A stretch of 64,000 nucleotides of DNA from Tubulanus polymorphus (Eukaryota > Animalia > Nemertea), in NCBI RefSeq assembly GCF_964204645.1, contig NC_134025.1:18575101-18639100 (forward strand). Reading direction: 5' to 3'. Within the stretch, counting starts at the first letter, position 1. The number at the start of each line of letters is the position of its first letter. Of the stretch, positions 1 to 64,000 are shown one piece after another. The translations under genes were made by a program, and so were the position numbers. A model generated the notes under the pieces. It did not search any database, had not been told where the DNA came from, and saw nothing but the letters and a program-made list of their open reading frames with translations.

Positions 1-568
1 CCATATAGTAGTCTGTATGAGCGTGTGTTTGTGTGTGCAACAGTCTAATGTTTAGCACACGTAGAGGCCTTGTGCAGTGAACCTTCGCTTCACTTCAATC
101 TCAATCAACACAATCACCGGGTATCAAAATTAGACAATACCTATGGCGATATGTGAAATAATTATATTCTCACCAGCAATGAGCAATTAAAATTCGCACA
201 CACCTTGTCCAAAGAAACGTTCGCCATAAATGGCTTCCCCATTATTATTCTAGTAGCGCCGGAATTCCCCGTATATCCCAAAAACAGCCAATCCCATTCG
301 CTCGTCGAGACGACGCTCCCACAATCGAGGTCATTGCAATTTTATACGCAAGAGCTAAGAATTTTCCCGCCAAAAACAGTTTTTCGTCGAATTTAAACAA
401 AGTTGACCATGTCATCGACGGAGGTTCGTCATGTCTTCAATCGCATCGATTATACATCGTTTAACCCGAGAACCAATGAAAAAAATGCTCACATAAAATA
501 ACGTACCGCGACTTTACATGAATTGGCTCAATGCCAACCTCATACTGCTGATAAAGGTAAACCAAAAA
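1..568 (+). mobile_element. 3' part of Helentron-like non-autonomous element (family Y)
   Basis: 1-345 aligns to 25787-26152 and 436-568 aligns to ~27283-27412. Ends in AAGGTAAACCAAAAA, the inverse of the TGGTTTACCTT seen at the 5' end of the other copies. Confidence 0.7.
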
Positions 569-1378
569 GCCATAATCACACGCAAAAACAACGGAGACAT
601 CATCATCAAACCTGCTGACAAAGGAGGCACCACTGTCATCATGAATCGAAACGACTACATCAACGAAGCACACCGCCAACTTCACAATACCAACTTCTAC
701 AAAAAACTCGACCAAGACCCCACCAGCCAGTTTACCAAAGAACTCAAACAACTCATCAAACCTCTACCCACCGAATTGAAGAACTACTCGCTACAATACC
801 AGCTGATCTGACACCGGGCACCTTCTACATTCTCCTGAAGATACACAAGAAGAATAACCCGGACGCCCAATCATCTCCAGCATCGGGACTATCACCGAGA
901 ATATATCTGGCTACATAGATCATCTCCTACTTCCACACCACAGATTTCATCAACAAACTCGCAAACATCAAAGACCTCCCAGCAGACACCCTACTCGTCA
1001 CTATGGACGTCACAGCTCTCTACACCAGCATACCACATGAAGATGGACTCACCGCAATTTCCAGAACCTAACCTAACAACGAAAACTCACAGACCATCAT
1101 CGATCTCACCAAGTTTGTACTCAAACACAACTACTTCAAATTCAACGGATCGCTCTACATCCAGACCAAGGGTACAGCTATGGGCACCAGAATGGCCCCC
1201 CAATACGCCAACATATTCATGTCTGTCATTGAAGAAGACTTCCTCAAAACACAGCAGCACTCGCAACTTTTATACAATCGCTTCATCAACGACGTCTTCA
1301 TCATTTGGACGCATGGGCTTGAAAAACTACTTGAATTCCACAGAAACTTCACCAACTTTCATCCAGCCATCGAACTCA
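569..1378 (+). pseudogene. Penelope-like retroelement reverse transcriptase fragment (frameshifted)
   Basis: Motifs [48 protein letters not shown] and RFINDVFIIW (decayed RYIDD) spread over several frames. Confidence 0.88.
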
Positions 1379-2199
1379 GTCGACTCTGTTTATTTTACTT
1401 TGATTTAGTTTAATTTTGATTTATTTCTCTTTGATTTGTTTCAGTTTGTTGTTCCTTAATTAATTAATTATCTACTCACTCACTTAGTTATTAATTATCA
1501 TGTCACTCATTATTTATTTGTAATTACTCTTCTCACTCAGTTCTCTATAATTAGTGTCAGTCTACCTATAAATACTGTTGTTTTCCCATTGACTCTACTC
1601 TAAAAAACATGGTTTCCCATCGAATTCAATGATTATCGCTCGTACAATCTGGTTTATTTCGTCGTTTTAATTACAAAGTAATGTCTCTTTCTAAAGAGCA
1701 ACGAACATAGCGAACTCTCTTAATAAATTGATGAGTTGTAACCTTCAATCTGTAGCTGTAAATAGTGAGTGGATGACTCTGTTAGAGGATTATTTCGTCA
1801 ACGATTGTCAGGACATTCCTTCCTCGTCGTCTGAAGAAGATTCAGACAATGAATTATCTGAGATTGCAGTCGAACAAAACTGTGTAAATAGTAATGTAAA
1901 TAACTCGCAATGTTCCTCTTTTAATTCCGTGTCAACTCTGGATGCTACTCCGCTTTCGTCATCATCAAGTAGGCCTAGGTCGAAACAGTTACAAAATTAA
2001 GGCGATGTTAACCTAGCTGCGGCCGCTGCAATTTCACTGCCGCTGGTTAGCCCTACATGTAATCGGCATTTATTAAGTGATGGCAGGATTTTTACAAGCT
2101 ACAATGCATATATGATCTTAGACCATACAAATCTTTTAAGCCCTGCTTGATCTTAAACATTTAAGATTTTTCAATTAATGCTATTTCATGTTTCCATAC

Positions 2200-2943
2200 C
2201 ATTTGATCTATCATTTTCTGAACCTTGTTGTGATTTTTCTATAAGGCTTTTGGCCTTTTCAACGGTTCCTCCTGAAAAATATGTATAAATATATGTAGTA
2301 GAGACTATATTGAGGTAAACAAAATGGAACCTTATTCAAACAATTTGTATAAGTGAAAGAAACGAAAGTGAGATGATGCTGGCTGGTAAAGATATTTCAA
2401 AAGTTCTCAGTATCTAGATATTTTCATAATCTGACCGCTTGTATTTCCACAGATACTAATGGAACCATCTGGTGACTTGACATAAACAAACACCTGGCAT
2501 TTACTTTCAACCAGCTTGTCAGCCTTAGAAAAAATACAAAAAAATTAGTGTACAGTTAAGAGTGTATAGATACACACATTGAATAAAGGCATAAAAAATC
2601 CATGACTTGCTTAGAATATGACTAACCATAACTTCCAGATCTCGCATGTAACGTGGAATGACACCCAACATCATTTTCCTTTTGAAGCTCAGCGTATGAT
2701 CTTCTGATTTTTTGGCTGTAACTTTTTGGTCATTTTCATCATAACTATCAATTGATCCGATGGTTTTGGTGGCTTTCGCATTTGTCTCTTTTTCTTGGCA
2801 CAGTATCTCCTGCTCAGATGATTCAATTCTCTGAATTTCTTTTGAACCTCCCCTGGATTTTGCATGAAGTGTATGATAACAAATTTCCTCTGGTGGCAGC
2901 TGGTTCCATAAAATGGTGATAATCTTCTTTTTCGCTGGGATAT
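2200..2943 (-). pseudogene. Putative spliced gene remnant (three exon-like blocks, weak HMG-box-like motif)
   Basis: Pyrimidine-tract AG acceptors next to 2943, 2523 and 2271; GTTAGT and GTATGG donors next to 2627 and 2200. Open frame across 2943-2627 includes LWNQLPPEEICYH. Confidence 0.35.
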
Positions 2944-3064
2944 CTTGACATAAAATACCATATACAACATGTATTATTCGACCAAATTTGTAAGCACTAA
3001 GGCATATGTTCAGTTATAATGCTTAAAAGGTGATTGCCTATGTAATGAGAGATGATTTATACAG

Positions 3065-3362
3065 GCAATTGGTAGGGTTCGAACCTGATGGCATCGCTAC
3101 ACTCAGCCACGGCACGAAACCCTGCCACATTCGACTGGGTGCGCAAAGTTAGCTGCAGAAAAGTTGTGGTACCGATTAGATTGCCCCTTGTATAGTTGCC
3201 GAGACAAACCTGACCAAAAAAACATTAAAAACCCGGGCTAAAATAAAACAGGATATCTGGTTGGCTAATAATGACTTCATTTAAGCTGTGCATTGTAGCT
3301 GTGCATTTGGGCTAGTGTGGCAGGGTTAAGTAACGTGCCATCGGGTTACTGCTGGGGAGGAT
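3065..3362. mobile_element. MITE family A, degenerate copy
   Basis: Similar to 49906-50175 (GAACCTGATGGC..CTACACTCAGCCACGGCAC..GGGGAGGAT). Confidence 0.65.
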
Positions 3363-3775
3363 ATGATTGTAAGTGGGCTAAAAAAGAACCAGGGCTACCA
3401 ACCTTGAAAAAACCTTTCAGGGACATTAAGATTTTTTTTCAGGGAGCAGACACATTTCTCAGGGACATTCAGATTTGAGCATAGTGCTAGGGACTTATCA
3501 TATACTCCCAGGGACAAAATTTTACAGAAGAAAAAAATCAGGGACAATTTGATGACACTCAGGGACTCAACAAACAATTTGACAAACAAATGCATTTCTG
3601 AGCTTCTGAACACAACTTTTATTGAAAATCATTACAAGAATTAGTTGCAGACTTCCATTTTTTCATAACTAAGAATAGAAGTAACACAATTAATTTCAAC
3701 AATTTTGAAAAAAAATACAAAATATTTGTTTTTTGCGTACAGTCGAATAATTACATTGTAGTTAGTAACTTTGCA

Positions 3776-6482
3776 TCAAGCATCATCATCGTCATCATCA
3801 CCACCAAGCCCACAACATGCAGCCGATTTACATTTTTTAAGTAATGCCGATGAACATTTTCTATTATAACATACACCCTCATTTTGGTTTAGGATCATTA
3901 GACTTTCTAAAGTACTGACTGACATGCAACTTCTAAAATTGGTTAGGTTTTTCCGAACTAAGCTAAACAGCCTCTGACAGGCAGAATTACTATTTGGAAT
4001 ACACATAATACCTAACATAACCTGAGCCAACTTAGCATATTCTAGAGCCCCTTGTGGCTTCATCAACTGTTTTAAATCTGAGACCATAAATAATCATTAC
4101 GATGATTTACATCATCTATGGGAGGTAATTTTGGCAAAGTTTCTTCCACCAGATACATATTAAATTCTGATTCAATTTCATCAATATTCTGATTCAATTT
4201 CATCATTACTACAGCTTATGCTGCCAGTAACTTCACGCCTACGGCGAGCGCTGGAGGCGCGAAGTAATGACGGGGGTCAGAAAAATTTGATTTTTCACAT
4301 CGTCTCAGAACATTTTTCAGCAGTTTTAACATTAAAAGTGCACTCAGATAATCAAACAACATGGTCCGATGTTTTACCGTTAACACACTGCTGGTTCCAA
4401 GACAAGTCAAGATGCTCATCATCTATTAATTTGCATAAGAAAAACAATGTAGGCGGGGCCAAAAGCCATTTTTCATAACTACACACGAGCAACACTCGGG
4501 AAAAAAATCTATAATTTAGATACATATATCCACAGACACATGGTCATGATTATTAATCTTTTTCAACAAAAAATTTTAGGAAATGAAGGTATAACCTTGT
4601 AGTATATGATTGTAAGTTTACCATAGCTTTATTCTTGTGCCCTTTTGTAGCAGCATTCTCAACTGCTTCTTGGGAATCAGTATCAGTCTGCTTTTTAAAG
4701 AAATCTAATAAAGGATACCATTGCTCTAGTACCCAAGTTGCAGTTTGCTCTAATGACAACCATCTGGTCGGTACATGCTAGTCGTAAACGGTCAGGACCT
4801 TTTTCAAGGTAATAATATACAGCCACAAAGAAAGCATCAGACTCTATTTGTAATTCTTTACAACCCCAATATGCAGACAGATGAAACCTATGACAATTAC
4901 AGCCGGCTAAATACAAATTTGGAATTTGTCTAAGTTACCGACCATACACACCTTTGTTGGTACCTACCATTGTGTTAGTGTTATCAGCAGAAAAAGCCAA
5001 ACAATTTTTAAGTGGAATGTCATTAGAATTTAGAGTTTCAGTAATAATCTTAGCAATATTTTTACCAGTTGAATGGCCTACACAGTCCACAAGTGCCAAT
5101 GTTTCATTTTTAATTAATCCATCAGCAATTCTATTCACAACAACTGGGTATACCTTTTCTTTCCGTCCTCTGTCATTTGAGCCATCAGTGCTTATGGAAA
5201 AGGGACCACTTTGCATGTAGTTAATTGAACGTTTTTATGAATCTCTGGCCAACTCCTTTGTTATGTATCCAGCCTTTGTTCTTCCACATGAAAAATTTCT
5301 AATCATGTCTCTGACTTTTGAATTTGAAGGGAACATTGCCCTCAGAAGAGAACCTAAAATAGAAATTTAACCTTTTTATTTGTTTAAATAAAACAGATTA
5401 CAAGTGATAATAAATTGATTAACAATTTCCTTTTACTATGAAATTTTAAAGGAAGCTGATCAATTGATAATAGTAATCAAAGTTTGAAATTAAAATCTAT
5501 TTGAATTTGAAATATCATATCTTATTCATAGTAATGATTTGTTGTCACAACATATTATCTGCTGTATTAAAATCTTTCAATGGGGAGTTTTTAAATCTCA
5601 AACTCTCAGATTTTGCTGAGTTTATTTTGAAAAAATTTTTTTCAGTAACTATCCGATAATAAGTCTTCTAAGTACATACAGCCATTATATCTCTAGCACA
5701 ATGAGCTGGATGCCGCTGATAAAAATTTGTTTACATTAGCTGAACCAGATTCACCGCTAATGAGTGTGCTGGCCTACTCGATTTTTACACGAGCATAGCT
5801 GCAGGTGAATCATCACGAAACAAAATGTCAAGTGTTGCCAAGGCTACCAGGCATACAAACAAGCTCTATAAGGTTCATAGAAAGCCAGATAGATGGCATA
5901 GTAGGCACTCTTCTAACCACTGCGACCTGACTTCATAACCCGCAAAATCTCAAGAGTACAACGACTGTGTCGTCTGGTCACACCCCGCATTGATTGAGAA
6001 TTTTAAAACAAAATAAGATTTCATTTCACGAAATCAGATTCAGATTGATTTTAAAATCATTTCATTCACTAAAAATAGACAAGAACTTTAATAGGCATAC
6101 TTACCAAAATGATCAGCAGCAGACAAGGAATATTGTGTTCCACTAAAAATTCCCAAAATAAAGATTCAGCTCTGATTAGATCCAATGAACAATCAGATGT
6201 AGATGATTGTGTGAAACCCATATCCATTTTTTTTGTAAGATTTTTCTTAGGGATTGATAATTCAACATGCCGCTTCGTTTTAACATGCCAACTACAATCA
6301 TAGCGTCCTCCGTGTGAAATAGTAATATCGCAGTGACAGGCAGTGCAACTTATGTATTCATCCCCTTTGCTAGATCAAACTAACACTGGGAATTCACTTG
6401 TGTATTCCTTTCGATATTGACATATCCGCTTCTTTACAACTTGAACATTATTATCCGTGTCAGACAATGACAATGACACCAT
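3776..6482 (-). pseudogene. hAT transposase pseudogene, 2 exons (6482-6105; 5353-3776)
   Basis: BED finger CTACHCDITISHGGRYDCSWHVKTKRH. A GTAAGT..AG intron (6104-5354) splices to DHFGSLLRAMFP..FSCGRTKA. Also FSISTDGS, SADNTNTMVG, GCNCH and the dimerisation motif IPNSNSACQRLFS. Contains stops, frameshifts and an insertion. Confidence 0.88.
4240..4548. repeat. Interspersed repeat interrupting the hAT transposase
   Basis: Aligns with 39573-39898 (GGCGCGAAGTAATGACGGGGG...CATATATCCACAGACAC). Confidence 0.75.
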
Positions 6483-7400
6483 GATTGTTCAACGCACGCG
6501 CTCAATGGCACACGCTGAACACTATAACCATAGCGCCCATGCTATAACCGGGAAGTTGTATTGATCGAACATCAAGTGTTGCCAAGGCTACCAGGCATAC
6601 ATCGACGCGTGACCTCATTCGCTTGTAGATAAAAACACACCTTGTAAGAGTCAACGGCACAAGTCCCCGCGAAAACGGGATGGTTGGCAGCTTTGAAGAA
6701 CTAACACAGTCAAGTCACTTACGCAGGAAGTTTTGATGTACCTATAAGCTTAATTACATACCAAGAATAGTGGACAGTAAAATATACCAACAAAGTTTTA
6801 AAGTAATTGCACATTGATAATATGTCAAAGTTTTGTAACTGGAAAATCTGGAAAACTTCATTTATGATTGAGTATTATGGGATTGTCTTATCCGTGGACC
6901 TACCATGGTGACAATTACAGATGTCCATTTTAGCCACTATTTTTTGACATCAAGAAAGCTGACTGGTGTAGTTCATGGACCTAGTATGTAGCACTCTCAA
7001 GGAATTCAAATGTCTGCCATGGCAGCCAAATTTGAAGAGCAAGAAACTTCAGAATCTTTTCAAAAGGTGTTATAAGTGGAGATGTAAATTATTAAGCCCA
7101 TTATGTAAACCAAGTTCAAAAGAAATTGCATGCTACTTCATGTGTTTAGACAAAGTTAAGAAGTCCGCTGTGGGGGCCATATTAAGAGCTAGAAAGCTTA
7201 TTTTCCTCAGGTTTCTTCCATGGACCAACGATCTTTCAAGGAAACTGCACATTATTTGAAGCTTGTGGAGTGCTAACAGCGTACAACGCACGCTGAGCAA
7301 AATAGAATGTTGCGGTGACAATTTTGATCAAAAGGCATGTCATTGGAGTTTCTTAATTTGGGAGAGGTCTATAGGCTTTGAAAGGGGAATCTTCAGGATT

Positions 7401-8440
7401 GTACTTTCAAACTACCGTAAAAACCGGCGTATAAGTCTACCCGCCATATAAGTCGAGGTCGATTTTTAGGCCTAAAATTCATGATTTCAACATATATCCG
7501 CCCTATTAGCCTAGTCCCTTCCTCGGAATAAATCTTTCGTCAAGAATTTTTCAGATACATGATATTTGACTGCAGAACATCAACGGAAATGAAGAACCGA
7601 TCCTGGGGAAATCCCAGTACCGGTAAATGGAAAATGAAGATTAGAACTGAAACTCCGAAATGAATGATATATGAATAAAAGTTATACTATCGCGATGTTA
7701 ATACCGACACTCGGTATTATATGAATTTATATGTATAGTTGTATGAAAATTAATAATAAAACTAGCAAGTGGTGAAATAGTTGTTTATTTAGCAAACCGC
7801 GGTAATTTAGGTAATGTTAAATCGGCACCACAAATTGTGCACGTTAAATATATCAATCACATACCGGTACCTTAAATGATTGAAATTAGATTAAAGAATA
7901 ACTTGTCTTACAACAATCTTGTACTTTCAAACTACCGTAAAAACCGGCGTATAAGTCTACCCGCCATATAAGTCGAGGTCGATTTTTAGGCCTAAAATTC
8001 ATGATTTCAACATATATCCGCCCTATTAGCCTAGTCCCTTCCTCGGAATAAATCTTTCGTCAAGAATTTTTCAGATACATGATATTTGACGGCAGAACAT
8101 CAACGGAAATGAAGAACCGATCCTGGGGAAATCCCAGTACCGGTAAATCGAAAATGAAGATTAGAACTGAAACTCCGGAATGAATGATATATGAATAAAA
8201 GTTATACTATCGCGATGTAAATACCGACACTCGGTTTTATATGAATTTATATGTATAGTTGTATGAAAATTAATAATAAAACTAGCAAGTGGTGAAATAG
8301 TTGTTTATTTAGCAAACCGCGGTAATTTAGGTAATGTTAAATCGACACCACAAATTGTGCACGTTAAATTTATCAATCACATACCGGTACCTTAAATGAT
8401 TGAAATTAGATTAAAGAATAACTTGTCTTACAACAATCTT
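7401..8440. repeat. 520-bp tandem duplication (7401-7920 / 7921-8440) including the pogo left end
   Basis: Direct comparison; about 7 substitutions seen; TTGT microhomology at the junction. Confidence 0.95.
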
Positions 8441-10577
8441 GTGATCATCACATACAATTAACTAAGGGACTAAAGGCTAATTTAAGTGTATTGTTTCCAT
8501 GCTGTGAACCGGCACTATTAAGATAATGTAAAATTTGAAGCACTGAAAGTTTACTAATTTTACTTCCAAGAATACAGTTCACTGTAATTAACCAATAGAA
8601 ATCAAGAATTTGATGCAACATCGCTCTCGATAGCGCAAAATCAAATAAAAAGCCCCGGGGCAGGGGGAAATTCAAACAGTATTCAAACAACGTCATCAAC
8701 TATCAATCATGAGCCAGCAACTGCGAAAAAGAATGAAATACGATGCCAGTTTCAAACTGAAAGTGATCGAAGCAGCGAGAGAATCAAACAACAGTGTAGC
8801 AGCCCATCAATTCTGCATCAACGAAAGATTGGAGAAAGGCGGAGATGTCCCTTAAAGAAATGCCGAATAATAAATGTGCAAACCGTGGGCAAAATCAGCG
8901 TAAAAGGCTGAAACTTGAAGCCGCAATTACCGCATGGGTCCATTCCTAAAGGCAGAGCGGCCACATCATAACACGAGCACTGATAAGGCTGAAATCCCTC
9001 CAGTGGGCCGAGAAGAATAAACAGGACAGCGCCGACTTCAAAGCAACAGCCAGCTGGTGTGCCTGATTCATGCGGAGAGAAAATCTAGTGCTTCGTCAAA
9101 AAACCAAAATTACGCAAAAGCTACCAAAAGATCTAGACGATAAGATCACGCAGTTCCAGTCGTTCATCATCAAGCAACGGAAACTGAAAGATTATGACAT
9201 GGCACACATCGGCAATATGGATGAATCGCCGATGTTTTTCAATATCGTTGGAAATCGAACCGTTAACATGAAAGGCGAAAAACGATTCTTGTTAAGACAA
9301 CTGGGCAAGAAAAACAACATTTCACTGTCGTTCTCGCTTGTCTCGCTGATGGCACCAAATTACCACCGATGGTGATTTTCAAAAGAAAGACTCTGTCAAG
9401 GGATAAATTTCCCGCTGGCGTTGTCATTCATGTCCAGGAAAAAAGCTGGATGGATGACGCTGGATGCGTTTAAACGGTTGGATGAAGTGTTGGGCCGTCG
9501 GCTAGGTGGATTATTAAAACCAAACTCATTATTAGTTTGGGATATGTTTAAATCCCATCTAACGGATAATGTGAAGCAACATTTAAAACCGCTTAAACGT
9601 TGCATGGCGGTTATTCTGGGTAGTTTGACATCCGTACTACAACCACTCGACATTTCTTTGAATAAACCATTCAAAGACCAAATTTCGGAAAAAAAGGAAC
9701 GAGTGAATGGCTTCAGGGCAGCATTCTTACACACCTGCAGGAAATATGCGCGCTGCCTCTTTACCGACAGTGTGTCAGTGGGTAAAAGGATGCCTGGGAT
9801 TTAGTCGACCAAGCAATCGTAGTCAAATCCTTTAAGAAATGTTCAATTGCGAATGCGATGGATGGAATGGAAGATGACATGCTTTGGGATGAGGATGACG
9901 ATATTCCTCTCAGTGAATTGCGGACCGCGGTGAATGATGAATCTGATTAAAAATCTATTCAGATCCGTATGATGATAGCATTCGAACCGATGAATGGGAC
10001 CTACCGTTTGGTGGCGGAGCCCGTTCAGACAAGCAAGTGTCATGTCTGATTGGATGAACAACCATTGAGTGATTGTGATTAGTGCTGGTGTTAATTATGA
10101 ACTATTGTATAATGTGATTGCCTGTGCTCGTAAATATTGTAATTGATTCTGGTTCCAATAAATAAGTTTTATTATAATGAATTACTTTCTTTGTTGGAGT
10201 TACCGGAATATTTATGGGATTCGAACACAATAGGAACGACTATCCATAAATCGCGTGCTACTCGTCCGATTCATTTGCCGATTAAATTTTCACAAATGTA
10301 TTTCCTTTATTTGAATAAATATCATAAAATTGATACAAAAAATGATTATGAGAAATACGGTGACGAAAGGACGATCGCTTATATGGTTCACAAACATGGC
10401 GGCACTTGATTAACAACTTCGCCAGTCCACATCGTATAAGCAAATACTTCGTCGATGAACTATTTCTCGTGACCTTAAAATACTAGTAGAAAACTGTACT
10501 CGGCGTATAAGTCGAGGTAAAAAATTCAGTGGTAAAATCATTGGTTAAAAACTCGACTTATACGGCGATTTTTACGG
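7415..10577 (+). mobile_element. pogo/Tigger-type DNA transposon
   Basis: TA|CCGTAAAAACCGGCGTATAAGTC ... GACTTATACGGCGATTTTTACGG|TA; TA target duplication; subterminal GTATAAGTCGA repeats. Confidence 0.92.
8709..9950 (+). pseudogene. pogo transposase pseudogene (Brinker-like DBD, CENP-B HTH, DDE_1)
   Basis: MSQQLRKRMKYDASFKLKVIEAA, FKATASW, IGNMDESP, LLVWDMFKSH, LTSVLQPLDISLNKPFK; multiple frameshifts and stops. Confidence 0.9.
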
Positions 10578-11858
10578 TACTTAAGAAATCTTTTGTAAGA
10601 AGTGCTTTAAAAGGACAGGTTAACAATTTTGATTGTCTGGTTAGGGAGTGTAATTGAGCAACTCACAGTTGAGAACAATTATTTTGGGGAAAGTCATGTG
10701 TGTGAACGAAAAAGATTTCCCTTGACATGACTCGACTCACCACTAGTTGAGAGAAATACAACAATCTATTTCTCACGACTCAGTGGAAGAATGAAGAGAA
10801 ATCTAGCCAATCAACATGCGGTATATTCACACAAATATACCGCATGTTGATAGATCCTCTGACACCAGGCATAAGCAATCTAAGTTTGACCGACAACTGC
10901 GTTCATTTTATCTTATTCGTAAATGTTTTTGATTTCATCTTTAATTATGATTTCTTGTTCATCTATCTCTGGGTAATGGCACTGCCGTATCTATGTTCAG
11001 CTGGAGTTGTGTGCGTGTGTGAACAAAAATTTCAGTTCGGATAACTTCTAAATTTCTCAGTGAGAAACACACTAGACGTATTGGCCCAACTAGAGGGGAA
11101 ACTAGAGATTCACGCCAAGCAGCGGAAAGCAAAAATGGCCACGCGCCGCATTGTGGCAATGTAGAATATGTGTATGCATTCAATTATTTCAGCTGTTAGG
11201 GTTCAAGGCACAATATAGTATATGGCGATGTGAAGAAATGTTATTGCCACAGTGAAGCTCGTGAGGAACTGTCCTGATTGAGTGTACAGCAGTCAAAAAC
11301 ATATAGATTGTCTTATAATAATACTTACTGTCTGCACCAGTCTACTACTTCTATTGCAAACAATGCATTATTCAATGAAGCACTCATGCGACAAGACAAT
11401 AGCTGCATCCATCAGGGTCATGGAATTCATAAGTGTCATAGGCAATGAAAGGAGCCTCGGTGATCTTGTTGAAACTTTTTACGCTTGCAAATTGCTGACC
11501 CGGGTTCGGATACTGCTCTCTATTTTCACTAACCCTTTTCTCCACACTTTCCTTGGATTTTCTAAGTCGCACGCCGCAGTTATAATGCTGAATTGGCAAA
11601 ATAGCGTTAACATGAATTGTTAAAGCATTGGCAAAATATCACCTGCCAAATTGACTGACAATGATCGTTGTGATCTGTGTGCAGGCAAAAAGATGCACAC
11701 CGATCACAATACTACGGATCAACCCCTAGCTGCCAACTGGAATTCCAAAAATTCCCCCCGAAATTCATCAAAACTTACTTTGATTTGAAGTGAGCGCTCA
11801 GGTTCATTCTCGAGATATTGATATCGGAGGATGTTGAAGTGAATAAAATCTTGTAAAG

Positions 11859-13055
11859 TGTAAAATCTTTGAGAGAAACAATTTAAAAATTACAATCGAA
11901 GCTAATTAGAAGACTACAAACTACCTGGATGTAACCCTTGACTTGAATACCGGTGTATACTATCCATACACGAAACCAGGAAATGTTCCCCAGTACGTAA
12001 AGCGCCAGAAGCAATCACCCACCGTGCATAATCAAAGCAATACCGGAAGGCATTAACAAAAGACTGTCAACAATTTCATCAAATAAGGAGTCATTTGATA
12101 AGACCAGGCACCTATACCAAACTGCATTGGAAAAAAGTGGTTATAATTACCAACTGGACTATAAACCGACAAATGAAAATGGCAGAAAGAAATCAAGATA
12201 AAAAAATATAACATGGTACAACCCACCATATGACATGCGTGTAACCACGAACATAGGTCGTCAGTTCCTTAGAACCATCGACGAATGCTTTCCAACCGTA
12301 CATGTGCTCAAACCAATTTTCAACAGGAAAACTATCGTACAGTTGTATGCCAAGTGTAAAAAATACTACTGACCAGCATAACATAACCAGCATTCCTTGC
12401 AAAACAAGAGCTCAAAATCGCGAGAATAAACCATGTAATTGTAGAAAAAAGGAATCTTGCCCTTTAGATGGTAAATGCCGAGAAAAAGACATAATTTATC
12501 AGACTTAAGAGCTAACCGACGAAAAAGAGGAAACATGCAAAATTTAAACTGCGGTATGCCAATCATAAACAGTCGTTTTCCAAATGAAAAAGAGGAAACA
12601 TGCATTGGACACTGAATTTAAACTGCGGTATGCCAATCATAAACAGTCGTTTTCCAAAGGAAAATATAAAAATGCAACAGAACTGAGCAAATACTTGTGG
12701 TCTTTGAAGGAAAAAAACATCAGTTATGACATCAAATGGAAAATAATGGACAGGCTAACCTGTATTCTAATATTACTAAGCGTTGTTATCTATGTATCCT
12801 AGAGAAATATTTCATAATATACCACAGCCACCAAGCATCATTGAACAAGAGGTCAGAGCTAATAAATACGTGCAGACATGCTAATAAATTTAAACTAAAA
12901 AATGTGTAACAGCTGAGAAATCTAGAGCGTTAAGATGTTTACGACTCATCTGTGACTGTGTACCACCTATATTGTACTGTTGGATATGCACTTCAGTCAG
13001 AAGAAAACTGTCCTGAAGAATGGAGGCTTTGGTCTCCATGAAACAGATTTGTAAA
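11859..13055 (+). mobile_element. Penelope-like element 3' half (Naiad-type): RT thumb, CNCR..CPL.G.C linker, GIY-YIG endonuclease, 3' region
   Basis: [87 protein letters not shown]; stop at ~12910. Confidence 0.85.
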
Positions 13056-13056
13056 A
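13008..13056 (+). ncRNA. Hammerhead ribozyme-like core (stem I degenerate)
   Basis: CTGAAGA - ATGGAG/CTCCAT hairpin - GAA - ACA(GATT)TGT - A, about 100 nt after the Penelope ORF stop. Confidence 0.6.
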
Positions 13057-13094
13057 AATATGTAGTCGTTGTCCTATATTTTATTCATCTATAT

Positions 13095-15437
13095 ATATAT
13101 AACATATATCAGCACATTATGCAACCAACTCACATCAAAGGTGGATCACCTAATTACAAGGGGTTGTGATGTTGACATAATAGGCCAGATATCGGTGGAT
13201 AAAAATTGGATGTCTGATTACTTTCCGTTCCATTTTGTGTTGAAATGCAAAGACCACATAGCTCAACCACATGTAAAATTAGCTATGAGGAAGTTAAAAT
13301 GGAGTAGATCCGAAAGTTTCGAAAGGATGTGCAGCAAGAGTTTTCTAACGCATCTAAGCAAACTGCAGAATTGTACAATAGTGTTCTGTCTACTCTTCTT
13401 GATGTTCACGCACCTATTAAAATAATGACTGTAGCGTTCAGGAGCAAGGTTCCTTGGTATAATAGGGATGTTAACTTGGCCAGACATTCTCGGAGAACAG
13501 CAGAGAAAGTGGCGCTCAACTAAACTTGAGATTCATCGCCAGATCTACAGAGCAGAACATAATAGGGTTGTTCGAACAATTAAAGTGATTAAAGGGATTA
13601 TAATAATAATCAAATTAGGCACGCAGCAGTTCAAGAACAATTTTAACAGATAACAAACACTCTTTTGAATAATAAGAAACAACTTCTTTTGCCTGATTAT
13701 GTACCTGGAACTGAGCAACACCTCGCAAACATATTTTCACATTTCTCTAACAAGAAGATCGTTGAAATTTATAATCATCTTACTGATGTCTGTTCTTCAT
13801 TCTCAGAACCTTTTGACATTGTTGAAAGTGAGTGTGCGAGGAAAAATAATCTTAATTTGTATGTACATCTCCTGATGACATATGTAAAATCATCAGACAA
13901 TCACCTTCAAAGCCATGTAGCCTTGATCCCATCCCAACTGACCTGTTAAATAACGAGCCTGTTCTCGACATTTTGACACCTACCGTCTCACATATTGTTA
14001 ATCAGTCACTAGGTTTTGGATCTGTATCGGATGTGTTTAAAGAGACACTTGTAACATCATTGCTAAAGAAACTGTCACTGGATGTCAGAGCTGAAAAACT
14101 GCAGGCCAGTATCAACCTTCCCTTTCATCAAAGGTCTTAGAGTGCGTAGTAGAGCATAGGGTACGGGATCACATGTTGAACAATAATCTGTTTGAATCTT
14201 TGCAGTCGGCATATAGGGCTAACCATAGCACTGAGACAGCACTCACATGGGTTTTTATTGATCTTTTGGTAGCTCTAGATAATAAGCAGGTGGCTGGTCT
14301 GGTACTACTAGATTTATTCGCTGCATTTGACACTGTTAATCATTCAGTTTTACTTGATAGGCTGAAAAACCGAATGGGTATCGATGGTTTACCACTTAAG
14401 TGGTTTCATTCTTATCTAGGGAACAGAACCCAACGCATTTCAGTTTCTGTTGCTTGTAGTCTGTCTACAGGAGTTCCCTAAGGCTCAGTACTTGGCCTTT
14501 TACTGTTCAGCATCTATATGGGTCCATTGGGTGATGTCATCCGCAAGCATAATATTCAGCATAAAATAATATATTCAGAATATATATAAGCATGAAGTAG
14601 TTTCCATTTCTTTGCAGATGATACACAACTTTACATCTTTTTTTATCCAGGGGAAACTGCTAGGCTTTAGCCATGCATTAGTGATGTACGGCAATGCACT
14701 GCCAGGAATTTCCTTAAATCTAACAATGTTAAGACAGAATTTTTGCTTATCCATTCGAAACACCAAGCTATATCTGATCTTCCTGTATCTATTAAAATTG
14801 GTGATCACAATATAGTTGCTGTTCCTGTTGCCAGGAATATTGGTGCTCTTGTAGACCAGCATCTAACAATGGAGCATCACGTGAAAGCTGTTTGTAAATC
14901 CTGTTATTTTCAATTACATAACAATGGGTTCATCCGGAAATACCTAACTACTGAAGCTACTACAACCCTAGTCAGTGCTTATGTTGCCTCTCGTCTGGAT
15001 GGGCTCAATGCTATGCTTGTTGGTTTACCACAACCGACACTTTACCGTCTGCAGAAAGTCCAAACTCTGCAGTTCGGCTAGTCTCTCCCATTCCTCGAAG
15101 GGAACATAACCCCTGTGCACCAAGATCTACATTGGCTAAGGGTTCCTGATGGAATAGAGTTCAAAATCCTATTACTTGCATCTAAATGTATCAATGGTTT
15201 CGCTCCACCATACCTGCAGGAACATGTTACTCTGTACACCCCACCGCGAACCTTGCGATCTGCGGACAACTTATTATTGGCACAACCCAGGATTACGCTG
15301 GCCTCGCTTGGAGTTTTCTAGAGCTGCCCCACGACTGTGGAATAATATTCCATGTTATATAAGAGCATTCAGCCGCGTCGCTTTCTTTAAGCGAAGTCTT
15401 AAGACCCTTCTATTTTCACAGGCAGCTGCTCAATAAT
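13095..15437 (+). mobile_element. L2/CR1-group LINE, 5'-truncated and decayed ORF2
   Basis: [74 protein letters not shown]. Confidence 0.9.
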
Positions 15438-16134
15438 ATTCTATCCCACTAGCCAGGTGTCAAGTGATCACTTAATTGCAGTGGATACTGGCACTTTAAA
15501 TCTCAAGAATGACAAAAATGAACCTCCAACCGCAGAAATCTGCATTTTTTGAAAAGAATTTCATCCGTGTAAAATAATCTAGAATATTTAGAAATTGCCG
15601 AACGTTCACTTACGGCCTATCTCATTTATTTCACACAATTGTGATTGCTAAAATTTGTTCGTTAACTGCCATTAAGGCTTTATGTTTCATCTGCAATTCA
15701 CTGCAAATAGTTACGTAACTACGCGAATCTATATGTTTTTGACTGTTGTATATTGAATGGAAGCAGTTTAGCTCCACTAGCTTCACTGCGGCAATACCAT
15801 TTCTTTAGTTCATCATATCCTATGAAATATTTATATTGTGCCTTAAAACCCTAACAGCTGAAATTCAGACCATATCTTTTACATTGTGAATATACAAAGT
15901 GTGGCCATCTTTGAGTTCAGCTGCTTGGCGTAATTCCCGCACTGTGACATAACGGCACAGAGTGTGACAAATATGTCCAGCGGTTAACTTTAAGGAAAAA
16001 ATTGTGTTAAGGAAAACCCATTCGAAGGTACATTCACTAAAATATATGTCTGATTTGTCAAAATAATTTCTAGGGCGAGTAATTACCAGATGGGTCTCGT
16101 CAACAACTGGTAAAATAACTAGTTTAGTACTGGG

Positions 16135-16615
16135 TAGGTGCATCACACTGCAGGGACAAAGAAGATTGTTCCAGATGTTCTGTCCATGAAAACACAACTC
16201 TTTCCAAAGGAAAGGATTCTCAACAAGGATGCACTAGGCTTAGTGATTCAGAAGTGGGACAGGCCCCTCAAAGACCTGTTTGTGACAACTCTGAACCCTC
16301 AGCTTTCAATGTTTGTTTCTCCGGTACAGGATTGACAAGCCTGGACAGTGCCATTTATTGTTAGATTTCTCTCGTTATTCATCATACACCGATATTGTGT
16401 ATCTTTTCATCTCAAGCCTAGTAGTGGACGCCTCACCCATCCCAGTCTGCTAGGGAACATGTTTCCTCAACACATAATTTGAAAGGTTCAGGGGTACAAG
16501 TGTGGCCTGATTCTGGTAGGGCCCTAGTGGCCTCACCAGCTTTGGTTTCCAGGGATTCTCCAGCTTCTAGTGGACATGCCTCCCTTCTTTCCCAACAGAC
16601 CCGATAACTTCCTCA
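16135..16615 (+). pseudogene. DIRS-type retrotransposon fragment: end of RNase H plus DNA N6-adenine methyltransferase-like domain
   Basis: HHTAGTKKIVPDVLS (cf. HIPG..N..AD.LS), WDRPLKDLFVTTLNPQLSMFVSP and LILVGP*WPHQLWFPGILQLLVDMP match DIRS pol C-terminal motifs. Confidence 0.72.
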
Positions 16616-19600
16616 TAATAGCTCAGATACATAATAGACACTGGTGATATTATTTACCTTTCAATTCAAGCATCTTTTCATTCAAAAATGCCAAATAGCC
16701 TATTCTGTGATCAGCATTGCAAATACAAAACTTCTTTGAAATAACTGTATGATGTTTTTTCAGCCATTTCTGGGAAAAAGATGCAAAAAATGAATGAGAG
16801 TAGAGCAGTTTGCTAAGTAGTTTTACATTTCAATTCATATGCTACGAACAGATTCAATTCCAGAGCAATTTCAATTTAAATTTCAAGAGCAGTTGATCAA
16901 TACACACTACCACACTACTTAAATTGCAAATCAATAGAATATTTGAACTTCAGTGAAAAAGCTTTTAGCAGGGGCAGATCTAGAATTCATAGAAGGGAAG
17001 GGGTGAACCTAAAAATCTGAATGGGCACTCAATTTGAAAATGTGAGTGCTAAAAGTGCAAAACATTGGTGCGGGGTCTGGTGACCCTCCCACAGAAAATT
17101 TAGGATAAATGGGGATTTTGCGGTCCTTACAAGGTTCCATTAAGATCTAACCCTTTCCGTACTGGCCATTTTACATGGAATTATACTGAGATGATATTTG
17201 GATAAAACTCGTGTCTCCAGTTAACTTAGCATTACTCAGACAATTAATGTAAAGTTATGATAATCATTCTCATTCGGGGATGCAATAAAGATTGTACATA
17301 TAGAGGGTTCAAATTTCACGACGGCAATCGACGGATTTTCCGACGATGTATCAGTACATAGCCGTTGATGACACTTTGTACCTACAGCTTCAAAATGCCA
17401 TCTATTAAATTTCTTTAAAATGCCGTTGACAATTTCAATCACTGACACCAGATTTTGTCATAAAAATTCTGAAAAGTTTGACATGAAATCGAAAGTTACA
17501 GCAGCTGATGTCGTATCTGTATGCTGTACGGTGCTGCCACCTTGCAAAATTCCTGTGCTAGCACCAACAACTGTAACAAATTATATTTCATAGAAATATG
17601 GTACAGAAATAAAGAACTCGACCATGAACAATATCGCACTGGGGTAATGTTTGATCTGAGTGACCGCTGGGCACCTCAGACTGCACAGATGATAAAATCT
17701 GTTATTTTTGTACTCCACTTCTTCAGCATCAGTCTATGAAAAGATTGAGCAACAATTTTTGCGTTATTTACATCAAATGAAATCCTATTTGCTAATCATA
17801 TCTGTATCTAGGCCACTAGACCTAAGGTACCCCTAGACCTACTGAATTAAAAAAGATAATTGCTATCTCTATTCATCAATACCTTCATAAACAGATTATC
17901 CCTTTCCTTAGTCTATACCAGAGCCGTTCTCGCCGTTGGAATTCAATTGAATATTATCTTTGCACTTCACTGACTGTTAGTCTCCATTTCGCTGCAATTT
18001 TGCCTTTTGTTTTACCACAAAACTTGTCAAAAGTTCATAAAACTTTAAAATTCTCTCACAAAATCTACTGGAGCACCACTTGGTAGAAGTTTACTACCAC
18101 TAGGATGTGTTCAAATGCCTAAGGGTTCGAGTCCTGACATAAAAATCTTATGTTAAGTGACCCCCTTCAGGGAATGGGGTGCGTATGTTTTACTGGCTTC
18201 CTGGAAGGGGTACGTACTGAAAGGGCAAATTGCTGTCTTTTTTAAGATTTAAGGACCACTCAAAGTTAGAATTCCTTGGTCAAGATAATTGACAATGCTA
18301 CCGGGTACTTACAATGCCCAGACTTTCCTTATTTTCAAAAACTTAATATCCTCGCTTATAATCTAATCACACTTCGAAATGACTTATTTTGCATTCAACT
18401 TTAATGATAAAACCCTGCCAGCCTCATTGTTGATACTATTCTCTACAAATTCATCTCATCCAACCATAGCAGCATCTGATTCGAGCATTGCTTTCATTCC
18501 AGCAAATTGACTCTCACGAAAGTAACAAGTTTTTGCATTTACCTTAAGAACACATGTAAACATGCCCAAAATAATCCCCCATACCAAGGTCCAGCATCAA
18601 CACTGCTTGTTGAAAATTGGTATGCAGTTCTAAGGTATCTGCTAAGTGAAAATACAGGCTACTGAAATTGCGTTTGTGCTAAAAATTGCTTTGAGTGTAG
18701 TGTATTAAGGATTCGAATGATTATCGATTGGTCAGACCATTGACATGACATAGGCTATGGCAACGGTGTTAGTGCATGTTACAGCTGCTACTGTAACATG
18801 CATTACTTAGTAACCTTTAGTAACCTTGTTACAACTGCTCTTAGAAATAAAATCAGATCTGAAATTGCTTTGAAAGGTGCGAGTTGAAATGTTCAACTGC
18901 ACTCATAGTTTTTCTTCAATTCATATAGCAAATCGAATCAAAGCGCTTCGATGAGCGATTTGGTCGCGTTGGGTACTCGCGTTGGTGATTTGGCAAATCG
19001 TTGTAGGTGCGTTGCTTAAATAAATGGGCGATTTGATCCGTTGATTCGAGTTGCTTAAATAAAAACGCCTATATAGACATTGACTTGCCTATGGAAACCA
19101 ATTATTCGGCAAGTTTACAGAAAAATACACTATTATTTTAATTGGATATTTTTGCTGAGAATAACCCTGCCTATTGAAATAAATGTAATGGACATGACTG
19201 TAAATAAATCATCATCAAATAAGATGAAAATAGGGATCAAGATTAACCCTTTAGTTACATTCATTTTACTGGCATCAAAGGACTGACCACAGTCCATTAA
19301 TGCCAAACTTGCTGACTTATTTCAAATGTAATCTAAAACTAATGGAATAACTCTTCAACTATTATCTGCTTGCATTGGATTCATCACTCTTTTAAGGGCC
19401 AGCAGCCAAAGGTTTTTAAAGGGTTTTACTGTATGCCAACAAAATTTCCTTAAAAATCACCTTAATAGTCGATAAGTGTAAGTCAGTGCTTGTCAAAATA
19501 TCAGGATACTGGTCAACAAATGTGTGGCGCAATCCCTCCTCATAGGCCTTTATTAACATAGTCTCTTGTCTGTGTGACACCTTCTCACATTTATATATGA

Positions 19601-20439
19601 ATGGAACTTTTGGGGGATTCGATGAAATTTCATTGAAACGTGGATGATAAAGTTTAGTTTCCGCAGAACATCTAATACCAGTCACATCATTTGCAGAATC
19701 TCTCCTGCAGGCTCCCAATGAGACGATATGATTTCCAGATGCACATGCATTGGATGCTTTCAGAGAGTCTTCATTTTTCCATTGACAATTACACTGAAAC
19801 AGATGCAGCATATAATACAGTGATATAATACAATTTGACAGGGCCATAGCATCGGGTTATACAGGGGGTAGCAAAATCAATCAAAACAAAATTCTTAATA
19901 TGGATTATACTAAATTTCCATGATGGTGTATGTTTAATCCAGAATCAAAATTAAACGTCAGTAAATGTACTCTCGAGTTGAAGCATTAATGATCCATTAA
20001 GATTTCATTATAGGCTGTCATGCCAAATTCACTGCCAACTGCAGCAAATTTTTAAGACTTTTCTATTGACACAATCTCCATGAAACCCTATACATGTAGT
20101 AATCACACACAACTGCATAATGATCATCATAAATATATACACGTTAGTGAGTTTTCACCAATCACTCAAATAGACTCTCCACGCACATGATGTGAACCTG
20201 GGTACTGAATGATTTCATTCATTGCATAGGCTATACTGTGTAGTTTGTTAGACAATCTACATTTGTAAATTGAACAATTTCCAAGAATCACTGCCCGCTT
20301 TCCCAAATTCACTGCTGTTCTATAAAATTCACTGCTATTCTCGACCATGAATCATTTTTCAATTAGCTGTTTGCAAAAAATCTTAACTAGGCCACACGCG
20401 AGGTGCACTTATACATGCACAGATCAATACCACATAGCA

Positions 20440-21420
20440 CAGGGTTCGTAGACTTCAGGGCAACTGGAATTCCAGGTGTTTTCCAGGAGAAAAGTGAAAA
20501 ATTCCAAGAGTCATGTCAAGCAAAATATTGCTTATTTAATTGGCCTATCTATAGCCGCGATCACATGAGCCTTTAAACATTGTTTAGTATCAAGTGAGTG
20601 GTTTGGTGTGCTCTCTAATTAGACACGGGCCAAATTTGGCTGGAGCCTGATCCGGGCCATGTCTCTGTGTAATGGCGGCTATTGATTCTGGTCTTGAAAT
20701 ATAAATGTCACTTGCAATGTCGCTATATATATGAAATCAGGTATCCATGTTTATGGTTTTGCATTAACTGAGCTGTGTTACTATTTTACCCAACCTCAGA
20801 TGGTCATGCGGACCCAACTATTTGATAATGCGGTGCTCTTGCTTGCACATCCAAATACGAGGGAACCCCAGGCTAGCATCACTGTTATGATTCTATCATT
20901 TCACCTATTCAAGCTTTATCAATTCAACAGTAACAACAAAAGTAGTACTGTATAACTATTTATTTGAGGCACGAGCTTTCGCTTCTAATGAATAGAAACT
21001 TCATCAGGTGAATGAGTCTCAATTTAACAGTGGTAGTCCTAGACCTGGGTCTACAGTCATTATCTAAATTACACAGTTACAACTAAGGAGTACCTATCTC
21101 GTTTAAAACTTTGAGCGTCCATAATCTACTAGGTGAATAATGGTGACTACTTATTGCCTAATTATGAAGACTTGAGCCAGGTGCTCTATACACTTACTTC
21201 GTATAGCCACCTTCACAAATCATACCTGCACAAACTACACTTAGAAAATGAGACTGACCACGATAATAACTAGAAAATTTGTGGATGACCAAGATCCTAA
21301 AATTCCAGTTTTCCAGGCATAACCCTTAAAGACCCTGAATTTCCAGGAATTCAAGGTCCTGGAATTGATTTTGCCCAAATTCAAGGAAATCCAGGAATTC
21401 CAGGTTGTGTATGAACCCTG
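20440..21420. mobile_element. Non-autonomous TIR element with 5-bp TSD (hAT5-like)
   Basis: CAGGGTTCGTAGAC ... GTGTATGAACCCTG; TAGCA on both flanks; subterminal GGAATT/CCAGG repeats. Confidence 0.75.
20970..21010 (-). ncRNA. Minimal Penelope-type hammerhead ribozyme
   Basis: Minus strand reads CAC-CTGATGA-A-GTTTCTA(TTCAT)TAGAAGC-GAA-AGCT-C-GTG, followed by AATAAA. Confidence 0.75.
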
Positions 21421-21949
21421 TAGCAGCGAATCTGTGATGTGCACGTGTGTGAAGAATGAATATACGTGACAGCCCATGGATTCTTCCAAAACAAAATGGG
21501 AGTTCCAACAACAATTAAATAACTAAATTAATTAATAAGCATTCCAATGAAATTCAATAGGGTTAGAGACTATTTATTACTGCATTGAATGTTTTGAAAA
21601 GTTCCGAAGAAATACTAAGCCTTGTTCGGCAGTTATATTGTACCAAAGGAAGAAAGTTTCATACACGTCAAAGTTAAATGTTTAAGACATCTTTGAGTCA
21701 ATGAAAAGAGCAACCTCAGCGGTAAAGCAGGCGCCCAGATCCCATAAACTACCCCTCAATCCATCTCTGATAATTTAGTAAATGAAATCAGTCCCAGAAA
21801 TGGCTGTCCATCGGTGTACCAACCAGTTTCTCAAACAATACCTTACTTAAGGTCATCAGCCATTAAATATGGCTATCTGGGCAGCCATATGACAGACATA
21901 AAAAGCATTGTCACATTCTAATTCGGCTATTTGATACATTCTCTACCAG

Positions 21950-22161
21950 GACAATCTAGCTCATGAGACACCAACTAAGAAAGTAGTCAGGAACATCACA
22001 CTGAAAGACGAATCAGCAGAAATAAAGATTGCACTTTGGGAAAACAAAGCGAAAAAAGCGATTGCACTCGGCGATTCAGTCCGAGTAACCTATTTAAGGA
22101 CAAAATGGGATGATTGTTTCATGAAGTCATACTACAGTCTACTTTTAGAACAAATATTGAG
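21950..22161 (+). pseudogene. OB-fold (RPA/SSB-like) pseudo-exon
   Basis: CAG|DNLAHETPTKKVVRNITLKDESAEIKIALWENKAKKAIALGDSVRVTYLRTKW...(frameshift)LQSTFRTNIE|GT. Confidence 0.6.
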
Positions 22162-22204
22162 GTATCTTACTATGCTTCCAACAATCATTTTACTTTTCCA
22201 TTCT

Positions 22205-24150
22205 AAACAAGAGGCCCACGGGCCTTGTACCTTCATGACGCAGTAAAAGAAGAATGATTCATTATTCAAAGTTTTATCGAATGATTTACATTGTAACATT
22301 GTAACAAGTTTTAAAATAGTTAAGAGGTATAGGCTATGTGGCGATAATGTTCATTTTCTGTTAATATATCCTTACATGAAAAGATAAGCCCATTTTAGCT
22401 GCCCCAAAGATCACACTACATGAAAAAATGCATCAAGAATTGGAGTAGGCATCGTGCTGAAAAGAAATCCAAGATGGATGGCAACCCTGGTGGTTGAACT
22501 CAATTTTCGATAAGCAGACCTGCCAACCTTGTGTCTGACTAAATCAGAACAATTTCATAAATTATCAGTAATTTTTGAAGTTTTTCAGTAACAAGCATAC
22601 AATACTAAAACACTGTTATACTATATAAATCATTTTATTAATCAACGAAAAAACAAATTGTGATTGTCAGAACAATTAATACTGTCATAATTGATTCCCG
22701 GCAAATAAAAACAACAGAGACAAAACCGCTGCAAATTGATTAGCAAATACATCTTTTGAAAATTATCATCTAAATTGTTCAACTTTCACGGACAATTGAA
22801 CATTAATAAGCATAATACGATTATCGTTTCGATAAAGCTGCCGCTGTAGCCTTCTTAGCTTTCTCTAATAATTTCACGCTTGGATCATACTCATGACAAA
22901 CAATGCCTTGAGCTTTCATGATGAGCAAACTTTTCAATGTCTTTTGTCCTAATGAGGCTCTGAAGTCATTTCGATTCTTCCTGATGATGCTAAAAATTCT
23001 CTCGCACTGCGCATTCGAAACTGGTATCAACAACACTTGAAGCATCACGCTATGTTAATATCAACTCCACAGTCTGTACAAAACGAGTGTTTCGAGCTCT
23101 TCGAGGCCTTCATGCAGGGGAATTTAACAGTGTAACTACTCCGAAACGTTTGCGTACCGGTCGGCCTCTTTCTTTTATTTGCTGGTTCATTGTTATTAGG
23201 GTCTTCATCGCTTAAATCCATCAAACCATCGCCGAATTCGTCACGACTTCTGTTGGCAGTCGCCATTATAAGTCACACTAATTACAGCCGAGAACCGATG
23301 CGAATGGTTGGCGAAGGGAGATCGTGTTTGCAAATCTTTTATAATTTACTTTGTTTATCATTGACCAAATAAATAAAGCAGAATCGTGAATTCATAGACG
23401 AATAAAATAACTTCAGTCGGGTTATTGCAAAAAATTCCGCGCTTGCAAGCAACGTTGATATAAGTTACAGCAGATGCGCTGTTGTGTTGTACTGTATAGT
23501 AAGGCGCTCGCGCGGTGTATAGGTTGCCACGGTGACAGCCGGTGCCAGGCGCGTGTATGTCAGCTCACACCAGCGGTCTGTGTACACAAACTGCTCGCGT
23601 GGCGTGCCGATAATCAAATCATCTTTCGTCATTTTTAAAGAATATCGTAACGACGCTAGAATTTTCCGTAGAACGTAATGAAAATAAACTAAAATCGTAA
23701 TTTTGAACACCCAATCGTAACATCGTAATTTGTAATGTCAATCCGTTACGATTACGGGAAAATCGTAACAGTTGGCAGGTCTGGATAAGGGGTAGACATT
23801 TCACATCTCACCAAAATTCTTACACCTAGTATCCTGAAAATGCATCAAGAATTACAGGCCGTTTCGTGCTAGAAATTTAAGATGGCTGACCTGGCGGCCA
23901 TATTTGAAGGCCGATGACCTCCATATACAAAAGGCATGGACAGCTTGACCCTGATCCTCACACCAAATTTTGTGGAAATCCATCAAGAATTGCGGGCTGC
24001 ATCGTGCAAACAAGAAATTCAAGATGGCCACCCCAATGGCAGCCATATTCGATCACCAATGACATTTTTTTACAATAGGGGTGGACATCTCGCCAGACCC
24101 AATCTTCATGCTAATTTTTAAAAAGATTCATCGCAAATTACAGGCGAATT
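22205..24150 (+). mobile_element. Helentron-like repeat with internal tandem units, interrupted by a hAT element
   Basis: Starts AAACAAGAGGCCCACGGGCC; related start at ~46492; repeated CATCAAGAATT...AAGATGG units on both sides of the insertion. Confidence 0.5.
22515..23783 (-). mobile_element. Internally deleted hAT element with 6-bp TSD
   Basis: Perfect 13-bp TIR CAGACCTGCCAAC; GATAAG on both flanks. BED finger start (23266-23045) abuts the dimerisation domain IPVSNAQCERIFS (23048-22821). Confidence 0.92.
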
Positions 24151-25054
24151 ACTGTGGCGCATTACTGCGTCGAATTCAATTCAATTCCAGAGGTCCTGGC
24201 TTAGGCCTATGTAATACGAGTCAATTAAGATTCGACTTTTTGAAAAACCAGCACAGATGCCTATTCAAATCACAAGTAATTAAAAAATTCAGTGCTTCTT
24301 AGTTTGATGTCCCAATTTTCATCGCGCACATGGTTAAAATTATGGTTTAAATCAACGTCTACAACAGCAGAAACCACTGCACCCGCATCTGTCAATCATC
24401 TTAATTGATTCATATACTAAAATGCTCACTATGAAAAAACTACGTGGTGGATCAATCCGGAATTTTTCAGTACAATGTCAACACTAGGTACCTTTCTTTA
24501 AAGGTTTATTTGTTGTATGTCATTTACAATCAGTTATACAGTACTTTATTCATAACTTTGAAGCGGTCAACAGTCAAGCAAGGTCAGTCACGTAGGCCAA
24601 CGATAACACGAAACAGACCACGGTTTTGCGGGTTAAGAGCGTCTCTCCACAAAAATTAGAGGGACTGTAATGGACCATTTGTTGACACTAACCTTTAATA
24701 AGCTTCGTATGGATACAATCAAGATAATTCCTCCCTATAATTCCACTATTCAACGATCCACGCGCAGCTTAAACATGGCGCCGCCATTCAATACGCTAGT
24801 CACGATGTATCTCTACACACATCAAAATCACACTTGAATTACAAGTGATGAGAAACGATCCAAATCTAGCTAGTTGATTGGGAAAATAGCAGCACTATAG
24901 TTCAAAAAAGTTGATAAACCACCTCCAATTGTCTAATCATCTAAAAGCTTTGCCCTCATATGGAACTATTTCTGCCTTATCACAGGTGCACTCTGCCGCC
25001 GTGATTCACGGTCTTACTATTGACATTTTCTAATAATTGAGGGAAATATAAAAA

Positions 25055-27412
25055 TAAATTGACCATGGGCAAAGTGTGGTTTACCTTGAAAGCTAGAGGT
25101 TGTTTGGAGTAAGGGCATTGCTTGAAAAATCTTTTTAATTCTTGACTTCAAAGTTCTAGAAGTTTTTATTGCATTTTATCTTTCTTTAAGAATTATTTCG
25201 TAGTCAAATAAGAACGGAGATAAACATTTGTTTAAGGTCTACGTCAAAAATTTCGTAGGCGCGGCAGGGAAACTATTTATATTTTTAAAAAAATATTTTT
25301 CACAATATGGAAACATATTCAAATAAAATTCATATGATGTCACATATCAGAGGGTGGCTGAATATTGAGTCTTGGAAACGAAACTTCTTCTAAAGTATGG
25401 CCGCAGAAGCTAAAAACACCGGGGCGTAGTATTAGATCGTTTTAAATCCTCGAATTTACCACTACAATATTCAGACCTCGACCTATACCTATAGTTTGCT
25501 GCTTAGAATTTTCAGGTCACAAGAAAATACATACAAATTCTATCTAACAGAAAACACAGCGTTCATCTGCTACGACGATTATGCAGCCTGTTATTGTTTC
25601 GTGTCGTCCTCTATATCAATTAAATCAGTCAAAACGAGAGAGATTAATTCGAACACGTTTATTCTAAGCAACCACCATTTTATAAAGTAATTCTCAAGCG
25701 CCATCTGGCGGTACAAAATACAATTAGATATACATATTGTAACAGTTATCATCCCAAACGTGCACGCGCCCAGCATTACAGCATCACCATATAGTAGTTT
25801 GTATGAGCTTGTCTTTGTTTGTGCAACAGTCTAATGTTTAGCACTCCCACGCACGTGGAGGCCTTGTGTTGTGAACATTCGCTTCACTACAATCTCAATC
25901 AACACAATCACCGGGTATTAAAATGAAACAATACCTATGATATGTGAAATAATTATATTCTCACGAGCAATGAGCATTTAAAATTCGCACATATACGGCA
26001 CCTAGTCCAATGAAACGTTCGCCATTAATGGCTTTCCCATAATTATTTTAGTAGCGCCGGAATTCCCCGTATATCCCAAAAACAACCAATCACATTCGCT
26101 CGTAGAGACGACGCCCACCCGCCCCCCCCATCGAGGTCATTGCAATTTTATACAGACCTGCCAACTTCACAATTTTTTTGTAGTAACACAATACAATTTT
26201 GATAGTAGTTTTCTTATTTCAGTCAGTAGCAGGGCAAAATCAAACATTCTAGTGATAGTAGCAAATCATTGATTCTCAGTAGCAGCCGAAACGACCAGAT
26301 AATACCAAGAAAAACACGAAATAATGATAAAATTATGTTTGTATTTATTAAAAAATTGATTGTTAAACTCTCCTTTACAAAGAAATATACACACATTAGA
26401 TTTACGCATTATTGCTATTATTGCTATCAAAAAATACCTTTTAGATTTTTGAACATCTTTTTAAAGAGTCATGTAGCATGATCTGATACTGCAAAAGCTA
26501 TGTTGTGTTCGACCAAAAAATTAATAAACATCACCTTCGCCCTAGGGTTACCAATTCGTCTGCTGTTGGAGTATTTGATGTGAAATAGCGAGTGATTTTA
26601 GACGCTTTTGCCTTAGCTTCGTGACTTTTGCTTTCTTCACAATGTTTCCTGACATCTGTCAACCCACCGTGTGTAACAAGAAAATCAAGGTTACAGACAG
26701 TACACAGTGCATAACTATTTGATATTTGAGATGGAACAATGCACGGATACTTGAATGTATATTCTGCTCTGAATTTTTGATTGGCGACACGGGTTTTTTT
26801 ATTCTGTTGTTCGTTACTAGTCCCTTGTTTGGATTTTCTCTTCCTCGCAGTTACTTCACCTTCTTCCGATTTGCTTTCATCATCATCGGAATTCGATTCG
26901 TTTGCCGAAAAATCCAAATCAGACAACGATGCCGCCATGTTAACAGGTGAACACTAAATCCAACCTCCGACTATCACATTTCATGATCGCCATTGATAAC
27001 TGCGCATGCGCACAAACCAAAGACTACCGGTCTGTGGATAGGATTTAACAATGACAAAATTGATGTGAGCGTATTCGATTGGCATTCTAACGGAACACCG
27101 GAGTCAAATAAATTTGAGCGTATTCGATTGGCATTCTAACGGAACACCGGAGTGAAATTGATTATGGGCGTATTCGATTGACTCTTCGGCGGAGTACCGG
27201 AATGAGACCGATGCTCGAGCGTAGTTTTTTCACCACTCCCGTAGCACCGGAGTTCTACTGGTTTTACAGGTTCTACTGGTTTTAATCGCATCGATTATAC
27301 GTCGTTTAACCCAAGAACCAATGAAAGAAGTGCTCACATAAAAAACGTGCCGTGATTTTACATGAATTGGCTCAATGCCAACCTCATACCGCTGACAAAG
27401 GTAAACCAAAAA
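25055..27412 (+). mobile_element. Helentron-like non-autonomous element (family Y), near-complete, with hAT insertion
   Basis: 5' TAAATTG(A/C)CCATGGGCAAAGTGTGGTTTACCTT and 3' AAGGTAAACCAAAAAA; A-run flanks with no TSD; homologous to 1-568, 28404-28570 and 63441-63960. Confidence 0.7.
26153..27282 (-). mobile_element. hAT derivative with one TIR and a BED-finger exon
   Basis: CAGACCTGCCAAC at 26153; ORF 26938-26531 with CTVCNLDFLVTHGGLTDVRKHC..H; ~51-bp subterminal tandem repeats at 27067-27200; second TIR absent. Confidence 0.8.
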
Positions 27413-27895
27413 AGCGAAATTTCACACTCTGCATTAATAAAATTTAAGTATTAATTCGTTTGAAAAATCTTCGTCTGAACTCCCACCAACAAGTTATAAG
27501 TGGTGACAAGAAAATGACTTCATTGACTCACTACCATGTTATAACCTTCATGACAATAGCTTTGAGCGTAGTGCATTAAGCATACGAATGATAAGTCAAT
27601 CGGCCAGACCGCTGAAATAGGCTCGCTAACGCAGGCCAAAAACGGAGTAGTTTGAAAAATGCGGAATTAAGTAAAACTGTAAGGCAAACTGCTGGCGCAT
27701 CAACATTGTAAAATAGTCAGAACTAATTCAATACTCAATATTGAACTTAATATTGATTATTGATTACCGGTACTTTGTTGGCTGGCCTATTTTAAGTAAA
27801 AATATTCTCATTTTTTATTGATTGAGTTGGCCTACTTTTGAGTACCATTTCACCATAAGGTATTATATATTGTCATTTGCACTAGAACATTCATA

Positions 27896-28403
27896 ATGGA
27901 AAGTAATGAGAATATGTATCAGAAACTACTGGATGCCTATAGGGCAGCCCACAGAAGTAAACCAAAACAAATACAATTCTCACAAGCCCAAGCACTGCCG
28001 AATCAATTGAAATATGATAGACAGCTAGTTTTAGCCAAAATTGATGAACTAATGGCGATGTCCGTTAATTTCTGCCAAATTTGCCACGAGAAAAAAAATG
28101 GTCCGTAAATATAAAATCGTATCCCTAAAGCACAATTAACACCAAAATTTTGAGCAGAATTGTGATTTGATTTCTGAAATCCTAAATCTTGTTTTTGCAG
28201 ATTTAGAGGTCCAAGTGGAAGATGACATGGCACCTGCCCAAGTAGGAAGTAATGGACAGAACAACATAATAGGAGATGAATTAAATTCAGTAGAGAAAAA
28301 GATATCAACTCCTGCTCAAGATCGTGTAATAAGTAGGACCAATGATATAAATGCTAAACTGACTGTTTTAAGAGATTGTGGCATGATCCCACAAGAAACT
28401 AAA
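27896..28403 (+). pseudogene. Probable DNA-transposon protein N-terminal remnant (family unassigned), truncated by a family Y insertion
   Basis: Two coding-like blocks (YQKLLDAYRAAH.., STPAQDRVISRTNDIN..) with an acceptor-like TTTTTGCAG at 28200. Confidence 0.3.
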
Positions 28404-28570
28404 TAAATTGCCCATGGGCAAAGTGTGGTTTACCTTGAAAGCTAGAGGTTGTTTGGGGTAAGGGCATTGCTTGAAAAATCTTTCTAATTTGTGACTTCAA
28501 AGTTCTACAAGTTTAAATTTCTATTTTATCTTTCTTAAAGGATTATTTTGTAGTCTAAAGACCAAAGATA
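28404..28570 (+). mobile_element. Family Y 5' fragment
   Basis: Matches 25055-25225 and 63441-63600. Confidence 0.75.
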
Positions 28571-30406
28571 TACATATATGTTATTATTATATATATTACT
28601 ATATATATAGAACCGTTCGACTTTGTATTCAGTTTGATGCTTGGTCACTTGATTTTAGCGATAGTGACAATCTAAGCAGAAGTCCCCAGAAAATGGACGT
28701 ATCAGCCTCTGAGCCTGAGGCTCGAACTATTACGGCAATGTCTATAACATGAGGACCATAAGGTGCATATGGTCGAAGACAGTGTTTAAAATTGACTAAA
28801 TAGTAGTGAGTGGAAGCATGAGATATCAGTGTAATCAGTGAAACCAAATTAACGTTTCCAGGGTTTCTGTGAGGCTGCTTTTTTTTGCCGTTAAACAGAC
28901 ATTTTCCCGAGCCAAAAGTGGTCCTATTTCCTCAAATCCTAAAAAATTCCCTGAGGAATTGTGAAAATAAATCGATATTCGTTCTCTAAAAACATTATAG
29001 TGTTCTTATTTTGGTTTATTAGGGTTTTCTGTTACATCACAGAAAACCCTATTGAGATTCGCGTGTTTCTTATTATTATAATTTTGTCACACTATTTTAA
29101 CTAAAAGAACATAGGCTTTGTTACCTTGCCGCTATTGTCGATACAGTATATTGTATATCGTTGTTGTAGATCGTTCTGCTCACTGAGATCTACAAATACT
29201 CCGCGTGTTTTTTCACGAATCATCGTTACAAAAATTGAGCCCCATTCAATTGGGCAACATGTTTTTCGAGTCGTCATCCCGAAATCAACCCGCAGGCCGA
29301 ACTAATTTATTGCTGCAGACTTCACATTCAGCCGTGGTCTTCAAACAGTAATTTTAACAATAGCCCATTTTCCTCATCAAATCATATTACCGATACACAG
29401 GAAATTTACTACTTTAGATTTTAAAAGCACTGTTGAGCTGTAAACATCAACGAATCGATGTGTGTCACTACGTCGTCGTTCCGGGGATTGGCTGCGAGTT
29501 TCTCCTCATCATGAGAATCAAATCGAGTACAAATTAATTCATTACTACCAGTAATTTGGCTGTGGGTTTCAAGCAGTTAGTTTAACAATACCTATTTTTC
29601 TTTACCAAATTAACCGTGTATTTACTAAGATAAATCTTTAGTGTACCTGGAAGTCGTAGGCCTAAACTAAACACGCCAGAGATATAGCGGAGAAAAGCTG
29701 TTGTGTCGACGAGGTATCAAAATAAAAGAATATATTACTTTATTCAGCCACGGGCTTCAACCTCTATATCAATACCATCCATACTCTATATTTCGTACAG
29801 TTCATACCGATCATTGTCAAATGCACAAGGTATTTACTAAATACAAGTATATAACACACTCCTATCCGTATGCTGGACTCACACTTGACATTCGGAGTAA
29901 GCGTTCCCTGTGGGGGAAAGGAGATCGTTCGCTGTGTCACTTGAAGTGTTGATCGATTTTACGCGACCTTAAGGCTTTAGGCCTACCGGTACTGACCTTA
30001 ACGGTCTCAAACAAACAGTATAATTGTTGCGTTTATTAACGGACTCATTGGATTGAACATCAAAACAAAATTTACGATATTTAGGAGGGTTGTTATTCAT
30101 TAGGCCTACGACCATCTGTCCGGATGTGAGGACTACACATATACATAGGCCTACATAGCATTAACCTAGTAGAGGCTACTAGCCTAAGTTCACTGTAAAG
30201 GAGGAATCAGATTTATTAAAATGCATGTTAATTAGTGATTGACTGGTTCTGACTTGCAACGATCAATCACTATTATAAATTTTATTGCCAAAAATGAAGA
30301 TTTTTTTGAAAATTTCGTCTGAGCGACACAGCTTTATAAGCCAGACTTTTCATTCGATTTTTTCATTATAAATGAAACTGGTATTTCATTAGTGCCTAAT
30401 GACTTA

Positions 30407-30724
30407 AGCCGGGAGAAGGTCGGCCTTGTGACAGCTTGTGACTCACTACGATGCCATTCACTGCGACTGCCAGTGAGGATTGTGTCGCAACGACTCATCG
30501 ACCTACCCTCCCTTGCGACGGATTGCGACTGTCAGCAACGCCAGTCACGAGGAGTCGCACGTGTTCTACTTTCTGCGACGCTACACGACTGTCACAACCG
30601 ACCTACGCGCTCTTGCGACTGGCAAAAACTAGTCGCACACAGTCGCAAACAATCGTATAGCAACCGACTTGCACCGATACTTGCGAGGATTGCATCGCGT
30701 CACAAGGCCAACCTACGTCCAGCT
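30407..30724. mobile_element. PIF/Harbinger-type MITE
   Basis: TTA|AGCCGGGAGAAGGTCGGCCTTGTGAC ... GTCACAAGGCCAACCTACGTCCAGCT|TTA; internal TGCGAC repeats. Confidence 0.7.
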
Positions 30725-30887
30725 TTAAGTTACTGCGGAGCCCCAGAAATATCTTTTTTTTGTTCAAAAGACCTTTCGCTTGAAAATTCTTTTTTTGGAA
30801 CAAAATTAATTTCGTTCGAACCAACAATATTCTGTTCAATTAAACCAATTTGAAAAAATCGTTAGAACAAAGTTGAAGAAACTTTTT

Positions 30888-33800
30888 ATAATAATAATAA
30901 TAATTTATTTTCTTATAAAGCCCAAGTCTAAAACATAATCATTGTGCTTGACATTAAAAAGAAAACATACATAAAATAGGGACACATATAAAAAAATTTA
31001 CATATTAAGTGGAATACTTGACTAGAAGTTATGACAAATATGTTCGATTAAAAAGAAAAGTTATGAGACTAGTTTAAAAAGATTGAACAGTAGGACTAGT
31101 TTTAACGTGACCAGGAAGCCCATTCCATAATGCTGGCGCCGCACACCTAAAAGCCCTCTCACCAAATTTCCGATTTGACTTAGGTATGACTAGATTTTTG
31201 GTTACTGAATTGGATCTAAGTTGTCGTAATAGAGTATAAACAGTTAAAAAAGATTTTAAATACTGAGGGGCAGTATCATTAAGACATTTATAGACAGTTA
31301 AAAGAATTTTGAACTCTGCTCGACCAGCAATTGGCAGCCAATGTAGATCCATTAGAATAGTTTTAATATGTTCAAACTTTCTAGTTCTTGTTATAAGCCT
31401 TGCAGCATTATTTTGAATTAGTTGTAGGCGATTAACTAGTGTGTTATTGGATCCAACAAGTAATGAGTTTGCGTAGTCCAAACGAGATGTGACCAGAGAA
31501 TTTACAGCAGTTTTACATGATTTATCATCAAGTAGGTTATGTATCTTACCAATAGTATATAAGTGAAAATTCGCAGCTTTACATACATTACTAACATGGT
31601 CAACGAGTGACAAACAATCGTCAAATAAAACACCTAAATTACGAATACATTGAGATGGATAGATCTTTGCACCATCTATAGTAAGAAAAATATCATTAGG
31701 CAGAAGACTCTTAAAATGCGGAGTTCCAAGTATGATAAATTCTGTCTTTTCACCGTTAGCTTTGAGTTTGTTTATGGTTAGCCAATTGAAAATGACACTG
31801 ACTAGTTTATTTAACATATTGAGTGTACTTGAAATTTCAACAAAGCATTTAGGATTAACAAACTTATAAAGCTGTTGGTCATCAGCATATATATGATACA
31901 GAGTAGAAAGCTGACGGATAATCTCTCCAATAGGTAGTATATATAACGTAAAAAGTAGAGGCCCTAAGACGGAACCTTGTGGGATACCACATTTAAGTGG
32001 TTTACTTGAGGAGCTTGATCCCTCGACAACTACAGTTTGAGTATGGTTAACCAAATACGAACGAATCAAATTAAGTACATTGCCATCAAACCCAAAATCT
32101 GATCGAAGACGTTCAATAAGAATACCATGGTCTATTGTGTCAAAAGCTGCCGAGAGATCAAGCATAACCATAAAAACAACTTTGCCATCATCCATACCAG
32201 ATAAAATATCATTGGTGACTCTGAGTAGAGCCGTTTCAGCGCTATGATGTGCAAGGTAGGCAGACTGAAACGGTTCAAAAAGATTATGATTTTTAAGGTG
32301 ATCAATAATTCTAGAAGATATGACCTTCTCAATGACTTTGGACATGAAAGGAATATCAGATACCGGTCGGTAGTTCTTTAGAATTTGGTTATCAAGAGAT
32401 ACCTTTTTTAACACTGGATGAACAATTGCATGTTTAAGTTCATCTGGAAAAACACCAGATGTAATGCATTGGTTAACTATTCTAACAAATACACTAAGCA
32501 TACCAGATGTAGATAAGACTGATTTAAATAAGCCTGTAGGGACTGGATCCAACAAACAGGACTTAGGGGCCATTGACCCAATTATTAATTTACCTAGTTC
32601 GTGATCATCAGTTAAATTTAAATTACTCAATATTAAGGGATTACGTTCTTCAAGCGAAAATAGGGGATCACATTCAACTTTGTCAAGATCACAACGAATA
32701 CTTTCAATCTTCTCTGAGATGTAGAGAAATTTTCAGCTAATTCTACACTCTGACCAGTTGGCAGTTGCCTAGAATAATTATTCAAAAGGTCATTATTTAT
32801 GATTTTAAAGGTTTGTTTTACATCAGTCATTTTACTACAGTAGTATGCAGATTTAGCAGTTTTTTATCATATCGACGACTAAATTACGTTGGTGAATATA
32901 CATATCCTTATGAACTTGAAGACCAGTTTTCCGCCACTGGCGTTCCAGTTTCCGCCGCAATTGACGAGCGGTGTGAATATCTGCACAATACCATTTTGAT
33001 GTGCCTGAGCGTATCTTTCTCTTACGTGTTGTTAACGGCGCATATTTCTCTAACAGGCGAACACCACTGACATTATAGTCCTGGACCAACTTATTCACAC
33101 ATGTAACTGGCTCAACTAATGACGATGCCCATTCACGACCAAAGTCAAGTGTTTCAACAACTCGGAGATTCCTGAAAGTCTGGACAATAATAGGGTTAGG
33201 CGGTTTAGCTAGGTTCAGTTTAGAGAAAACACTATAATGTGGTGAAATAAGTGATTTTTCAACATCGATGTCGTACACAACATTATCCATTAGCCTAGAA
33301 ATCACAAGATCAAGAGTATGACTCTCTATGGGTAGGTCCTTTGACTAATTGTTCAAAACCATAGGCACAAATAATATCAAGAAACTTGCTAACATCAGGC
33401 TTCGTGGGTATATCAATGTGGACGTTAAAATCACCAACTACAACAATCGGCAATTTAAATGAACTAAGCACACTCAGACATAATTCAAATTCCTCAAGAA
33501 ATGTACCAACCGTGAAATGATTACTTTTCGACGGAGGTGGACGGTAGATGATAATGTAAACAACAGTATTCTGTCCAGATTTAACCTCTATCTGCATGAT
33601 TTCAAAAGTTTTATAAGGACCGCGTGGTTTTTGTTTTTCCACATGCACAGAAGTTTTAAAAACAACTCCAATTCCACCACCACGCTTTCCTGTTCCACGT
33701 GGGGAGCTAAAAATGTTGAAACCAGATTCAGACAGCTCAACCAAGGCACGCGAATCATAACATTGTCTTTAATCCATGCATGTTTCAGTGAGGAATATCA

Positions 33801-34360
33801 GGTCAGCATTCTTGTCAATAAAATATTCATTTAGTAAAGTTGCTTTGTTGACAACTGACTGCGAGTTCAATAGCAAAGTCTGAAGGCAGTGATTACTGTT
33901 TGTTGTGGTAATCGGAATATTGACCAGGTTATGCCTATTTATACCAGACTGACCTCTAAAGTAATTACTAGTAGCACGTTTCACTCTAACACCAGCTCTA
34001 CAGCCACGGGTTGTTGGTTTCTTATTGGCAATTCCAAGTTGACAAATAGACTTGTATTAACTAGCTGGTAATCTATCTGTGGTTCCAGTGAACGATTAAA
34101 ATCCAAGTCGGCTTGCAATATATGGAAATGTTAACCCTGCCATCTGTTATCACAACTCCAAACTAGAATTTACAGCTTAAAATCATCCACTTAAAGCTAG
34201 TCCCAGTGATAAAATCCACAATCTTGATAACATTAGATCCAGAGTTAATTAATGAACAATCCCAACATAAAATTCCAATCCAATGTCAAGTATTCCACAG
34301 TTACTATCAACTTTTAGCAGAGACAAATACAAGGTGCAGCTAACGTACAGCGCGACCTTG
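30888..34360 (-). mobile_element. L2-group LINE, near full-length ORF2 (APE + RT), (ATT)n tail
   Basis: RGCRAG leader, LLNSQSVVNK, LTET, YRPP, GDFNVH, GPTH; RT ORF 32630-31074; AATAAA plus (ATT)n at 30888-30911. Confidence 0.92.
31074..32630 (-). CDS. LINE reverse transcriptase (518-aa open segment of a frameshifted ORF2)
   Basis: NYRPVS, QSAY..HSAETAL, LDLSAAFDTIDH, GIPQGSVLGPLLF, YADD, SRLDYANSLL, LHWLP. Confidence 0.9.
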   Translation of the reverse strand: MSNLNLTDDHELGKLIIGSMAPKSCLLDPVPTGLFKSVLSTSGMLSVFVRIVNQCITSGVFPDELKHAIVHPVLKKVSLDNQILKNYRPVSDIPFMSKVIEKVISSRIIDHLKNHNLFEPFQSAYLAHHSAETALLRVTNDILSGMDDGKVVFMVMLDLSAAFDTIDHGILIERLRSDFGFDGNVLNLIRSYLVNHTQTVVVEGSSSSSKPLKCGIPQGSVLGPLLFTLYILPIGEIIRQLSTLYHIYADDQQLYKFVNPKCFVEISSTLNMLNKLVSVIFNWLTINKLKANGEKTEFIILGTPHFKSLLPNDIFLTIDGAKIYPSQCIRNLGVLFDDCLSLVDHVSNVCKAANFHLYTIGKIHNLLDDKSCKTAVNSLVTSRLDYANSLLVGSNNTLVNRLQLIQNNAARLITRTRKFEHIKTILMDLHWLPIAGRAEFKILLTVYKCLNDTAPQYLKSFLTVYTLLRQLRSNSVTKNLVIPKSNRKFGERAFRCAAPALWNGLPGHVKTSPTVQSF

Positions 34361-36241
34361 AAATAATTTTTTTTTGTCCAAACGAAAGGATTTTCGTTCG
34401 AACAGAATCATTTTAATTTGAACAGAATTTTCTTGTCAGAACATTAAGTTTTTCGTTCGAACAAGTATATTGTAAAAAGTTTTTTCTCCGAACCAAAAGT
34501 ATTAAGTATTTCGTTCAATCGAACAGAATTGTTTTCATTCAAACATTCGTTCGAAAAAAATTGTTTTCGCTCAACCAAATTTTTTTGCCAGGACAAAAAG
34601 TTTTTCATTTTAACAATAACATAGCTTTTAATTCGAACACATTTTTTTGTCAGAATGAAGAAAAGTTTTGGTTCAAACAAAAAGCGTATTGTTTGATCAA
34701 ACAGAATTGTTTTCATTCGAACAAGATTTTCTTGTCGGAACATTAAGTTTTTTGGTCAAACAGCATGTTAAGGTCGTTTTGGAAATTTACTCGGTCTGGT
34801 ATATTTTGGATTACTGTGTATGTCATTTGTCAGGACATAAAACAGAAGACGACTTAGGATACTACCTTGCGTGACTCCACTAGTTTGACCGACTCATTCC
34901 AAGATGAGGCGTTCCGTGGATTTCGGCTACAAGTTTTCGTTCAGAGATAATTTCTGAGCCATTTGAGCGACCTATCATTGATACTGTTTCCTAATAGCCG
35001 GTTTAGTAATGGCTGATGTTGTGCCTTATCAAATGCTTTGTCGAAATCCACCGTTGAACAGGATTCTAAGACTGTGCAGAAAACCCGTTATCGCTGCTTT
35101 GCAGCTATGTTTTCAATGTAACGATCTGTTTCAATAACAAAATGCGTGGCTGACGATGTAGTTTTAGTAATAGTGCATAGGTCATATCTACCCTCCCTAC
35201 AAAGCATAGTGTAATCGCCCAGACATCCTACCACCCTATTTTCCATATAGTCCACACCTTAGCCAATGAAACTGTGTTCTCTGTGTGTGTGATGCTTCAA
35301 TGAATGAAGTTCTTGTGACTGGCACTATTACATAGTGGAAGTTTTAATTAGGGCAAAGACCACATGATAACATAAGAATGCACTTAAAGAATGGCTTTCT
35401 TTAAGCTTAACGCCTAATGTGATCGTCTTGGCATGAATACACGCTTGTACGAGTCCATAAAAAAGAAAAGCCTTTTTCCAACTACAAATGTGGACTGATG
35501 GCACTAAGATAGTTGCTGATTGCGTGACAATTGACTGACCAAAAAACCTGTCCGATATGCTAAAGACCCCGAAATATACGCTTCATTAATTTCAATGAAA
35601 ATTGACAAACCATAAGGAAGCTACAGGTCTCAGAATTCAGGCTAGAAATGAATCTTTTCGGGCACACCTAAGGTCACAAGATGGACATAGTGTCTTTATC
35701 TACAGCCAGAGAGGATGAACAATGGCCAAAATTGAATTAAATCACTTTATAGGCTATGCCCAAAGGGGCTTAACGTATAAAACGTGTGAAAGATAGAATA
35801 AGAAAAATAATAAATTTCATTTATAGTTCACATGTTTTTTTTATTTTTTTCATTCAATTAAATGTAACAGGAATGTTTTTATAATGTAGGCCTATATGGA
35901 TGCACAAATCAAGATTATGCATGTGGAAATGCATAAAGATTAAATACAATCCAGTCAATGGTCAAATGCCCATTAATTCATAGTATCCAAGATTTACTTT
36001 CAAAAATGCTTCTCTATATATATGAAGACCTGACAGAAAAAAATTTGTCTTAGATCAAGAATTGAACAACGTGAATCATTCCACTTACATGGTGTGCTAC
36101 TTCAATATTAACTGACTACAGCTCCATACATATAGCTGTGTTCATACGATGATTTCAGTATGGTACTACGCGTTCACATGCTGAAATTATTTGAGGCCTA
36201 CTCATGGCTCATTCAGTTCTGTACTGAAATTTGCTTATTAA

Positions 36242-36836
36242 CCCTTAACCTGCCGGCAGCTTTAATGTTAAGTCCTGTGTGCCAGGTGATTTGTGTGTTA
36301 ATGAAATTATCTCATTAAATCCTCATAACTACCAAACTATTGTATATAGGGCATTGAAACTTCACAATGATGTAGTTTATAGTCATAGCCACGAGATAGT
36401 GCCGAAAAATTTAACTTGTGATTTTTGAAAGAGGAGGTCCACTGGGTGGGGTCATTTTTAGGGGTCAAGCGCAAAATGACCCCCTAGAAAGTCAGAATAC
36501 TCTCAATTTTGTGTTACATTGTCGATATTCATAAATTAAGACTCCGTAGATTACTATATCCATCGTTAAAACCTTTATTATGCTTCTTATTACATTAAAT
36601 GTTCGAATCTTCATTAAAATCCAAAAATATCGAATTTACGGGCCGTTTTTGAGGTCAAAATTCTTCAAAATATCAAAATGAAAAATAACTTCCAGGTTCG
36701 GATTCTCGAGTATTGGCAGTGCCGTGCGTTAAGAACTACGTCTCAACACGCTGCCAGGCGCCTGTGACATAAAAACAAACTTTAAACGCGAGATAGGTCG
36801 GGCTGTCGACTACAGTTGCCTACGGCAAGTTAAGGG
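36242..36836. mobile_element. piggyBac-type MITE
   Basis: TTAA|CCCTTAACCTGCCG ... CGGCAAGTTAAGGG|TTAA (13/14 TIR match). Confidence 0.88.
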
Positions 36837-39572
36837 TTAAGCACCGAAATCCTGATCTCAGTACAAAACTGAGCTGGCCTGAAATGTGAACACAGATTCG
36901 ACGCTTATTTGGTGTATTTACATCCGCGTAATACGCCATAATTAGCACTAATTACACTTCCCTCCATCGGCACACTGGGTGTCCACTAAAATGGTTTGCT
37001 AAGTGCTGAATTGCCGACATGCCATACGAAAGCAACCGTATTTTGGTGAATTCAGCACCAGCGAAGTACAGTACTTCATAAGCGCCAAATCTCTCGTGAA
37101 CGCGGCTAGTGTCATCATCTATATCCAACAATACATACTAATATGTGAACTCAGTACTCGTTGTGGATATAAAATCTATATAAAGCATTCATTCAAAATA
37201 TTTACGGCGCTTCAGCGATAGCTAGAAAATGTACAACATGAAAATGCACAACATGGTGGTTGAACAACAAGAATCATATAGAATTAACCACTTTTCGAAA
37301 AATACCATAATGATAGAAAATACCTGGGTGGAAATTGCACGGCATTGAAAATAATGAAAACATCAGTCTGAATTTGGTAGATATCGATTATTGGAAATTG
37401 ATAGAAAATGCACTTCATTAAAATGTACAACAAGGAAAATAACCATGAATTTGAAAGAAAAATCCAGTGCCAGAAAATAGCAGGCTAACCAAAACACGTT
37501 TATCGTGTAATAAAACGGTAGCAGCAGTATACATAAATAACTTCAAATTAGTTACCAAGAATTATCATGTAGTGGGGAATAAGGGGAAAGAAACAGTTCG
37601 ATTATTTCAGACATAGCTTTTCTTTTATCAAGGATTGTTTCGGCATTGATCTAATAAAGCTAAGTTCATTGTTGTGAATCTTATCCGAGTGAATCTTATT
37701 AAATGTTTGAAATCAATTAACAGTTCATTAGGGCTATCAAAATCATTATTCTTTAGTGGCACAACACATTAGAATTGTTTTTGCCCAAGATGATGTCAGT
37801 GATCGTGGGATTTCAAAAAAGAAATTCTTTCACATAAATGGCTGAGTAGAAACAGTTATTTATAAATATATCACATTCCATTCTACGTTTTTCAATATTC
37901 TACATAGAAGGCATTTGACCTGAAAGTTTGTTACATTATTCTAAAAGTACTGAAGTTGAAGGTAATATCAGTTATTTTCAAATTTTGACATACAAGTACT
38001 CAGGGAGGGGTAAAATATTAGCCACTGGAAAATCAGAAAATATTGTATGCATAGCTTAAGGACCATAGGTGCAGTAGGATCAATGGAGTAAATTTTAGTA
38101 TTGCACACAAAAATTGCTTTGTTCTCCGATCTGCAGTAATGTATAAAGACGGAAACTTCATGCATAACACCACACTTAGTAAGCGTTTTTAAAGGGTAAC
38201 TGACAACTTTTTAAAGATTTTTCTTCTCTTTAAACTAAACGATAGAATATACAGTAAGGCTAGGTGATTTCAAAATTGGAACAAATTTTTGAATCTAGTC
38301 AGAATTGATGATTTTGATGTTTGGCATCTGTTCGGTGTACACATTGCTTGTGGTTGTGATGCGTGGTTTTGTGTCTATTAATAGAACTACATAACTATAG
38401 GGTTGGCTCAGAAATGATGTCCATAGAAATGAATTGGAAGAAGCTACAAGAGCAATTCAACTTAATTTTATACCTGTTTGGCACTCAAATTCAGCCAAAA
38501 TGCCTCTTGATTTTGAAATTGGATAGGAATCCATTGCATTCTTTAGTAGACAACAAGGAACATGGATGTATAAATCATCATTTTGGATTATCATTTAGTG
38601 ATAAGTAAGATCATGGTTCGATCTAATATCAAGGATATTTTGACTAATGTACTGATGAATTTTAGATGGAATTAGGCGCAGGAATAATTTCAATTCTTTG
38701 CTTGAAATACTGGTATTGGTAGCAGCTTTGGTCATGAACTTAGCATATTTCCTCATCCATCCTATTTTAAAACTTAGAGGTAATGTTTGTGAAAGATTTG
38801 TGCTGTACTGATCTATCAAAACTCCTCTGCAGCCCGAGACTATAGATAGATAGATATGAATCGAAAAAACAGTATTTCTTTGAATATTTGTTGTAAAAGG
38901 GAAATTTATTGAAAGCTTTGAAGTGTTAGTCTACAAACTACTTATATGACATTGAATGAATTTAATTATTCTTTAGTGAGATCAAAATCTGTGAGTGCTT
39001 ATAACACCCTGTAGAAAATGCTCGTGATGCTGAACTAAACTTTATTTAATAGCTTCATGGCAGTCGATTGAAATCTGCATCTTCAATTTGATCCATTTAG
39101 CCTATTAAAATAACTCGTTGATTCTCTAAAATAGGTTTATGCAATGGACAATTATAGCTCCTTCTACCTCCCTGGCCAGTTTCAAAGCTGTAAAACAATC
39201 CGGTATCAAGACAACAGAAAATACACGCAGCTTCCTCAAAAGTCAACGCATTTCTATAGACAGTATTTAGCGATGTAAACAACGAAATGAGATCAAAAAT
39301 CAAGTTACACAATCATAAAATGCATGAAAACTAAACAATTTTTAACAGGACAGTTGATAATCAGTGTATAGATCAATAGAATAATAGAATACATCATATA
39401 AGTGTCAGTTACCCATTAACTTTGATGAATAACATGGTAATCGGCTTTCTTTATGACTCACTAGCATTTGGCAGAACAATCAATACTATGTCAAGGAAGA
39501 TAACAGGGCATCATTAAAAAGGCGGAAAATTTTAAATCACTTAATAAATCAGAAATAACGAATGCCATAGCC

Positions 39573-39898
39573 GAAGGCGCGAAGTAATGACGGGGGGTCT
39601 TGGGGTCCTCCCCCAGAAAATTTAAATTTTTCACATCGTCTCAGATCGTTTTTCAGCAGTTTTAACGTTAAAATTTCACTCAAGAGAATCAAACAACATC
39701 GTCCGATGTTTTACTGTTAACACACTGCTAGTTCCAAGATGAGTCAAGATGCTCATCGTCTATTCATTTGCATTAGAAAAACAATGTAGGCGGCGTCACA
39801 TTACGGGCCGCAAAAGCCATTTTTCAGCACTACACGCGAGCAACACTCCGGTAAAAAAATCAATAATGTAGAAACATATATCCACAGACACACGGTCG
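39573..39898. repeat. Interspersed repeat, second copy of 4240-4548
   Basis: Direct alignment by eye. Confidence 0.75.
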
Positions 39899-40640
39899 GG
39901 CAACGGATAGATAAAACTTTGTTAAACGAAAATGATCGCATTTAAAAATAGATCGGGAAACGCTTTTATGGTCATACCAATCAATCCTTAAGATGCCATT
40001 ATCCTCACCACCCCACCCCAAATTTTTTTTCAACGGATTTGCATCGATCTGAGAAATGATAAAAATTGATTGAAAAGGCGGAAATCCGCCGCACAGCGGA
40101 AAATTATCATCCCTGCTGTGTTCTCTATGTATGTTCTTGGTAAAGACGTCAGTAGGAAAGCCCTTCAGCATCTAGCATTGGATGGTGAAGAGCTTCCCAG
40201 TGATGTCATTATCAAGAAACAAGGTCCAGCATCGATCAGTAGAACAGGGATAAATTCATAGAAATTTTGCACATTTTCTCTTAGTACTTACTCACGCATT
40301 AGAGCTGGTGTACAAAACTTTCCTTATTAATTCCAACCCCTCTAATTTCCATCAGAATGACAAAATATCAGCTGTGTATATCCACTGGTTACAATTTGTA
40401 CCACCAGAAAATTCCACAGAGAACTTTTCTATGAGGATAGGGTACATTAGATCCTAAAAACCAGCGTATAAGTCAAGTTGTTAACTCCCAATTTTACCAC
40501 TATAATATTGGCCTAGACTATGCCAGGTATGTTATTTTTTGACTAGTATTTACAAGAAATCTTTCTCAACAAAGTTTTACAACAAATTCAATGCAACAAG
40601 CAAAATGCCTTGTCCTCTATCGTTATGGATAATATAAAAA

Positions 40641-41150
40641 TGGGGTCCAGGGACCATACCCACTTTGGATGTGGTTTCAAATGCTCAACAATCTAATAAT
40701 CACTTCAATATTCAACACTCCCTGGTGACCAAATACTAAAATCAATTACCCAGAAACCACAATCATAGAAATACTTATTAGAAATATTCATTAAATTATT
40801 GTACTATTCAATGACACCTGGTGACCATATACACGACCAATGACCTTGAAACTCGCCACAATCATAGAACCAGTCATGAGCTACAATTTGCAATTGATTA
40901 TGGTTACAAAATACACATGGTTACAAATTGTATATTATCCAATACTTAACTCCCCTGGTAGCAAGAACAAAGATTCGGTTGATCCAAATTCCCATCACAA
41001 CACCCATCACAAAATTCAATTTAAAATGGCAGACCATTAGGAGGCAACAGGTCTCAGAATTCAGGCCAAAATTGACAAGGGCACCAAAAAGGTCACAGGA
41101 TGGCCATCTTGAATCAGATCGACCCAAATTTTCTTCATGTTTACATGTAT
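40641..41150 (+). mobile_element. Deleted copy of Helentron-like family Z
   Basis: GGGGTCCAGGGAC..CACTTTGG..GTGGTTTCAAATGCTCAACAATCTAA and CAGATCGACCCAA are shared with 59601-61075. Confidence 0.65.
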
Positions 41151-41391
41151 GATTCTATTGATTAGCACACAGCAGCAATCTGACTGGTGAGCAAAGGCAT
41201 ATGTCATTAATCAAAATACACTATTCAATAGAACAATTAGCAATACCAATAATTATTCTCAGAGAAATGACTGGACCTATACGTGTGTTATAATCAGGAG
41301 TTTGAAGCCTAAAAATCTACATTGACTCATATGCCGGGTTTTATGGTACTTTACGAATGGCCTGAAACCTGTATGTTAATACCCCAATATA

Positions 41392-41677
41392 CCACCTCCC
41401 TCAGCAAGTTTACATTCCTGATGTCATCGAGAATCGCCATGGCTCGAAAACCCTGCCGAAGTAACCCAGGTGCGCAGCTACGTGTGTAGCTCAAATATGT
41501 TAATATGAGCAATCAGGAATTGTGTTTTTCCATTTAAAGGTTATCAATGAAATTTAGCAGTTACATAACAGGCAATCAATTTTTGTGCGGCAAACCTGCA
41601 ACCTCAGGCTAGTTAGGCAGGGTTTTGTGGCTGAGTCCAGCAATGCCATCAGGTTCGAATCCCTGCAGAGGGAAGAT
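41392..41677. mobile_element. MITE family A, opposite orientation
   Basis: Ends GCCATCAGGTTCGAATCCCTGC; interior is the inverse of 49906-50175. Confidence 0.65.
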
Positions 41678-44600
41678 CGAATAAACATACAATATCAACA
41701 ATTCCTAACAAATGTTTAAATTACTACTAAGAAAATATATCCCACTGGTATATCCGGTTAAAATTATATGCAAGGGTGTTCCAAACACTGTCAAGGGAGG
41801 AGGTAACAGTTTATAATTCCATTTTAACGACATGTAAATGCTGGCATTCCACTCATTGTTTTCTGTCTCTTCTTTGCTCTCAAGTTTTCGAAAAATTCCT
41901 TGATGTCTTCCTCTCTCACCACCTGACAGACAAAAGAAATCAAGTCCAGTCAAGCATGATTCATTTATAGTGGTATTGACATAAGATTATAATCTAACAA
42001 CTAGAAAGTAACTTTTAAATAGGACGACGACAGAGAATCGAAATTCAAAGTGGAACTCAGGGTGAAGACGAGTTAGGTTGGTTGCTAAGGCTTACACACT
42101 GTAGTGCTTTTCAAACATATTTGCAAGTCAGGTCCAAACGAAGTTGCACTGTTAGACAAAGAGTTGAACATATAATGCAAGTTTAAGGTATTACAGAGAT
42201 TTAAGGCAAAACGGAGCAGTTAGCATCCCTGCAAGTTTGAAAACTAGAGGGAAAAAGGTCCCGAGGCTCGAAATATTGTAAGCTCGATCAACAAAATCGT
42301 CCTCGGTATGGATTGATATTGCCTTACATACAATTAGAGGGGTTGAGAAACAAGGTATCATTTTAGCCATCGGTGCATGTTTAATCAAAGTTATACTTAC
42401 CATGACCACCGGATACAGTCTGCTCTCGGCACAATCGCCAAGAACCCATGACATAGGCCAATGACCATGCAGTCCATGGGGTACAAGCTTCACATCCATC
42501 TGTTAACACAGTTATTTGAAGCTGTTCACAGACTGAACCATAGGCCAACTGCTAACTGTACCCTTAGGCCCTGGAGCTAGTCAAACGATCGACCAAGTGG
42601 AACAGAATGAATATTTAGCAGCAGTCTCATTAGAATTCTTACATAACATCTTAAAGATTGATTATGGGAATCTTTGACTTGAAAAATGTTTGATAGATCA
42701 AGGAGAATGATACAAAACAACTACGATGAGGGTGTAGGCCGGTTACTGACGAGAAGTTACCTAATCGTTGGTGGTTAAAGCTTATATAATCGGATGGGAT
42801 ATTTGTGAAAATATCCGAACGTGAAACTAATATGGCTACAGTCGAAATTAAAACTAGTTACTGACGAAATTAAGTTACGGCTTAAAGGTTTTAATGGTTT
42901 CACAAAAGGAATTTTTTATAGTAAAAGTTATCGTGAATAATATTTCTTCTGCTAATTCAAGACCTTTTTGATGTAACGAGCATGTGGATTGTAGCCTACG
43001 CACGACCCGGTCTGTAACGCGCATTATCTATTACTGATACATACACAGTGATCGCCGCGTATATAAGGCGATATTGACGCGCGCTCTCATCACTGTGTGG
43101 CAAACTAGATACACATAATCGGGCTCTAAAAACGGATCGCTGACGCGAAAGTCCAAAAGAATTAATGACGATAAATCATTTTACTAGTAATAGTAAGATA
43201 GTTTTCAGCGTTGCTCAACGTACGAGTATCAATTCAACAGCAGCTTATGTTGAATCGATGTAGCACATGTACTCGCCGAGTCCATATCACCAATGCGTAA
43301 ACATTCAATTAATCCGCTGACACACACACCAAGAAAATACGGAAATTTCGGGCAATAAACAACAATACGGAAATAAACAACTCAATTATGGAATAGGCAT
43401 GTAAAGTGCTATTTCAAAAATGTATGCGTGGCACTATCTTAAGCGCGGACTAATTCAGTTTTACCTCTAGACAGGGGTGGCGCTACTTTAGAGTTTCAAT
43501 TCTTTATTTCGGCAATATTTAATTAACCAAATCACAAAAATTCACCATATATGAATTCAACCTTCTATGTTTCATATTTAAGCGACTGTGAAAGTTCCAG
43601 ACGCGTACGTGGCGTTAAACTGACGTTATCGTTTGACGTGACGGATTTCACGATAACAATAGGACGTTTCCTACATACCGTTGTCCTAAAAACTTATTTC
43701 AAGCTAATTCATTTTTTGGAAAGAATAGTTTGAAGATTCAAGTAATTGCAACTTCCCTCCTTAATTTATATTCCTTGGAACTTGTCCCTTAAGTATGTTC
43801 AATAAAGGAACATGGGTCCAGTAGGATCAACTAAATACATAAGTTTTGAACACAAAAATCGATTTGTTCTCGAAGGACAAATAATATAAGCCCCAAGCTT
43901 ACATGAAAACCTCATGTAAATTTCAACGAAGCAAAATTCAGCTCCCCAGAAATTTGAAAATGGATAATGCTTCAAGGGGTTCCTAGGTATTATATTTCTT
44001 AAATTTCCATTTTCAATATATAGAATTGAGTGACACATTAGAATGGTACTGGGTGCGTCAGGAGTCAGGGAGTTGTTAGCAAGATTTCAGAGAGGAAGGT
44101 CCTCAACCAACAGGAATTATTATATTATTCAAGTAAAATTTACTGAAAATATTTTCAACTAGGTTCAACTAGTCTATCCAGCTCTCTACAGCAATTAGAG
44201 GAATAATGGATGATATTTATTATCTATGACTGGATCGAGTTAGCTGATAAGAACAGGTTTGCGCAGCTGTATTTAACTTTATTTTAATTCATAGTTATGG
44301 CAATTAAAAGTTAAGAATACCTTTTTTACGCTCTCTTAACTAACATTAGAGTTAAATATTTTTGCATTGCGTAGTCATGCAAAGTTAAAGATTTTAATAA
44401 GTAACGCAGTTATCAGTCCGAGAACTGGTGAATCCTCAATTTCGCTTGGAGGAGCAACTTCACATCAAGATTCAACGGAATGCAAAACATCACTTCGAAA
44501 TTCAACTGAATGCAAAACGTCACTGAGATTCAACATCGCCGAGACTTGACGCAGAATCAACTTTGATTTCCCTTTGGACTGTTAACTGACTGGTTATTCG

Positions 44601-45914
44601 TGGGCGTGGAGCCCGGAAACTCTGCCGTAGTTAATAACTTTTTTATCGTGCATTGGAGACGACGAATTCAATCGTATCGTTCGTGAGGACCGTTTACTTT
44701 TTATCCGACAATTGCGTGCGCACCGTATGTGTTGAACTTTTAACTGTAAATCTGATTTTTCAATTTAGACTTTACTTTAAGTTCGATCTTAATCTTAATT
44801 GATTTTTTAGGTTTCTAATTTCATTTAATTTCTAAATTCTGCAAATAATTGTTATATTTGTGCATGCTTCACTGAAGATATATATTGTTCATATCCATAG
44901 TTCAAATACTATTTCGTTGTCAGTGTGTCATTTAGGGATTTATTATTCGAACTCACCCACACAGTGGCGATCTTTGGTAAGTGCGGTTACATTCGGAAAC
45001 TATGTAAGTGAGTCCATAGAGGAAGGAGTGGTTTATGACACCAATATTTCTACCAGTACTCGATACATGAATAATATATCTACTCTACAATATGAATGAT
45101 GCTATCCCAACTTTCACGATAATTGGAAATTTCCTGGTTCGCATATATAATGTTCTAACTGCTGTCAAACATGCCTGAGTAACAGATTGACTAGTGATCC
45201 CCAATCTGATGGATGTCCACACTACAAAAAGCGTAAACATTGCTTCCAATGTTACAAATCTGACCATACCGAATGTGATTGACCTCGACTCAATGCAAGG
45301 AACCTGACACGTAGGTCAGATGAGGAACTAATCAACAAAGAACGAGACCCTCGAATGACAACAGCTGTGAAATGGGTCAAGCACCTTAAAACGAAGCAAA
45401 CGATAGAATTTAAGAAGTATTAAACTCAAATATGAGAAATTTCAAGTATCCAAATGGCACTGTAATTTTACAGTCGGGTGCTAATACTGAGAATATCGAC
45501 CAGCTATTATTGAAAGCTGATTCCGATGTTCTTGATCCAGAGTGGTGTCTGCTTTGATTAGTCATCTAGGCATGAATGATGCTGAACATGAATCAAATTC
45601 AGATCACGATAAAATGAACATGACATTTGCTGTAACCAAAATCCAGGAACATTACCTACAAGGGAAAGTATTCTTCCGAAAATAGGGGAATATCCAATTT
45701 TCTTGAGAAAAACGTGATAAGACAATTTGGCTCTCATCAAATTCCCTCTTTGACCACAGCTCTGGCCTATATTGTTGACAAACACTCCAGTCATTTCGAA
45801 CAAGGTCACACAACAGGTGTCTGAGGCATTCCCCATTCTGGTCTAAAAACTAAATGCTAGCTACCAAGCTGTTAGATACGATAATTCCCCATCATCACGT
45901 GAATGTCTACATAG

Positions 45915-46035
45915 AATCTTTTTTGTTTGCAGACGATAGTAATTTTTTTGTTAGTGATAAGGATCCCTGTAACTTAGAAATCATCCTTCATACAGAACTT
46001 GATAAATTACTTCAATGGTTCAAAGCTAACAGAGT
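45915..46035 (+). pseudogene. Short CR1/L2-group RT fragment
   Basis: FLFADDSNFFVSDKD..LHTELDKLLQWFKANR. Confidence 0.7.
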
Positions 46036-48936
46036 AAACAGACTGCCAGTCTGATGTGGGCAAGTATCTATCCATTCGAATTATACGGACACACACTAAA
46101 AACACAAACACACACTAACCAACGCTGGCTAACTGGTCCCAGTTGCTTGTTACTAAGCCAAGAGTGAATAGAGCAAAACTTTTCCAGACTTTACCCAAAT
46201 TAGCAATGAAAATTCAAGTTTTTCATTCAAGAGTGAATATTTCTCCGAATGCCTATGTCAGTTTTTTTTACATTACAGTGTCAAACCCAATTTGAAAGGT
46301 TATATCTAGACGGCTAAAGGGAAAATAACGGCAAACGAATCATTGAGATAGTTCCAGATAACGATTGTAAAATAATACATCCACAGACTCTGAAGAGTTG
46401 ATAGATGCACAATATTAACCAGATCAAATCTATGTGCAACATGAAATTATTTCTCCCCAAACGAAACTAAATATTCAAGCAAGGATTAATTAACAAAGGC
46501 CCCCAGGGCTTATACCTTCATGATGCATTAGAAGATGATTCAGTATTCAAAGTTTAACAGAAAGATTTACATTGTAACGGTGTAATTTTAAAATATTTAA
46601 GATGGTATAGGCTATGTGGCGATAATGTTGATTGTCTGTTGTGGCTTGTCTTTTCATGTAATACCAGACGACCAAAGGTCATGTGCTCTCGAGGTACAGT
46701 TTTTTTATAATATCGATGAAAACATATTACATTGTTCATTCCTCTTACTACTCTTTAAATTATGCGGATCTGTTTGCTTTAACAACTGCCCTCGGCACTA
46801 CGGTGAGACTTGATGCCTCGGACAGTGGTAGGCAGGAACACATCGATTTGTTTTGCTTTAGAGTGAAATATGGCCGGTTATAGGACCAATGTCTATCACT
46901 TTCTAAGACTTTTTAATGATGATTAATAATAATTGGACCAATAACTACTTAAGTGAAAATCGATTAAGTTTATTTCATTCTAAATAATAATTGCCCATTG
47001 GCCAAAAGATTCTACCACAGCCTTATGAAGTGCCGAGATGAGATGATTAGGCAAAGTTCAAATTATCAGTAAGCAATAGGGATGCAAATTGTAATAGTCA
47101 AGTAGATTCGCTCGCGGTTTGAAGAATTAACCATAGCAGCTACATCGGCATGTTGCGAATCCAACGACAGACAGAGCTGCAACACTGCGCCAGATTCTAT
47201 ACTGATAATTTTGCAGTCGAGTAAGACCGATTCTATCGCGACATCAGGTCTGAAGACTGCCACTGCTGCAGCCTCAGCCGGGAATCAGAGCGTTATGACA
47301 AAAGGCGTCCATAATGCTCGTACTCCCCACACAATGCCCATGTAGAGACGGGATCGCTGCGGATAAGCCGTGTCATGCCATGACGATTAGTTGTAGGCCT
47401 ATCCTAAAACAATACTAGTTCACCTGTTCAGTGTTTTCTTTATGCAAATAAGATAAGTATTGCGTAAAATTCATCCGAATAATCGTACACACGTTTTATT
47501 CACCAAAATAAGCACTGGTGCAGTAAAAATCAATTTTAGAATGAAAAATATTTTCAAATTAATATTTCTATTTTCATACATTATAGATTTAGAATACAAC
47601 TTTGGCAAGGAAAATGTGTTACTAAACAGTCTATCCAATGGACTCCGTTGCAGGTGCACGTAGCTGATTGGTTGTTGCGATGCATAGGGAACCATTAATG
47701 AGGAATCTGAGATGCCGACTGTTGCTACGCAATACATCTGCAGTAAATGAATAAAAGCACGACACACTGCCATACAACTCGGCAATAATTTCGGTCTACC
47801 TGTAAAATTAAAGGCTTTCAAGGACTTAGTCTTCCAACTTTTCAAGTTTAAAGACTCCCACTGACTTTCCCATCCCAAAACAAAGAATTTAAGACCGCTA
47901 CGGTACTGACCCCCTTGGTGCAAGGTGCCCTTTCGCGCCAAGTGATGTAGTCATCTGCATATTTATTCACTCTGAGAATATCATTCAAAAATCTTCTTAA
48001 TACTATTGTCTCAGCAAACTTGGATAGTCTTTCAGTTTAGATTTCATATAATTGTACCCTTAAGAAAAAGTTGTTCGTTCAAAATCCTAATACAATCATG
48101 ATAGTATTAACTACTCAGTACTATCAACTTCTATCACTTATCAACCCAATACAATGTGAAGTAATCTTGAATACAAAGTTGCCAGATCTATTTTTGTAGC
48201 GTATTTAACCCCATTAATCGGATCTTTCGTTAATTCAATGACTGTAAAAATGGTGTGCTTTGGTTCACGGTAAACATACACGACACGATGCCGACAAACT
48301 CATAGTAGCTCTCTCGTTCCTCAAGAGCTGATAAAAAATTGGTTTGCCATATCCTTTAATGAATGACCAGTTGATGGGATATTATTCACTCTTGGATGCA
48401 GTAATCCCTTGACCTTAATTACTAGTAAGGCTGAATGATAGAAACCACAGGGATCCAGATGTGTTATGATAGCAACCATTTGATGCACTGTGGTCATAAC
48501 CAATGGGATACACTTAAGTGCTACAGGTCTAGGCCCAGCCAAGTCTTAAGGGTGGGAACAGATCTGAATGCAAAAAGCTCATGGAAATAATGAAGTTTGT
48601 CTTTTCAGCTTCATTTTTTCAGTGAAGTCTTGGGCTTATAATGGTCAAGGATCCATTTGAGTAAAAACTATGTATACTTTAAAATGTCCACATCAACAAA
48701 TGTATATTTAAAGCAGGATAAGCATGCAAATATATCAAGAATTATGAATGGGCTTGATAAATCACATTACAGATGGTATGCACATAAAGCATAAGGCAAT
48801 TGCTTAAATGAGTATCTATGTCAAATGTGTACGTGCATAAACATATTTTACCATTTTCAAAATAATGATCATAACCTGCGCAAGAAATGAAATCCATCAT
48901 TCTTGACCGAACACAAATAATACAATCACAACACAA

Positions 48937-49463
48937 CAGACCTGCCAACCCTTTGTCTGACTTAATCAGAAAAATTTCTTAGTTATCAAAATATTTGAAA
49001 TTTTTCAGTAACAAACATGTAGTTATAATATATGACATTGGAGTAGAAAAACCGATCAATTTTACTCGATTTTGGGTAACTCTTCCTTTTCTTTGTAACC
49101 GCTTTGTTATTTGTTGTTAGGTTTTTCATCACTTTGGATGAAATGTTGTTAAATCAATTAAATCATCCCGATCCCGGTCAGTAGCCGCCATTAAAACAGT
49201 CACACTATTTAGAGTCAAGAACCGATGCAACTGGTAGGCAGTGGAAGAATGTGTTCACAAACCTTTTTTTAAAATTCTTTTATATTTGGAAAATAATTTC
49301 TGCTATAAATGTAGCAGAATCATGCTACACAAATTTCATGAGAATCATGTAATGAAAATAAGACTAAAATCGCATTTTTGAACACCCACTCGTAACACCA
49401 TAATTTGTACTGCCAATCGGTAATGATTACAGGAAAAGGAAAATCGTAAAGTCGGCAGGTCTG
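48937..49463. mobile_element. MITE derived from the CAGACCTGCCAAC hAT family
   Basis: TIRs CAGACCTGCCAAC / GTCGGCAGGTCTG; both subterminal regions resemble 22515-23783; TSD not preserved. Confidence 0.8.
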
Positions 49464-49905
49464 CAATAAATTCACATGGTTTAAGAATAATGAATTAAAA
49501 GAATGACCCTACCTTTCCATTCTCAGCAAATTTGGATAAATAGTCTTTCAGTTCAGATTTCATATCATTGTAACCTAAAGAAAAAGTTCTTTGTTCAAAA
49601 TCGTCATAATACAATCATGAAGACAAATCCAGATTTTGAAACAACTCTAAAAATCCAGAGTTCCAGATATATCTGGAACTCTAGCATCCTGGAATAAGAG
49701 AATTTCAGTAAAAGCTGGTTAGAATCGACGTGTAGTTGACAAAACAAGATAAAGCAAAATATATCTCACTTCAAATGGCTTTCTTGCAACTTTGGTGGCA
49801 TGCATTTTATTGATTGAAATGACTGTGAGGCGGACAATTTTACAAACCATACGCATTGTGAGTACCACTGAATTTTTACAAATGAAAACATGTGTAGTTC
49901 CTAAA

Positions 49906-50175
49906 ACATCCTCCCTAGGCAGGGATTTGAACCTGATGGCGTCACTACACTCAGCCACGGCACAAACCCCTGGCACACTAGACCGGGTGAGGTACATTTC
50001 AAGGAAGAACTATAAATGGGAAAACCCGGCCTAAAATAAAATGGGATATCTGATTGGCTGATAATGACATCATCTAAGCTGCACGTGTAGCTGTGCACTC
50101 GGTATGGTGTGGCAGGGTTTCGTACTGTGGCAATCTTGATGCCATCAGGTTCGAATCCCTGCCGGGGAGGATGTT
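49906..50175. mobile_element. MITE family A, best-preserved copy
   Basis: ~35-bp imperfect TIR: ACATCCTCCCTAGGCAGGGATTTGAACCTGATGGC / GCCATCAGGTTCGAATCCCTGCCGGGGAGGATGT. Confidence 0.8.
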
Positions 50176-51062
50176 CCTGAAAGGGCTAATGGTATGAAGT
50201 GCTTCCTCGATAAATGACTTGTGGTTGCAATCACTGTTTTTGGAATAGACAGTTAATGTCAGAGATTTAAATCGTTTTCTCTGCCGTTAAGGTTGCAATT
50301 ATCTAATTTTTGTATGATTTCCTTCCCAACTTGATTTTTTAATCAATCAAATTAAGTCATCAAAATTTAGCACTGCTAGATATTTCTGAATTCAGTAAGT
50401 TCATGTAATCCTCATTTGGAAAACAAACTTCCCTAATCAGGAACTGTCGATTTGCAGGAATTGTTATAAGAAATGAAAACTAGAGAGAATCTTTCTATGT
50501 GGATGGGTTAGCAACAAGATAATATCAGTTCGATTGAAGACATTCAAATGAATTCTACTTGCAAATACCTAGGCCTCAATCTATTCCCACTGAACAGTAA
50601 GGATGTTCAACTGTTCAAAATTAACAGTAGTTTCAAATGAATCTAATAACGAATCAAAGAATTCGACGCCTGTAAGACCGAGTGAAAGCTGTTCATCCGA
50701 AAGAAGTGGCAGCCTACTCGCCTTGTAGTTACCACTCTAGTGACAACGTACCCAAAACTGAGCAAATCATAGGAACCTTGATGTGTTTATGTTTCATCAC
50801 GAATCGTAGGCACCGTGTTATTGTCTCATCATACACCTTAGCGTCATCACATTGTGCAAGTAGGACACAGAGGTCCACAATTCAATTCAATTCAATATAT
50901 CTTTATTGTCCTTTGAGTAATATAAAATACAAGTCAGGTTTTTTTACAATAAAGATGAGAAAAGGGTAACATAAAAAATTTATAGGAAATCATACTAAAA
51001 ACGCAATTGAAAAAGAATAAACATTAGATAAAAAAGGAAATAACAATAACAGCGATCGATTA

Positions 51063-52751
51063 TTTACATACGTTGTTCAAAGCCCAACGCGATGAATTTT
51101 CCGAGCGCTTTGGTTAGTTTAGGGGAACACATAATAATTTTGAATTTTTCCGAATTGACCTCATTTTCATGAAGGGGATAATATTCTTTAAATTCCATCA
51201 AAAGGTCTTTCTTGAGCTCCTGTAACTTTGTACATTCAAGTAGAAAATGTAGCTCATCTTCTATTACATTGCAACTTGTGCAAAGTCTTTGTTCTTTTGG
51301 TGTACTGGTATACCTTCCTGTTTCAATGGCTAACTTTTTTGTCCATATTCTTATGGATTCGTTTTGCTAAGTTTCTCTTAGGTAACCATATTTCGCATCC
51401 ATATAGGAGTATAGGGGTTACTAGAGTGTCAAATAATTGGAGCGATATATCAGGGGGGCAATTTTGGCTACCTATTAACCTCTGTACTGCGAACATAGCC
51501 CTACTCGCTGACTTGAATAGTTCCTCTCTAGCTCTTAGGAAACTACCTGTTGAACAAAACATCAAACCAAGATATTTATACTCTTTTACAATATCAACTT
51601 CTTGATTGCCCAGGTAAACTTTAGAATGAATCGGTATTTGTCCTTTCTTGTTGAAAATCATGCATTTGCTCTTTTCAGTGTTAATTTCTAATTTCCATGT
51701 TTCACAGTATTTTGACAATTTATCGAGACATTTCTGGAGACCCCTTTCCGAATTAGACACGAGTACCAAATCGTCAGCGTACAACAAACAATTTACAAGT
51801 AATTCCCCAATGGTGGTTGGATCCCATTCTTCATCAAAAATCGATACAATATCATTCACATAAAGGTTAAAAAGCATGGGGCTCAACACATTCCCCTGCT
51901 GTACTCCAATGCAAAACTCAAATTTATCAGATGCAGAAAATGGTCCTAGTTTTAGACGGCATGTCATGTTTTCATACATACTTTTAATTATTTCATTGAA
52001 GTGACTTCCAATTTCAGATTTTCTTAGTTTATGAATGAGACCTTGATGCCATAAAGAGTCAAATGCCTTCCTGAGATCTATGAAGCAACAATACAATTTA
52101 CCCAAGGTGGACAATTTGGAATCTATGAGTTTTTTTAAAGTTAACTTGTGATCTGTAGTTCTACTTTTTGGCATAAAACCAATCTGATTGGGGGTTATAA
52201 GGTTTTTATTGATAAGGTAATTAGTAAGTCTATTATTGAGGACCTGACAAAAAGCTTTACCCAAACAGCTACCCAGTGTGATTCCTCTATAATTATCTGG
52301 CAGCGTTCTGTCGCCTTTTTTCAGCAGAGGTACAATAAGACCTTCAGACCAAGATGTCGGGAATATACCCTTTGAGTAGACGAAATTGAACAATTTGGCA
52401 AGTGGTTTGATTATGTAGTCTTTGCCATATTTAAGTAGCTCGTTAGTTATTCCATCAAGACCTGAGGATGTACTGTTTTTAAGTTTAGACAGAGCACTGG
52501 ATATTTCTTCTTCAGTAATCCGGTAGTCTAATTCTGTAAAAACATTGTCGGCTCCAGATAAGCTGTCTTCGACAACGTTTTCGTGACAAATTTTGGCAGC
52601 GTTCAGCGACTTAAAGTGGTTGATAAATTCTGTAGAATTTTACAATATCATGTGGTTTTACTAGGTTTTGGAAACATACATCGTTTAATTTATCCATGCA
52701 CTGGCTAGAGAGACCATGTATATTCCATGCACACATATTAAGTAAGGGCAT
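51063..52751 (-). pseudogene. ORF2 remnant: APE N-terminus, deletion, RT (open 52393-51323), deletion/frameshift, CCHC-type C-terminus
   Basis: MPLLNMCAWNIHGL..HDIV, then a jump to GLDGITNELLK, NYRGITL, FIDLRKAFDS, GVQQGNVLSPMLF, LLYADD, PILLYGCEIW. Confidence 0.88.
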
Positions 52752-52825
52752 TATTATTCCGTTCAGGCAGGAGACTTCTTCCTAACCGGAGGAGTGTTAT
52801 AGACAAATTTCAGCTGGTTATTAAA

Positions 52826-54157
52826 TTAATTATGTATTCTTGGACGGGTAAATAATTTTAGAGCCCGTCTTACACCAGTGGCTAGATTGTTCGCAAATTG
52901 CCTTATACCGTTCTTGTTGTTAATGTGGAGGTCGTCTCTGTAGTATCGACGTCGGTCATTCAGGTTGTCGTGACGGATAACGTAAGCATTTCTATCTGCA
53001 GCTGCGAGCGATTCGAGCGTATAGTTAAAGGTTGAAGACTGGTCACCAAGACTTGGATGGTCGAATCTAGGCGGTATCTGAGAAACAACCAATCGTGTAT
53101 CTGGGAAGTAGAACTTAATTTTGTTCACAAGGCTGACAAAGCGATCTACACAGGTATTGGCACAATGTAGGTTTCGAATATCATTAGTACCAACATGTAA
53201 AACGATGCATGCAGGGTTTTTGCTTCTAATTCTATCCACAACTTGGCCTGCTTCTTTAATTGTATACGCCGTAAAGTTTTCAACCTGGCATTGATCGTTC
53301 ACAAAGCGGTTAGTGTCGATATATCGGATGTTCGAGTCTCCGATGATAAACACGTTATTACTTTGGCGACCCACGCGTTCTGGCGGATTTTTGTTGTCAC
53401 GGATATCACGGTTGCTCTCTCTAGATATTTCCGGCGGATACTTGTCACATCTATTTTCCAATCCATGGCGCCTCTCACTGTACAAGGGGCGCTCTAACTG
53501 ATTGTAATACGTATTGTTGTGAACCTCGCGGTACTTATCTCTTTTGCGGCGCGTTAGCTTATGGACGGTTTTTCCGGCTGGCTTCAATCTAGATTCTTCG
53601 TTGTCCCCGTATAATCCTAGTGACGACGTCGATGATATCGTTGAGTATTTGTCATCAAGGTCGGTTCCTTGTGACTGAAACGTTTGGATGGCCTCAAGCG
53701 ATTTCGAGGCTATATCTTGCAGGTTATCGAGTCTAGTTTCTGTGTTACAGACTTTCTGTAAGATATCACGTGTACGGTTAACACTCAGGTCCGCGATTTT
53801 CTTTAAATGTTCAGTCGTCTTAGCCGTTTCACTCACTGCGACCACTAGTTCGTTGATGTGGTCTACGCGTTTTGTGCAGTCTTCAAGTTTTTGTTGTAGC
53901 TGTTTTATTTGAGAAGACTGTGAGCATTGATTTACCTGCTGCAATATGTTTACCGTTGATTGTTGTATCGAGTTAAACATATTCATTATGTCTTCACCGT
54001 AAATTACTGTCATATCGGTTTGACAACTAGCGTTACGAGTATTCGAAGGTTGTGGCTCAGTTTGGATTTGTGCTTCTGTCTTGTTCGATGCGCAGGCGTA
54101 CCCCAAACTAGCCTCACTGGCCGGCGCTACTGTAAGTTTTTCGACAGGCTGGTGCAT
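52826..54157 (-). CDS. ORF1 C-terminal part: coiled coil + SGNH/GDSL esterase-like domain
   Basis: 443-aa open frame; heptad-rich QIKQLQQKLEDCTKRVDHINEL; SGNH blocks IIGDSN, LHVGTND and DDLH. Confidence 0.85.
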   Translation of the reverse strand: MHQPVEKLTVAPASEASLGYACASNKTEAQIQTEPQPSNTRNASCQTDMTVIYGEDIMNMFNSIQQSTVNILQQVNQCSQSSQIKQLQQKLEDCTKRVDHINELVVAVSETAKTTEHLKKIADLSVNRTRDILQKVCNTETRLDNLQDIASKSLEAIQTFQSQGTDLDDKYSTISSTSSLGLYGDNEESRLKPAGKTVHKLTRRKRDKYREVHNNTYYNQLERPLYSERRHGLENRCDKYPPEISRESNRDIRDNKNPPERVGRQSNNVFIIGDSNIRYIDTNRFVNDQCQVENFTAYTIKEAGQVVDRIRSKNPACIVLHVGTNDIRNLHCANTCVDRFVSLVNKIKFYFPDTRLVVSQIPPRFDHPSLGDQSSTFNYTLESLAAADRNAYVIRHDNLNDRRRYYRDDLHINNKNGIRQFANNLATGVRRALKLFTRPRIHN

Positions 54158-54228
54158 TTGTTATGAGTCAAACCTTCGCATAACGAACATTGGATCATGC
54201 TGTTCGTGTCCGGCCCGGAGCAGCAGGA

Positions 54229-54835
54229 TTATTTGTCATTCTGCTTTGAAGAACTCACGGATAACGCAGATTGCGATGGAACTTTCTTGAAGATTATCTC
54301 CAACAACTGAGGTAAGGCCTGGCTTAGCCAAACTAAGTAGGAGGAACCCTGAATGTGTAGTTTCGGAGATTTTTTAGTTGATCCCTTATACAAGGTAATG
54401 TGTACCGTTCCCAATGCAATTTTTTGAGTGTCTACATACACACCGCTGAAATGTACGCCATGATCCCCTCTATCGACAGGGTTTCCATACTGCGATCTAA
54501 ATTCCGAGTGAAATAGCTTAATTTTGTCCTTGCAATGCGAAAGATCAATAACGAGTGACTGTGATTTCTCATTTATGTTTATACTTTTGTTTGGAATACC
54601 AATGTTATCTTCCTCGCGGAAGGATCTTTGACGTTTGTCACTGCTTGACGGTGATGAAATATGACTGGTGTACAATATTTCTCGCAATTGAATATACGCT
54701 GCATTCAATTTTTGGAATTTAGAAGTCGAGTCCAGAGAATTATTCCTATCTGGGTGTATTTCACGAGCAAGAGTTAAGTACTGCAGCCGTAGAACATCCT
54801 GTGACGTTGGCATATCATAACCACATTATAAATGT
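54229..54835 (-). CDS. ORF1 N-terminal part: DnaJ (J) domain + unnamed domain
   Basis: TSQDVLRLQYLTLAREIHPDRNNSLDSTSKFQKLNAAYIQL, with HPD at 54756-54748. Helix-I-like YNV.GYD lies across a frameshift at ~54825. Confidence 0.8.
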
Positions 54836-55779
54836 GGCTGGAATAAAAATAAATTATCGTATTCATGAATACCAAATCGTAGTTTTTAAATATCTTGAGA
54901 TTTTTTGGTGAAAAATAGTATTTTGCTGATTTAAAGAGAAAAACGTACTTTGACCGTACTGCCATACTGACAATGACGGTGAGTGTTGTCTACTGTTATA
55001 TACTAACTCATACTATGGTCAAGTTTCAGGTTCGCGCTTCATGCACAGCGTATTCCTGGCTACTTATATTTCAGATTTTTTCCGGTTTGTAACTGTTTCT
55101 GTGTATGGGTATTGTCCCTATAGTAGTTACCTCTCTATATAATCTCATAACATTTAGTTTTCTGGGCATTTGCCATTTGAGTTTAGACCATGTGAATCTA
55201 GCCGGATGAAGAGCTGTAAGTTGTATGCAATGTACTACCTCAAATTTTGCCTACTTCTGAAATTCTTATTTATTGAATATGTATTTAGCTGTTGTTCTAT
55301 TTTTTGTAGTTAACTCGTTATCGTTTTCGCTACCGCTCGGCCGGTCATTAAACAGTTTGACATTAAAGCGTTGTCCAGTTGTTGGTCCTTTGTCGCTCAG
55401 TCTCCGACAGTGACTTGAGTCAAGTGATATCCCGATATGACATAAGGCAGGGAAATAATGATTATTTAACAGAATTCCTTCAATTTTTTTCTTTCAGAAA
55501 TGAATTCACTCTTTCTTTCAACAAACTCAGCCATGGTATATGACCACATAATAGCACGAGTAAGGACGTTCTGCTAATGAATTGTTGTTCACAACGAGTG
55601 AAAAATGCTGCACTTTAGCGGCTGAAAACTGGTAAGTAATTTTCGTGATTTTAGAGGAAAAGAGCGGTGTGAATAGACAACCATCCTCAGCCACCCGAAC
55701 TCATTACAAATACGTCTGGATTAGGCGGAAGAACAAGCTCAGGCCTACGAACAAACAAAAACAAGCCATATAACCTGGG

Positions 55780-56720
55780 CCATAAACACAGAGCGAACTG
55801 CGGACAACAATCCCAGTTGGTCAGCTGAGACTAGTCCTTAAGGTAAAACGAAGTAAAGGTTGAAGGACACAAAAGGCTGCCCGACACACCTACTCCAAAG
55901 CAACTTCCATGAAAGCTACGCAAGATGTCCACATGACCAAACTTGGTGGGAAAAACCCTCTCCCCAGGCATGTCTGGAAAAGAAGAAAGAGATTCCTCTA
56001 TCTCATCTACAATCCAGCACGAGATTGACTCTCGACAAATGTCTGCCTTGACCTGTCACTAAGGCAGGAAAAGGCTATCCGTCAAGGTTAGGCTCCATGA
56101 CCTGCAAGTAACGCTTGAGTGCTCAGACCAGACACAATACCAAACTGGAAGATACTTAGTCATTCTGAGTCAGTGCTTGGATACGCCATTCTTGAGCCAC
56201 ACACGAGGGCTGTTGGTTCTTAGCCAGACACACCGAGCCTCAACAAGACAAATCTATCACCAGGGTCGAAGAATATATCATGGTTCCCACAGTTATATGA
56301 ATTCAAAATTCCCAAGTATTTCATGGGTGATTTATTAATTTTCCCAAATGGAAATGAACTTATATCGTCATACTACAGTTAACATTTAAGTGGAGACTGG
56401 TTGATAAAGGTGATTTTCAAGAGAAATCACCGAAGAAAGTTGCCCTTGGCAAATGTAGTACGTGAAATGTAAATGAATTTCCCAAATATTTCCCTGTTTT
56501 GAGGAATATTTTTCAAATTCCCAAATATTTCCAAACTGGAAATTATCATTTCAAAATTCCCAATTTTTTCCCAATTTCCCTGTTCTGTGGGAACCATGAT
56601 ATACTTCCTTCCAGGACCAAGAATCTTGCAGCCATTGCCAGGCATAGGAGGACGGCCGTCTTCATGGAAAAATACACTGTAGAGATCCATTGGTGATCGT
56701 GACTGACGTCCCCAGGTGAG
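55780..56720 (-). pseudogene. DIRS-type tyrosine recombinase remnant, interrupted by a MITE
   Basis: SMKTAVLLCLAMAAR, ISCWIVDEI, VALE*VCRAA and STFTSFYLKD occur in the expected order. Confidence 0.68.
56279..56598. mobile_element. MITE with CATGGTTCCCACAG TIRs
   Basis: Perfect inverted repeat (extends to 19 bp with TATA flanks); internal TTCCCAAA repeats; TSD length ambiguous. Confidence 0.8.
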
Positions 56721-58084
56721 CGAGTCTCAGGGATTATTACTGATGGCTAATGACTGAGACTTCTTGCTACTCAACTTAGTTGACACTTAGTCACCCGGTG
56801 AATGAGGAGACCGTTCGGCACACTTACTTGCTAGCCGACTCCTCGGATACCCGAGTATTCGCTACGTTAGACCCAACTTCATATTGGAAGGACAGGGTCG
56901 TGAGTCGTAAGTCAGTGTTTTCATTAATCATTTTAGCCATCAGGTCATTTAGTAAAACAGCAGAGTCTCGACTAACTTTGACTGAAGGCCAAAACGGGTT
57001 CATAGTTGGAAGGCTATAGGAAAATAGCCTATGAGCACTGTAAGCACTTATTTCAGACCTAAGTAAGCACTTTATACAAGAAAATCAGGCTAGAAAGTGA
57101 ATTTCACTGCAATTGACTGCTTACCTTATGAAAAATTAACTAATAACTGCAGCAATTTTTAAAGAAATTTGCAATCTTTCAAGCCAGTGACCAAATGCCT
57201 ATTTACTAAACCCTTTAAATTGGTTGAAGTAGGCCTACTGATTTTACCAGCATGAATGAAAGGTTGAAGCAGAAAAGGAAATTTATAATCTTATATTAAA
57301 TTGAAAGGGATCATAGCTTCCTTCTTTGAGTATTTTCCATCTAAAATCTTTGATGGACTGGAGAAAAATAAAGAAGGAAAACTGGATTGGATTGAATTCC
57401 AATGAGAAGAAATCTTACTTTTTTCAAAAGATCATAAAATAGATAACTTATGTCAAGATGGAAATATAAGGGAAAAGTTTGTTTTAAAGTTAGATATAAT
57501 AAATTCAAAGCGGATCCGTGCTCCAAGTGATTAAAAAATCCTATCATGTGTCCCCTTGAACCAAGAAATTTGTATGAAAATTGCATATGATGATTTATCA
57601 TGGTTAGTTGTGGTTTTGGGTTTTCCCTAATGACATAAAACAACTAAAACTTGAACATTAACTACTGGGAACAAACAAAATCAGACGATGCTATATAAGT
57701 TTTTCAAATTTCAGGGCAGTACATATTAAACCAGGACAGCCGGTTACTGTTGAAATCAAGTTCAGCAACTGAGTGAATGTGCCTTTCAATAGTTTCATTC
57801 ATGATAGCTTTTAATAGTAAAACAATTTAGGCCCAAGCTTAAAACATTTTTAAATGTGACACCATGTCTTCGCATGACCATTCGACAATTAAAATGTGGG
57901 TCTGATGATGCATGTCTGTGTGCATGCGGTAAGAACACTAATCTTCTCCGTGGAAACTGTTATCTACTACTACACGTAATTGATACTTTAATGGTAAACG
58001 GTTAACGGCTTATTGCTGACAATGCAATCGACTCGCGTTGTGCACTAAGTATCAAAAATATCAAAATCATCAGTGTTGCAAACT

Positions 58085-58505
<421 letters not shown>

Positions 58506-58514
58506 CAAAATACG

Positions 58515-59302
58515 AAATATAGCGGAAAAGCAGCGATAACAGGTTTTCTGCACAGTCTTAGAATCCTGTTCAACTGTGGATTTCGACAAAGCGTTAGATA
58601 AGGTACAGCATCAGCCATTACTAAACAGGCTACAGGAAACAGTATCAATGATAGTTGATTACAAATGGTTCAGCAGTTATCTCTGAACGGAAACTTGTAA
58701 CCGAAATCAACAGAACGCCTCATCTTGGAATAAGACGGTCTAAGTAGTGGAGTCACGCAAGGTAGTATCCTAAGTCGTCTTCTGTTTAATGTCCTGACAA
58801 ATGACATACACAGTAATCCAAAATATACCAGACTGAGTAAAGGTGATTTACACTGTTCTCAGGAATAAAGAAAATGTTAGAAAAGGTCTGTCTATGGTCG
58901 GAAGATTATCATCCCAGTTGAGACCGTAAAGCACAGTACCGGTAGGCCTAAAGCCTTTAGGTCGCGTAAAATCGATCAACACTTCAAGTGACACAGCGAA
59001 CGATCTCCTATCCCCCACAGCGAAGGCTTACTCCGAATGTCAAGTGTGAGTCCAGCATACGGATAGGAGTGTGTTATATACTTGTATTTAGTAAATACCT
59101 TGTGCATTTGACAATGATCGGTATGTACTGTATGGAATGAGACGGTCTAACTAGTGGAGTCACGCAAGGTAGTATCCTAAGTCGTCTTCTGTTTAATGTC
59201 CTGACAAATGACATACACAGTAATCCAAAATATACCAGACCGAGTAAATTTCCAAAACGACCTTAACACACTGTTCGACCAAAAAACTTAATGTTCCGAC
59301 AA
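58515..59302 (+). mobile_element. Rearranged copy of family X
   Basis: Reverse complement of ~35110-34787, then ~30010-29797, then ~34902-34733. Confidence 0.85.
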
Positions 59303-61517
59303 AACCACGGGGACAAAACCAAAATTATGAATTGTCGCGGGTGACAAAACCAAAATATTGAATTGTCACGGGCGACAAAACAAAAATAATGAATTGTCGC
59401 GGGCGATAAAACCAAAATAATGAATTGTCGCGGGCGATAAAACCACAATAATGAATTGTCGCGGGCGTTAAAACCAAAAAATTGAATTGTCGCGACGATA
59501 AAACCAAAATAATGAATTGTCGCGGACGACAAAAACAAAATATTGAATTGTTGCGTGCGACAAAACCAGAATAATGAATTGTCGAGGGAGACAAAACCAA
59601 ACTAGGGGTCCAGGGACACCATGCTCACTTGGGAAGTGGTTTCAAATGCTCAACAATCTAACAATTTCAATACAAAACGCCCTGTAGTGACCATATACAA
59701 AAACCAATGACCTATGATTTTGTAATTGATTGTGATAACAAAATATGCCTCGTTACCAATTTAATATGGAAATACTAAGTTATTCTACTATTCAACGCCC
59801 CTGGTGACCATATGCAAAACCCAATGACCTTAAAACTCACCACAATCGTAGTACATGTCATAAAATACAACTTTGCAATTGATCATAGTAACAAAATATG
59901 CACAGGTACCAATCTAATAAGGAAATACTAAGCCATTCTACTATTCAACGCCCCCTGGTGACTATATGGAATAACTAATGTCCTTAAAAACTCACCACAA
60001 TCATAGACGATGTCATGATCTACAACTTTGCAATGGATCATGGTAACAAACTATGCCTAGGTACCAATCTAATAAGGAAAAACTAAGCTTTTCTACTATT
60101 CAACGCCCCCTGGTGACTATATGGAATAACTAATGTCCTTAAAAACTCACCACAATCATAGACAATGTCATGAACTACAACTTTGCAATTGATCATGGTA
60201 ACAAAATATGCCTTGGTACAAATATAATATAGCAATACTAAGTTATTGTATTATTCAACGCCCCCTGATGGCCACATACTAAAACCAATGACCTTGAAAC
60301 TCACCTAAATCATAGAACACGTTATGGGCTACAACTTTCCAATTGAATATAGTGGCCCCCTGATGGCCACATACTAAAACCAATGACCTTGAAACTCACC
60401 TAAATCATAGAACACGTTATGGGCTACAACTTTCCAATTGAATATAGTAACACAATATGCTTAGGTATCAATTTAATGTGGAAAAACTTTTTCCCACCTA
60501 CGAATGAGTACTGATGACACCAAGATGGCCGCCAATTGCGTCATAATTGGCTGATCAAAAATACCTGTCCCAGGTATAAAACATCCCTCTCTAAGGAATA
60601 CCCATCAGCAATTGCAATGAGAAATGGCAAACCAGTAGGAAGCTACAGGACCTAGATTTCTGGCCAAAATTGACATTTTTGGGCACTAAAAAGCCCATAG
60701 GACGGCCATCTTGAGTCAGATCGACCCAATTTTCTTATGCTGATGGGCCTTTGGTAGATTCAAATATGAACGAAAGATCAAGGTAATTGATCAAAGCGTC
60801 TTCAACATTTCCCACGAAAACTTCGAAAATGTTTAAAAAGTGCTGATTTTGGCAAACAACAATGGCTGCCAGTCGGCCATCTTGAATCTGACAGGGCCAG
60901 TTTTTGGGCTGACGATGTGTCTAGGGTAGATACATGTATAAACCAAATATCACGACATTACCTTGAAGCGTCTTCAAAACTTCCCAAAATAACTGGATTC
61001 CGTCTATGGACGGACGGACGGACGAAAAGTGAACACAATAGCCCGCTGGGACTAAAGACCCAAGTGGACTGAAAAAGAATTGTCGCAGGCGACAAAACCA
61101 AAATAATGAATTGTCGCAGGTGATAAAACCAAAATAATGAATTGTCGCGGGCGACAAAACCAAAATAATGAATTGTCGCGGGCAATAAAACCAAAATAAT
61201 GAATTGTCGCGGGCGACAAAACCAAAATAATGAATTGTCTCGAGCGACAAAACCAAAATAATGAATTGTCGCGGACGATAAAAACAAAATATTGAATTGT
61301 CGCGGGCGATAAAACTAAAATATTGAATTGTCGCGGGCCATAAAACAAAAATAATGAATTGTCGCGGGCGACAAAACCAAAATATTGAATTGTCGCGGGC
61401 GACAAAACCAAAAAAAAATTGTCGCGGGTGACAAAAACAAAGTATAAAACCAAAATAATGAATTGTCGCGCGCGTCAAAACCAAAACCAAGAATTGTCGC
61501 GGGCGACAAAACCAAAC
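59297..61517. repeat. 31-bp palindromic tandem array 1 (split by a family Z insertion)
   Basis: Unit GAATTGTCGCGGGCGACAAAACCAAAATAAT at 59297-59600 and 61076-61517. Confidence 0.95.
59601..61075 (+). mobile_element. Helentron-like non-autonomous element (family Z) with ~155-bp internal tandem repeats
   Basis: Starts ACTAGGGGTCC; TTCAACGCCC at 59791, 59944, 60099 and 60254; (GGAC)n; 3' hairpin near 61042-61068; inserted in an A-run without TSD. Confidence 0.75.
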
Positions 61518-62691
61518 AAGAAAATTAATTTTAGAAAATTATTTGACGCCTGGGGAAAAAATGTAGAATTTCTGGGCTTAGCTAATGTGGAATTGCAAAT
61601 TTGAAATCGAAGTTTTAAGAAATTTGGGGAATGATGAGATTTGGCGATTGGGTAGATGATACAGGCTCAGGTCTTCGACTCTAGTAGTGGTTTAAATTTT
61701 TTTATTGAAAATTCTCAATAATTGATCGCGAACTTGCGACCGACATCATTTACTTATGCCTCTAAGCTGGTTTGCAACTTCATTGCCTCCATGGATGAAG
61801 AAAGAGCTCTTCTGATGTCTGCTTCATCATGACTTCGAGCATATCGTGTGGCCTAGCCAGCCGGCCCGGGCCACGGGTTTGGGCTGTCACTCGATATCCT
61901 AGAGTCTTGAGTCTGGGTGGGTTGAAGTAGACATTGTCATTTAAAATAACATGCTTATGTTGTTCTGTATGAATTACCCATGTGTCATGTATGTTGTATT
62001 AATTTATTTTAAAATATGTATTTATTGAATTTGGGAATTTTATCCCGGAATTTCAATGTAATAAGGATCAATAAAGAATTGAATTGAATTGTCACCTAAT
62101 ACACATGCCATCAGAGGACACGGAGCCGTATATGACAGCCATGCTATTATAAAATGCTAATCTCACGACACTTGCATACTCCTAATATCAAACATATTTT
62201 CTAAAACGTTTGAATATTGAAATTATATGTTTACACATTTTCATATTGACCGCTTGTAGCCGCTGATGAAATTCACGCTTGCCCTACACACATCGTAGAT
62301 AGCTTCGTCATTCCACCGGCATGCCCACGTCAGGGTCTGACTTTTATATCAGACTTCCGCATCGTGTATACATCCGCCATTTAACCGAATAATCCGATTT
62401 ACTTATCATTTCAATTTATACCTGCCGCTTCTGATATAATCATACATCCTTTACTATTACAATACGTCTTCTAATGATATTCAATGCAATATAACATTTC
62501 GACGGTCAAATATAGGTCATTATATAATCACAGGAAGCCATTCTACATCTATGTCAATAATATTTTGCCAGATAGCTTGTTTGTGTACACATAAACCTGT
62601 GACGTTTTGCACATCGATTTACGGCTGTCGTTTGTAAAATGACGCTGAATGGTTAGCATTGTTTAGGTTTCATAATGGTAACGTTTTATAA

Positions 62692-63440
62692 GGCGTCAAA
62701 AAAAGAATTGTCGGGGCGACAAAACCAAAATAATGAATTGTCGCGGGCGACAAAACCAAAATGGTGAATTGTCCAGGCGACAAAACCAAAATGTTGAATT
62801 GTCGCGGGTGACAAAACCAAAATAATGAATTGTCGCGGGCGATAAAACCAAAATAATGAAATGTCGCGGGCGATAAAACCAAAATAATGAATTATCGCGG
62901 GCGATAAAACCAAAATATTGAATTGTCGCGGGCGATAAAACCAAAATAATGAATTGTCGCGGGCGACAAAACCAAACTAATGAATTGTCGTTGGCGACAA
63001 AACCAAAAAAAGAATTGTCGGGGCGACAAAACCAAAATAATGAATTGTCGCGGGCAATAAAACCAAAATAATGAATTGTCGTGGGCGATAAAACCAAAAT
63101 AATGAATTGTCGCGGGCGATAAAACTAAAATAATGAATTGTCTCGGTCGACTAAACCAAAATAATGAATTGTCGCGGGTGATAAAACCAAAATAATGAAT
63201 TTTCTCAGGCGACAAAACCAAAATAATGAATTATCGCGGGCGATAAAACCAAAATATTGAATTGTCGCGGGCGACAAAACCAAAATATTGAATTGTCGCG
63301 GGCGACAAAATCAAACTAATGAATTGTCGCGGGCAATAAAACCAAAATAATGAATTGTCGCGGGCAATAAAACCAAAATAATGAATTGTCGCAGGTGATA
63401 AAACCAAAATAATGAATTGTCGCGGGCGACAAAACCAAAA
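62692..63440. repeat. 31-bp palindromic tandem array 2
   Basis: Same unit as array 1, preceded by TAA|GGCGTCAAA. Confidence 0.95.
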
Positions 63441-63960
63441 TAAATTGCCCATGGGCAAAGTGTGGTTTACCTTGAAAGCTAGAGGTTGTTTGGGGTAAGG
63501 GCATTGCTTGAAAAATCTTTTTAATTCGTGACTTCAAAGTTCTATTGTATTTCATCTTTCTCAAAGAAATATTTTGTAGTCAAATAAGACCAAAAATATA
63601 CATTTGTTTGGTCCACGTCCAAAATTTCGTAGGGTACAGGTAGGCGCGGCAGGGAAACTATTTTATATTTTCAAAGAAATATTTTTCACAATATGAAAAA
63701 ATATTCAAATAAAATTCATATGATGTCACATATCAGAGAGTGGCTGAATATTGAGTCTTGGGAACGAAACCTCTTCCAATGTATGGCCGTGGAATCTAAA
63801 ACACCGGAGCGTAGTATTAGATCATTTTAAATCTTGGAATTAACCATTACAATATTCAGACCTCGACCTATACCTATAGTTTGCTGCTTAATATTTTCAG
63901 GTCACAAGAAATTACAATTTATTATAAATTATATCAAACAGAAAACATAGCGCTCATCTT
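63441..63960 (+). mobile_element. Family Y 5' portion inserted into array 2
   Basis: Aligns to 25055-25570. Confidence 0.8.
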
Positions 63961-64000
63961 CTGTTGATGAAATGTCAGACGCGCCAGCAGGCAGCGTTTA

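Follow-up and report, generated by a model that had tools for sequence, protein, structure and literature searches.

A J-domain at the head of ORF1 in a decayed LINE of Tubulanus polymorphus and in its relatives

In the 64-kb window analysed here (the whole stretch of DNA given above), open reading frame 1 (ORF1) of a decayed LINE carries the remnant of a J-domain, the domain through which co-chaperones act on Hsp70. It is followed by an unnamed domain, here called X, a PHD finger, a coiled coil and an SGNH esterase. The same order recurs as one open frame in many proteins found in sequence searches. To judge from these proteins, and Repbase aside, the order J–X–PHD–coiled coil–esterase appears to be a new ORF1 architecture of LINEs, spread over many divergent families.

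The LINE in the window and its J-domain

The locus in the window is a defunct copy, reduced by deletions, of a LINE with few copies, and cannot itself function. It lies on the minus strand, as do all features given below, and extends from ∼55600 to 50878; read in this direction, it consists of J, X, the PHD finger, the coiled coil, the SGNH esterase, the beginning of an endonuclease, a reverse transcriptase (RT) and a (TTGAA)3 tail. The putative 5′-UTR or 5′ region (54826..55627) is multi-copy, with a read depth of 25–79 versus 3–6 beyond 55628; its part from 55025 to 55627 is about twofold deeper than the remainder, and another repeat may contain it as well. No Rfam match was obtained for 49500–56500 at E 0.5. 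The first frame (P0001, 198 codons, 54825–54232) contains the J-domain remnant with helices II and III (54679..54822; HPD at 54756–54748), which matches Pfam PF00226 and DnaJ entries of the PDB, and domain X (54292..54579), an alpha/beta domain of ∼95 aa placed by a profile match to residues 83–178. A premature TAA (54229..54231), through which relatives align in one frame, separates X from the PHD finger (54080..54228; Pfam PHD, E 1.9e-4 on 54130–54228), itself broken by a frameshift near 54135. The second frame (P0002, 444 codons, 54160–52829) encodes a predicted coiled coil (53666..53980), indicated by weak matches to helical Pfam families at residues ∼60–165 and by long helices at this place in the model of a relative (P0004), and the SGNH/GDSL esterase (52859..53344; Pfam Lipase_GDSL_2, 33.0 bits versus a cut-off of 32.9), in which the motifs GDS, GTND and DxxH are present; the ORF1 stop follows at 52826–52828. 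What is left of ORF2 are its first 37 codons (52641..52751), including WNIHGL, which we take to be the motif at the start of the endonuclease, the remainder of which is missing; the RT frame P0003 (51323..52639; Pfam RVT_1, E 2.1e-38); and a C-terminal piece that contains a motif of CCHC type (51064..51335). The 3′ tail, (TTGAA)3 TTG, occupies 50878..50895. That the element is a LINE is evident from a non-LTR-type RT located 3′ of ORF1 on the same strand and from its being multi-copy and ending in a simple-repeat 3′ tail, without LTR or TIR: no terminal or inverted-repeat pair stands out at the window element. No convincing target-site duplication was found there either; the ends share 7–8-mers only, the best one of which lies outside the multi-copy region.

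An earlier note on this DNA, made from the sequence alone, had described a DnaJ-like segment directly 5′ of the esterase ORF and the RT and on the same strand, as is indeed the case. It had also regarded the segment as a J-domain with intact HPD and had called for a comparison with the Pfam DnaJ profile (PF00226). In this comparison, P0001 scored 30.2 bits, above the curated gathering cut-off of 27.8 (E 4.8e-07), residues 8–47 matching profile positions 13–53 of 63, and the 49-aa piece alone reached 34.0 bits; HPD is intact and located between helices II and III. The note's helix I, in contrast, did not stand. It had been read from a piece starting with YNV, which requires a frameshift and scores at chance level when compared with a profile built from 40 relatives: of 5,000 random places, 48% score as high, the figure being 1% for GYD itself. 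This repair was therefore rejected. Because of the chance score, and because contigs from two runs of one sample diverge exactly at 54813, the next 934 and 601 letters having no alignment to the window, helix I was probably deleted in the window copy. It is absent there and present in relatives, where profile positions 1–3 are matched. The note's further statement, that J is separated from the esterase by one stop and small frameshifts and by no intron, TIR or tail, agrees with tblastn of full-length relatives (and with the lack of an inverted-repeat pair): one frame, from 54807/54822 to ∼54136, yields J, X, the TAA and the PHD finger, and the next frame yields the coil and the esterase, so that one TAA and one frameshift account for the interruption.

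Copy number was assessed from the depth of raw reads from another sample labeled as this species (X5); the analysis covered 12% of the run, at 80% likeness. Depth was 32.7 over the bin containing J, compared with 3.2–9.3 in four flank bins, ranged between ∼17 and 46 over most RT and ORF1 bins, and fell to the single-copy level below ∼50800. The element is, thus, about fivefold deeper than its flanks, which corresponds to about five copies' worth, and because depth over J matches that of the rest of the element, J lies inside the repeated unit. Probably, three deletions have affected the window copy (at 54813, 52640 and 51335), one of them removing helix I. Beyond 52639, where the endonuclease breaks off, one contig (X2) has 43 unaligned letters; at 51335–51336, contigs of three runs start or stop, and a probable internal deletion at ∼51335 joined the RT to the C-terminal piece of ORF2. 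A smaller difference concerns the PHD finger, the first CxxC pair of which is 9 nt shorter in the window than in other copies; a 9-nt insertion behind 54215 was present in 5 of 46 reads and in another contig (X1).

Relatives with J and X in one frame

Searching 1.84 billion representatives with P0001 (phmmer) gave 80 matches, most of which span J and X together, and a second search with a profile of X only gave 104 proteins. Word-indexed protein searches with P0001 and with a full-length alignment (A1) added no new relatives. Pfam places DnaJ at the N terminus of the relatives, with scores up to 84 bits, and PHD and GDSL esterase downstream of it in the long ones. Both searches together comprise 156 representatives, 8 of which lack X and were dropped; 36 of the remaining 148 start too near X for the presence of J to be judged and were left out of the J count. 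J is located upstream of X in 110 of the 112 X-bearing proteins with at least 60 residues before X, at a distance of 16–73 residues, and HPD is kept in 104 of these 110. The relatives keep J before X, and HPD within it, which shows J to be a standing module of ORF1. The set seeded by X alone gives the same picture (J in 73/74, HPD in 68/73). When lineages were made non-redundant at 55% X identity, HPD was kept in 40 of 42, the median X identity of which is 32%, and in this set the distances of J and X co-vary (Mantel 0.26, p 0.0005). J, X and esterase share one frame in 44 proteins (43 with HPD); an ORF1 of the order J–X–PHD–coiled coil–SGNH, which the earlier note had pieced together as the ancestral form, is thus found as one open frame in many relatives.

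Across 41 aligned J-domains, A25, H29, P30 and F50 are invariant, position 21 is Y or F in all, and D31 is kept in 40. Median pairwise identity among the 41 sequences amounts to 43% in J, 36% in X and 22% in the esterase; this comparison excludes 4 of the 44 J–X–esterase proteins, 3 of which have truncated esterases. J is the best conserved of the three domains compared; since J-domains are conserved everywhere, its higher identity is by itself no proof of selection within the elements. The linkers between the domains are unalignable among relatives. The place of the PHD finger varies, either right after X or ∼200 residues later, and it is apparently absent in P0018, P0023 and P0039, while J and X remain neighbors throughout; NADAR, C2H2 or CCHC domains occur in addition in some relatives. 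The full-length model of P0004 (pTM 0.33) has J, X, PHD finger, an extended coiled coil, esterase and a helix at the C terminus, all on flexible linkers; its J helices comprise residues 4–9, 18–32 and 41–59, the last two flanking HPD. The best PDB sequence matches of one relative's J are DNAJB9, DnaJ2, DNAJC5 and DNAJB12, and the PDB matches of J span classes A, B and C. In a tree of X (97 columns, deep branches weak), X of the window groups with P0004, P0009, P0013 and P0023, which are J–X–PHD–coil–esterase proteins, with support of 97/90.

Several properties indirectly point to the relatives being LINE ORF1s. Many of their frames are intronless and multi-copy, with truncated sister copies. 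Among the 104 X-seeded clusters, 21 comprise 6–35 members each when clustered at 90% identity, and many of these are located on multi-Mb contigs; the P0016 cluster, for instance, has nine members of 235–816 aa on multi-Mb contigs of eight different sizes. Many of the members may come from few genomes, and some may be one locus in several assemblies. Other relatives are found on contigs of 5–9 kb, the size of a whole element. Two are joined to parts of an ORF2: P0176 is 99% identical to the J-bearing P0016 over 556 aa and then continues in frame into an RT, and P0154, which shares 95% identity with P0149 over 377 aa, then continues into an endonuclease (PF14529/PF03372). From their sequences, both read best as deletion derivatives, although they could be nested insertions of other LINEs. 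The earlier note's view that J belongs to the LINE, rather than to an independent host gene or pseudogene, is thus upheld by the position of J in the repeated unit, by the multi-copy relatives and by these two fusions. The RT of P0176 reaches 154 bits with that of an unrelated LINE at 31 kb of the window versus 94–95 bits with the J-element RT, which is only 26–28% identical to either. Because the RT of P0176 is closer to that of the 31-kb LINE than to that of the J-element, the sequences suggest that J-type ORF1s reside on more than one RT lineage. This would parallel other ORF1 types, as whole ORF1s are described to move between RT lineages in the part of PMC4120745 that deals with them. A search with a pattern of X for the DNA of relatives matched 22 stretches of JGI metagenomes, which yielded one locus, and 13 stretches of viral contigs, which yielded none; prokaryote genomes gave no match. 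The locus (L001, JAAUYG010224076.1) contains J–X and a weak NADAR match and ends inside ORF1; the relatives are, thus, known as proteins, and no intact ORF1–ORF2 relative is among the DNA recovered, which is L001 only. Look-alikes of X in the Atlas (0.86–0.87, a lead only) are mainly clusters with few recorded members, from Mollusca and Cnidaria.

Domain X and described ORF1 types

X of a relative, modelled from 9 sequences (pLDDT 84.9), consists of strands and two helices and is predicted to have a TBP-like fold. In VIA-align, the top row was the CYTH tunnel protein 5a61_A (Z 8.2), further matches being the N-terminal domain of RNase H3 (3vn5_A; Z 7.3, 69 aligned, rmsd 2.6), KA1 domains (Z 6.3–6.9; 5iri_B, 6.9), METTL16 (9u48_A, 6.7) and RnlA (5.6); all Z values but the first are below 8, a range reached by common folds. 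With Foldseek, nothing was found below E 0.001, KA1 and RnlA ranking high (RnlA, E 0.04). Pfam RnlA_toxin matched 1 of 80 relatives (E 0.002), and by Atlas features RnlA-type domains lie at 0.81–0.84. In predicted fold class, X may resemble RNase H3, RnlA and KA1, with no function transferable at such scores. The N-terminal domain of RNase H3 binds RNA:DNA hybrids; among the structures listed for X, 4py5 is a complex with RNA/DNA, and the KA1 domain of METTL16 binds U6 RNA according to the entry titles. In most cases X is acidic, with a net charge of −3 at the median of 32 proteins, and this charge does not support a basic surface for binding nucleic acids. As X is mostly acidic, protein binding by the modelled domain would be at least as likely as RNA binding. 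RNA binding by X is attractive because, in the sections of Schneider et al (PMC3905857) on esterase-class ORF1 proteins (ORF1ps), no structured RNA-binding domain is found in them.

The RTEX and CR1/L2 esterase-class ORF1ps in the same paper (ZfL2-1, RTEX_BF, RTEX-1_SK and RTEX_NV) share with the window ORF1 a coiled coil, a linker and an SGNH esterase before the endonuclease–RT. The difference is that J and X precede the coiled coil in the window, whereas the pertinent sections of PMC3905857 name nothing upstream of the coiled coil of RTEX, CR1 or L2. Coiled coil plus esterase, an RTEX-type feature present in the window, is not diagnostic of RTEX, as it also occurs in CR1/L2. According to Table S1 of that paper, 265–355 residues precede the coiled coil in the ORF1s of RTEX_BF and RTEX-1_SK. 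Lancelet and acorn-worm RTEX ORF1s thus have room for J–X–PHD, and Repbase may already contain such sequences, with or without an annotation. Neither the text of PMC3905857 nor the searched part of its supplement contains the word DnaJ. Metcalfe & Casane (2014; PMC4120745) extends the ORF1 types I–V of Khazina & Weichenrieder, and the modules named in its sections on ORF1 are RRM, CCHC, CTD/Tnp22, coiled coil, PHD, esterase and zf/lz. The J-element resembles these types in having a modular ORF1 with PHD and esterase, but J is not among the modules there; the sole string "dnaj" in its searched text is a run-together reference, none occurs in three supplements, and RTEX is not its subject. A word search of PMC5890265 gave no DnaJ, and the passage of PMC3753637 in which DnaJ is mentioned has it as a host interactor. 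The full-text literature search as a whole, with Repbase outside its scope, found no LINE ORF1 with a J-domain.

Class C J-proteins and polyomavirus T antigens join an N-terminal J-domain with HPD to unrelated targeting domains. The J-element ORF1 is built alike; it differs in that it lacks a G/F region, a zinc finger and a DnaJ C-terminal domain, and in being encoded by a retrotransposon.

Recruitment of Hsp70 and its alternatives

J-type ORF1s would be best explained by selection for the recruitment of Hsp70. On balance, we favor that the ORF1p of active relatives is the element's own co-chaperone and recruits host cytosolic Hsp70 to the element RNP. J-domains with HPD stimulate ATP hydrolysis by Hsp70 on a client presented by a neighboring domain, and in class C J-proteins the client is positioned by the domain adjoining J. 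In the J-elements, ORF1p would multimerize via its coiled coil and thereby display several J-domains, each of which would make Hsp70 hydrolyze ATP on a client located beside that J-domain; X, always 16–73 residues downstream of J, would be the likely client-positioning domain. The most likely client would be the element's own product, made in cis, and the outcome would be either folded or activated ORF2p or an ORF1p coat loosened before target-primed reverse transcription. Activation of hepatitis B polymerase needs Hsc70/Hsp40, and auxilin takes a coat apart using its J-domain. Multimerization through the coiled coil is described for ZfL2-1 ORF1p in the section of PMC3905857 on this protein. 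A broader version is held only tentatively: an old and broad set of LINEs from invertebrates, distributed over several RT lineages, would have a J-protein as ORF1p, X would be the structured domain, seemingly missing from esterase-class ORF1ps, that binds RNA or an RNA:DNA hybrid, and J–X would put Hsp70 on the RNP for its ATP-dependent remodeling. Chaperone hijacking would then be a step of LINE mobility that a change of one residue, HPD to QPD, could switch off.

The main rival, rather unlikely though deserving of attention, is that J directs Hsp70 to a host target instead, the PHD finger reading chromatin, Hsp70 remodeling chromatin or a silencing complex, and the result being anti-silencing or access to target sites. 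Many relatives, like the window, have a PHD finger after J–X; X is acidic, and among the members of its fold class are KA1 domains and protein-binding appendage domains. T antigen uses its J-domain against pRb–E2F. However, the PHD finger is variable in place and apparently missing from P0018, P0023 and P0039, while the adjacency of J and X holds. SILENZIO, a J-protein of Arabidopsis, acts on the chromatin of transposable elements together with HSP70 but represses these elements, as stated in the sections of PMC8616336 on its action.

Less probable still is that J–X, taken up a single time from a host gene, has since been a mere passenger, folding but dispensable, or that some of the intact relatives are host genes that arose by domestication. 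ORF1 of ZfL2-1 enhances retrotransposition in HeLa cells but is dispensable, according to the HeLa results in PMC3905857, which would agree with a passenger; on the other hand, HPD has persisted in 40 of 42 lineages despite the low identity of X and linkers that can no longer be aligned, and many frames are intronless and multi-copy, with truncated sisters. Finally, the window copy is heavily rearranged, given its three probable deletions, and a fragment of a DnaJ pseudogene, or a chimera in this one copy, could have come to lie beside the LINE by chance. This we regard as refuted, with practically no probability left to it, by a read depth over J equal to that of the element, by the 110 relatives which, like the window, have J in frame with X, and by the well-supported grouping of the window X with J–X–PHD–coil–esterase proteins.

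How ORF1p coats are assembled, kept soluble and removed before reverse transcription is a question shared by all LINEs; in the esterase class, not even the part of ORF1p that binds RNA has been established (PMC3905857, section 13). A LINE family with its own conserved activator of Hsp70 would offer a genetic handle, since one point mutation should uncouple the chaperone. If recruitment of Hsp70 holds true, an ATP-dependent host machine joins the LINE cycle and transposition is tied to the heat-shock system. J and X would add two modules to the catalogue of ORF1s, and intronless invertebrate gene models called DnaJ with the order J–X–PHD–esterase may be retrotransposon ORF1s.

Read depth along the decayed LINE

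In the 5′ region of the minus-strand LINE, raw-read depth was 56–79 between 55025 and 55627, compared with ∼32 elsewhere in the element (an approximately twofold difference), and 55220–55323 was skipped by nine reads and one contig. Possibly, 55025–55627 is a 5′ region common to the element and a non-autonomous repeat. A pyrimidine tract with a CAG end was also present on the minus strand (54838–54853), 25 nt 5′ of the ATG at 54813; judged by its sequence, it resembles a splice acceptor. Within the RT, read depth doubled over the short stretch 52256–52297, which was flanked at either end by loose ends; it is a piece in common with another repeat family.

Other repeats in the window

At 50000–50175, read depth rose to ∼5600 versus ∼6 in the flanks, which marks a very high-copy short repeat. 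This repeat is SINE-like; an Rfam search of 49500–56500 gave zero matches. Remains of other mobile elements comprised an endonuclease-RT LINE on the minus strand (31074–33768; RT frame of 552 aa), a second LINE RT fragment (14095–15081), a further RT fragment (497–1413), a hAT dimerisation-domain fragment (3776–4093), and a fragment of a DDE_1 transposase of the pogo/Tigger type (9067–9804). Tandem repeats were represented by (CAGA)28 at 58342–58455 and, within 59308–63443, by a 31-bp minisatellite that occurs as three arrays (9.5, 11.8, and 24.3 copies) and by a 155-bp array (4.1 copies).

Domain composition of J-X relatives

Among the proteins related to the J-X part of ORF1 (the DnaJ J-domain followed by domain X), P0061, P0073, P0067, and P0079 formed one divergent group; P0061 had a coiled coil and weak Pfam matches to C2H2 zinc fingers rather than PHD and esterase. 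Another relative, P0181, found in four sources, is a J-X-esterase-CCHC protein in which HPD is changed to HPE.

NADAR enzymes remove ADP-ribose from DNA. Pfam matches to this domain were obtained in the J-X ORF1 relatives P0036 and P0038 (E 3e-07 and 2e-20, respectively), and a weak one (E 1.3e-3) lay directly after X within 1081–1904 of L001, the single related DNA locus recovered. Because of these matches in some J-X ORF1 relatives, NADAR may be a second unlisted ORF1 module.
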